Below, piece by piece: positions 1 to 64,000 of a DNA stretch of 64,000 bases. The notes beneath the pieces were generated by a model. That model was not told the origin of the DNA and did no database searches. It was given only the letters and a program-made list of their open reading frames with translations. The DNA is from Ramazzottius varieornatus (Eukaryota > Animalia > Tardigrada). The position numbers and the translations under genes were made by a program. The stretch is from assembly GCA_001949185.1 (NCBI GenBank), contig BDGG01000002.1, positions 2,167,826-2,231,825 on the forward strand, in the 5' to 3' direction. Numbering within the stretch: the stretch's first letter is position 1; every line of letters starts with the position of its first letter.

Positions 1-433
1 GCAATCGATTCCTAGGAAATTTCAAGGGTACACCCGTGGTTCCCAGCTGAAATACCTCCACATGGGGGTTTTGCGTCACAAAAGATGCAAGTGCAGTTTC
101 GGGCTGTATGACGTTATTGTGATGTCTAATCTTTTCAGTTAGAAAATTAAAGCCCCATGAGGTCTTCCCTGACGTGGCTAACGAGCTACAGCATCCTGCT
201 CCCCGATGTTCCCTATAACACACACCGCTTCTAGTTGGAGTGTGCTCTTGAGGTCTCAAAACTCAGCAGTCGATTCCTGAACCCCGTCACCCGCGATCTC
301 CATTCTCAAAATTGGGCTGCCCATACACGAATGACGAAAAACTGTGGGACAGTAAAAATTATGGGACAGGCGGAAAGGACGGCAATACACTGTTGTTCGC
401 TCGTATTTCAGAGGAAGTATTATCGTAAAAGCT

Positions 434-1576
434 CAGTGTTGTATTTGGTTTCGGTCCTGAATTTGGTTACAGTTTAAGTCCGGACGAAAACAATTTGCTC
501 CTGAGCTGCGCAGTCTCAGTTCAAGCAATTCAGTTTGAGTCCCGACCATTTTACTTTTACTCTTTTCAAACACATTTTAGTCTTTTGAATTCCAGTTTTA
601 GGTCGTTTTAGTCTTCTCGAAATCATTTTAGTCTTCCAAATTTCATTTTAGTCCCGACATCGCGGTTTTGATTTTGATTCGGCTCAATTTTGTTCGTTTT
701 TTGAATTTGAGCTTCGAAATGAATATCGTCACGGTCGTCACCCACTGAGTGCCACTAGACCACAATGTGGACTATAACTGTTACGTGTCGGAAATAGGGA
801 ACGACCTTCATCCTAACAGGCCATGTGTCTAACCGACACCAAAGTCCATTTGTTATGCGAGTCTCGATGCGAAGGGGATTCCTCTGCTGGCTCTGGATCC
901 CACATTCCATAAAAAATCTCGTAGTTCAGGCAGCAGGTCCCGAGGATTATTTTATGGGTGCGTCATGTGACTGCGCAGGACTTTCGTGGAATGCCGTAGC
1001 TTGTTCCCAAAATGTAGAAAATGTGTCGAAAATATTCTTGTCCTGCACTGCAGGACAAGAATATTTCTACGCTGTCTTTTTCTCTTAGGTATTACGCTAG
1101 ATTACGCTGTACGACCAGCGTGGTTCAGCGTGGTACAGCCTAACCACGCTGCTTGGAGCTCTATCCTGCAGTAACCGAGTTGCAAAATTCCCCGCTAGAT
1201 TTAGATTTACTACCGTCTGGTACTTCGGGTGTGGATTTCCTCGTCTTGATGTTCTGGTCCTAGTCCCAGGTTTCGCATTTTAGTCTCTGGCTTTTGAATT
1301 TTCGTCCCGGCGTTTTAGTTTTAGTCCCAGGTTTGACATTTTAATCTTCCGATTCCGAATTATCGTCTCGCCATCTTAATTATCGTCTCACGCATTTCGG
1401 TTTTCGTCTCAGCTTTTCCGTTACAGTCTTTAACTTTTCAGTTTACGTCCCGCATTTCAGTTTTGCTATAGATGTTAGTCCCGAAACTAAAACTGTGACT
1501 GAAGGAAAGACTGAAGGAAAGACTGAAGGAAAGACTGAATCTATTTTCCTGTAGACGGTAACCAAATACAACACTG
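434..1576. mobile_element. Non-autonomous DNA transposon remnant (hAT-like TIRs)
   Basis: Perfect 17-bp inverted termini CAGTGTTGTATTTGGTT (434-450) and AACCAAATACAACACTG (1560-1576). Degenerate TTTTAGTC subterminal arrays at ~530-720 and ~1255-1480, and a 12-bp tandem GACTGAAGGAAA at ~1496-1538. No clear TSD. Confidence 0.55.
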
Positions 1577-3264
1577 TTATGGCCCTATCCCGATATAGCA
1601 GTTTATAGTAGATGTTTTGCCTGTTTTTTTCACGAGTTTCAGGCAACCGTATAGCTATCCAGACTTCGATCCTACCACTGTAAGTTGCGCATTCTCCCCT
1701 TCTTACAGGTTCGAAGTTGAATTTTGCTTACTGCCCTTGGTCAGACACCCGGAAAACTAAGTACGACTTTCAAGAGCAGGTCAAACTTCGAACTCAATTT
1801 TGTAGGAAATAAAAGTCGTACCAAATTCCAGCATGGCGATGGGCATAAAAGTTGATCGTAAGTTGGTGCTTTCTTCAATAAGATCATCAAACAGTTTACG
1901 AATGTTCCGTGGAAGTGAAACTTGAGTTCCAACTGTTGGGAAGTAAACCCTGTCCGAATAACGGTTTTCGTTTAACTAGCGTGTGGCTGACATTTCGTAG
2001 ACGAATCTCCAACTGTTCTCGTGCTACATCTCAAGCAAACATAGCTGCCCATTTTTGTTGGCCGCCTTTAATTGCTTTTGCGGAGGGAAGCTTCTCTGCT
2101 GATTTTGACACTGGTAGTGTGCAGCGAACGGTGAAAGTGAAAGACCGGATGGATGAGTAGCTAAAAGGTAAGGCTTGAGGCTCACGCGTGGTGGTGACAA
2201 GAGGTGTCATAGATCATCAGACCAAACGTACACCAGGTACATCTTCATCAGGAAAACCTTCTTGTTCGATAGACTTCAAAGTCAGGAAGCGAACTTGACA
2301 CTGTTGGTAGCTAGTGTCTGCCGAAGCAGCAGTAGCCGCATGTTGCAGCCCGATATCAGCGCGGTAATTATTTCTACTACGCTCTTGGACTGCACAGGTG
2401 GCTTTTACTGTCATCGCTTCACACTTACATTCTTTTGTCGACGCATGTGTTTTCGGTAATCTAATTTTCATTGTTATTACGAGGAACGTCAACCGGATTG
2501 ACTGCCTCAATTGCCCCATTTCTGACGTCTTCCGGATTTGAAGGCTGTCTGTCTGTCGATCCGCAGTTAACTGTTCGCCTATCAGTATTATGCTATAGTG
2601 GAAAATCGTTTATAGTCTTCCCGTTATATCAGCGTCTTTTGTTGAAATTCATTATAGAAGTATTTCGTACCGGCGGAAATGTTGTGGAAAATTTTACTGT
2701 GATTCCGAAGATCGTTAAAGGAGTCTCTTTGCATTACGCGGCGGTTGCTTCGACAGAGGATTGTATTCTGGTGGACATGAGACCTGTGGGAAAGGCACGC
2801 GAAGATCTTTTATCGGTTCGTAGCTTGCATATGCGCCAAAGCGAAACCAAAAAACGCTTCTCAATTTGCTTTTGTATTCCAAATTTTAAACTAACTTCAG
2901 TGTAAAAATCGAGGAATTTTGTCATCGGAAAGGTATGAAAGTGAGTGGAATTTTTGATCAAAAACGGTGTTGCGGCGGAAGATTTGTGACGATGGTAGGT
3001 CAATGGCCCTCTGCGACAATAACCTGTAAGATTGCGAAGGTGTACGTGCGAGGTAAAATTCTTGAACCAAAACGGCCAATCATATTTCCGTTACGCAGTG
3101 TGCGCACGCGTTGCAGCAGATCACTTGCTCACTTCACTGAATTCCATCAACTCTTCATCTGTCCGCTAAAAAGTTAATTAGTCGCTTGATCAATGAGGTG
3201 CGCTGCCTCTGTCTGGCTGACTAACTTCTTTGATGTCCTACAGGAACTATGGACGAACCTGCAG

Positions 3265-6200
3265 ATGGAGTTTCAGTCTTTGGCGGTAGAAGTTTATCGA
3301 GTGGGTCCCGAAGAACCATCAGTCGATGGCAGCTACCCGGAGGCACTTGACAATGTCCAGCAACGGGGACATCAAAGAACTTTCCGGGCTCCCGGTTGTT
3401 GCTGGCGGAAGTCTTGGTGTTCGGTCGTCCTGATCGTGCTACTAACGTGTTGGCTCCCCGTATGTAGCGCCTATCCCAGCATCACGCCGGAAGTAGAACC
3501 TGTACGGCAACTGCGTGCACATCGACCACTAGGGGGCTCTCAAGTCACCGTCAGTAAGTTGTCCTAAACCGAATAAACTGCAGACCACTGCAAACCTTAA
3601 CCGAAACAATCAACGTACAACCCAACCTGTACGACAGATGAATCGCCTGCTTCTCAAACTGTAACGGAAAGTTAGCTCACTATAGCTGGAAAATAGCTGG
3701 AGCTCACTATAGCTGGCGACCCATGATTTTTTTGGGACGGGGAGCTGGCCCCATACTAATATTTTATTTAATCGCGGTTCAAATATATCCACTGGAATCA
3801 GTACAATCATGTGATGTGCTGGGACACACCAACCCTATTTTTTATTTACAGTTGCTCGAAGTGACGGGCCGCCACTATGTCTCACCCAGCAGAGCGAAGT
3901 GGGTGTGTGCATGTACCTGAAGAGCTGCCTGGACATGAAGGGTCATCTGATGGGAACCTGTGCCAAGTCTTTCTTCTTCGCTTCCTGCTGCATCCTGCCC
4001 AACTCTACCCTCATGGCATCCCTCAACTCCTCCGCCAACCTTCCGCAACCAGTCTTCCCCATATTACCCGACCGCAACACCATCTCGGCACCACCGTTCT
4101 CCACCCTCTCTGCACCACCCTTTTCCACCTTCGTCAAGCCATTGTTCGTTCGGACCAAAACCACACCCAAGCCTGATCAATCCACCGCCACCACCACCAC
4201 CATCCCCACTATAGATACGGTTGTTACTACTGTAATCGCAGAAACAACTGACATACCGGAAACCGAGGTAAAATCAACCTGGCTCTAAACTAAAAGCACA
4301 CTTTATCGTGTTTCTCATCAGTTCGAATGCCGTCATGATTGAAATAGGCCCCTACTTTACTTGCAGCTTACCTCATCCGATCCATCCAGCAGACCTGAAG
4401 AACCTCAGCTCTCTACCTACACTTTCTCATCTGAAACCACAACCGAACCGACACCGGTGGATGGTCGTCGGAAGTACGCCGCGCTACTGCGACAACAAAA
4501 GACAAGCCCAACCACAGAAGCCACCGCAGAAACCACTACGGTACCGACCATTACCACTACAAAGACCACAACAGCAAGCACAAGTACAGAAAGTACCACA
4601 GTGGCCGCCACTACCATCAAGACGACGTTACCGACAGTCTCGACAACGGAAGAGACTGTTTCTCCATCGACGGATAGTGGGCAGATAGTGGATTTCAGCA
4701 TACCAAATTCGGTAAACAACAACATCACGGTGGTTCTGAACGTCTCTTCAGGGGACGTGACGATCCAGATCGAGGCACTGAAATCCACCACACCTTTGTT
4801 TGTCGTCAACTCGACGACAGTGTCGCCCTCTACCGCCACTCGTCTCGCGGTGACGACGGGAGGAAGTACCACGAGTGGGTCGGTCGATGTCAGCTTTGGT
4901 GATCTACTTGCGACGCTCATCGGCAACCTCACTGCTGGTATGCGCTTACCCGGTGCCGAAATACCCGAAACCACCACTGCAATGCCAACGACGATTGTAA
5001 CCATTCCTAGTACAATCAGTTCGACCACACCAGCTACCACCACCTCAAGCACCACGACAACCATGACGACCTCTACCACCTCGACGACAACGCCTAGTAC
5101 CACCACCACTCCGACTACAAGTACCACTTCTTCGACAACGACAACGGAACTGATTACCGTACCGACAACGATGTTACCTGTAACAGCGCGCTCCACGTTG
5201 CCCCCGCCGGATGCTGATGGACAGACACCCGTGACACTAAGTGACAGTAAGCTCTCGAAAGTGATGCCTGAAACTATTGTAGAGAAAGAGCTTAATTATG
5301 CCCGGGTACTCATGTCTGTCGATTTAACAGCCGAACCTCTTGCTGGAGCAATTGTCGAGCTCAGAGCCGACTAAATAATGTGACTATAAATATTCTCCTC
5401 TATTCCAGTTTGTGGTATTACCCCACTTCTATGGAGGCGAATAGTCGGCGGAGAAGAAACCAAGTTGGGCGAATTTCCCTGGCAGGTGTCCTTACGCCGC
5501 ATTGTCGGTTTCATTAGCTCACACCGATGTGGCGCCACCTTGGTTCATCCACGTTGGGTCCTGACAGCGGCGCATTGTGCTTCCGAGTAAGTCAATCTCC
5601 CCAGAAACTAAACACTAATTTCCAATCTTCATAAGCTTATGAATTATGATAGTATCCCGACGAACAAAATGATCGTCCGAATCGGCGAATGGGACTTCCG
5701 TGATGCCAACGATCCCAACGCCACATACCAGGCCATCGACATGCGCGTCAGCGAGCGCATCATCCATCCCAAGTTCAACTTCCTCACATTCGAGAACGAC
5801 CTGGCATTACTTCGGCTGACGGAACAAGTCAAATTAGCGCCGCATATCATCCCGGCATGCATAGCGCCTTACAAAAACTACACAGGCACACTCGGTACGT
5901 CCTTTCGCCTCAACCTCAATTTCTTTTGCCGCTGTGACAACAGCGACTTTGTCTTTAGGCACGATTACGGGTTGGGGAAGATTAGCTCAAGGTGAAGTAA
6001 ACCTTGCTGATGGCACGTACCTTAAAATACTGACTGAGTTAATGTACAGGTGGTGCTTTGCCTCCAGTTTTGCACAAGGTCGACGTTCCCTTCATCTCCA
6101 AGCACGACTGCGAGACTTGGTTTGACGCTGGGGACCGTCATCAGGACATTGAGTCGGTCTTCATCTGTGCTGGATTCAAGGACGGCGGAAGGGACGCTTG

Positions 6201-6536
6201 TCAGGTACAGTCCCTACTTTTTCTTTGCTCATGGTCGCTGTTGCCCTAGGCATGTATCGTGATTTTCTGTAGGGCGATTCAGGTGGGCCCATTGTACAGA
6301 AAGTGGACGGACGCTGGTCCATCGTTAGCGTCATCAGTTGGGGTATCGGCTGTGCCGAAGCCAACCTGCCAGGTGTCAGTACTTTGGTTCCGCTCTTTGA
6401 GGACTGGATCAAGGCTAGCACGAACGGGGACGTCTACATGCCGGACTTTTACTTGAAAAAGTACGGACCGCCGCCACCCATCACGCGGCTGCCCAAAGCC
6501 GGGCGGAGCTTTTCCATCACTCAGCTCCGGAAATAA
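3265..6536 (+). CDS. Stubble-like clip-domain serine protease (spliced)
   Basis: N-terminal hydrophobic segment ([14 protein letters not shown]), disulfide knot ([17 protein letters not shown]...[13 protein letters not shown]) and long Thr/Ser stem. Activation site RR|IVGG at ~5435; intact triad motifs TAAHC, DLALLRL and GDSGGP across GT-AG exons; stop at 6534-6536. Confidence 0.85.
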
Positions 6537-7118
6537 ATTTGTTTTACTTTTCGAGTTTTTTCGTTTTGAGGTTGAGTTTACGTTTCTGAGACATTGATGT
6601 TGATGTCGATATCCTATCCCGTTGTTTCATTTAGGTGTTTTGTACGTGCTTTTATTGCGAGTTGCAGGCAACTCGTTTCTGACCTAGATTTTGTTCACAT
6701 TGATCAGAATATACTTTTCTTCTGCCTATTGTATTTTGAGTTAGATAATTTCTTGTCTTGTTACGGGATACCATATGCTTACCGTGGGAAATCGTTCCTG
6801 GTGACTGACTGTGACAAGGGGACCATCTAACTTAGAAAGGGATGAAAAAACCACTGATCCCTAGCGACACTAAGTACCGAAGAACTGTGTTTGCCAGGTG
6901 GCACTAATAACGGTGAAGGCTGTTGAACGTAAACTGTCATTATTTGCGGGTATTGCCCGAGTTTTCCTCCCATTCGGCGTACACCTACTGTTCTCTCTTC
7001 TGCACTTCACAAATAATCATCTTGTGACGGTCTTTTTCTGTAATCATTCGTCATTAATCCTACACTCGCTGGGTAATCTGAAATTTAGCAGTATTCCGTA
7101 CGTGTGCTGTCACTTGGA

Positions 7119-9523
7119 ATGTTCAACCTTTCCTTTGCACTCTACTTGTCGGGAATACTTGCGGGAGGCAGATTTGATAAAGGGATAGTAACAATATTCA
7201 GCGGAGTGAAGCTTCATAGCGAGCACTTTCTGGCAGGAGGTGGTTTCGCGTATCGAGGTATCAAGTACGGCGTGGCAGGCCGATTCGAGCATGCCAGACC
7301 CAACGCTGACTTCTCCTATCTGGCGGACCCAAATCGTGTCAAGGGAGGCCACGTATGTCCGCAGTTCCAGACAAAATTCTCGGCAGACTCGCCTACAAGA
7401 ATCTTGAGTATGAGCGAAGACTGTCTATATTTGGATGTCTATGTACCACCATTACACAATTCAAAATCCGGCCCTCGGCCGGTGCTTTTCTGGATCTAGG
7501 GCGGAGGCTTCAAGAGTAAGGACGAATCATTCCCCACTAGCTAATTACTCTTGTTCACGTGCTGGTGCCTCAGTTTACATTTCTTCGACTTCGGCGGGCG
7601 ACAAGGACATACACAACGCAACGATTTTGGCAAAAGCTGTAGACGGTATCGTGGTCGCCGTCAACTATCGGACATCTGCGTTCGGTATGGATGGTTAGGA
7701 TCAGAGCTCACTAGAGCCAAAAAAATACCGTATTTGAAGCTCGCGGATTTGACTTCTCCTCTCTAAGCCTACGAGTCACAATTCGGCTGTATGACGTGTG
7801 CAGTGCGTGATAGGGTTTCTGAGCACGGGAGACGAGGTAGCGCCGGGAAACTGGGCAATCGGAGATCTGAAGCTGGCCTTGAACTGGACCATCCATAACG
7901 TTGCAGCCTTCGGCGGAGACCCAACCAAGATCACCATTTTCGGGGAAAGTTCCGGTGGCGTGTTAACTTCGGCCTTACTGCTGGACGAGAATGTTTCGCG
8001 TGAGTTTTAGCCGCGACGAAAGGTAGTGATGTAGTCGATCGGTTTAAGAATCCTGCTTTCTGGATGCAGAAAAAGTCAAAGGGGGCATCGCGTTCAGTGG
8101 CAGTATACTGGCTGGATGGGCAGTGATAAAAAGCCCCAAAGTCGGGACACTGATGTTAGCTGGCAATTTAGGCTGTCCCAACACCACCTCGGCTGAAGCG
8201 GTCTCTTGCTTGAAAGCTTTGCCATACGAAACGCTTCTCAACGGAACACTCCCACTCGAAAAAGGAGTTGGTCTAGCTAGAAAAGCTCTTGAAGAACTTG
8301 ACACCTGTAGTCCCAAGACGTCGGCGCGGTCGTTGCTGATTCTGACGCTTCCGCTCACAAGTTTTTGTTGTAATTTACAGACGGACATAGCCACTCTGAC
8401 GATGTATTAAGCTCCCGTCGCGGATGGTCTGCATCTTACGAAGCTACCGGAAGATATCCTGCGAGCTCGAGCTGGCGCACCTGATAAGTCTTCGGAGAAG
8501 AAGCGCGCTAATATCGTATCGGGCTATTTGAGGGAAGATGCCGCTCTGTACACATTGAGTAGGTTCTTGGTTCTGTCGATGTGTTCAAGACTTTCCTGCA
8601 GTTGGCGGAAAGTGCAGTCCAGTCTACCGTCTTGTTTTGTAGTTGCTGCCCGCAGCTCTTGTCGAACAACTTCACGCACGCCTATTCTTCGGCTTTGGGA
8701 ATGCTAACGATGTTCATCATCGGTTTAACAAATGGTCGATGTCCACCTCCACAAGCGGCAGCTAATGCCAAAGCCGCCTTTAACTTTTACGATATTTCTG
8801 GCAACGTATCGTCAGACGAAGCACTAAATGCTTACCACCGAGTCCGCTCCTCATCTTCTTGTCAGGTTTCCCTTGTATATCCCACGGTATTTGGCAGCTG
8901 GTTGTGTTTTTGCAGCTTGCATCAGACTTGATGTTTGGCGTATCCGCGATGAAAGAATCCATGCTATACGCCCACATCTCCGATGATGCAAATCAAATGT
9001 TCCTGATTTCCTACGACATTGAATTCAAACGGATGGGTAAAACACCACTTGTTTCTCGTATTCCGAATACTGAATACTCGTACAATTCTATACAGCAGAA
9101 AGTTGCAATATTATTTGCTTCTTAATCATATTAATAGGTGCCTTTCATTGCATGCAAATTCATCACCTCTTTCGCGGTTCTTGCCATGCATTTCTGAAAG
9201 CCATTGCAAGTGAGGCGGTGTCCGAGGCCTTGACCGACCACGTCCATCTGATTGTATATACCGGGTCAGCTTGTTACATGGATACATCATACATGTAACA
9301 GTAATAGCGTTCCTCATGTGCACCTCATGGGGTGACTGATATTTACCTTGAGTGGCTAATGTCCTGTAGTTCTTGTTGTTACAGACGATACGAAGGACCC
9401 TATTTTGGGCAGGAAGGACACTACCACGAGTTAACTCAAGATGGCAACTTTGTCAACAAGAAAGCCGATTTCGCGGCCAAAGTCCGCCTCTTGGAAGATT
9501 TGCTCAGCTGCGGAGCGGGCTGA
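7119..9523 (+). pseudogene. Type-B carboxylesterase with in-frame stop codons
   Basis: Motifs SEDCLYLDVY, VNYR, GGDPTKITIFGESSGG and PVADG. TAG (7497-7499) falls inside WI*GGGF and TAA (8408-8410) inside MY*APVADG. Splice phase also appears inconsistent at ~8559/8643. Confidence 0.75.
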
Positions 9524-10249
9524 CACTTGGACAGGCTCACCTAGACGCCTTTAGCAAATTCATTTGGGAAGGGATTAGAAAAAATCAGCTCTTATGCTTC
9601 ATGCTTGCTATCGTACTACTACATTCCCTCTTTCAATCCGCATTAAAGAGGAAACAGAGCAGCTATACTCACGTTAATTGCTCTCAGATGTCGTCGACAG
9701 CTAGCCTAGGTTCTGGAAATCCTTGTCCGCAAATCACACCGAGATAGCATCGACATTGGACAGTCTTATTTTGGTTTACTTTCATGTACTGTACATTTGC
9801 GAGGGTGCACTAGAATGGCCATCAAGGTCCCACTCCGGCTCACTCATTCGGTGCTTAGGCCTCAGATGAGAGACGGGACCTCTGCAGGTACCGGTACTCG
9901 TTCGCAGATAATTGTCTGCGAACGAGAACGAGTAATAAAAACAGAATAGCTCACGACTTATCCACCATCGATCATACTGTTGACAAAGGTACACACAAGC
10001 CCACCTTACGAAGCAACGTTCACACCGGGGGTTAAAAAATTAAGCGAAACTCCCGCACTGACTGCGTACTATTGGCAGTCGACTGCAAGATGGCAGGAAG
10101 GATTATATTTGAATTGTTAAATATGGAATGGAAACAGGATGAAATGAAGGAAGGTAGGTAGTTGTATGTAGTACACACAGGAAGGGTCGGTTAAGAATGG
10201 AAAAAGAGCACCGGCTGTATCACAAGTGAAAGGGGGGAGTGGTGGAGTC

Positions 10250-17018
<6,769 letters not shown>

Positions 17019-18781
17019 GGCGGCAAGCAGGATATGTCATGCTGACGACGCCAGGGTGCAGCTTCAACAGAACGATAAAACCCTGCAGAAATAAAAACAA
17101 TAGCTTCATCGAGTCAATCATCAATCAACACATACAACAAGCGTGAAGGGAAATACTTCGGAATTTTGTTTCCCAATTCTTCACAAACCTTCAAAGGTTC
17201 TCTCGCTGCTCGCAAATCTTCTATCCCTTGTCCCTGTGAACACAGAAGGATAGTTACGAAATCGAGGGAGGCCTGGAAAGCCAAACGCCTCAAAACGACG
17301 AAATGGAGCTGGAATGCTACACTGGTAACTGATAAGATATGAATTCTCATATAAAACTTCGACGTACCGTGAAGGAGGTTTCCCCGGACTTCTTGTTCGG
17401 CTCGTCGTCCTCCCGATGGTATTGCAGTTGCTCTGACAGAATGTCAGAGTTTTGTACCTTGGCAGTCACAGGAGCTGTTCAACTTTTGAGAATCTTTTTC
17501 GAAGAAAAACGAGCGAAGTACAGTAGACGATGAGATCTTGATTCTTGAAAATGAGAAAAGCAATGTCCTCTTGATTTGATTGGGCTAATGCAGGGTTCTG
17601 CTCGACCACCAGCCTGCATATCACGAAACCAGTCAACCGTATCAAGGGCTCCCAAATTACGGTGGTTATCACGTGGTCGAGAGGCTCAAAAGCATCGATT
17701 TGTAACACGTGGTTTGTCCCTCTCATTTCGATACAGACTTGCCAGACGCAGTCAGCAAGAAAGTTGGCAGTGGCAGCTGGCCAAGATTTCTTTACGACTT
17801 GCATGATGGCTGTAACCTGGACCGATCACAAGCGCGATGACAAATTCGTTCAGAAGGCTCAGTAGGTTCACAGCCCATGCATCGATCGTGCTAAGGGAAG
17901 AGTAGGAGTACTTGAGGCTCAAGGATACAGCGGAGCCCGATGAGATCGGGATGTGTGTCAGCACAGGGCCGGGCTTCTGATCAGAGAGGGAATTGGACGG
18001 TTTGCAGTGGTGGTGGTGTTTTGGTATAAATATTCCATCATGGCAAATTAAAAGGTATATTCCTACATCTTATATTTTATCCTTTTGTGCAGTAGCCATA
18101 TCCTCCTGTATTGTTATCGCCATTTTATCCCAACAAGTTGCGGCAACTTGTCCAGTCTTGTTTGCACCTAGCCATAACATCGTTGCGGCCACTTTTGTTT
18201 TGATATCTTGTGCAATTCGTAACACCTTTCTTTCCAGCTTCTGTACAGGATACCCCCATTCCAACTATCCCACCAATTCCAGCAGTCTACTCTTTCGGTA
18301 AGCACATCTAAACCTGCTTGCCTTTTAGGTTGGGCCGGTGAAGAAAGGAAAGCAATCGGGGGAGTGTAAGGCGAGATATGCCATTTTGACGGCGGCTGTA
18401 TTATGGGTTCTAACTGTGTTATTGTTTTCTCCAGATTAATTCGTCGGCACACTGACCTTCAAATTCTACCCACTACTACTCCACGCTGGTGTCTTCGTTA
18501 CATCTGTAAATTATCGACTCAATATTCGTAAGTTCCATTTTGTGAAGGAAAGATGCGAGTGAGATGTTCTGTACCCGCTAGATCCGGCTCCTTTGTTATG
18601 CATGTATTGTGGTTCGGTTGATTGGTTGACGGCCGATGAGCCGCAGTGATCTGGGGTTTGGTTGACCGCAGGGTGGATTTTGAGTGTGTTGTGGTCTGTA
18701 AATGGGCGCCTAACGACCCACCAAAACTGCATTCCATTAGTTGCCTTCCTGACTTTTATCGCCATTTTCCTTCTTCAGAAT

Positions 18782-21700
18782 ATGGATAACACATCAACCG
18801 GAAGCTCTCCACTGACGGACGGGGAAGTATCAAAGAACGATATCGGTGGACGTCAGTCGAACAACGAGGACGACGATAGCAAGAAGACCAATCGTGGTGT
18901 GGGACAAGCCCAGCCCGGCAGTGCTCGCAAGATGAACAACACCCAGCAGCCTGTCAACCAGGGCGCTACCACATGGCGCTCCCCTGTTCCTGGTCAGATG
19001 CAAGGTAAAAAATACATCGTGGCTACCAATGAATTCAATTCTTCGCAGAAGAAATGGGAAGTAGACTCGTGAAGCAGGTCAAGGTTAACAAGTCCTGCAG
19101 AAATTTCTATAGTTGTGGGGGCGTCGGCACAGAACTGACGTATTGCAAGGGTCATTAAGCACGGCCTTGCGTTGTGGCAGTTACCACGTTCCAGCTTTGT
19201 TTCTTTGCAGGCAATGGGATCAACGGTGGTCAGACCAACACTGGCATGAGTCCTCAAGGTGGTCAGCAGCAGCAACAACAGCGCTTTCCTCGTCCACGAG
19301 CTCCAGGTCCAGGAGGCATGCAGGCTGGCGGAGCTGGCCTGGGTGGGGGAATGTTGGGTGGTCAAGGCGGTGCTGGTGGCGCGGCTTGGCCCGGCGCTTC
19401 TGGCCAGTACGGCTACCGTCCTCCTCGTTATGCACAGAGTGGCATGAACAGCCAGAACTTGACGGCAGCCTTGGGCCAATACGCACAACACCAAGGTTTA
19501 AGCATGGGAGGCGGTCAAGGTGGCTATGGGGGACGTGGTATGACGATGGGAGGAATGGGTGGTATGGGAGGAGGTATGGGCGGAAACGAACCACTGAGCA
19601 AAACCAACTTGTACATTCGCGGACTGCCGGCCAACACCACGGATCGGGACCTGTACAACATGTGCTGCGTGTAAGTCGGAACTTACCGTTGTTCTGGGTG
19701 AACTGAGACCTAGGCAAATGAACTCGACAAGGTCGTATTTCCTGGTGGCGCACGCTTCCAGCCAACAGCGCTTGCAGTCTGCGCCACTGAGATGAGCGAT
19801 CGTGCTGAGTTCTAACGCTTCCAGTTATTTACTCCTAACTACATGCGTCACTTGAGAAAACGATCCTGTCGAGTTTGATCGTCCAGTATGCAGTTCTTTT
19901 CGTCGCCGAGTTGCTTGTTTCTGCGTTCGCCCATGAGGACGCCTGTTAAGTTCGGTTCAAGCTCGGCTTTGTTCGCCCTTTTGTCAATCAGAAAAGACTG
20001 GGAAGTTGTTGCCTGTTTATAGGTATGGAACCATAAACTCAACCAAGGCCATCATCGACAAGATGAACAACACCTGCAAGGGGTACGGCTTCGTGGACTT
20101 TGAGATTCAGGCTTCAGCGGAACGAGCCTTGAAGGAGCTGGCGTCTCGTGGTATGCAAGTGCAGATGGCCAAGATCCGTCAAGCACAAGACCCACAACAG
20201 GTACATTGCACATGCTTTTGTCAGTAAATGCTCGATAAAGACTATTTATTCCAAGTGGCGCAGGTTTGCGGTGTTGATGGCTGAACGCGTGCACCGCTTG
20301 GAAAAACAATCTGGCCGACGCCTTTTATCAAGTGGTGCACTTTAGCCATCAACACCGTAGACCTGCATCATTTGGAGGAAAAATGTGGTCGAGTTTGATT
20401 GCCGACCTTCTATTTGATGGCGGTATTGTTCGAAAGGAATATACAGCCTTCTGATTGAACTGGGTGGTAGTTCTTGCAGGATCCCGATCCTACCAACCTG
20501 TACCTGGCCAATCTGTCACCGTACATGGGAGAGTCAGACCTGGAAGCCATGCTGCAGCCGTATGGCCACGTCGTTTCCACTCGTGTCCTCCGCGACATCC
20601 AACAGAAGAGCCGTGGCGTCGGCTTTGCTCGGATGGAGACTCGCGATGTCTGCGAGAAGGTGATCGAGGTCCTCAATGGCAAGATCCTGGCTGGTACGTA
20701 CTGTGAGTGTAGTCGATGTACAAGTGAAAGAACTGTAGCGCGCGTAGAAGAGTGGCTTAAAAATCTAACCGACGAAGAACCATTCTAACTCTTGGTGAAT
20801 GTTCCTCTTGCTGTTAACTGTTTCTCCGTTATTATTTGATCTCTTATTGTTGTTACCTTTAGTTGTTTGCTTGTGTTCCGTTCGGTGGACGCTATTGAGG
20901 TGTTTACTGGACTGTTCGTACCAAAATGGCTGAATAAAGCTGCCCACTGCTCGTTTTGGTTGCCTGCTTTGCTTGTTTGCTTCTAGCAGTTCCTTATGGT
21001 TCGACGGCATGAGAACCGTAAGAGGTTCAAAGGTTTGAGAATTTTGATTTTATTGTTTTTTGGTTGTGTTACAGGAAGCAGCGAGCCTTTGGTCGTCAAG
21101 TTTGCCGATAGCGGCAACCGTCGTCGCAACATGCAGAACCGCGAACGTGGTTGGGGACGCATGGACAACGTCGGCATGGGAGGATATGACCAGATGGGCG
21201 GAGGACAGAATGGGTAAAGCCGCTATTTCCTTCTGAAAAAACTGATCGCATGGGTCTTTACCAACTTCGTTTTTTAAAATGTTTAATCTGGGGTCTTCTC
21301 GTCACGCGTTTTTGTAGGATGGCAAATTCGATGATGGCCAGCATTCGGTACCAGATGCCGCAAACGGCGACCTTGGGCGCCTATGGTCAGTCTTGGCAGC
21401 CACAGTACACCCTCCTGCCCCAACAGATGACACAGATGATGCCGGACAACTCGGCCTACTCTGTCACACAACTGGCTGCGCAGATGGGCCAACTGGGCTT
21501 GTCCTCAGCGGTAAGTTCCGCAGCGTAGTACTTGGAAAGCCGGAACAGCAACAACTAAATTTCAAGCTTGTGTTGCTCATTGCGAGCTCGGCAGAGAAAC
21601 CTGTCGATTTGTTGTCCTAAGTGGCGCATACGTTAGTGTTATTGGCTGACCGCGTGCGCCACTTGGAAAAACGATCTACTCGAATTTGGCTGCTCCCCCC

Positions 21701-22044
21701 CCCCCCAGTGGAGCACATTTCCAGTGTCGTTGGCTGGGAGTCTGCGCCACTTAGTGAAAGCGATCTTGTCTAGTTTGTTTGAGCTGATTCAAGAGGTCTT
21801 CTAATCGAGATTTCTTTTCTTGTAGTACAACCAGTCGCCCTACTCGCAGTACGGCTACAACCCTCAGATGTACCAAGCTGGACTGGCCCAGATGCAGGGT
21901 GCCAGTGGCGGTGCGGGACAAGGCGAAGAAGCGCAACAGTCTTCAGCGTTGGATGGTATGAACACCTCCAACGGCAGCCATTCCAACAATCAGCAACAGC
22001 AGAACATGACTGCTGTGTACAGTGGCTACCAGCAGCAAAAGTAG
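18782..22044 (+). CDS. shep: RBMS/MSSP-family two-RRM RNA-binding protein (Alan shepard-like), spliced
   Basis: RRM1 [11 protein letters not shown]...[11 protein letters not shown]2 [10 protein letters not shown]...[10 protein letters not shown], and EPLVVKFAD; Gly/Gln/Tyr low-complexity flanks. Confidence 0.9.
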
Positions 22045-22825
22045 AGGAAGGAAGAGTCCGCGTCTGGTCTCCGGACGAAGAACCGGAAACAGGACACTAC
22101 ACGTTTGTTTGTTACTTGAAGCTTTAACCATTTTACCATATCCCTTACTCACATTGTATCTTGCTTTGAGATGTGTACGCTTCTTGTTTTATCGCCCCTA
22201 ATTGAGCAGAAGTTATGTGGGTTTTTTTATCTGGACGCGACGTGCATGAATCGAAGCATGCCATAGATGTCTCCTGGCTTTCTTGTTTTACCTTCACACA
22301 CAGCCACCACTAATGGTCTGTCAGACGTTTATGCTTCTTGTGTTTTACCTTCCTGAAAACGCATACACACTTTGGCCTCTGTGGTCAGTCCTTCGGACAT
22401 GTTGTCGAGAGTTAGGAAACGTTTCGTTTCACCAGAAGCCTCCTTTTACTTTTGGCTCTTCTTGTCGTTTTTATCTCGTTGTAGCAGTACCGTAGCCACA
22501 CCTTCATGCTTTAACCATTAACCTTATTTGCCATTTTATCTATGAATGAAGCTTGGAATAGCGGTCCGCAGAATGTATTGAAAGTTAGTGAGGAAGATGG
22601 AAGATCGTACAGAAGAGCTGGAACCTCGGAGAATCCGCCGAGCTGTTTTATGAAGCGAAGCGGTGTATACTATGCCGTTGATCAGCTAGAAGTTCAATCA
22701 GCATCAGCCATTGCGTAATCCGCTTCGCCAGTGCAATATCGCGTTTTACGAATTTTATCAGCATTTCGTAGAGACCGGAAAAAGTTTTAGCATCGTTGAT
22801 TGACAATCAATCATAAGGCGGAACG

Positions 22826-24042
22826 TAGAGCACTGGGCTGCAGGTTCAAAATTACGCAGCAACTGTGCTGCGCACGCTACCAGGTCGCTGTACGCTGCGC
22901 TGTGCTGCATAACTTACATGCCCAGTGGCTAGGTAGCTGCGCTGCAGATGCACATGGACCTGTTGCAACTTCGCTGCACGCTGATGTACTAACGTATTTT
23001 ATAGTTTTGTCGGCAAAATGGGTAGTCCACCGGGCAAACGTGGCCATACGGTACGGCAAAACTCAGATGCCTGAAACTCGAATACCCAAAAGTACCAATT
23101 TTTGTCAAGTTTTGGTACGTGGTAGTGATGTTGGCATATATGAATATTGTATCAAACTAAAACGTATTAGATGCTTCAAACGAGGCAAGATATTTATTAG
23201 TATTAAATTAGATGGAAACCAGAGCCAAATATATTGTATTAAAATCAACTCGCAGGGCGCTCCATATTAAAATTATTAATATGCGATTTCGGCTTCGGTT
23301 GATCAAAATAAAGCTTGATTTGCGCCAGGCGAAAGCGTGCGACTCCGCGCAGTGCGCTGTTGGGTTGGATCATAACGCGTCACGCGCCTGCATATCACCG
23401 TATATTGATCAGCGTTGAGAACAATACATTGATTGTCAATTTTATTTGATTGGATAGTGCAGGTTCATGAGTCCGGCGATCCACCTGCATACTCTAATGC
23501 TCATTGCTGAAGGCGATGCTGTCTGCTTCTCCAGGCTCTGTTTTGCGCTTTCGAACGCTCTGTGTGTCGAATTTGTCCGTCGAATTTTGATCTATCTGTT
23601 GCTGGAGCTGAAGAAGATTTGGTTAAACGGTAAAAGTATGTAAGGAGGAAAGTTCTCTGGCTTCGGTAACGCCAAAGCGATGTTGTGACTGAGAAGGAAA
23701 GTTCCCTTGCTCTGTTCACACACGGATCAGAAATATTATAATATATTGTAATAAGCACCCGACGAAACAAGTTGATATATTAACATTATATTAGATGCCC
23801 CGAGGTCGCGGTATATCATATTAAGATTATATTCGAACTCTGCCAGCTCGGCTTTATTAAATCAAAATTATATTAGGTCGGGATACCATTATGCCCACAT
23901 CACTAGTACGTGGATCTCCGCGGCAGTCTTCGGCTTCCTGCTGCATACTGCGCTGCACAAATTTCGTCGATTTCCGTACTGCAGCTGTGCTGGAGCACAG
24001 CTACAGTTAAGAGCAGCGCATGCGGCCAGATTCCGTACTCTA
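22826..24042. mobile_element. hAT-type non-autonomous element (outer)
   Basis: 8-bp TSD GCGGAACG at 22818-22825 and 24043-24050; termini TAGAGCAC.../...GTACTCTA; GCTGC-rich subterminal repeats. Confidence 0.7.
23123..23905. mobile_element. hAT-type MITE nested in the previous element
   Basis: TIRs TAGTGATGTTGGCATA / TATGCCCACATCACTA (15/16 match); perfect 8-bp TSD GTACGTGG (23115-23122, 23906-23913); left end recurs at 57769. Confidence 0.85.
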
Positions 24043-24455
24043 GCGGAACGTCAGTATTTTGCCTTGAGGCGTTTTGCATTTTTGTTCGCCACGTGGTCAA
24101 GCTTGCGACTTCCAGTTAGCACGTGGCTCTGTGGCTGCGTTATCGGATCGTACGTCTTCGGATTTGGCATAGCAACCGGCTGTACGTGTAAGACACACGT
24201 ATGAGCCAGAAGCGCAGGCGATTTTGCCGGGAATAACGGGATTGTTGGTTTAATGTTTCCAGTCTCTAGTATTTCGGAATTTGGATCTATCAGGGAGATT
24301 AGTCCCCTCTAGTCTCTCTGGATCTATTTTCCTGGTGCTTTGTCTTCTAACTTCCGGTGCGCGTTGTTCTCTTTGTCTTAGATCTCCGGAACCAGGTTGG
24401 AGGAATTGATCTTCGGCATACTAGGTTCGGAACGTGCTGAGTAGCGGAGTGGAAG

Positions 24456-25016
24456 ATGGACAGTATTCGTCAGCTGGCAGAGCGTTTCTGCCGTACGGAT
24501 GATCCTGTGATGGCCAAGAGCGCCCTGACACCTGGGTTCGAGCAACAGCACACCCTGCCTCCTTATTACAAGTCCCGAGATATCGAGAAGAAGGAACGAA
24601 GGAAGGAGCGGATGAAGACGAAAGGGAAGCAGTGGTTCGACATGCCCGCGCCTGAGCTGTCGGACGAGTTGAAGAATGATCTGAAAGCTATTCGGATGCG
24701 TGACACGATCGATCCTTCCAGATTCTACAAAGCACCCGACACCAAAGGCATCCCGAAGTTCTTCCAGATTGGTAAGATTGTAGAAGGTCCTGCTGATTTT
24801 TACAGTTCGAGAGTACCGAAGAAACAGAGGAAGAGGACGATTGTGGAAGAGTTGTTGGCTGATGCCGAATTCAAACGTTATCGGAAACGGAAGGCAGGAG
24901 AGCTCTTCAAAGACAAGCACAAGAATGCCAGGTACTTTAAGAAGAAGCCCAAAAAGGATACGGAAGGAGAAGGCGGTAAGAAGTCCAAAAGATCTCAGAG
25001 GAAGCTGATAACGTAA
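24456..25016 (+). CDS. Fcf2/DNTTIP2 pre-rRNA processing protein
   Basis: WFDMPAPEL..ELKNDLKAIRMR..DPSRFYK...PKFFQIGKIVEGPADFYSSRVPKKQRKRTIVEELLAD is the Fcf2 domain signature. Confidence 0.88.
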   Translation: MDSIRQLAERFCRTDDPVMAKSALTPGFEQQHTLPPYYKSRDIEKKERRKERMKTKGKQWFDMPAPELSDELKNDLKAIRMRDTIDPSRFYKAPDTKGIPKFFQIGKIVEGPADFYSSRVPKKQRKRTIVEELLADAEFKRYRKRKAGELFKDKHKNARYFKKKPKKDTEGEGGKKSKRSQRKLIT

Positions 25017-25394
25017 GAAGAAACGTAGAAGATTTTTCGTGACTTTTTCGCTCAGCTGGTAACTTCAATCAAGAGATTCACCTGCCTGTCAATCAATCCA
25101 GTAGATCGCGTTGCGTTCTCTTCATGTTACAGTACAGTGGCTACTGCTTTTGCTACTAATCAAGAGCAAATCCTACAGGTGGGTTTCGAATTGGAGCAAG
25201 ATTCTTGGAAGATTCTGGTCTCTGAATTACACCAGACTTCGGAAATCTCTCACGTCATTTTGCTTTCACTTGACTCTTCAGAGGCAGAATATTGTACAGA
25301 ATTGTGCAAACATGACGCCGAACGGACCCCGTAGAAAAGCAGAAAGATCAGCTGAAGGAGGAGCTAGGAAAGCTATAAAGCAATACTGTAGGCT

Positions 25395-25595
25395 TCACTT
25401 CTTGCCCTGCTGTCCTCCCTGTCCGCCCTGGGCTCCTTGGCCTCCTCCGTGGTTGGCATTATTGGGATTCCCCTGGTTGGCGTGGTTGTTCAAGTCAGAG
25501 GAATCTCCCGTTCCATTGTATCCTGCGGGACGACTTTCAAGGCCTCCTCCGGCGGGGTTGTTTGGATTCTGCTGGTTCGCTTTGTTGTTGTCCAT
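25395..25595 (-). CDS. 66-aa Asn/Gln/Gly-rich microprotein with two N-x-A-N-Q-x-N-P-N-N repeats
   Basis: ATG at 25595 just after a splice acceptor (ttcgcag, 25598-25604). Upstream donor at ~25703-25708 and TATA-like ATATAAAAG at ~25816-25824. Protein MDNNKANQQNPNN...DLNNHANQGNPNN...GKK. Confidence 0.7.
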   Translation of the reverse strand: MDNNKANQQNPNNPAGGGLESRPAGYNGTGDSSDLNNHANQGNPNNANHGGGQGAQGGQGGQQGKK

Positions 25596-26702
25596 GTCTG
25601 CGAACACACAACAAGCAAAGTTAACAATCTTTTCACAAGAGGCTTGAAAAGAACTACACGCACTCGGGAGTAAAGCCTCACGAAGGGCTGTTGTATACGC
25701 GTACTCACTTTGAAGGTTCTTGGAGCTTCAGAAATTAAAAGAGAGATCGAATAGCTGGAAGACTTCGAGAAGGAACACTGAAATTGTGCGTTTGAAGAAA
25801 ACTTGTGCCGAGCTGCCTTTTATATCATCTGAGTCGTTCTGGGAGCTCGGATGGGAATACCCACTCTGTCGAGGCCATGGTGAAGTCAAAGATAAGTACG
25901 TACCGTCCGCCTAGCCGTTATACTGACTTTATCTCTAAAGTGTGAGTACCTTTCCCCCGGGAAACCCGCTGAAGTACCAAGCGTGTGACACGAAAGGGGC
26001 CGACCGAAACAAAGGACCCTGGATGCGGCTTGTCTTATCAACAGGTGGCGAGAAGGGCGGAAAGCACGTCCAACATGTATGCACATCGGAATGCGGAAGC
26101 AGAGACCGCCCACACTGGATTTTATGGAGCGACGCGAGCAACAAACCGACCGTGACTCTTTTCGGTTCATCCATTTTACTGGTGATTTCTTTGTTCGAGG
26201 CCAAACCTCATTTCAAGATTCATAACAACAAAAAGAAGAAACAGCCTTCTCGAAGTGGGCAGCACATGCAAGAATCATTCTGCCTTTCTTGATCGGGTGC
26301 CACGCGAACAGTGCACAATTCCCCACTAGCGTAGTTCTGATTTATTCAGCGTTTCCCGAAAAGTTTAACTGCTTTTCCCAAATCTAGATAGTGAGGACGA
26401 CCTCATGAGGGGTGAAGTTTTGAAGCCTCTACAAAAACCATAATGGACGTTGATGGAAACAAATTAGCAGAAACGAACTTTATAATGTCGCGGTCCGTTG
26501 ATTGACGGCACGGCTAAGACTCTTGATTGGTTCCACGCGACGTCAGAAGGCAGAACCAGATAAGGATGTCAAAACTCAAGACAGAAGAAACTCAAGAAGG
26601 CGTCAAAAATCTTCAACCAGAATTAATGCTATAAGACTTCTTTACCACTTCCTCGATTTCCCTTGTAGGTCACGGGAGCTCGGAGGCCTATTTGCGGTTT
26701 TG

Positions 26703-28342
26703 ATGGAGCATTTCAGTAAGATATTCCGATGCCAGATGTCAGCGGAAGGCTTGTGGAGGTTGCTTCTTCGACGGCGTGTGTCCACCCGCTCAACGGTGAA
26801 AGCCGCAGCCACGACGTCCTCCATCCCCGAAGTGGTCGTGCTGAACGAGAAACAGCTTTCACACGTTCTACGCGATCTCAGGCAACAGTTTCCGTTTTCA
26901 TTGCCGGTAAAATTTATCTTATCCTGGAGTCTGCAATGGAAACTTGCATCTTGTAATCCGTAATCGCGGGTCGACGTCATAGCCTTAGGCAGGTTTACAT
27001 TTAAATCATTTAAGTCAGTGACGTCATGCGCAACGGTGGACTGCAAAATGTTTTATGCGGTATCGTACGGTCCGTTGGGACCGTTACGGGCAGCTTCTCG
27101 ATAGAAACATCCGTTTTTTCTTCTTGCAGGTTTATAATCTTATGAAGAATACGACAGAGCATGTTCGAGCCTGGCCTGGGATGGAGTTCGTGGTTGATTC
27201 GTTCCCTGATTACTCGGTCTGCATAGCACGGACTTCGCTCAACAAAGACGTGGGTACTTCAACAAGCTCCGTTTCGTATTCCAAGTTACCTTATTTCGCT
27301 TTACTTGCCCCGAAGACCTCCACTTTGTCTGAGGCTTGCTCTTTGACGTACTGTAGATCCAGAAGGTAGGCTTGCATGGCACATGGCTGACTTCTCCTAA
27401 TTTGCTCCCAATGTCCGTCCCGGCACGTGCGTGGTCGCCGAAGCGAACCAAGAGCTCATGTCTTCTAATAGTTGTATGGAACCTAGAAATATCCGGTGAT
27501 GTACAACGGTCCCGTAGCCATGGTCTACTCCCGTGACGATGGAAAGCTGAAAGAATTTTTGCGACGCGAGAACGTTCTGGACTGGGAGAACAAGATCTCT
27601 TTCATGGGTACGCGGATCGTTTCCGTTGAGTTTCCGTGCTTGAGACCTGGTTTCCTCGACGATCAAACTCCTTTTGTTTGACAGGAATAAGGAAGAAAGA
27701 TGACGAGCCGACAATCATGGACCGGTGCGACGAGCTGAACGGAGTGGCGGGCCAGACTCCGGGCGCAAGGCTCTGCTTGGAAAGCTACCATTATATCATC
27801 TTTGATGACTTGAATGAAGCTGCTTACGAGTGAGCCCAAAATCTTCTTTGCCTAAAGTTCACTGCGTAACTTTGTTTCTTCGAAGGTACGACGAGTTACC
27901 GGCAGGTCTGGCATTAGGTGAACTGAAGCCTCGGCACGCGAAACAGCTGGCCAAGCACGAGAAGTACGGTGTGGGCCCGGACTTCAAGAACAACGAGAAG
28001 TTCTTCCAGTACCTTCTCAGCAACGGGTTCCCCAGCGTGGCTCTCCTAGACAAGGATGATTACCCCGTGGCCCACATGATCCAGAGACCGGAGAACTCAC
28101 TGGGTGCTGGCTACGTCCATCCAGACTACCGCAGCCAGGGCTTGTACAAGGTGGTGATGATCGAACTGATCAAGAAGATTAGGGACAACGACGAGAAGCA
28201 CTGCTGGGCTAATGTGGCAGTGGACAATGAGCACTCGACCAACGCGTTAAGGAAGCTGGGTGGGCATGTGTATGAAGGGGAGCTGTTCACGACGTTCGAG
28301 TATCATCCGAAAGAGCTTGCGCCGGAAGCTATGAAGAGCTAG
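26703..28342 (+). CDS. Glycine N-acyltransferase-like GNAT (FR47-like C-terminus), spliced
   Basis: FPFSLPVYN and EFVVDSFPDY in the N-domain; GAGYVHPDYRSQGL acetyl-CoA motif A; ANVAVDNEHS...LRKLG motif B; Arg-rich N-terminus. Start codon uncertain. Confidence 0.75.
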
Positions 28343-28792
28343 CGTTCCATTTTTCGTGCTCTGAATACTTTCGGCCCGTCTAGTATCGTTTTTTTCCTGA
28401 AGACTCAGAGAAACCTATCGACGAGCCCTGACAAACCGAGTTTTATTACTGGGTGGATCCAGTGATTAGTGTTTCATCAGCTTAGTAATGTACCAGTATC
28501 TCGATCTGCTTTCCACTGCAACCGGCTGAACTTGCGTGTGCTCTTCAGTCGCATTAATATAGCTGATTGACCAGTGGATGGGGGAACGGAAGTGAACAAC
28601 TGGTTCGGTTGATTGATCATGCAGTAAGAACCTTGATTGGCTTTACACAGTGCGCCGTGGTTAACCGTTTACGTAGACTTTTGGAGTTTTGGTTTCCGTC
28701 TCGGATTCTCGCGTCTTCGACTCTACCTGTTGCTTTCTCCAGATCTGTCTAACGCACTTCCTACAGCTTCAATCAAGAATTAGGAATGTCTT

Positions 28793-29811
28793 ATGGCTGC
28801 GCCTTCGTATAACAAGGATTACGAAAAGCTTTCGTACTGGGAGAAGAGGTATAAGGTAAGCGGTGTGGCGTGGGAATCTGACCAAACTTGCAGGGCCATT
28901 TGAAAGTGTGACTTGACTCCTTTGACCTGTTTTTCGCCTAGGATGAGGGATCGTTTGACTGGGGATGCGATGTCCAGAAGTGTCTTCAGCAGCTCACCCA
29001 AGTTATTCCAAAAGAGGCAAGAATTCTCGTGCTCGGTAAATTATCATGTGGTATAGTGTATAGCGATTCATGACATCACTTCCGGTCCTGTGTATGTATC
29101 GGTTGGTCCGCTGACATCGGGCGTCAGTTTGAATAGAAATACGTGTGCGCAATACAGTACGACCTACTGTTTCCAGCAACATCATTCTTGTTGTAGGTTG
29201 CGGAAACAGCGAGATGAGTTACAAACTGTACCAGTTGGGATACAAGAACATTGTCAATGTCGATTACTCGGAAGTAGTCATACAGAAGATGGCGGAAAAG
29301 TACTCAGAGATGGAAGGTTGCAAACCTGTTGATCACGGCCAGAGGGATGCACTTACTCTGACATTCTGATTGATTTTCTGTCTGCATGCTCCAGGAATGA
29401 CATGGCAAACTATGGACATGTATCATCTGGACTTCCCTGAAGAGAGCTTCGACTGCGTGCTGGAGAAGTGCACCTTCGAAGTACTCTTTTGTAAGGAAAA
29501 GAGTCCGTGGGAGACGTCATCTGAAACGGTGGATAACTTCAACAAGGTCCTCCATCAGGTAGGTTCGTAATCAACCTCTTGCTCGATGCACATCAGGGTC
29601 TTCTGGGAGAGCATGTCCATTCGTTTTTCACGTTTTCTAGGTGGAGAATGTTCTTCGGCCTGGAGGCCAGCTCGTCTCCATTTCCTTCACACAGCCTCAC
29701 TTCCGGTTGCCGTTGTTGCGACAATCTCTGCCCGACTGGGCATTCGAATACAAGACTTTCGGTGATATGTTTCATTACTTTGTTTATATTGGTTCGAAAG
29801 GTAAATCTTGA
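28793..29811 (+). CDS. EEF1AKMT4: EEF1A lysine methyltransferase 4 (ECE2 N-terminal methyltransferase)-like, 5 exons
   Basis: YWEKRY, ILVLGCGNS, NVDYS, FDCVLEK, SPW, VLRPGG..SISFTQPHFR, FHYFVY. Confidence 0.85.
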
Positions 29812-30166
29812 CGCGTGGGCCGAAGATACCAATCTCATAAGACTTATATTGTTTCTATAAACCTTTGTAGACACCAATAAAAACATTGCTGCTATTGCTT
29901 TTAGGTAATGTTTGTACGTAAGCTGTTGGCCGCTTCCTTAGTCCGCTGTTATCCTTAGCTGACAGACAGCATCAGGTTCGACAAGACAAAACTGTAAGAA
30001 AAACAGGTGAAATTACGTGCGGCTCGTAACTCCGATCAAAACATCATCACGCTTTCTTGTATAAAGCCGGAGGACTTCCGGTCATTCAGACAGAATTTTT
30101 CAATTACTTCGTTGAGTGGATCGACAGCCTTCTTTACATTACTCTCATTCACTTGTGATATCAAGA

Positions 30167-30504
30167 ATGGGTTCTGGATTGTTTTTTGCCTTGACTGTAG
30201 CGCTGCTCCTGATTGCAGCCATGGCGGACTCAAAGAACGCTGACCGTAGGTTCTACACAAATCCCCCCAATAAACGGATCTTCTCGTATTTTTTACCTCC
30301 TGAATAATAATTTGATTTGGTATATTCATAGTCCGAGTAAAACGGGAGCAATTCCTCACAATCCACACCGGGCTACGAGGCGGCTGCCATCGATGGGGAC
30401 GGATCTGTTCGTGCGGCAATCCCAACTTGGATCCTGTCGACACGGAGTTCCCTGGCTTTTGTGGAGCGAAGGCGAAACCCTGCATGCCTCTATGGTGCGA
30501 ATGA
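30167..30504 (+). CDS. Secreted cysteine-rich prepropeptide, 83 aa, 2 exons (30167-30245, 30332-30504)
   Basis: Signal-peptide-like MGSGLFFALTVALLLIAAMA; phase-1 GT-AG intron; RVKR furin motif; mature part has 6 Cys; TATAAA at ~30060. Confidence 0.72.
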
Positions 30505-31351
30505 ACGACTTGATTGCTACAGCCATTTTGTACGAATACAGTAGTAGTGTTCCGCGTTCGGGTTAACCACCTGTTCTCTCCAGTTTCCTTTGTCCGTCCC
30601 ATTATCGCGTATCCATAAGAACTCGTTCGTTCGTTCCTCAACCCAACTATCTACGAGTGAGCCGCGAAGTTCAAGCGACCAAACGTTGTGTAAAGAAGGC
30701 AATGGCATTGCAAAGGGAAAAAAGTAGATTAGAATGAGAGGGAAGGCACGCGGAATAACCATCGGTACACATTCACCGCTGTAATGAACAAACGTGCTCG
30801 CTACTCACGAAGCATGACGTTGCAACTGCAAAAGATGATCAAATTTTAGAAAATGTCAAACAGACGATGAACAAACAATGGTCCCTCACAAAAGTTCCCC
30901 AGAAGGGAACTTTCGCGTCGACCTTATGCTTCACGACCGTCGAACGGGAATGAAGTCCCTGCGGTGTACGCGTAACGATGACTATAAAGGGGGGTAAGTC
31001 AGTCAAGTCAATCAAGCCCACACACCATAACCATGAATATTTTCGAACCAAGGTCACAGAAAGGGATCGACATCAAAATGATGAAATACATCTAGGCTCG
31101 TAAATAATTACACCATCTATGAATAATACATGAAGAAAGATAACTGCGTTTTATTTATATTCAACTAAAAGATGTGAACTGTGTTGTAAAGCGGGTGCGC
31201 GAAGCCACAAGACGAACGATAGCTAAGAAGCCGGTGGGGTCTTCCGTATGATTTCTTGGAGGGTGATGTTGAAATTCGGTGTGGTGAAAAAGATGAGTTG
31301 TTTTGCGGGTCGATGGAGTGCCATGTTGATAATAGTTGGTTGCTTGAGTCT

Positions 31352-33025
<1,674 letters not shown>

Positions 33026-34615
33026 GTTGAATGTGGAAGGTGAGATGAGCCGGACAGCGGAGACCTAAGCCGTTAGAGTGTGGCGATGGGATGCAGCAAG
33101 GCGGCTAGGCTAGGGCGAGCGCGGATGGATGGAAGACGAGAGCTGCTAGAGATAACCGGACGGAAAGAAGCTCGACGCTGCAACTAAACTCTCCAAATCC
33201 ACACTGGCCCGACGCACTCTTTCTCTCTTGCACAACAAATTCCGCCAGCTGCTAGCTCGCCCCAGCTTCCTTCTTCGCGAAAACTCAAAACACGCCAGCC
33301 TTTGCTTCTGACGTCTCATGGCGTAATGTATTACCATGGCTAAGTACACATATGCCTTATAGGTACACATCCAAAGTCGTTCCTTCGTTCCTTCCTTCCT
33401 TCAACCCACCAGCTGTACTGTACGCTGCTGCGAGCCGGGGTCTAAAAATATCTTGGCCACGACGAGGTTTCCTTCTGCCGAAAGCAAGGCTGTACTTTAT
33501 ATCGCACCTCAAAAAGAAAAGCTTCGTACATCGACCATGTGGCTTGTCACAAGAAAAACAGCCTCTGAACACATGCTTCTCTTCTCCCCGTAACCGCCAC
33601 CGGAAGCCAGCCATCCGCGCGTCGTGGCATCGCTGAAATGCGACGGAGAGAACGTGTGGATATTTATAGCTCTGGTTGAAGACTGACTTCGCCGAAAGGT
33701 ACGAGTACACCAGGGCTCGAATAGCATCCTTTGGTTTAGGTAAGAAAATCAGACATGCTCTTTCATGCCAGTGCAGCAATTGCAGGAGGACTTCTTAGTG
33801 TCAGTGGGCACTAAGTGCGCAAGGGAGAGAGGAAAGTATTCTCTCGATATGAAGTCTTTAGCAGTGATATTTGCTGTCCACACACCCACGCTAGCATTAC
33901 CGACTTCACACGCATGCGTCTCGAAAACAGTTGGAGAAGAGTCATCTGATTCACAACCGAGTTCGGCAAGACGGAGAAGATGAAACTCGAACAACGCTAT
34001 TTATGACCAATGCTTGACTCAAACTACGAGTACGATCGAGCAGTCAAACTTCCATTGAGGTCTCCCATCTGGCGTTTCGATTTCTCTTTCCGGCCATCCT
34101 TCTGTGCAGTCTGCCACCAGTTGAAAAGAAAGACTGATAGCTCGCAAATCAGAACCCTCAAAAGGAAAAACATTACAACTTTCCTTTCAGCATTAGTTAT
34201 TAGCTTCATTGTGTTTACGGTCTCACGGAATGGTTTCAAAGTAGATCACTCTCGGTAAAGTGGAGAAAGGTGAAGCAGACCGTGTAATACGTAAACTGTT
34301 CAATCTCCGATGTATCGAGATCGACACAGCGAACCATGCCATCCGCCATGAAAAAGTCTCCCGCACACTCCCCATCTACCCACAAAAAACCCACCAGAAA
34401 AAAACGCCTCAATCATCTTCAGCTTTACCTCCATCCGTGAACCATATTTCATCATCGATGTATGTCACACTACACTTACCATCTTCTTTTCTTTTTCCGC
34501 AAAGACAGACTCTTCGCTTGTCACACTGGTGGGCATCTCTCGTCCACATCCGCGTTCCATCACTGTACTCAATCAACACTATTCTCAATCAAGCAAACAT
34601 CCTTGTTGGTTCAAC

Positions 34616-37307
34616 ATGGGTCCCGTAACCCTACGGGAAACCATCCCATGGCGAGCTGTGTGGATAACCCTACTCCTCACTCAGGTCTGTGCCCAACTGC
34701 CTGCAGGTGGTGCCCTGCTGGGACCTGGCATGGCAGAAAGCCTTTCTTCCGTGATGGACTGTAACTTCAACGGCAAAAGTGGACTATGCGTACCCAGCGT
34801 CCTCAAGGACATTGTCTGTCTACCCCTTGGATTCCAATACGACACGGACACTAGGACATGTGGAACAGACAACGTCTGCTGTCATTCCGCGCCCAAGACG
34901 GACTCTCCTCCAACCGCCACTACACCTAGTACCACCGCAACAACAACCACCACCACCACGACACCAGCTCCTCCAGCACCAGATAGCGCTGCCTCCATCA
35001 ACCTACTGATTCCTTCTAACTCAGTAGGCGAAGTAATCCCCGGTGTGCCTACTTCCGCCAAGAACGAAGGTAACCCAGGGAAATTTACGATTCCCGCCAG
35101 TCTCAGCGCCTACATCAATCCTGGATTAGCTCCTAAACCGAATGATAAAAGTCGAGCCCCTAATCGACCCAAACCTGCCATGTTGACTGCCCACAACTCC
35201 AAGCCTCAAGCCAGCTCAAGCTCGAACATACCTCCTGGTGGCAAGTCTTCGGTGAAGATGTGCCGTGTGGGCGTCGCCATGGGTATGTGTGTGCGGAGCG
35301 ACCTGGTACCGTCCTTGTGTCTACCTCTAGGCTTCAAAGCTGTCCAGCAGAAAGACTGCACGCGGAACTTCCAGTGCTGCTACAACGCAGGCCAAGCGGG
35401 CACGGCCTTGACTCACCCGGAAGTGACTACAACCACTTCGACTTACGCTCCTCCTGCGGAACTACCAGGACCAGTATTTAAACCTCTCGACACTCCTAGC
35501 AGCATGGACACTTGCTCGCCGCGAACAGGTGTAGCTGGACTTTGCATTCGAGTCGATATTGCTCCTGTGGTTTGCACGCCACTGGGCTACCATATCGGTG
35601 GTCAGTTGAGTTGTGCAAGTGACCGAGTCTGTTGCTTCTCGCCGACCAACACGGTGCCTGTACCACCGACCCCAACCATCACTTTACCATCCCCTACCTC
35701 CAGTGATGAACCGGATAGTCCCGCTGATTATTCCCCGTTGGCGCTAACTACAAAGAGTTGTCAGTTGGGTGGCGGTATCAACGGAGTGTGTGTACCGGCT
35801 AACTTACTCAGTTCGTGTCCGCTGTTCGGTCGGAAGATTTCACCGTACGGTTGTGCGACGAGGCACGGTGCTCCGACCGAGTTCTGTTGTTATCAGGCCA
35901 ACTCGGATAACAACCGAGAAATCGAGCCCGCGTCGTTCGCTTCTCTGGCTGGGTCGTTGGGCGCACCGAAGCTGGACTCCGTGGTTTGCGGAAGGAAAGG
36001 CTTGACGGGGATCGAACCGAGGGCGTTGCCGAGAGTCTCAGGGAACTTTTTCCGCACGGAGAAGTTGCTGGGCTCACATGATACCATGCCGGGAGAGTTT
36101 TGTTGGCACGCATCGCTCTTTGACGAACAGGACGTGCCGTTCTGTAACGGTGCGTTAATCCATCGGGAATGGGTCGTTACCGCTGCCCACTGCGTCAAAC
36201 GGTAAGCCACGCGTGCTTCGTTCCTAAAGCAGATGATAATATATGTAGAAGATTTTATTCGAGCGTTAGGTCGAGACAGAAAACTTTTGGATGATAACTC
36301 GGGCAAATGTCAAAGAATTCAGACACCTGCATAGACCATAGACCCAACCCTCGCGTTATTGAATCTACTTGTATGCAGGTGCCTGCTATGATATATTCAT
36401 CAACTCGCTTGTCCCGGTTCTCTTTAGTGAAACTGTTTTCCGAACTTCATTTTCCTAATTTCTAACGTTACCAGTCGTTGGCTTTAGCGAGATTAATCCC
36501 TTTGACAGAGTTTCCCCAGCGAAGACTTACGTGAAGCTCGGCATGTGGTCGCTGCGCATGAACAACGTCACCTCCCTTCCATCCAGTCGACAAGACTCGG
36601 CTTCCGCTGCCGATCCTCTCCCCGCTCCCCAGATCGTCCGAGTTCTTGAAGCCTTCGTCCACACCAACTTTGACGGTATCACTCTCGACAACAACATCGC
36701 GTTGCTCCATCTCGATACTGCCGCGGACCTATCCGAACCCCAAGTCTGTCTGGCCTGTCTACCGTCCGTCCCGTCGTACCAGGGTAACAGCTGCACCCTG
36801 ACGGGCTTCAGCTCCGCAGACGGTAGTACCTTTACGCAGGACTCGACACTGTCGCAACTGGACTTCACCATACTGAATAGCACCAGCTGCGATGTTTCGT
36901 TGAGGACTACGGGGAAACTCCAGAGCAACTTTCGGCTGAACCGGGAAGTGACCATTTGTGGAGCAGCCAATGCCAATGAGGATACTTGCCGTGGAGATGG
37001 TGGTTCTCCGCTCGTTGTAGGCACTCGAAAACTAATTCTGATTTACTTCCGACAATCAGGAATATCTTTGAAAAATTGAGACTAATTTTTGATAATTTTG
37101 AGATAAGTTCCTCATGAAATATCTTCTTAACTAGGGGAGGTCCTTTCTTTACAGTGTCAAAATACGGAAGGAAACTACGAGCTGACGGGACTCGTAAGTT
37201 GGGGTTTAGCCTGTGGAGTGGGAACGCCGTCAGTCTTCACAAGAGTATGGGCCTTCAACACGTGGATGCAAGAAATTGTCCGACGATATTCTCAGTCTTA
37301 CTTATAG
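34616..37307 (+). CDS. Masquerade-like clip-domain serine protease homologue (non-catalytic), spliced
   Basis: Hydrophobic leader, four six-Cys clip-like modules, TAAHC retained, DNNIALL (Asp->Asn) and GDGGSP (Ser->Gly); last exon ends LVSWGLACG...SYL*. Confidence 0.85.
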
Positions 37308-37545
37308 AAAAATTTCTATCTTTCGATTTCATGTATCTATTGGATTCTTCTGGAAAAGGGTCGGTGAGAATTCAGTTGCTGATTCAGAGATTTCGATTTG
37401 AATGCCTCGAATCTTGTTCAATAAATCGGCACTATAAAAAAAGATACGGAAGTTTGGGAGATAAATGCTTGCAGGTCGGTGAAAGAAGTAAAAATGGGGA
37501 AATGGTAGCAGAGAGTGTCGATGGGAAAGAGCAACGTTTGGGAAC

Positions 37546-39127
37546 TTAGCTTTCTCGGTGCAAAAGTACAAAAGCGGCCAGCGCAACCAAAACGGCGTAC
37601 TGCAAAAAACGAGAACGCCGGTCAGACTTCCCCTCCCAAGAACGGACCCAACTTATATTCAACTCACACTTAACTTTCGGTCTTACCTTTACACGCGGAT
37701 AGTCGTTCATTATAATCGTAACCATTCCGATGTATGGCACGTAACTGCAAAAAAACTCGACTTGTTACGAAGAACGAGGGATGCTGTTCAAATGATAAAG
37801 ATACGAGTACTTTACCCTTTGGCTCTTCCAACGACGTCTTTAGGCTGAAGCCACATTTGCCCGGGTGCGTAAAGACCTCGATCGTCGATCCAGTTGTTGT
37901 CGCCTTTCGTCAAAAACTTGATGTTGTTATTACCGCTAAATAAGAAGGATATAATATTAACATTTCAAACCGGCAAAATTCGTGGGGAAAGCGTCTCACT
38001 CATCATGGAGTTGGAGAACCCTGTGAACAATCGGAATATCTCGTCCTTCTATCTTAAACACGACAATGTCGCCGACTTTGATGGGTTGTTCTTGGTGGTT
38101 CGTCAGGAACAACAGATCACCTCGAAAGAAAGCGGGTTCCATACTTCCACTGCAAAGACACAAACGAATAGCAAAATTAACACTTGAAAGACCAAGGGGT
38201 ACCCCGGTTATCTGGCGCACCCCAAAAGCCTTGCGGAATGGATACTGTTGAACCTTTTCGTCTCAAATCTTCACGTTTGCTTTCGAACACTTTGTCGCTT
38301 CTAATTAAAAAAGACGCGAACTGGCTAGCAGTTTTCTGAAAATTTCGAGAGACTATTTCGTTTTTGACCAGATTATGTCTTGAGTTGACAGACCAAATTT
38401 TTGCTCAAGAGCTGGCTGACGGAAAGCCTGCTTAAAAATTGGATACAGAGCTAGTACATTGGTACCGTCTTAGACGCTCCAGTATGTCCATACTGTGTGA
38501 CCAGTGGTCAGAGCAAATTAAAAAAGGTCTGGCGCTTTGGTTCACTCAGTGGCGCATTTTACTCGAGAAATGCGAAGCGTACATGTGGTGACTGGCCCGA
38601 CCTGACCCCACCCCATGCTTTCAGCCAGTGAAAAATTGGGGAAGGTGATCTACCCCCCTTGTACTCCCAGAGCTCGGAATTGCGTGGTCTTTCAAGTGTT
38701 AATGGTATCATAGAAGGACCGGAAGTGAAAATTCCACGACGCACAGTGCACCGGCTTAAACATCATGTTGTAGGTGCATGCCACAGTGCGCAAATGCATT
38801 ACGAGCGACACGCACGCGCATACAACAGGCTACGTGTCAATAATCAACGGTACAGACCAGCTTGCATTTACCTCAAAACAACAACGATGGGGCTTTCGCT
38901 GTTCGTCACCACCATCAGTCCTTTCCAAATCATCAGAGCAGTGGAGATAATCATTCCGAAGTTCAAAACCTGGTAGTAAACCTGCAGTAGAAGCAACGAG
39001 CATAAGCGCTGGAGTTCGAGAGGAGCTAGAAAAGACTGGAGGACATTCAAACCTGGCGTTTGTTCATCCGCTTCAGATCGTCAAACATCGTGTCTGCTCC
39101 CAGTAATTTCAGCACGGCTTCCGACAT
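37546..39127 (-). CDS. SEC11: Signal peptidase complex catalytic subunit SEC11, spliced
   Basis: [54 protein letters not shown]. Confidence 0.95.
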
Positions 39128-40072
39128 CTTGTTGCAGTATCACAAGGGAGCAGGGATAGTACAAAACCTCCCCAAAGAGAGGTAGGGTATTCGACGCCGC
39201 TCGATGTCTTCTTCGCCTTTCAGCGCTCCGATCCAGCCGCGTTCAACCGCGTTGCATTCGTGCACGTCGATCCGGAAGTTCTACTCCTACAGTCAACCTA
39301 CAGCATAGCCTACAGCGGAAGAAGAACAATTGCTATCCACTAGACGAGCAGGAAGATTGAACAGTCTTTTGAAGAATGGTGAACAGATCAACAGAATCAG
39401 AAGTCTTCTCCAATCTCCATCAGCACGTGTCAGTTGATTGAATATGCTTCTTGATTGCTGATAATGACGTGTTACGAGGTGGATGAAGAGTTCTGCCACG
39501 CCTCCGCTCTGACGTCACAGCGGAGCGCGGTTTGGTTATACTTACTTGATAGAGAACAGGGAAATGGCAACTGGGGAAGGCAAGTCTTTGCAAGTTGAGG
39601 TTTCTTTCGCCGCAGGTGCGTTCTTCCGTAGCCGACTGTTAAAGTCAATGCTCAATAGCGATCCTCAGAAAGGCGAAGGGACTCGTTTGGTGTTATCATG
39701 CGCCTGTGCGGACAGTGAGTTCTGCTGACACTACTGATGCTCTTCGATGTCGTCAAGTCCGTGCACGCGCGCACGACAACAAACGATGGAACTAGAATGG
39801 ATATTCACTACGCTTTCAAATTTATGAAGATGTATTCAATAATATAAACTGCAAAAGCCTTTCGCAGGACTTCAAAAGACAACTGATACAGAAACAATAA
39901 GCCCAGAATAAAATAAACAATTAGCTCTCAAGTTCCAACAACGGCCATAGGGTGTTTTACATGCAATAAATTAAGTTCAAACTGAAAAGAGGAAAATAAT
40001 GCACGTATCGACGACGAAACAAATCATAACGTCGCGAAATGCACAAATGCAATTTCAGACAAAAGTATTCAT

Positions 40073-41458
40073 TCAGAAGGCTTTCATAGGTTTGACGAAT
40101 GGCGGTTCGCGTCCAGTTTCACCTCCGTTCTCCTGTTCTGGGACAGGCTTGCGTGGACTGCACACCTCCTTCACTTGGCTCTTGGTCATATGGCCGAACT
40201 CCGCCGGGATCTCTCGCTGGAAGCACTCGCGGCAGACCGCCATGTACTTGTCCGCACCACCAATGAGCTCCACCTGAAATTTGGAAATATCGGCCTGGAT
40301 ATCAACACTAGACACCTGGCCGGACACGGACATGGACAACGGACAGGTTTCACGGGGACAAGAAGAGGGCCTATGTACCGCCGTTTCCGCCGTGAAGCGT
40401 CTCGTATACGCAGCATCTTCGTTGCAGATAATACATACGGCGGAGAGCTTGTCGATCTTCTCGGCTTTGGGAACTAGCTTAATAATATCTCCAAATCCCT
40501 GGAAAAAACGTGAGTTCAGTCAGAAAGAAACATCCACTTCTAAACTTTTTCACCAGTTGAATGCAACGGCAGAGTGGCAACGGCAACCGCCAACTGACGT
40601 CATCACTCATCACCACAAGAAAATTTACGGCACGCCACGCCACGCCGAAGAAACGAGCGGCATTACGTCTTAGATCATGTGGTCAAAACAGCTGGATCCC
40701 GTTTGCCACCAACCATGTGATCCCTGACGTAGAACACACGTAAAATAAAACTATCTAGCAAACAAATCAAATCAACCAACTCGTGCTCACAAAACAAAAT
40801 TTGACCATTATGGATATTGGAGTTCCTTTCTTCCCGAACTTCGAGTTCTGAACCCCTCAACTCCTTCATGTTTATCCGCTTACCTCCCGTTGATAAGTGC
40901 CATCTAAAGCAGCCACGATGACTGTCTTGCCTTTGTTGGCCAGCGCTTCAGCCACCTCGAGGATGTCGGGAAAGAACTGGCCTTCGTCGATGCCAATAAC
41001 GTCGTGGACTTCGCACTCCGCCAGACATTCTTTCAAACAGAGTGCTTTCCTCGCCGTTCCCGTATGCCTAGTAAGACCATTTGCTTTTATCATTTTGTCT
41101 AACTCTGGAAAGGGGAAGTAGCATCAGACTTACCTGTCATGCGTGCTAACACATTCTTCGTCGTAGCGAACATCTTTGGCGAATTTAATCAACAACGTTT
41201 TGTACTTGGCGATCCTGTAGCGATTCACCCGTCGTAACAGTTCTGTTCTGCAATGTACTCCCATGTAACATTCCCAAGCATAGTTTTTGCGTGATTCACT
41301 TACGTCTTTCCGGAGAACATCGGTCCAAAGATGAGCTGCAAGACCAAGCAGAATATCTAACGATAGACCATCAAACAGTTTTTATTGGAGGTTACCTGAA
41401 TCTGTCCTTTCGAATGGACTCGTCGAACGTCCCCAGTTCTGCTCGGTGTATCCTCCAT
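40073..41458 (-). CDS. TK1: Cytosolic thymidine kinase, spliced
   Basis: [35 protein letters not shown]; Zn motifs CIIC and [14 protein letters not shown]. Confidence 0.95.
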
Positions 41459-42786
41459 TGAAATAAGAAACCTTCCAGCAGGAGCACGGAATTGGGGAAG
41501 AAACGAATTTACAGAAACAGCGCTGAAGAAAATGGACTCATAGAAACTATCAAGTCTGTCAACTGTCAGGGCGAGTTCGAACTTCGAAATTTCAGTCAGC
41601 TCAGCTTTTACGTTGAGCCATCATAGAGATTAAGTTGCCACTCCCGTTCACTTTGCAACTGTAGCTACGGCCTTGCTGCGCCCCTTTCGTGACGTCTAAC
41701 TACATTTTGCTTTCCGGAGCTCCCCTTATTTTCGAAAGATAGCGTAATCGGAGTTACGGTTGGCTAGCATTGGGAAGCATGGTGGCTGCCCAACTATTCA
41801 AAGTTCTGATCAGCTGCTGCGCTTATGAGACGTTGCAACTCATCTTAGCTACAGTGGGACTTTCATCTGGCGGTGTCAACTTAATGTCTGTATTGTCTCT
41901 TTGATTGATTTAGAGGCCATCATCCCGTTTCTGCATGGTCCCACGTAACAGAGGACAGACTGCAGAATGGTGTCTGATCGGGCATTCAAGTCAAGGGCCC
42001 GCGCATTTCGGCATCGCTAGCTGTCGCCACCGTCGCCCTCGACTGTGCAGAAACAAGTGAGTTGACCACGTGGTCATTTCATCTTGAAATCATCAAATGT
42101 GGTCACGTGCCTCGTAATTTTTTCCCGTTTCAGTTGTACGACTTCTCGCAAAATTACCGGAGGACATCCGACCGCAGGTTAGATGTCCGGAAACTCCGCA
42201 TGCTTCATCTGCTAATGCTTTTATAATTACTACCAAGTGGAGCTGATGAAATCACTGTCAGATATTGGTCATATTAACGAGTAGGGGAAGCAGCAAAGAC
42301 AGGCCTAATCGGTAGCGATAGTCAGCCGGAGATAGCCAGCAAAGACAAAGAGGTCGAGGTAGGAACTTGGCTTATTATCGCCGATAAAAATCCATCTACT
42401 TCGAAAAACAATCTTGATTTCTCTCTCTGGTCTTTTTCATATTATCCCCAGGCAGTAACGTGGCCCGTCAAGTCACATGCCTGGCAGACGACAGAGTGGC
42501 GACGCGCTTGAACTTGTTTCTTGCATGAAATCATGTGCTTCATTCTACGCGGCGCCACTTCGATAGAGTCAGTTCTTCCTTCCACTGGCCCTGAACTTTA
42601 GTCTTGTTTTACAACCCTTTAAAGTTCTCTCTCCATTACCTTACGTGGTCCTTACGAAGCGTGACGGCAGGCTCAATGCTGAGAGTTATCTACGCTAATA
42701 TCCTCTTCGCTTTTGACAAACCGGATAGACTCCTTTTGCGCATGTTTAGCACGAATCGCGTGACGACCTAGAAACCCATCACCAAA

Positions 42787-45001
42787 ATGCCTTCGGAGTC
42801 CTCGGCCCATATCCAGAACTTTCACAAGGAGGATTCGCAGCATCGCGATCGCAGTGTCACCAACAGCGGAGGTCTTTCGCTGGAAGCTTACATTCAACGG
42901 GAAAACAAGTAAGTTACTTCCGGTTGATATTTTTCGAACTGCTCGCAGAGCTTGTTTTTGTTTTTCCTAGGCACAACTGCCACAACTATCACCCTTTACC
43001 TGTTGTTCTCTCTCGCGGCGAAGGTAGTATTTTCATCTTTAAATTCTTGGTTGACTGGAAGTACTTCTTCTTCCACAAAAGTAACTTCGCGCATGCCTGG
43101 GCGGAATTTCTATCCTGTTCATATTTTTGTTTGTAGGAGCTTACGTGTGGGACACTGATGGAAAGCGCTACTACGACTTTCTGAGTGCTTACAGTGCCGT
43201 CAACCAAGGCCACTGTCATCCCAAGATCCTCAAGGTCTTCATCGAGCAAGCTTCCCAGTTGACGTTGACCAGCCGAGCCTTCTATAACAATGTTCTCGGT
43301 GAGGATCACCAGTTGGAGTTTGACGAGTTTGCAGCAGGAACTCGCAATGTCAATATAATGGTTTTTTGATTGCAGGAGAGTACGCTGAGAAGATCACGCA
43401 ACTGTTCGGCTACGATAAGGTTCTTCCCATGAACACTGGTAAGGCTTGCCGCAGAGGAAAGATTAGCAATTTGGGACAGGAATTCAAACAGGTGTGCTGT
43501 AGGGGTCGAGGCTGGCGAGACAGCTTGCAAGTTGGCTCGACGATGGGGATACCGCGAGAAGAGGATCCCGGAGAACCAGGCGGTGATCGTCTTCGCTGAA
43601 GGGAACTTCTGGGGACGGACCATGTCGGCCATCTCTGCGTCCACCGATCCATCCAGCTATCACGGTTTCGGTCCGTTTATGCCTGGCTTCTCGGTCGTAC
43701 CTTATAACAACCTCGAAGCGCTGGAGGCAAGCTAACTCCTTCAGCTCTACACACTGTGTTCCGTGAGATGGTGTGCTGATGTGATTGACTGCCTTTATAG
43801 GAAGCTTGTCGCAACCCGAATGTGTGCGCCTTCATGGTGGAACCTATTCAAGGCGAAGCGGGCATCATTGTTCCGGATGAAGGCTACTTGAGAGGTGTTC
43901 GAGACATCTGTACGCGGCACAATGTCCTCTTCATCGCCGACGAAATTCAAACCGGACTTGGACGAACGGGCAGGTTAGTTGACTCACAAATAATTTGCTG
44001 ATCAGTTAGCCCTTTACGTAACACACATACGCAAGTCATCTACCAAAGCACAACGGGGTAATTATCAGGATATTGTAGAGAAGTGCGTAGAAAGTCATTG
44101 ATCGAGACCATTATAATTAAATCGCAGGAAGTCGCTGACAGAAGAATCCACCACGACTGGTATGACCGACATCCAAATTGAACAGGGAGCTCTATATAGT
44201 TCAAGGTCTAACAGGGCTAGGAGAATATGCCCAAAACATCTCTCGCGTATTCATAATATTATCCTCTAACTGATTTCTATTAGGCGTTTGTGCTGCGACC
44301 ACTCCGGCGTCAGACCCGATATCGTCACCCTGGGCAAAGCTTTGTCCGGTGGATTTATGCCGGTAGGTGCAAAATGCTTTGTTCTTAGTGTTTACAAGAT
44401 CGACCAAACTCCGTGAAAAAATGTTGAACCGTGCAGATAAATACCGATTAATGTTTTACTGTTTAGGTTTCCGCTGTACTGGCCGACAACGACGTCATGG
44501 ACCACATCAAGCCCGGCGAGCACGGTTCGACTTACGGGGGCAACCCTCTGGCCTGTCGAGTTGCCATGGCGGCTCTCGACGTCCTGGAAAACGAGCGTTT
44601 AGCTGAACGGTCCGAGAAACTCGGCCAGCGTCTTCGTCACGAGCTGCGCGCCGCACTACCCACCGACATCGTGACTCACGTACGAGGGAAAGGCTTGATG
44701 AACGCCGTGGTTATCGCTCCAGGTACCGTCTTCCTTGCTTATCTATTCATTGCAATAGCCAGGTCGTGACTGATAGACGATGAACATACAACATACCGTT
44801 GTTGTCCTGTTGACAGAATACGACGCTTGGGAGGTGTGTCTGCGCCTGAAGGATGCCGGCTTGTTGGCAAAACCCACCCATGGCGATATCATCCGCCTAG
44901 CGCCACCGCTGGTGATGACCGAACAGGACATGACTAACTGCATCGCCATCCTGAAGGACACGTTGTGGAGCTTCAAGGACACACAGGGAACCCAGAACTG
45001 A
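42787..45001 (+). CDS. OAT: Ornithine aminotransferase, spliced (includes GC-AG intron 43727-43800)
   Basis: [96 protein letters not shown]. Confidence 0.95.
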
Positions 45002-46082
45002 AAGATTGTTATCGGGAAACTGATGATGGTGAGATTGTTGTGGCATATTGTGAAACTTTTACTGGTGAATTTTTTATCGCAGTGCTGGTGCCATAAGAAA
45101 TAGCTTAATGCTTTTCGGAACCTGTTTTATTGTCATTCAAGCAGTGGCATCATGAAATATGACTGACAATCATGCAAAAGACATGGTTTTCTGAGATGCT
45201 GGTGTATAAAGTCCTTCGTTGGGTTTTGCCGGTAAGCGATCGATCGCGAGCTACAGTTCTACTGGACAATTAGTCGTCAAAAAGACTGGTTTGTAGGTAC
45301 TGCCCTACCTGTGAGATGTGACAGTTCAAACGCCCGAAATCAGTTCCGGACGGTTCATTTATCCACGGATTTGCTCGCCATGCTGTTCGCATGAGACCGA
45401 TTAGCTGATCAGACACGTGCTTGATTACTTGAGCAAGTCAAAAGATAACCGGACGTCGATCAGCTGATCGTGCTGCGCAGTGCATGGCCAGCAGTCTCGT
45501 GCAGAAACGCTGGTTGCAGAAGAAGCAATTGTCACATCTCACAGGTAGGACTGCACCTTAGACATGTGGTACTTCCGGCCTTGAAATTAAGCAGTCCTAC
45601 ATACTTCGCAGTTTCCGGCTCGGCGAAACCCTTTGACTGGGTTGACGTGCAAAGGGAAAAAAAACTTGCGGGAAATTTGCAGTATCAGGCGGCAAATGTG
45701 TCACTTTTTTCGGCTGCTTTCGATACCCCATCATTCGTTTCACCGAGGATCGCGACAAGGCAGTCACTCCGCGAGAAAACGAGGAGTTTATTACGGGCTG
45801 TCCTGGCTCGTAGCTTGCTGAATCGGTTCTCTAAGAGGCCGACTTAAATCATCCGATGCTTGTCTGATATGTTGTGATTGCCGAAATCTGGCAGCCTCGA
45901 AACTTTACGATACAGTATTTTCCCATCTAGAGCGCTGTCTGGTGGGGCCCCCTCCCGGAATCCTCCTCCAGGTACGACCGTATGAGCTTGGAACCCGTTT
46001 GCAGTACTGCAGCATGAAATAACGTAAAACGTCTCTCACACTGTGTCGCTTTTTTCATTTAAATATTTTCACATCTCAGAAT

Positions 46083-46629
46083 ATGACGTGCCCGATTGGA
46101 CAAACCTGTGGCCCGATATCAAACTACTACTGCGATGACGTCATTTTCTCCGCGATAGTTTCCTCACCTACAGTATATAGAGCATCCAGCAGCTGCAGAT
46201 AAATCCTGTATTTTCGCCGAGCCTCCAAGAGATAGAAGGACCGCAGTTTTAACAACAATGTCTTGAAAATTCCTGTGGGTTCTCGTAGGCAGGCCAGATG
46301 CCCGCGAGGTAGCACGTGTGTTGCGGTGACGGACCATCGCCCCTAGAACGAGGTTCCATGCTCCCTTTAGTCCCAGTGTGCTGGTGAGCTGATTACAGAT
46401 AAATTCCACTGCTACACTCTTCCTACAACGGATTCTTTCAAATCCTCTGCCCCAATTATTTTGTTTAGTGGTAGACCGACTTGGAACTTATCCCGATAGT
46501 TCACGAGTCTCCCCGGACAGCTGTCTCATCGGCGAGGGAGTTTTCGTCGGTTTTGATGCCAACTGTCCCACCGGCAGCAAGTGCTGCATCAGCAAACCAA
46601 TGAACAATATCTTCTGTGTTTCGATTTAA
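46083..46629 (+). pseudogene. Degenerate Cys-rich repeat gene fragment (granulin-like CPxGxxC modules)
   Basis: CPIGQTC (46089), CPRGSTC (46299) and CPTGSKCC (46564), each following a putative splice acceptor; frameshift after the second module. Confidence 0.4.
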
Positions 46630-46860
46630 ACTGGAAGATCTAGTTCTTTGTGCTTCCTGGCGTCATTCGAACATGTACTCTTCTTCTTCTCGATCTAGTT
46701 TTGTTGTTCTGGAGAAGTAACCATCAAAGAGGCTGGGCCAATATTCATCGCAGGTTTGTGCTTTGCAGCACGTGTAAGGATTTCGCACTTTAGAATACCA
46801 GTGAATAATACGTTACATTGAAAACTGTCAATATCCATTCGGACATTGGGAACAGTAATG

Positions 46861-47881
46861 CTAGGCTCTCTTAGGATACGTTTTCAGGTCGAGGGTGACA
46901 ACAATCTTCTCCGGAACCAAGTCGAACGGCTTCTCGCCCTTGCTGTTTACGTAGTCGTGAGCGTGATCCGTTACCAGACGGTCGCACCCGAAGAAAAGCG
47001 CAAGATTCTGTAACACAAAAACGGCTTTATCAAGTTGTGGACTGCTGATTACGCCGTGGAAGTGTGCGGACAGTGAGCTGATCATGTCGCCTGTTTGGGT
47101 TGTACTTCACCTGGGTATAAGGGTGTGAATTTTCAGACATACAATACTGAAATCCGTGCTCCACAGCCCGCCTGTGTGTTTCTTCCATAAGGCGGTACAT
47201 GACGTAAAGGTTTTCGGACGGTGTCAGGGCGTTAAACGGGATTCCGTACATATACTTGTCCAGCATGGCACCTGAAGAAACCACATGAGAGTCGATGGGT
47301 GCAAACCAGATATTTCCGAACTTCCGGCTGTTTAAACTTTACATACCTCGTTCGAGTTGACTTTCATCCGGTAACTGATCTTTGGCACGATTGCAGAGAT
47401 TGTCCAGGTACTCGTGAATCTGAGTGATAAAAGAATGCTTCGAATTTTGTTGTTCGGGGGATGTATATTCAGGCAAGCTCGGGAAGTCCACGGCGTCGAA
47501 ATTTGTGGCGACGCCCATCAATCTTCCGCTGGAATCCACCAAACCGAAACTGTACGCGTTCTTTTGAAGCCGAGGCCAGAAAGGCCGGAGAGCGATGTGC
47601 CTCATATGTGTAATTTCAACACCAAGGTTTGGGTAGTAGGGGATGAAACAGCCTTTCTTGACAAAGCACTCAGCAATCAGGGACATTGCTGATTCTGTCG
47701 GAATATTTTTGAGGTCCTTGATCGTCAGTGGAAGCGTCTGGGACAACATATCCAGTTTCTTGTAAAGCGGCGTGTCCGGCGTGCAGTTAAGGTACATTGT
47801 GTTCTGGAAATCCGCTACCGTAAGTTGGGGAAGATCGCTGTCTTTAGTTTCGGTGGTGCTCAGCCCAGGAAGGTCCACCAT
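46861..47881 (-). CDS. Stand-alone Ebony C-terminal-domain-like (AANAT/GNAT-fold) protein, copy A; exons 47881-47347, 47271-47111, 47007-46861
   Basis: Motifs GVATNFDA, ENLYVMYRLMEE, GF...ENSHPYTQNL and DYVNSKGEKPF parallel the recalled Ebony C-domain motifs GVALNFDA, ENV..M..MEEE, GF....TNT.PLTQQL and YV..DG..PF. Confidence 0.72.
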
Positions 47882-49317
47882 TGTATCGGGACGACGCTTC
47901 CAGTTTACAGTAATGGACAAAAATAGCAGCTCGAAAGTACAACCGTTACCTATACTATTGACTCGTGCATTTTCAGTTACATTGTATAAAACAGCTTATC
48001 AGCCAAGACATGCTTGTGGTAACTGTTACAGTAAGTGCACCCGATGTCGAGCGAGCGAGCTTGCGTTTTTCGCAGCGCAAGCACCGACATATCGTAATTA
48101 TGGCTCCAGGTGCGTCGAAGGTTGGCAGGAAGTAAAGCTGTCGGCAAGTCGGACTTATCAGTTGGTCTAAACTGCAACGACTCTTGCCAGCAGTTAAACC
48201 GGTTGCGGTGGTACAGTGTACTCGTATGGGTTCCTTTCAGGCTTGTTTCACAAGTGTCAAATTGCTGAATCGATACTTCCGCACCTGCCACAGCGACATT
48301 TACTAATTTTTATGGTTGAATCCCCGTTGTCTGGGCCGTATCACGTCGTTATGTAGCGAGATGGGATCCTGGAGCATGCATGGCAGTCAAAACGAATCTC
48401 TGAGTAATGAGTTGATAGCGTCGACGGTTCGACCTTAATTTATAGGCAGACTTCGTACAGTTTTTTCCAAGTTTTAGCAGTTCGATTGCATGTACGTTGG
48501 TCGTTTCGTACGAGTGTTATACGACGGCGTAGCGCTGCCTGTGCCAGCATTGGCCCAGCAAGAACAGCGCACAGACAACTCGGCGAACAGTTTAGGCAAG
48601 TTGCATTGAGAGAAGAACCCGGAAGAGCTTGCCAGAGTGCTGTGTGGGTCAGCAGTTTGCGGCAGTACGGGGAGCTCTTCCAGGGCATCAGTCCGAACAT
48701 TACGAGCATGTGTCAGCCGGAGCGATCAAACGATCTGATGCGAGCGCTTCTACGTCACCCTACACAGGCATCAGGCGTGTTGATGCTCTTGCTGAACTTC
48801 ACGTTTAAGACAGCCAGTCAGAACTCAAATCAGAAAAATCCGCCTATACCTTAATCCCTCAGGACATGAAAATTTAGATACTGTCCAAAGCCACTCCCGC
48901 TGCGAGAGTGGCTTTGTACCGTCTTTTTTGATCTCAAACCTGTTTCAACGACTCTAACACCAGCCGACAAGAAATGCTGGTTAATTGATTCAGCAAAAAG
49001 CTCAACATGAACATCGTTATGCCGGTACGAAACGGTAAATTCCAATGACACGCGCCCGTGCAAATGCTCTTGATTGTTTCTCAGTGCTCGCAAATATTAT
49101 CCTCCTTTTGTTTGATGGGTTTTTTTGTGGTTAAAAGTGGCCACGGAAGTTTATACAGTGTGAGTAAAGTTTCCAACACCTTGTGTGCTTCCTAATTTTA
49201 TCCGTACAAGCTTTTACAAAGTAAAGATTCCGCATTTTTGGCCCCAGCACAATAAACATGATTTAATGAACGTTTCCATCACCACTTGGAAAAGACGATA
49301 GTCAATGTCATACTGAC

Positions 49318-50494
49318 TTAAAAATATGTCCTAAGGTCCACGGCCACAGTAATCTTCTCCGGAACCAAGTCAAACGACTTCTCGCCCTTGCTGTTTACGA
49401 AGTCATGTGGATGGTCCATTATCAGACGATCACACCCGAAGAAAAGGGCAAGGATCTTCAAAAACAGAAGTTGCGTTGCAGTGCTTCAGAATCCTCACGA
49501 TGCTTTGGTGTTTGTGGGATAAACGTGTTCAAAGTACTACTTGGTCGATATTATAATACCACAGTACCGTACCTCACCTGAGTATAAGGGTGTGAGTTTT
49601 CGGACACACAATGCTGAAAACCGTGCTCCACAGCTCGCCTGTGTGTTTCCTCCACAAGGCGGTACATCACGTATAGGTTCTCAGATGGTGTCAGGACGTT
49701 GAATGGGATCCCGTACATGTACATGTCCAAAAGAACACCTGGAAAGAACAAACAGAGGAAGAGTTGGATCGTCGTACCAAGCGGCGAGCGTTTTTATTGC
49801 TGTTGACCAAAAGCATCCGCTACTTCGGAAAACGATGTCGCCGCTCGTTTTTTCCGTTCATGACTGGATGGAAATGAACTAGGTATTCCGGACTGTTGTT
49901 TAGTGAATGCATAAACCGGAAGCGTGCACTGGAAGTAATTCCTTTGGATATTTGTTTACTCGGGGAACGTCTGTGCACCTGCGCGGGTCGGGCTGGGTTA
50001 GCGCCTCACGTACCTCGTTCGAGTTTATTCTCATCCGGTAACCGATCTTTCACACGCTGACGCAGGCTTCCAAGGTACTCTTGAATCTGAACGATAAAAG
50101 GATGCTTTTGAGACTCGGCAGCATCACTTCGCACGTCCTGGAAATCCACAGCATCGGCATTGGTAGCGACGCCCAGCAATCTTCCACTGGAATCCACTAA
50201 TCCGAAGCTGTACCTCTGAAGCCGAGGCCAGACCCGCCGGATATGCTTCATGTCCGAAAGATCAAAGTTTGGATAGAATGGCATGAAACAACCCTTCTTG
50301 ATAAAGCATTCGGCAACCATCGCCAACGTCGAATCTGTCGGGAGGTCTCTCAGTTCTCTGATCGTTAATGGAAGCTGCTGCGAGAATATGTCTAGCTTGT
50401 TACGAAGAGGCGTATCCGGCGTACAGTTCAGATAAGTATGCTCCCGGAAATCCGCTACCGTCAGTGGCGGAAGGCCGCTGTCAGGGAGAGCCAT
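49318..50494 (-). CDS. Stand-alone Ebony C-terminal-domain-like protein, copy B (3 exons)
   Basis: Tandem paralogue of copy A with identical intron positions; LDMYMYGIPFNVLTPSENLYVMYRLVEETHRRAVEHGFQHCVSENSHPYTQ. Confidence 0.72.
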
Positions 50495-51228
50495 TGTTGT
50501 TCCGGCGATTGTTTTACTTCCTTCTGTGAGAGGCAGTGAAGATAAGTCTGACAAGCATTAACATCTGCAATATCAATAGTTATGCGCGCATCTATTGATA
50601 CTCCCAGTTAGACACAGCTGCTCAGTCAGACAATGCTCGTGCATGGTAAGCGTCCGTATCGTCGGTGTGTAAGGAACCAGCTTACCTATTCATATGAGTG
50701 TGGCATTTGGCTCCAGGTGCGCTAAATGTTGGCAGGGGAAGTAGAGCTTAACCTTATCCGTTAGCAAGATCGTCTGTTTGTTTGACTGACATATCTGTTG
50801 GGTGGAAGACTATTGTCAGCAGGCAGCAGGCGGCTGTGACATGCGTACTCATTTGAAGCCTGTTCCATAGCTATCAAATCGACGGATCAATACTACCTCA
50901 CTAAATTGCCCCAGCGCGGTTTGTGGTACCCTGCTCTGCTGCCGACGCCGCACCAAGCCTGTCGCCTTCTTTGGAAATTAAATCTACACTGACTTCGCGG
51001 TTTGTGCAGCCGACTATCGTCCTTATCGCTATGCCAGGAAAAAGAGATCGATCACTCTGCTCATTAGCTCCCGGAAGTATAGATTACACTCATTATTGTC
51101 AGTCAGTCAAGTTTTGTCTGGATCGACCACTGATACGTACAATGCCTGTTCTTCACCGACTTCGATTTTACTTGTGCGTACAAAATTTGAGCGTATAAAT
51201 CCGTACACGCAGGATGGGAAGTCATAGG

Positions 51229-51819
51229 TAGTGCTGGCAACGATACGGTATACCGATATCGTATCGAAAATATCGATGTGAAGCTCATATCGAATAACGC
51301 AATAAAATATTCGGTGATATCGTATCGCGCCATATCGATATATTTTCGATATATCATTATTTTGCTGAATGGCAAACGCGGCAATTATATGACATTCACT
51401 AAAGACTACAGTTGATTTCAAAGTCTTGATTCCGGTCACGGTATGCCGAGCAGGCGAGCACGCTCCGCCCATTCGGTTTTGGTACTAATTCTATCCAGGT
51501 TTCCATGTATTTGAAGTCTAGGACTCTTGGTACTGCCACGTCTTTGCTGTATCCGACGCTTTCGATCTTACAAATACCTAATGTGGAAATCGGCTTCTTG
51601 GGTTCTTGGCCTTGAACCAAGTGAAATCTGAAAAAACTATAATTGCAAAAATATCGATATATCGTAGCGATATGATACGATATATCGAGAATACGGTATC
51701 GGAAAAATATCACATCGAAATATCGATACCGAACGAACATCGAAGACCGCGATAAAATACCCGCGGATATTTTATCGAAAAATATCGTATCGAATTTTAT
51801 CGTGTTTTTGCCAGCACTA
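51229..51819. mobile_element. hAT-type MITE with ATATCG/CGATA subterminal repeats
   Basis: TIRs TAGTGCTGGCAA / TTGCCAGCACTA; imperfect 8-bp TSD GTCATAGG / ATCATGGG. Confidence 0.8.
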
Positions 51820-51851
51820 ATCATGGGACACTAAGAATTACAGTTACTCGA

Positions 51852-52427
51852 AAATTTATTCGCCACCCCCCTCTTCTGCTAAAATCGTTGTAGCTCCTCA
51901 TCGAGAAGTCAGATTCCCTTCCTTCCAAGTACCTTCGATACCTAGGTCCTTGGTCTTTACACTGACGATATGCCGGCCAACAGCAATCAATAAATCAAGT
52001 CGGAAAAAAATTTCGAAATTTGACCAAAACTGCTTCTCGTTTGAGACTTGATTATCGATTTCAGAAGTGATCAGTGGCCAATCCAAAACAGCCAAAAGAT
52101 GTGGCAAACATTTTAGTTTCTGGTGATATCCTTGGACCTTTCGAGAAACGTCTGTGTGATTTTCGACAGGGTGTCAGGTAAAGGGCGTTTTTGACCGAAT
52201 TTTACGGATCTTGACACGATACTCGACAGTCACTTGTTGTTTCTGCACCAAATCTATTCTCAAGACAATATGGCGGTTTTACAACTACTTTGCAGTAATG
52301 TTGGATTGGATTTGGCAAGTCTGCTGGCTAGACTACAAGTCCAGGCCAGCTTCAACAAAGTTCGAGACGAAAAACGCCCTTTACCTAGCACCCCGTCGAA
52401 AATCCCAGGGGGGTGGCGAATAAATTT
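51852..52427. mobile_element. MITE with 20-bp inverted termini
   Basis: AAATTTATTCGCCACCCCCC (51852-51871) and GGGGGGTGGCGAATAAATTT (52408-52427). Confidence 0.7.
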
Positions 52428-52431
52428 GGTA

Positions 52432-55400
52432 CGAGGTGCGAGGCCTAACTTCGTTGTCGACCTAACTTCGTGGGCAAGCGGCCACTCGGTGGCGCACCAC
52501 TCGGCTAATCTAACACCAGCCAGCTGATCGTGTATGTGAGCAATCCATGCTGGGAGCTAAGTTTCCACGAAGTTTTTACCCGTAGCGATTTTTAGACCGA
52601 TAAGTGTAGAAATCAAGGGTTATTTAACCGTACAAACTGCCGGAGGGCAATGATTTCTACTTGTTATAACCCAACTTTCCGTACCAGCTGGAAGTAATGT
52701 CATATTATGTGACATCGGGAGAGGTAAGTGGCAACGTCAAACGAGGCAGCTAGAACGTTCAAAGTAAGCTCGGAAACCTGTCGAAAGACTCTTGAACAAT
52801 CACACTATTGCTTCTTTGCTCGGCTCTTTCGAGGCACAGGAGACGGTTTTGCTACTGGAGATGCTGCTGCGGTTGTCCTGGAACGTGTTTGCCGACCGAT
52901 AGGATTCGCAGCGGTGGAAGGAGAGACATCGAGCTGTTGGACGATTAACACCGCTGCTTGTTTTGCGTTAAATCTGGCTGCTGAATTTCCTTCTCTGGCT
53001 TTTCTTACTGGTGCTGTGTTGTTTCCGAAATTATTGGACGATACTGCCGGGTCACCCACAGGAGCAGCTTGCGACTCTGACGGTTTTCCAGCGGCTTTTG
53101 CTCCAACGCTTACTTTAGGAATTGCTGGATTACTTTAGGAATTGCTGGAGTTCTATTCCCGGCGGTATCGTTTCTTTTCTTGGTCTTAGCTTCTTTACTT
53201 GCGCGTATCTTATCCGCTTTCAGGCTGATATATCCAGAATGGACCAAAGCCAGGCCGTGAGACGTGTCCAACCGCGAATCTTTCATCATTCGTTTCTTTT
53301 TAGGCGCTGCTTTGAGTAAATGTCCATGAAATTCCCTGGCTATGACGGACGCAGTAGGCTTTCCCGAGTAACCTGCTTGATCTGGAGGATGCAGGTATTC
53401 GTTTTGTCTTCGCTTATGCTCAACTTTTTCTGTAAGATGCGGCGGATCTCTTGGTACTGGGACTCAATTTCTTCTGAGACTTCTTCCGGTCCCGATTCTA
53501 GATTAGAGTCGACTGTATCTCTCAGCAGCTCAGGACTGAACGGGTAGATTCCTGTCTTCTCAAATCCGTCTTTCAGGGGACCAGTAAAGTTAAACGAGTG
53601 AACACAGAAATCGGGCTTCCAAAGCTTGACGATATGAGAGGGAAAATTACGTTTTGTCACCTGGAAAGTGAAAAATAGTGGCCAAAAGTACAACATTCTT
53701 ACTGCCAGAGCCTCGTAAATATCTGTATGTTCTTGCATCCACGGATGTATCAAGCCTGGAGTCCTGAAGGTATTTCGTCAATTTGTTTTTTACCCCGCCG
53801 AACACTTTTCTGTCTAGCGGCTGAAGGAAAGCGGTCTGTCCCGATGGCAAACACATGACTTCGATCTCCTTCTCGCTATTATTCATGCAAGCGGCCAGAA
53901 ACGGAATACAGTTAAGATGAGACGAATGTCCATCGATGAAGAGAACGTTCTGCAACAAAGACGAACAAAACAAACTTTGTGCTGGATATCCGCTCTGCCA
54001 CAAAGACGCTAAGTTTCGCTGAGCTCATAGATTTACCTTGTGAGTCGTTATCGAGGTAGACCATTCTTTCTCTAGATAATCATGCAGCCGAACGGATCCA
54101 TGACTCCGGAGGAGTTCGTGCTCAGGAAAAACTCATCGTTCGTATCAGCAAAATGTGATTCTATGTGCATTTTGCCCTTGTAAAGAATCAACGCCCGAAG
54201 CATCTTTCCGGCAGCATTTCCCAGCGCCAAAAGCGTCATGTTCTCTCTGTCTGTTTCCGAGCCCTTCGCATACGCCGGAACTTCCTGGGCGCCTTTCTGT
54301 GCGTAAACCTTGTCATATATCTGAGCGAGTTGAAAACCTGATTCATCCAAATTCCAGATGCCGTTTGGATCATCCAGAAATCGCCGGTCGCCGAGACTAT
54401 GTAGCTTGGCTATCCAGCCTTCACATCGATTCTTCGTCCATTCTCTGGCTTTTTTGAAGCTTGTCGCGCTAATAACTCGCACCGAGATATCTGAGTGTCG
54501 TCGCAGTAAACCACGGTGCCAGCGGTTGCCGAACTTAGCCTCGTCAATTCCTGAAAAGAAATCCGAAAAGCTTTTAATTCCACAGTCGACTGCATGATAT
54601 GAGTTCGGGAACGAGTACAAGCAGAGAACGCACGGCTTTGCAGAGCGGCGACATCAAAACTAGCTTACCTTTGGCTAGTCCTATGGCTCGCACAATTCCA
54701 GTCAGCTTCCGCTTGTTTAGTGGTGCTCCGACTTTCATACAGCTCAAGAGTATGTCACAGAACTCGAGCTCTTCCTCCTCCGTGAAACTCGTTGGTCGAC
54801 CAATCTTTTTCGTATGATGACCATTCAATCGGTCTCTCAAAGTTGATGGTGGGATTCTGAACTTTTCCGCAGCTTGCTCTCCGTTCATTTCTCTGTTTGC
54901 TACGGCGGCCAGTGCAGCTTCCATCTGCGGATAGCTCCTCGAATATCTTCGCTTCGGCTTTTCCATAATTGCTGCTCGGAATACCAGAAACAGAAACGGG
55001 ATCAAAAAGACAACCCAAACTCGCACAGACAATGTCGCTGGAGGAAAACAGTGAAATTTCGCAATGCTTACGGGTGGGAAATGACAGCATGTTATATGAC
55101 ATGACCTCCAGCTGTACTGAGACATTGGCTTGATGCTTGTAGAACGCAATGCTCTTGACGATTAGGTGTTACGTGACAGAGCCTCGTTTTTAATCAAACT
55201 CGACCCAAGAAATGCTACGGGTAGAAACTTCGTGGAAATTTGACAGCTCACTGCGTTACACATCACGTAATTCATGCCAATCAGCTGACTTTTGAGCAGA
55301 TGTCGCCTGCAGGTTGCCTTTTCCCTAACATCAGAACGGCTTGTTTGACATGACATCGGGTCATCAAAATCTTCCACCGATCTCCACTCTCAATCTTAGT

Positions 55401-55545
55401 TGTCTTCGGTTTAAACTGAAGACCAGTGTTGTGTCCAATTTTAGAAAAAGATCCTGATTTTTCTACCGCACGTGTAGTTTGTAATTCAGGAACAAACATA
55501 GACCACGAAGTTTGATGCAGCAGCGAAGTTAGGCCTCGCACCTCG
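52432..55545 (-). mobile_element. pogo/Tigger-like (Tc1/mariner superfamily) DNA transposon with spliced, frameshifted transposase (ATG 54966)
   Basis: Perfect 22-bp TIRs CGAGGTGCGAGGCCTAACTTCG flanked by TA. psq/CENP-B HTH (AAEKFRIPPSTLRDRL) and DDE_1 motifs IWNLDESG, LFIDGHSSH, LPSGQTAFLQPLD. Confidence 0.9.
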
Positions 55546-55849
55546 TACGCACCTTCTCGCTACGGCGGTACGGAAGCACGTGCTCACGCGACCGATTCAC
55601 AGTAATACACTTTTCCACGGGCGAATTCACTTCGAGGTCCTTTCCGCCTGTCCCATAATTTTTACTGTTGCATAATTTCCCATCGTGCATTTACAGAGTT
55701 TTTATGTTGATTAATCTACCGTCTTCAGCAATGGAACGTCGGACGGAAAGCCATATTCACGACGTTTTCTACCTGTTGAGAGTAAAAAACAGGAGAAAAC
55801 TGTGTCAGGTGACTGTTTTGGTTGAGTATGTTATTAGATCCACGCGGTT

Positions 55850-56309
55850 CAGGGCGGATCACCAGTGTGATAGTAAATCAACCGATTTGATTGCCTACTG
55901 GTTGATTTCATATTGATTGATTCCGCTCAGCTGAGCGCAACCCGTTTTGTTGTACCTGTTCCTTCTTTGCTCTTACCTTCTTCGTTCCGTTACTGAGTAA
56001 TCTCTACACGTGGCCGCTATGGATTCCGTCAATCCGTTGAATGTTCTGGAGGACGACTACAAGCAGTTCTTCCAACTAGACGATCAACCGAGCGAGGCTG
56101 ACAAGCAGCTGAAGACACTGGTCAAAGGTATCATTGCCGTTAACAATACAAAACATTGCAGTGAGATACTCCACCAGCTTCTGTTCTTACTCCAGAGTTG
56201 ATGGATATCAAAATCAACCAAGCTGGAGTGCAGCGAGATCAATCAATATGAAATCAACCAGTAGGCAATCAAATCGGTTGATTTACTATCACACTGGTGA
56301 TCCGCCCTG
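55850..56309. mobile_element. MITE with 72-bp perfect TIRs starting CAGGGCGG
   Basis: 55850-55921 is the exact reverse complement of 56238-56309. Confidence 0.85.
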
Positions 56310-56419
56310 AATTGTGAGGTCACTTCCGGTTCCTGCGGTGTCTTCCAGGATTTTATTCCGCCGATTCAGTCTATCTCAGTGTGTGGAGCAAACTCTCCTC
56401 TATCTTTCTGTCGTATTTG

Positions 56420-57500
56420 TTCGAAGATCAGAGTGGACAGACTGGCGTAAATCCCTTGTCAGTAGCCTGACTACGGGTCTCTTCCATAAGGCGGTACATG
56501 ACGTACACGCACGACGAGGTATTATGGGTCAGTGAAAACTACAGGCCAGGCGGAAAAGACGGCAAACTTACGATTTGTATAGAAGTCAGAAACAAAAATC
56601 GGACAAATGACGTAACGTAGTGAATATCAACCGTAGAAAAATGTTATGGACAGTGACCATCAGCTGTTCAGCTGTCTATTCAAACGCTTTACCGCTGTCG
56701 ACTTTCTCTTGGAGAAGCCCTGCAATAGTGTGAGCTCTTGAAGGTGTGCGTGTGCCGGTAAGATGGAAATCTAACCACTATAACAAATATGACAAGCTTT
56801 AGCTCTTCAGCCCAGAGCCAGCACGTACGTACAGCAGTCCAGCCTTCGATGTTGGTTTTTACTCGTAGCAAGAATCACCTGCCCGTGCCGCCGTAGCGAA
56901 AGGGCCTGGCCCGTTATATCTCGTCGTTCGTGTACAGGTTCTGATAGTGTCACGGTGAGAAGAACCCAATACATGTATGTACAGTACATTTCAAGGACAA
57001 CTCTTACAAGAACTGCGACCGCTCTGTATGCAAACATCAGGCACTGTTTGACCGTATGTATAGACCCCGGAGGACACACTGCGCGATCTACGATCGAGGA
57101 TTCATCTTCTACCCCGTTGGAGTATACCGCCGTTCGGTAGTTGACGTCTGATCCGTTCATGAGGATTCTCAAGGGGTTTGTTGACGTGAGCGATGTAAGG
57201 GTGCTTATTCACAGGTGTTAGCTCGTGTAGACTTTCCACATCCAGAGTATCTATGTAGGTGACGATTCTGGGTAAAATGGCGTGAAAGCTCCTTTGTTAG
57301 TGATGCATGCGACCAAAAAAGATTGCGTCGGTTCAACTGAGAGTTGCTTCATCGGTCTGGCGGTCAATGGGGTTTTCGTGATCTCTGAATAGCGCTCTAG
57401 AATTCTCTATAAGGAAGTGGACCGGGGTACAGTCCAAGTGTGTTTGACCCGTTATGGAAAGTCGGGGAACCCCGACATCACCAACTCCCAGATCCGACAT
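56420..57500 (-). pseudogene. Third, decayed paralogue of the Ebony-CTD-like genes
   Basis: Fragments in shifting frames with stops align to copies A/B: HLDCTP; TPLTARPMKQLSVEPTQSFLVACITNKGAFTPFYP; KHPYIAHVNKPLENPHERIRRQLPNG; VYVMYRLMEETRSQATDKGF. Confidence 0.7.
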
Positions 57501-57768
57501 CTCGAGCTCTGAAGTGGATTCGCTGCTCCTCTTCCAGAGTTTTAATCTGCGCTGTCTAGGATAGAAGGACTAATTTTTAATTGAAGTCTTTAAGTGCAAC
57601 ACTACATGTAGTTGGCAGGACATGACAGACAGCTCCCTCTGATTGATACCTCGAATCTAGCACAAAGCACCTGCTGGCTTCGTGAGGTTTACAGGTTTGT
57701 CTCTTTCAAGTTTGCTTGAAGGTTTCAGGTTTTCGCGTACTGATGGCACATCCAGTTTTACAGTAGTA

Positions 57769-57830
57769 TAGTGATGTTGGCATATATGAATATTGTATCA
57801 AATCAGACGTATTAGATATAATATATATCT
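57769..57830. repeat. Left end of the hAT MITE family seen at 23123
   Basis: TAGTGATGTTGGCATATATGAATATTGTATCAAA is identical to the sequence starting at 23123. Confidence 0.75.
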
Positions 57831-58486
57831 AATTATATAACGTATTCCCACTAGATCGGTACTTTAACATACTATTGCGTTGTGCATGTATCGATGTGGG
57901 TTCCTGCATATGCTAATGATATGCCTGGATGGTCTCGGCCAATATGGAAAATCGCATGCTGTTACTTACCCCTCTGACACCATCGTACCCTGGAAGGCAC
58001 CCTTCTGGACTGCGAACTTCTAACGCCGATGCCCTGACAGTAACGAGCCTCGAAAAGGCGTCTGAATCCAAAGGGAGAGCGCAAACAGCCATGGACGTCG
58101 GAATACTGCCAAACGAAGCGGGCGTACCCGAGCATTTGTTTTTAATCGCCTACCCGAGCATTTGTTTTTAATCGCCTACCCGGCTTTCGCACACATCACT
58201 CCTCTACTGGAGCTCGCGAGAAAGCTGTCCGAACTATCAAACCAAACACTTTTGCCGTTTTCGAGAACCTCATCACCGGCATGCGATCCCGAAAGACGAT
58301 CACCCCGCTCGAAAAGCAACGGTTCCGGTTGACAGGCCTCAAAGACGGTGTATCCCACGATCTGGACGAAGACTTCAGCTCCAAATCTTTAGCGCGGCTG
58401 CTCTACCGACTAGAACCCACGCAACACAGTCTCATGGCTACCATCATTACTCGGCATGAACTGACGTCCTTTTCAACAAACTTTGC

Positions 58487-58655
58487 TATGGTGAGCCGGG
58501 CGAATCAAAAGTCCACAGTACTTTTTCTGCGGGTGCATGCGCNNNNNNNNNNNNNNNNNNNNNNNNNNNNNNNNNNNNNNNNNNNNNNNNNNTTTGACCG
58601 CGCATGCACCCGCGGTAAAAGTACTGTGGACTTTTGAATCGCCCGGCTCACCATA
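58487..58655. repeat. Inverted repeat (foldback/MITE) spanning an assembly gap
   Basis: TATGGTGAGCCGGGCGA.TCAAAAGTCCACAGTACTTTT...GCATGCGC is mirrored on the other side of the N run at 58543-58592. Confidence 0.7.
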
Positions 58656-59189
58656 CCTTGCTGACATCGATGCCGTCATCATTGAATATGTTGTGCTCCT
58701 GCCGCCGTACCGTTGTGTGAAGTACGCAGCCTTCTACAGGGTGATCCCCGTAGGGGGCTGCGGTAGGTTGGAGGTTGGAACGATTTCGAGCGCGAATAAC
58801 AAAATTGCTAATCAACCGATTTGATTGATTTTCAAATCAGCTGATGGGAAATTTTGTGGGCTTTCTTTCTATCGTTTTTGTTTTTTTTCTCATAGTTGGT
58901 CATGCCTTCTCCGATTTATGAAGTCCTCAGAGTCCGTATTTTGGCTCTCAGGAAAATGAATTACAGTTTTATTAATAGCATGACAAGGAAAACTCTGAAG
59001 GAGGGGTATGGCTTGGCAAAATCTACAGTGTCTAGAGTGTGGAAGAGCTTCGGGAGCGAAGCCTGCAGAGAATCACCGGCCAAGACTGAGAAGAAGAATC
59101 CTCAGAGTCCGTATTTTGGCTTTCAACGTATTCGCTTGGTTCTACGCTCAACGTTTCTTCGTCATTCAAGGATCAACGCCAACCTTACC

Positions 59190-60590
59190 CGATGAAATGC
59201 TACTGAAACCTCCACAGGCTGGATATTCTCCGGAGAGCTTGAAATACAACGATATGAATATCGAGAAAGCTTCGCGGAGTGTCAGTGGTGTCTTGTTCAA
59301 TTCTTTCGAAGCTTTTGAGCCGACACTGCGAAAGTAGGTTCTTCCGTACGCATTGGAGGTCGCCTCTGTGCCGTTCCACTTCGTTGGACCACTGCTGCCT
59401 GCTGAAACAGACAAGTTTGCGGACCAGGAAGTTTGTGGATGCTGTCCGATTACGACTCGGCTCAACCGACAGGAAGACCGCTCGGTAATCTACATGTCCT
59501 TCGGGACGATAGCCAAGTTAAACAGCGAACAAGTACGGGATATCGCGGGATGTCTGCTGTCATTGAAACGGCCCTTTACCTGGTCCATAATGGCCCTGCA
59601 TGATTGCCATATGTTGGGCGCTCTGCAACAGGCCGTGGAAGAACTGTCGTCAACCTTGCCGTACTTGAATGTCTCTTGGGCTCCACAGAAGACAATCCTA
59701 GCACATGAAGCCACTAGGTTGTTCGTTAGTGATGCCGATTGGAACGTTGGAGGGCGTGGCGTATGGATGCCCTTTGTGGCGTGGCCGTTCTTTAGTGCCA
59801 ACATGCAAATGCCCAGCTGATCGTAAGGTCGAAATGTGGGTTGATGGTAGACCTGGCAATAGTGTGGTTTCACCACAACACACCGAAAAAAAACCACAGT
59901 TTTCGGTTCTGGTGTGCGCAAAACACCAAACCGAAAAAAGTGCTGTCCGTTTCACACTGAACTTTTGGTTTCGGTGTTCAATGACGCTACGTCACACTAA
60001 ACCGAAAAAGTTTCGGGGCACATTTCATAGGAAAGCATGCCTTCATCACTAAATAAATTGAAGTCTGGCACGCTTTACTGCCGGAAAACCCAGGAAAAAT
60101 CGAATTGACCAGCAGAAACGAGCACTATGACGTCAGGTTCCGCATACTGTAGGAGTGTACACCGGAAGCACTTGGTTTCTGTTCATTCATCGTCTGTACG
60201 CCAGATTTCGCTACATAGCGGCCACCAAACACTCGTTTTGCTTTTCCGATTTTTCGGTTTGGTGTGGTATGTGTGGTGCACCGAAAAAGTAGTGTTCGAC
60301 CCCCACCACACTGAAAAAAGGGGTGTGGCTTTCGCACCGAAAAAGTAATTTCGGTGTGATAAAACACCACATCACACACAATCACACTCTTACCAGGTCT
60401 AGTTGATGGTACCGGCGATGGACATGACAGCACTGAGACTGGTGTTACAGGACGAATTGGCTTCGTTGATCAAACGTGTCGCAAAGTAGGATCGACCCTT
60501 GTCGCAGAACGTCTACTTCGTGGCGGCGCAGAGGTTCCGCCAGGAGGTGCGAAAAGCTATATCGCTACAGGATGGTACTTTCCACGCATT
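59190..60590 (+). pseudogene. Plant-type family-1 UDP-glycosyltransferase remnant, interrupted by a MITE
   Basis: GVLFNSFEAFE, VGPLLP, LNRQEDRSVIYMSFGT, and PSPG-like WAPQKTILAHEATRLFVSDADWN/TLEGVAYG/PFVAWPFF; contains stops and frameshifts. Confidence 0.8.
59848..60401. mobile_element. hAT-type MITE inserted in the UGT coding sequence
   Basis: TIRs TAGACCTGGCAATAGTGTG / CACACTCTTACCAGGTCTA; perfect 8-bp TSD GTTGATGG (59840-59847, 60402-60409); CACCGAAAA subterminal repeats. Confidence 0.88.
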
Positions 60591-62397
60591 ATCCCGTTTA
60601 TCGACCGGCTTCTTCTGAACTCCCTGACGTTATATGCTGTATGCTAACACACTGCGTAACCCTCGTTCGCAACTTTAGATTGCACGTAGCTTGACTATAC
60701 TATAGCAATCGAAGCAACTACCCAAACAATACTCTCATTGGCCGCCCAGTCGTACAAATATGGCCAAACTTTCATCTCAATACCTCAAACGAGAAACTTA
60801 TCAATGGGTTTTGCACTTTATCCGCTCGAATACCCTTTACCGCCTTCGTGATCAGCTGTTGCTTTGTGTACTTTACAAGGGGATTTCGCCAACCATTAAA
60901 TCCTGATGGTCAAATCGACTTCACAGGGAGATAGAGGAGAGTCTGGCGCACAGTTTAGCCTATATAGTTAGGGCGCATAAAAATCCAGGGAGATAGTGCG
61001 GGATCCGGAAGTAACGGGTCGAAGTCGCTGCAGTGACGTGAAGCTCTTTGATTGAGTATTCTGATTTGTCAGAAGTTGCTCAGCCGAGCTGCTTTGACAT
61101 TCGGGTACAGAACGGCGAAGCATAACACGTTGGCAGTACGTGATGGCGCGCTATCAAGTTTCCACGTGCTAAACAGTTGATCGGCTGAACAANNNNNNNN
61201 NNNNNNNNNNNNNNNNNNNNNNNNNNNNNNNNNNNNNNNNNNAGCGACTTTGACCCGTTACTTATCCATGTCGAAATGCCAGTTGGTAGCAAGTTGGCTT
61301 GGGCGGGGTGTAACCGAGCGCCATCGTTAACAATAGGGAGCGCCAACCCTGATTTGCCAGCAATAAAAGATGTTCCTGTGGTTCGGCCCGTAAATCTGAG
61401 AAACTTGGGACGTGTAAGGAAGAGAGCGTTCTGTCAACTTTTGTGCATTCACGTTAACGTTGCCAATGCTGAATACCTGCGCGACGTTGGTACCAGGGCA
61501 GAATTATGCTATTGCATGATTTTGCAGATTTTCGCAACCTAGTCTTACCAGAGCCTGGATCCTAAGCTCTTTGAGTGCTGTTTTCAACTCTGTGCTCTTC
61601 CTGGCACCTGTGAAACATTTGATAAAATTTTTCTGGACCAACAGACCATGTTAATTCTACTCGATGAATTGTCTCGAGTCATTCCTTCCGATGAAGCCAG
61701 ATTGAATCTAAAGCATCTGAGAACTAATTAGTCTCTTTGAGCGCTTAGCTCGATTAGAAAACATCCCCTCAAACAGCTTTCTCGTGCATATACCGCTTTG
61801 ACCAAGTAAAAGTCCATGCACGTCAGCAGCTATTGGTCTGCTGCACTATAGGCCAAGCTGTCACGAAGTTCCGGCTGCAGGTGATACTTTATGGATTATG
61901 CAGGAAAGCTTCAGATATCTGCGGATGTCCAGGAAGCTCCATATTTCGTGCCAGGAACCATGCGTCAGCCGCCATCGAGTTTCTTTGCCGAAAGCTGAAT
62001 CGGGCTAATGTGGGCCGACGACCCTTTCGTAATAGGAAACCCTTTGTGAATAAGCAGGAACTGAATTTTGGATCTCTGATTTCAGCCATACTGCTACAAG
62101 GTCGACAGTGAGTAGAAGGTTGAAAAATGAGCCTCGAAAAGGTTTACGGAAAAAACCGTGTCTATACACGCTGTGTCAAATAACAGGAAATCCTACTGTA
62201 TATTTGAACATCCGTTGACGTCGAATTACAGTGAAACATGCTTGTTCTCGCCGTATGAACACTGTCGTCCAGGTTTCACCCCTAATTAATTCCGCTGCTC
62301 GCTGAAGCCCACATCGGATATAAAAAGCACGGAAGCCAATCCGACGAATTTCCCATCTGTATTGCTTTCCTGCGAGGTCTTTCATTCTTGACCAACG

Positions 62398-63522
62398 ATG
62401 TTTCAAAACGGTACATTTAACATGACAACAAACAATTCCTCCGTCTCTAGCTACCCAGTCTGCGACCAATGGAGCGGTTCGCCAGTCGAATGGGGCTTGG
62501 TCGTTTGGGGCAGCTTGACCATTTCTGTCCTGTCCATCTTCTCCAATGGGCTGAACATTATCGTTTTCCACAACTGGAAGCAGAAAGAACCCTTCCTCAC
62601 TTACCACATATCCCTCTCCATCGGCGAACTGCTTTTAGGCGTGTTCGGCCTGTTTGTTCCCGTTCAGTACCTTACCGTGACAACAATCAACATGCAAGCT
62701 TTCGAGACCGCCAACGGTGCCATTATGATTCTGTCCGCCATTACCAACTTCCACTTCTGTCTGGTTAGTATTGATCGTTGGTTGTCCGTCGAGTATCCCA
62801 TCTGGTACCGCAACCGCGTTACCCCACCGGTGGTCGTGGCTGCCTGCTTGGTTGTCTGGTTGAACTTTGTGGTACCGTTCAGTGTCGTGTTCGCAGTTTA
62901 CCGCCATAGTTTCTACTTCCTCTGTAACTTCGGGACGCTGTTTACGCTACAAGAGACTTGGTGGGTGGTTTACCTCGGTATGTGGAACCCGACAGCCATT
63001 CTGCTCTTGGCTGCTGCTCAGTTAAGATTATGTTATATCGCCATCAAGGCCAGGCTACGCATATCTCTGCGGAGACAACAGTGCCAGGTATATGCTGATG
63101 AAACTAACCGTAATCTAACATTCGTTGCGGATCTTAGTTCTGAATTCCAGGTCGAGTCCAGTTTTCCGCAGTCAGGGAAGGCAGTTTCGGTTCAAGAAGA
63201 CGCTACAGTATCCGGGTTGAGAAATCGAGGCGGCAAAGCGCCGGAAAAGAGTCCAGTGCGGCGAGGACCGCGAACTTTGCTGAACTTAATGGTGAAAACA
63301 GTGTGGGCTGGCCTGCTGGTGGCCATAGTGGGCATAATCTGCATTGTTCCATCAACGGTTGCTTACATTACCGATCCTCTTAATGTGGTCCTTCAGGCCA
63401 GTTGTTTCCTGGTCTTTAGTGCTCGCAATATAACACCTTTCTTTATCTATTTGGCATTCTACCGCGAATATCGCATTAGTCTTCGCTCTCTGTGGAATTC
63501 GATATCTAGATGGGTTTTATAA
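62398..63522 (+). CDS. Class A (rhodopsin-like) GPCR, orphan
   Basis: Seven hydrophobic segments, N-terminal NxS/T sites, TM1 NGLN, SIDRWLSVEYP (DRY-like), TM7 TPFFIY. Confidence 0.82.
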   Translation: MFQNGTFNMTTNNSSVSSYPVCDQWSGSPVEWGLVVWGSLTISVLSIFSNGLNIIVFHNWKQKEPFLTYHISLSIGELLLGVFGLFVPVQYLTVTTINMQAFETANGAIMILSAITNFHFCLVSIDRWLSVEYPIWYRNRVTPPVVVAACLVVWLNFVVPFSVVFAVYRHSFYFLCNFGTLFTLQETWWVVYLGMWNPTAILLLAAAQLRLCYIAIKARLRISLRRQQCQVYADETNRNLTFVADLSSEFQVESSFPQSGKAVSVQEDATVSGLRNRGGKAPEKSPVRRGPRTLLNLMVKTVWAGLLVAIVGIICIVPSTVAYITDPLNVVLQASCFLVFSARNITPFFIYLAFYREYRISLRSLWNSISRWVL

Positions 63523-64000
63523 TTTCTGCTGCTTCCGTAACCGTCTTAGTCGACGGTAGAAGAAGAATAGAAAGACCTATTGAACTAAGGCAAAGGATGG
63601 GTACACTGCACTAGATGCTTTTCGTTTTCCTGTATATCTACAGTACATATTATATTAATCTATTAATATGAGCTTTACTAGGTGAAATCGAAGCAATCCG
63701 TTTCGGAGTGGGCGCTAAAAACGGCGTACTGATGTCCGTGCCAATATTCAGAGCAGACGCCAGTATCGTCAACGACAGATGAGCTCGTGCACTCTGTGGT
63801 GCTACCGCAATGAAAAACGCTGCAACTTTAACAAATGATATACAGTACCATACATCCCACAAGTGGTAAACATGAACAGTTTAGACATGACCAGCTAACA
63901 GTAAACCGAGTACGTGACGTACTGAAGGGATCCACTATCGTTTGTCTAAGCAGTCAAAGATTGCTTTCATACTCGCTAGCTGTGATATGGATGGAGGTGA

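What the first reader, a model, noticed from the sequence alone, without database searches (positions are those of the whole stretch)
46861..50494. Tandem stand-alone Ebony C-terminal (amine-selecting) domains: a possible split or repurposed animal NRPS system
Seen: two intact 3-exon paralogues of ~260-280 aa with ordered motifs (SFGLVDSSGRL.GVATN.DA; ENLYVMYRL.EE; GF..C.SENSHPYTQ; VNSKGEK.F). Known: Drosophila Ebony is a single-module NRPS with adenylation (A), thiolation (T) and an AANAT-fold C-terminal domain that joins beta-alanine to dopamine or histamine. These motifs match my recollection of that C-terminal domain, yet no A- or T-domain sequence precedes either gene. Inference: free-standing domains that act in trans with a separate A-T protein, use acyl-CoA directly, or serve as amine-binding proteins, and that have expanded locally.
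Basis: partly seen in the sequence, partly recalled or inferred. Interest (0 to 1): 0.85.

Follow-up and report, generated by a model that had tools for sequence, protein, structure and literature searches.

The report
Free-standing Ebony amine-selecting domains, tardigrade
Two neighbouring, expressed tardigrade genes encode only the last, amine-joining domain of the insect enzyme Ebony, in a genome where no Ebony-type activating domain was found, so these animals appear to have taken an animal peptide synthetase apart and kept and multiplied one piece.

Summary
The window is Ramazzottius varieornatus. The two 3-exon genes on the minus strand are RvY_04161 (280 aa) and RvY_04162 (259 aa). They are 68% identical, spliced exactly as modelled in RNA contigs from four studies, and under purifying selection (dN/dS 0.19).

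Pfam finds nothing, but RvY_04161 hits the crystal structure of the Ebony C-terminal condensation domain (6DYM) at E 1.2e-8. A profile built from the tardigrade and unnamed short relatives, without insect Ebony, hits it at E 5e-29, while AANAT-type acetyltransferases reach only E 0.02 or worse. An AlphaFold model (pLDDT 88) superposes on 6DYM at Z 25.8 and 1.9 Å, against Z 19-21 for AANAT-type enzymes.

Neither gene has an adenylation domain or a phosphopantetheine-attachment serine, and no transcript joins upstream exons. In this genome I found no Ebony-type adenylation domain, one carrier-plus-CN gene (RvY_06663), at least two more CN-only genes, and two decayed copies, one of them in this window.

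Most likely these are free-standing amine N-acyltransferases that take their acyl group from a pantetheine thioester. My preferred donor is acyl-CoA; a carrier protein acting in trans is the main rival. The chemistry is untested. I rate it a new variant of a known kind, with interest about 0.6.

The parts
47347..47881 (-). Gene A (RvY_04161) coding exon 1, ATG at 47881-47879, ends in phase 1
   Evidence: ORF and donor GT read. The splice joint is in RNA contigs of 4 runs. The translation equals P0001.
47111..47271 (-). Gene A coding exon 2 (beta4, P-x-EN motif, alpha3, N-x-x-P-x-TQ motif)
   Evidence: dN/dS against gene B is 0.07.
46861..47007 (-). Gene A coding exon 3 with stop codon (46863-46861)
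46692..48071 (-). Span of gene A spliced RNA contigs (about 1.16-1.20 kb after splicing); none continues upstream
   Evidence: records 7, 10 and 14. Contigs cannot prove the true 5' end.
50014..50494 (-). Gene B (RvY_04162) coding exon 1, ATG at 50494-50492
49578..49738 (-). Gene B coding exon 2
49318..49455 (-). Gene B coding exon 3 with stop codon (49320-49318)
49062..50639 (-). Span of gene B spliced RNA contigs; none continues upstream
   Evidence: records 8, 9, 13 and 15.
56401..57500 (-). Third, decayed copy of the same gene family. Exon-1-like pieces lie in three frames with about 39 aa missing (including the W and SFGLVD motifs). The exon-2-like piece has an in-frame stop.
   Evidence: tblastn and ORF reading.

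Best explanation
RvY_04161 and RvY_04162 are tandem duplicates that encode a free-standing version of the Ebony C-terminal condensation (amine-selecting, AANAT-fold) domain. They belong to a family found here only in named tardigrade proteins and unnamed short fragments. Besides these CN-only proteins, the family includes carrier-plus-CN (T-CN) proteins. I read the family as descended from an Ebony-like A-T-CN enzyme through loss of the A domain and, in the window genes' lineage, loss of the carrier's attachment site; that order of events is inferred, not shown. Shown: homology to Ebony CN, the fold, absence of A and functional T domains, expression, correct splicing and purifying selection. 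Inferred: the proteins still catalyse aminolysis of a pantetheine-linked thioester by a primary amine, probably a biogenic amine, to give an N-acyl amine. With no carrier in cis, I commit to a soluble thioester (acyl-CoA, possibly beta-alanyl-CoA) as donor, so the proteins would work like free GNAT/AANAT enzymes. My odds: Ebony-CN homology 0.95; catalytically active amine N-acyltransferase about 0.65; soluble CoA-type donor about 0.4, against about 0.25 for a carrier in trans. The confidence figure given (0.45) is for the whole statement, including the donor.
For: Sequence: phmmer of P0001 against PDB gives 6DYM (Ebony C-terminal domain) as the only significant hit, E 1.2e-8. A profile of the short family members, with no insect Ebony in it, gives 6DYM at E 5.3e-29, and the best AANAT-type chains reach only E 0.023 and 0.21. 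Structure: the AF2 model has pLDDT 88. Foldseek ranks 6DYM first, E 1.4e-12, TM 0.87. VIA-align gives Z 25.8, rmsd 1.9 A and 211 of 213 residues aligned, against Z 21 for PBCV-1 A654L and about 19 for insect AANATs. The Atlas structure search also ranks the Ebony cluster first. Residues shared by every insect Ebony and tardigrade protein aligned: F73, W102, S111, D129, P171, A214, N226, T231 and Q232; K76, N199, F219 and F260 are each shared by all but one tardigrade protein. The CN-only proteins keep as many insect-invariant positions (22-27 of 53) as the T-CN proteins (17-26 of 53). No A or T domain: Pfam finds nothing in the exons or whole proteins. tblastn of insect Ebony against the window finds nothing. 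The Ebony profile against the whole genome finds only the T-CN gene, gene A, and P-loop hits of 24 bits or less. No PF00501 or PF00550 hit lies in the window. Expression: spliced contigs from four studies. Selection: dN/dS 0.19. Literature: PMC10531068 found no NRPS gene in two tardigrade species.
Against: No enzymology exists for any member. The loop between beta4 and alpha3 (GIPFNALTPSEN) lacks the Q/R-x-x-G-x-G/A pyrophosphate-binding motif of CoA-using GNATs, as in Ebony itself, which may disfavour CoA as donor. T-CN paralogues with an intact GGxS serine persist in the same genomes, which suggests carrier-bound donors are still in use. Several insect-invariant residues near the N-x-x-P-x-TQ motif and in the C-terminal part differ across all tardigrade members (TTNT becomes S/A-E/Q/W-N-x; Y..DYQVN becomes C..DH.H), so both substrates may differ from Ebony's. 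The A-domain search was exon-wise with a filtered first look, so absence is not proven.
Confidence: 0.45

Rival explanations
1. The CN-only proteins work in trans on a carrier protein. The T domain of the T-CN paralogue RvY_06663, or another carrier, is loaded by an unidentified ligase, and the stand-alone CN proteins off-load it onto different amines. This would be a split NRPS in which one carrier serves several amine-selecting domains.
For: Ebony's CN domain naturally takes its acyl group from a carrier-bound phosphopantetheine (PMC10510592, and my own knowledge of Izore et al. 2019, which is not held in the library). RvY_06663 and its Paramacrobiotus orthologue keep PF00550 with the GGxS serine. 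The CoA pyrophosphate motif is absent from the window proteins. RvY_06663 carries the only NRPS-type T domain in the genome; the other PF00550 loci are FAS-type, ALDH1L-type and small ACPs.
Against: No Ebony-type A domain was found to load the carrier (PMC10531068). The T-CN protein has its own CN domain in cis. No linkage or co-occurrence evidence ties the window genes to RvY_06663, which lies on another contig.
Confidence: 0.25
2. The proteins are non-catalytic. They would be amine- or pantetheine-binding proteins, or regulators (pseudoenzymes), that kept the fold after the NRPS context was lost.
For: The cis donor is lost, and more than half of the insect-invariant CN positions have changed (23 of 53 kept). 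Two other copies in the genome have decayed, which shows that the family tolerates loss.
Against: Purifying selection is strongest on the exon that carries the conserved P-x-EN and N-x-x-P-x-TQ motifs (dN/dS 0.07). The residues shared across insects and tardigrades are kept. The T-CN proteins, which still have a donor carrier, are no better conserved than the CN-only ones.
Confidence: 0.12
3. The stand-alone appearance is an annotation artefact, and the exons belong to a larger A-T-CN gene whose 5' exons lie upstream.
For: Contigs cannot by themselves prove a transcript's 5' end.
Against: Spliced contigs from independent studies stop at 48040-48071 (gene A, 3 runs) and 50597-50639 (gene B, 3 runs), with no further joint. 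Gene A's upstream neighbour is gene B's 3' end. No AMP-binding or PP-binding similarity exists anywhere in the window. The homologues of Hypsibius and Paramacrobiotus are annotated independently at 261-342 aa.
Confidence: 0.02

Closest known systems
Drosophila Ebony C-terminal condensation (CN, amine-selecting) domain, PDB 6DYM
   Same: Homologous by sequence (E 1e-8 with one protein, 5e-29 with a profile). Same AANAT-like fold at 1.9 A rmsd over 211 of 213 residues. Shared motifs: SF..D, (N)FDA, LP, P-x-EN, N-x-x-P-x-TQ and PF..P. No glycine-rich CoA pyrophosphate loop in either.
   Different: In Ebony the domain is the C-terminal third of an A-T-CN synthetase and receives beta-alanine from its own carrier. 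Here it is a separate 260-280 aa protein with no A domain and no phosphopantetheine-attachment serine. Only about 25% of residues are identical, and several insect-invariant positions are replaced in all tardigrade members, so the donor and amine may differ.
Tardigrade T-CN proteins (RvY_06663; Paramacrobiotus LOC129580707)
   Same: They fall on the same side of the tree as the window genes, split from insect Ebony with 100/100 support. The CN domain is the same, and they too lack an A domain.
   Different: They keep a PF00550 carrier domain with the GGxS serine, and they start at a conserved D-Y-x-S-P-W motif that aligns with the D-Y-S-G-V-P at the start of the T region of insect Ebony. The window genes lack that part.
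Insect arylalkylamine N-acetyltransferases (Dat/iAANAT; e.g. 3TE4, 5GI5) and PBCV-1 A654L polyamine acetyltransferase (3QB8)
   Same: Same GNAT/AANAT fold (Z 19-21). They are free-standing enzymes of about 200-270 aa that N-acylate biogenic amines or polyamines from a pantetheine thioester (acetyl-CoA). That is the way of working I propose for the window proteins.
   Different: No significant sequence similarity (profile E 0.02 or worse). There is no Pfam Acetyltransf hit and no Q/R-x-x-G-x-G/A CoA motif. The structural match is clearly weaker than to Ebony CN.
Carrier-protein-dependent GNATs of bacterial pathways (e.g. SbzI with carrier SbzG, 8ZT4)
   Same: A GNAT-fold enzyme that acts with a separate carrier protein. 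This is a precedent for the in-trans rival. It appears among the structural matches (Z 13.9).
   Different: It is bacterial, unrelated in sequence, and a much weaker structural match.

Membership tests
Ebony-type C-terminal condensation (CN / amine-selecting) domain family | Significant, specific sequence similarity to the Ebony C-terminal domain | tested here: met
   6DYM at E 1.2e-8 with P0001 alone. 6DYM at E 5.3e-29 with a profile that holds no insect Ebony, while all other PDB chains score E 0.0026 or worse.
Ebony-type C-terminal condensation (CN / amine-selecting) domain family | AANAT-like fold that is closer to Ebony CN than to other GNATs | tested here: met
   VIA-align gives Z 25.8, rmsd 1.9 A and 211/213 aligned, against Z 21.0 or less for all others. 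6DYM is the Foldseek top hit. The model was built without templates, but its alignment included two insect Ebony sequences.
Ebony-type C-terminal condensation (CN / amine-selecting) domain family | Family-wide conserved residues and motifs retained | tested here: met
   F73, K76, W102, S111, D129, P171, N199, A214, F219, N226, T231, Q232 and F260 are kept in both window proteins. 23 and 22 of 53 insect near-invariant CN columns are kept, similar to the T-CN proteins.
Ebony-type C-terminal condensation (CN / amine-selecting) domain family | Catalyses amide formation between a pantetheine-bound acyl group and an amine | not testable with these tools
   This needs enzymology.
Ebony NRPS proper (beta-alanyl-bioamine synthetase, A-T-CN) | Adenylation domain (PF00501) in the same polypeptide | tested here: not met
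   No Pfam hit. No tblastn or HMM hit in the window. Transcripts hold only the three exons.
Ebony NRPS proper (beta-alanyl-bioamine synthetase, A-T-CN) | Carrier (T) domain with the GGxS phosphopantetheine-attachment serine | tested here: not met
   No PF00550 hit. In the alignment the GGxS columns are gaps in P0001 and P0002.
Classical CoA-dependent GNAT / insect AANAT (PF00583) | Pfam Acetyltransf family match | tested here: not met
   No family scores at E 10 or better.
Classical CoA-dependent GNAT / insect AANAT (PF00583) | Q/R-x-x-G-x-G/A pyrophosphate-binding loop between beta4 and alpha3 | tested here: not met
   By direct reading, the loop between model strand 181-188 and helix 196-216 is GIPFNALTPSEN, with no such motif.
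Classical CoA-dependent GNAT / insect AANAT (PF00583) | GNAT fold | tested here: met
   Z 17-21 to many AANAT-type structures.

The most novel reading that the evidence does not exclude
Tardigrades have dismantled the Ebony NRPS. The adenylation domain is gone from the genome, a T-CN protein and several CN-only proteins persist under selection, and the CN-only enzymes make N-acyl (possibly beta-alanyl) amines without any NRPS machinery, either directly from CoA thioesters or from a carrier loaded by an unrelated ligase. That would be a natural case of an NRPS condensation-type domain becoming an autonomous enzyme, and a new route to acylated biogenic amines in an animal phylum.
Probability: 0.35. 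Interest if true: 0.75.

Novelty: new variant of a known kind. Interest (0 to 1): 0.6.

Why it matters
Ebony is the textbook animal NRPS. Its C-terminal domain is known only as part of the A-T-CN enzyme and has no Pfam model. A survey of animal NRPS genes reported none in two tardigrade species (PMC10531068), because it searched for A and C domains. This finding shows that the Ebony lineage is present there in a reduced form: one T-CN gene and an expanded set of CN-only genes that are expressed and conserved.

If these proteins are active, they show that the Ebony-type condensation domain can work without its synthetase. That matters for understanding how NRPS domains gain or lose autonomy, and for engineering small amide-forming enzymes. 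It also points to unstudied acylated amines in tardigrade neurochemistry or cuticle chemistry. The proteins are small, soluble-looking and confidently modelled, so the question can be tested directly at the bench.

Tried and rejected
- **Pfam.** Searches on the six exon translations and on both whole proteins found nothing, even at E 10.
- **Exon-only PDB searches.** Exon 1 and exon 2 alone gave only chance hits. The Ebony hit needs the whole domain.
- **Mistyped frame.** One search failed because I gave the wrong frame; one search corrected it.
- **Word-indexed protein search.** With alignment A1 it was swamped by full-length insect Ebony, because the A-domain columns entered the profile. With the short-protein alignment A2 it returned only 3 proteins. 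Neither shows how far A-less forms are spread outside tardigrades.
- **Complex prediction.** RvY_04161 (45-280) with the T domain of RvY_06663 (1-95) returned "no answer" (score 0.02). This is evidence neither for nor against binding.
- **T-vestige test.** HMMs of the T domain and linker, built from T-bearing relatives, do not score the N-termini of genes A and B above shuffles. Only RvY_04914 (8.7 bits, 0 of 500 shuffles as high) and Hypsibius BV898_09213 (5.7 bits, 2 of 500) do. Gene A aligns to RvY_04914 from residue 17, so the vestige idea has only transitive, weak support.
- **Fetching the AMP-binding loci.** The A-domain question therefore rests on the whole-genome HMM and tblastn results.
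- **Ebony structure paper.** Izore et al. 2019 is not held in the library. Ligand-contact residues of Ebony could not be mapped, and what I say about its mechanism comes from reviews that cite it and from my own knowledge.
- **Locus-tag search in papers.** It found nothing.
- **Joined sequences.** I sent no typed or joined exon sequence to any tool. Exons were searched separately by reference. Whole proteins were used only as the deposited records that a search returned. dN/dS was computed exon by exon with the split codon skipped.
Full report
**What is there**

The finding spans two genes on the minus strand. Reading the DNA gives these models:

| Gene | CDS (minus strand) | Stop | Length |
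|---|---|---|---|
| A | 47881..47347, 47271..47111, 47007..46864 | 46863-46861 | 280 codons |
| B | 50494..50014, 49738..49578, 49455..49321 | 49320-49318 | 259 codons |

All four introns (75, 103, 275 and 122 nt) begin with GT and end with AG. A search with exon 1 alone, by reference, returned two deposited proteins of Ramazzottius varieornatus: RvY_04161 (P0001) and RvY_04162 (P0002). Their sequences equal my exon-by-exon models.

**Are they real, expressed genes?**

I laid contigs from four runs of four different studies on 46400-52300. All four runs carry all four splice joints, with CT..AC ends on the plus strand, which is GT..AG on the gene's strand.
- Spliced contigs of gene A span about 46692 to 48040-48071 in three runs.
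- Spliced contigs of gene B span about 49062 to 50597-50639 in three runs.
- No contig shows a joint to anything further upstream.

Contigs cannot prove a 5' end. Still, the agreement between independent studies, and the fact that gene A's upstream neighbour is the 3' end of gene B, make hidden upstream exons very unlikely.

I computed synonymous and non-synonymous divergence between A and B exon by exon, skipping the split codon. dS is 0.94, dN is 0.18, and dN/dS is 0.19 overall (0.07 in exon 2). Both copies have therefore been under purifying selection since an old duplication.

**Is it the Ebony C-terminal domain?**

Pfam finds nothing in the exons or the whole proteins. It also has no model covering the C-terminal part of insect Ebony.
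- **Single-sequence search.** phmmer of RvY_04161 against all PDB chains gives one significant hit, the Ebony C-terminal condensation domain 6DYM, at E 1.2e-8 over residues 87-266.
- **Profile search.** A profile of the short family members, with no insect Ebony in it, hits 6DYM at E 5.3e-29 over nearly the whole chain. The best AANAT-type chains reach only E 0.023 and 0.21.
- **Foldseek.** An AlphaFold2 model (pLDDT 88, pTM 0.87) has 6DYM as its top hit, at E 1.4e-12 and TM 0.87.
- **VIA-align.** The model superposes on 6DYM at Z 25.8 and rmsd 1.9 Å, with 211 of 213 residues aligned (model 49-276 onto Ebony 665-877). The PBCV-1 polyamine acetyltransferase scores Z 21.0 and insect AANATs about 19.
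- **ESM Atlas.** The structure search also puts the Ebony cluster first.

One caveat applies: the alignment used for the model contained two insect Ebony sequences. The profile result does not depend on them.

**The family**

An exhaustive phmmer search of 1.84 billion representative proteins found only 19 hits at E 0.001 or better. One of them (P0017) is a 1433-aa bacterial protein that its source calls a pilin isopeptide-linkage protein, matched only over short repeated stretches; I take it for chance. The rest, named through, fall into five groups:
- **CN-only proteins of tardigrades:** RvY_04162, RvY_04914 and Hypsibius BV898_09213.
- **Tardigrade proteins that still carry a carrier domain or a relic of one:** RvY_06663 (299 aa) and Paramacrobiotus LOC129580707 (327 aa), both with a PF00550 match; Hypsibius BV898_01714 (306 aa), which keeps GGNS but gets no PF00550 match at E 0.01 or better; and Paramacrobiotus XP_055337625 (342 aa), where the motif reads DADS and which RefSeq's pipeline already names "ebony-like".
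- **Full-length insect Ebony:** 866-871 aa, A-T-CN.
- **A 365-aa Timema (stick insect) record** with a carrier domain, probably a partial Ebony gene model.
- **Unnamed short fragments** from ENA, Logan and JGI, of unknown organism.

A maximum-likelihood tree of the CN region puts all tardigrade proteins on one side of a long branch and insect Ebony on the other (100/100). It joins RvY_04914 with genes A and B (100/99) and joins the two T-CN orthologues (99/98). The A/B duplication is thus the youngest event seen in a Ramazzottius-side expansion.

Within the genome I also found:
- an apparently intact CN-only gene on contig 7 (read);
- a copy on contig 1 whose first exon is interrupted by a retroelement-like ORF;
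- a third copy inside this window at about 56401-57500 (minus strand). Its pieces lie in three frames, about 39 residues including the W and SFGLVD motifs are missing, and there is an in-frame stop.

The local expansion is therefore an array of three copies, one of them dead.

**No A domain, no working T domain**

Several searches found no adenylation domain:
- tblastn of two insect Ebony proteins against the window, and against about 8-9 kb upstream of each paralogue locus and each carrier locus fetched, hit only the T-CN gene.
- A profile of 15 insect Ebony proteins against the whole genome found the T-CN gene (50 and 37 bits), gene A (19 bits), and five short matches of 24 bits or less to the generic AMP-binding core motif. 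A true Ebony-type A domain should score far higher.
- The AMP-binding hits that were scored all lie elsewhere. Only 12 of 51 candidates were scored, so this is not exhaustive.

The genome's other phosphopantetheine-binding loci are two fatty-acid-synthase-type genes, an ALDH1L-type gene and two small ACPs. The only NRPS-type carrier is therefore in RvY_06663. I saw no A-like ORF or tblastn hit in the 8.4 kb upstream of it. Its N-terminus (M-E-E-E-D-I-Y-S-S-P-W) is shared with the other T-bearing tardigrade proteins and aligns with the D-Y-S-G-V-P at the start of the T region of insect Ebony. This fits a published survey that found no NRPS gene in two tardigrade species (PMC10531068).

In the alignments, the GGxS attachment site is simply absent from genes A and B. 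Their residues 17-50 are placed under the last helices of the carrier domain and the linker. An HMM test did not support that placement for A and B directly. It did for their closest paralogue RvY_04914 (0 of 500 shuffles as high) and marginally for Hypsibius BV898_09213 (2 of 500). Gene A aligns to RvY_04914 from residue 17. I treat "vestige of the T domain" as a weakly supported hypothesis.

**How it most likely works**

Established knowledge is this. In Ebony the A domain activates beta-alanine and the T domain carries it as a phosphopantetheine thioester. The C-terminal AANAT-fold domain then joins it to dopamine or histamine (PMC10510592, and Izore et al. 2019, which I could not read here).

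Residues shared by every insect and tardigrade protein aligned are F73, W102, S111, D129, P171, A214, N226, T231 and Q232. K76, N199, F219 and F260 are each shared by all but one tardigrade protein. The CN-only proteins keep 22-27 of the 53 insect near-invariant CN columns, and the T-CN proteins keep 17-26. Together with the strong constraint on exon 2, this argues that the window proteins are still enzymes of the same kind: aminolysis of a pantetheine-linked thioester by a primary amine.

They have no carrier of their own. I therefore commit to a soluble thioester donor such as an acyl-CoA, so the proteins would work like a free AANAT.
- **Main argument against:** the CoA pyrophosphate loop motif is missing, as in Ebony, and T-CN paralogues persist. 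Both favour the rival in which a carrier is served in trans.
- **Complex prediction:** the test of that pairing gave no answer.
- **Substrates:** several positions invariant in insects are replaced in all tardigrade members (TTNT becomes S/A-E/Q/W-N-x, and the Y..DYQVN segment becomes C..DH.H). Neither the acyl group nor the amine can be assumed to be Ebony's.

**Comparison and novelty**

The proteins are members of the Ebony-type CN domain family on sequence, fold and motifs. They are not Ebony synthetases, because the tests for A and T domains failed. They are not classical Pfam GNATs either. They may work like free AANATs.

I found no paper that mentions these genes or tardigrade Ebony relatives. 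The only prior trace is an automatic "ebony-like" name on one Paramacrobiotus record. I rate this a new variant of a known kind: an A-less, partly T-less, expanded form of an animal NRPS lineage.

Two open questions limit the score.

Noticed in passing
window 56401-57500 (-): A third, decayed copy of the Ebony-CN-like gene lies about 6 kb upstream of gene B. Its exon-1-like pieces are in three different frames, about 39 aa including the SFGLVD motif are deleted, and the exon-2-like piece has an in-frame stop. No exon-3-like piece was found nearby.
   Followed up: yes
G000:C3:666934-668048 (-) = L023:435-1549: RvY_06663 is a T-CN didomain protein (PF00550 at residues 16-73, then the Ebony-like CN domain) with no A-like ORF or tblastn hit in the 8.4 kb upstream. 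It carries the only NRPS-type carrier domain found in the genome. Paramacrobiotus has an orthologue, LOC129580707.
   Followed up: partly
G000:C1:5691827-5693660 (+) = L017:7328-9161: Another family member has its first exon running into a 364-aa retroelement-like ORF. That ORF resembles the one at L016:1235-1954, and the later pieces of the gene carry stops. It is probably a pseudogene made by an insertion.
   Followed up: partly
G000:C7:477769-479032 (+) = L016:7270-8533: A more divergent, apparently intact CN-only paralogue (24-43% identical to gene A, exon by exon). A retrotransposon reverse-transcriptase ORF and a rhodopsin-like GPCR exon lie upstream.
   Followed up: partly
window 51128-51324 and 51719-51915: RNA contigs pile up at high summed depth in one run, with loose ends and odd joints. 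This looks like a dispersed repeat or transposon fragment between gene B and the decayed copy.
   Followed up: no
window 59190-60590: An earlier scan note (s1-790165) flags a disrupted plant-style UDP-glycosyltransferase here, just upstream of the decayed copy. I did not examine it, and it plays no part in this report.
   Followed up: no
proteins P0003, P0009, P0010, P0013-P0015, P0020 (ENA, Logan, JGI; no locus): These unnamed short predicted proteins look like first exons of further family members. Three show GGxS (P0009, P0010, P0013), three begin only after that site (P0014, P0015, P0020), and P0003, the closest relative of gene A outside the named genomes, has it decayed to HGNS. Their source organisms could not be looked up.
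   Followed up: no
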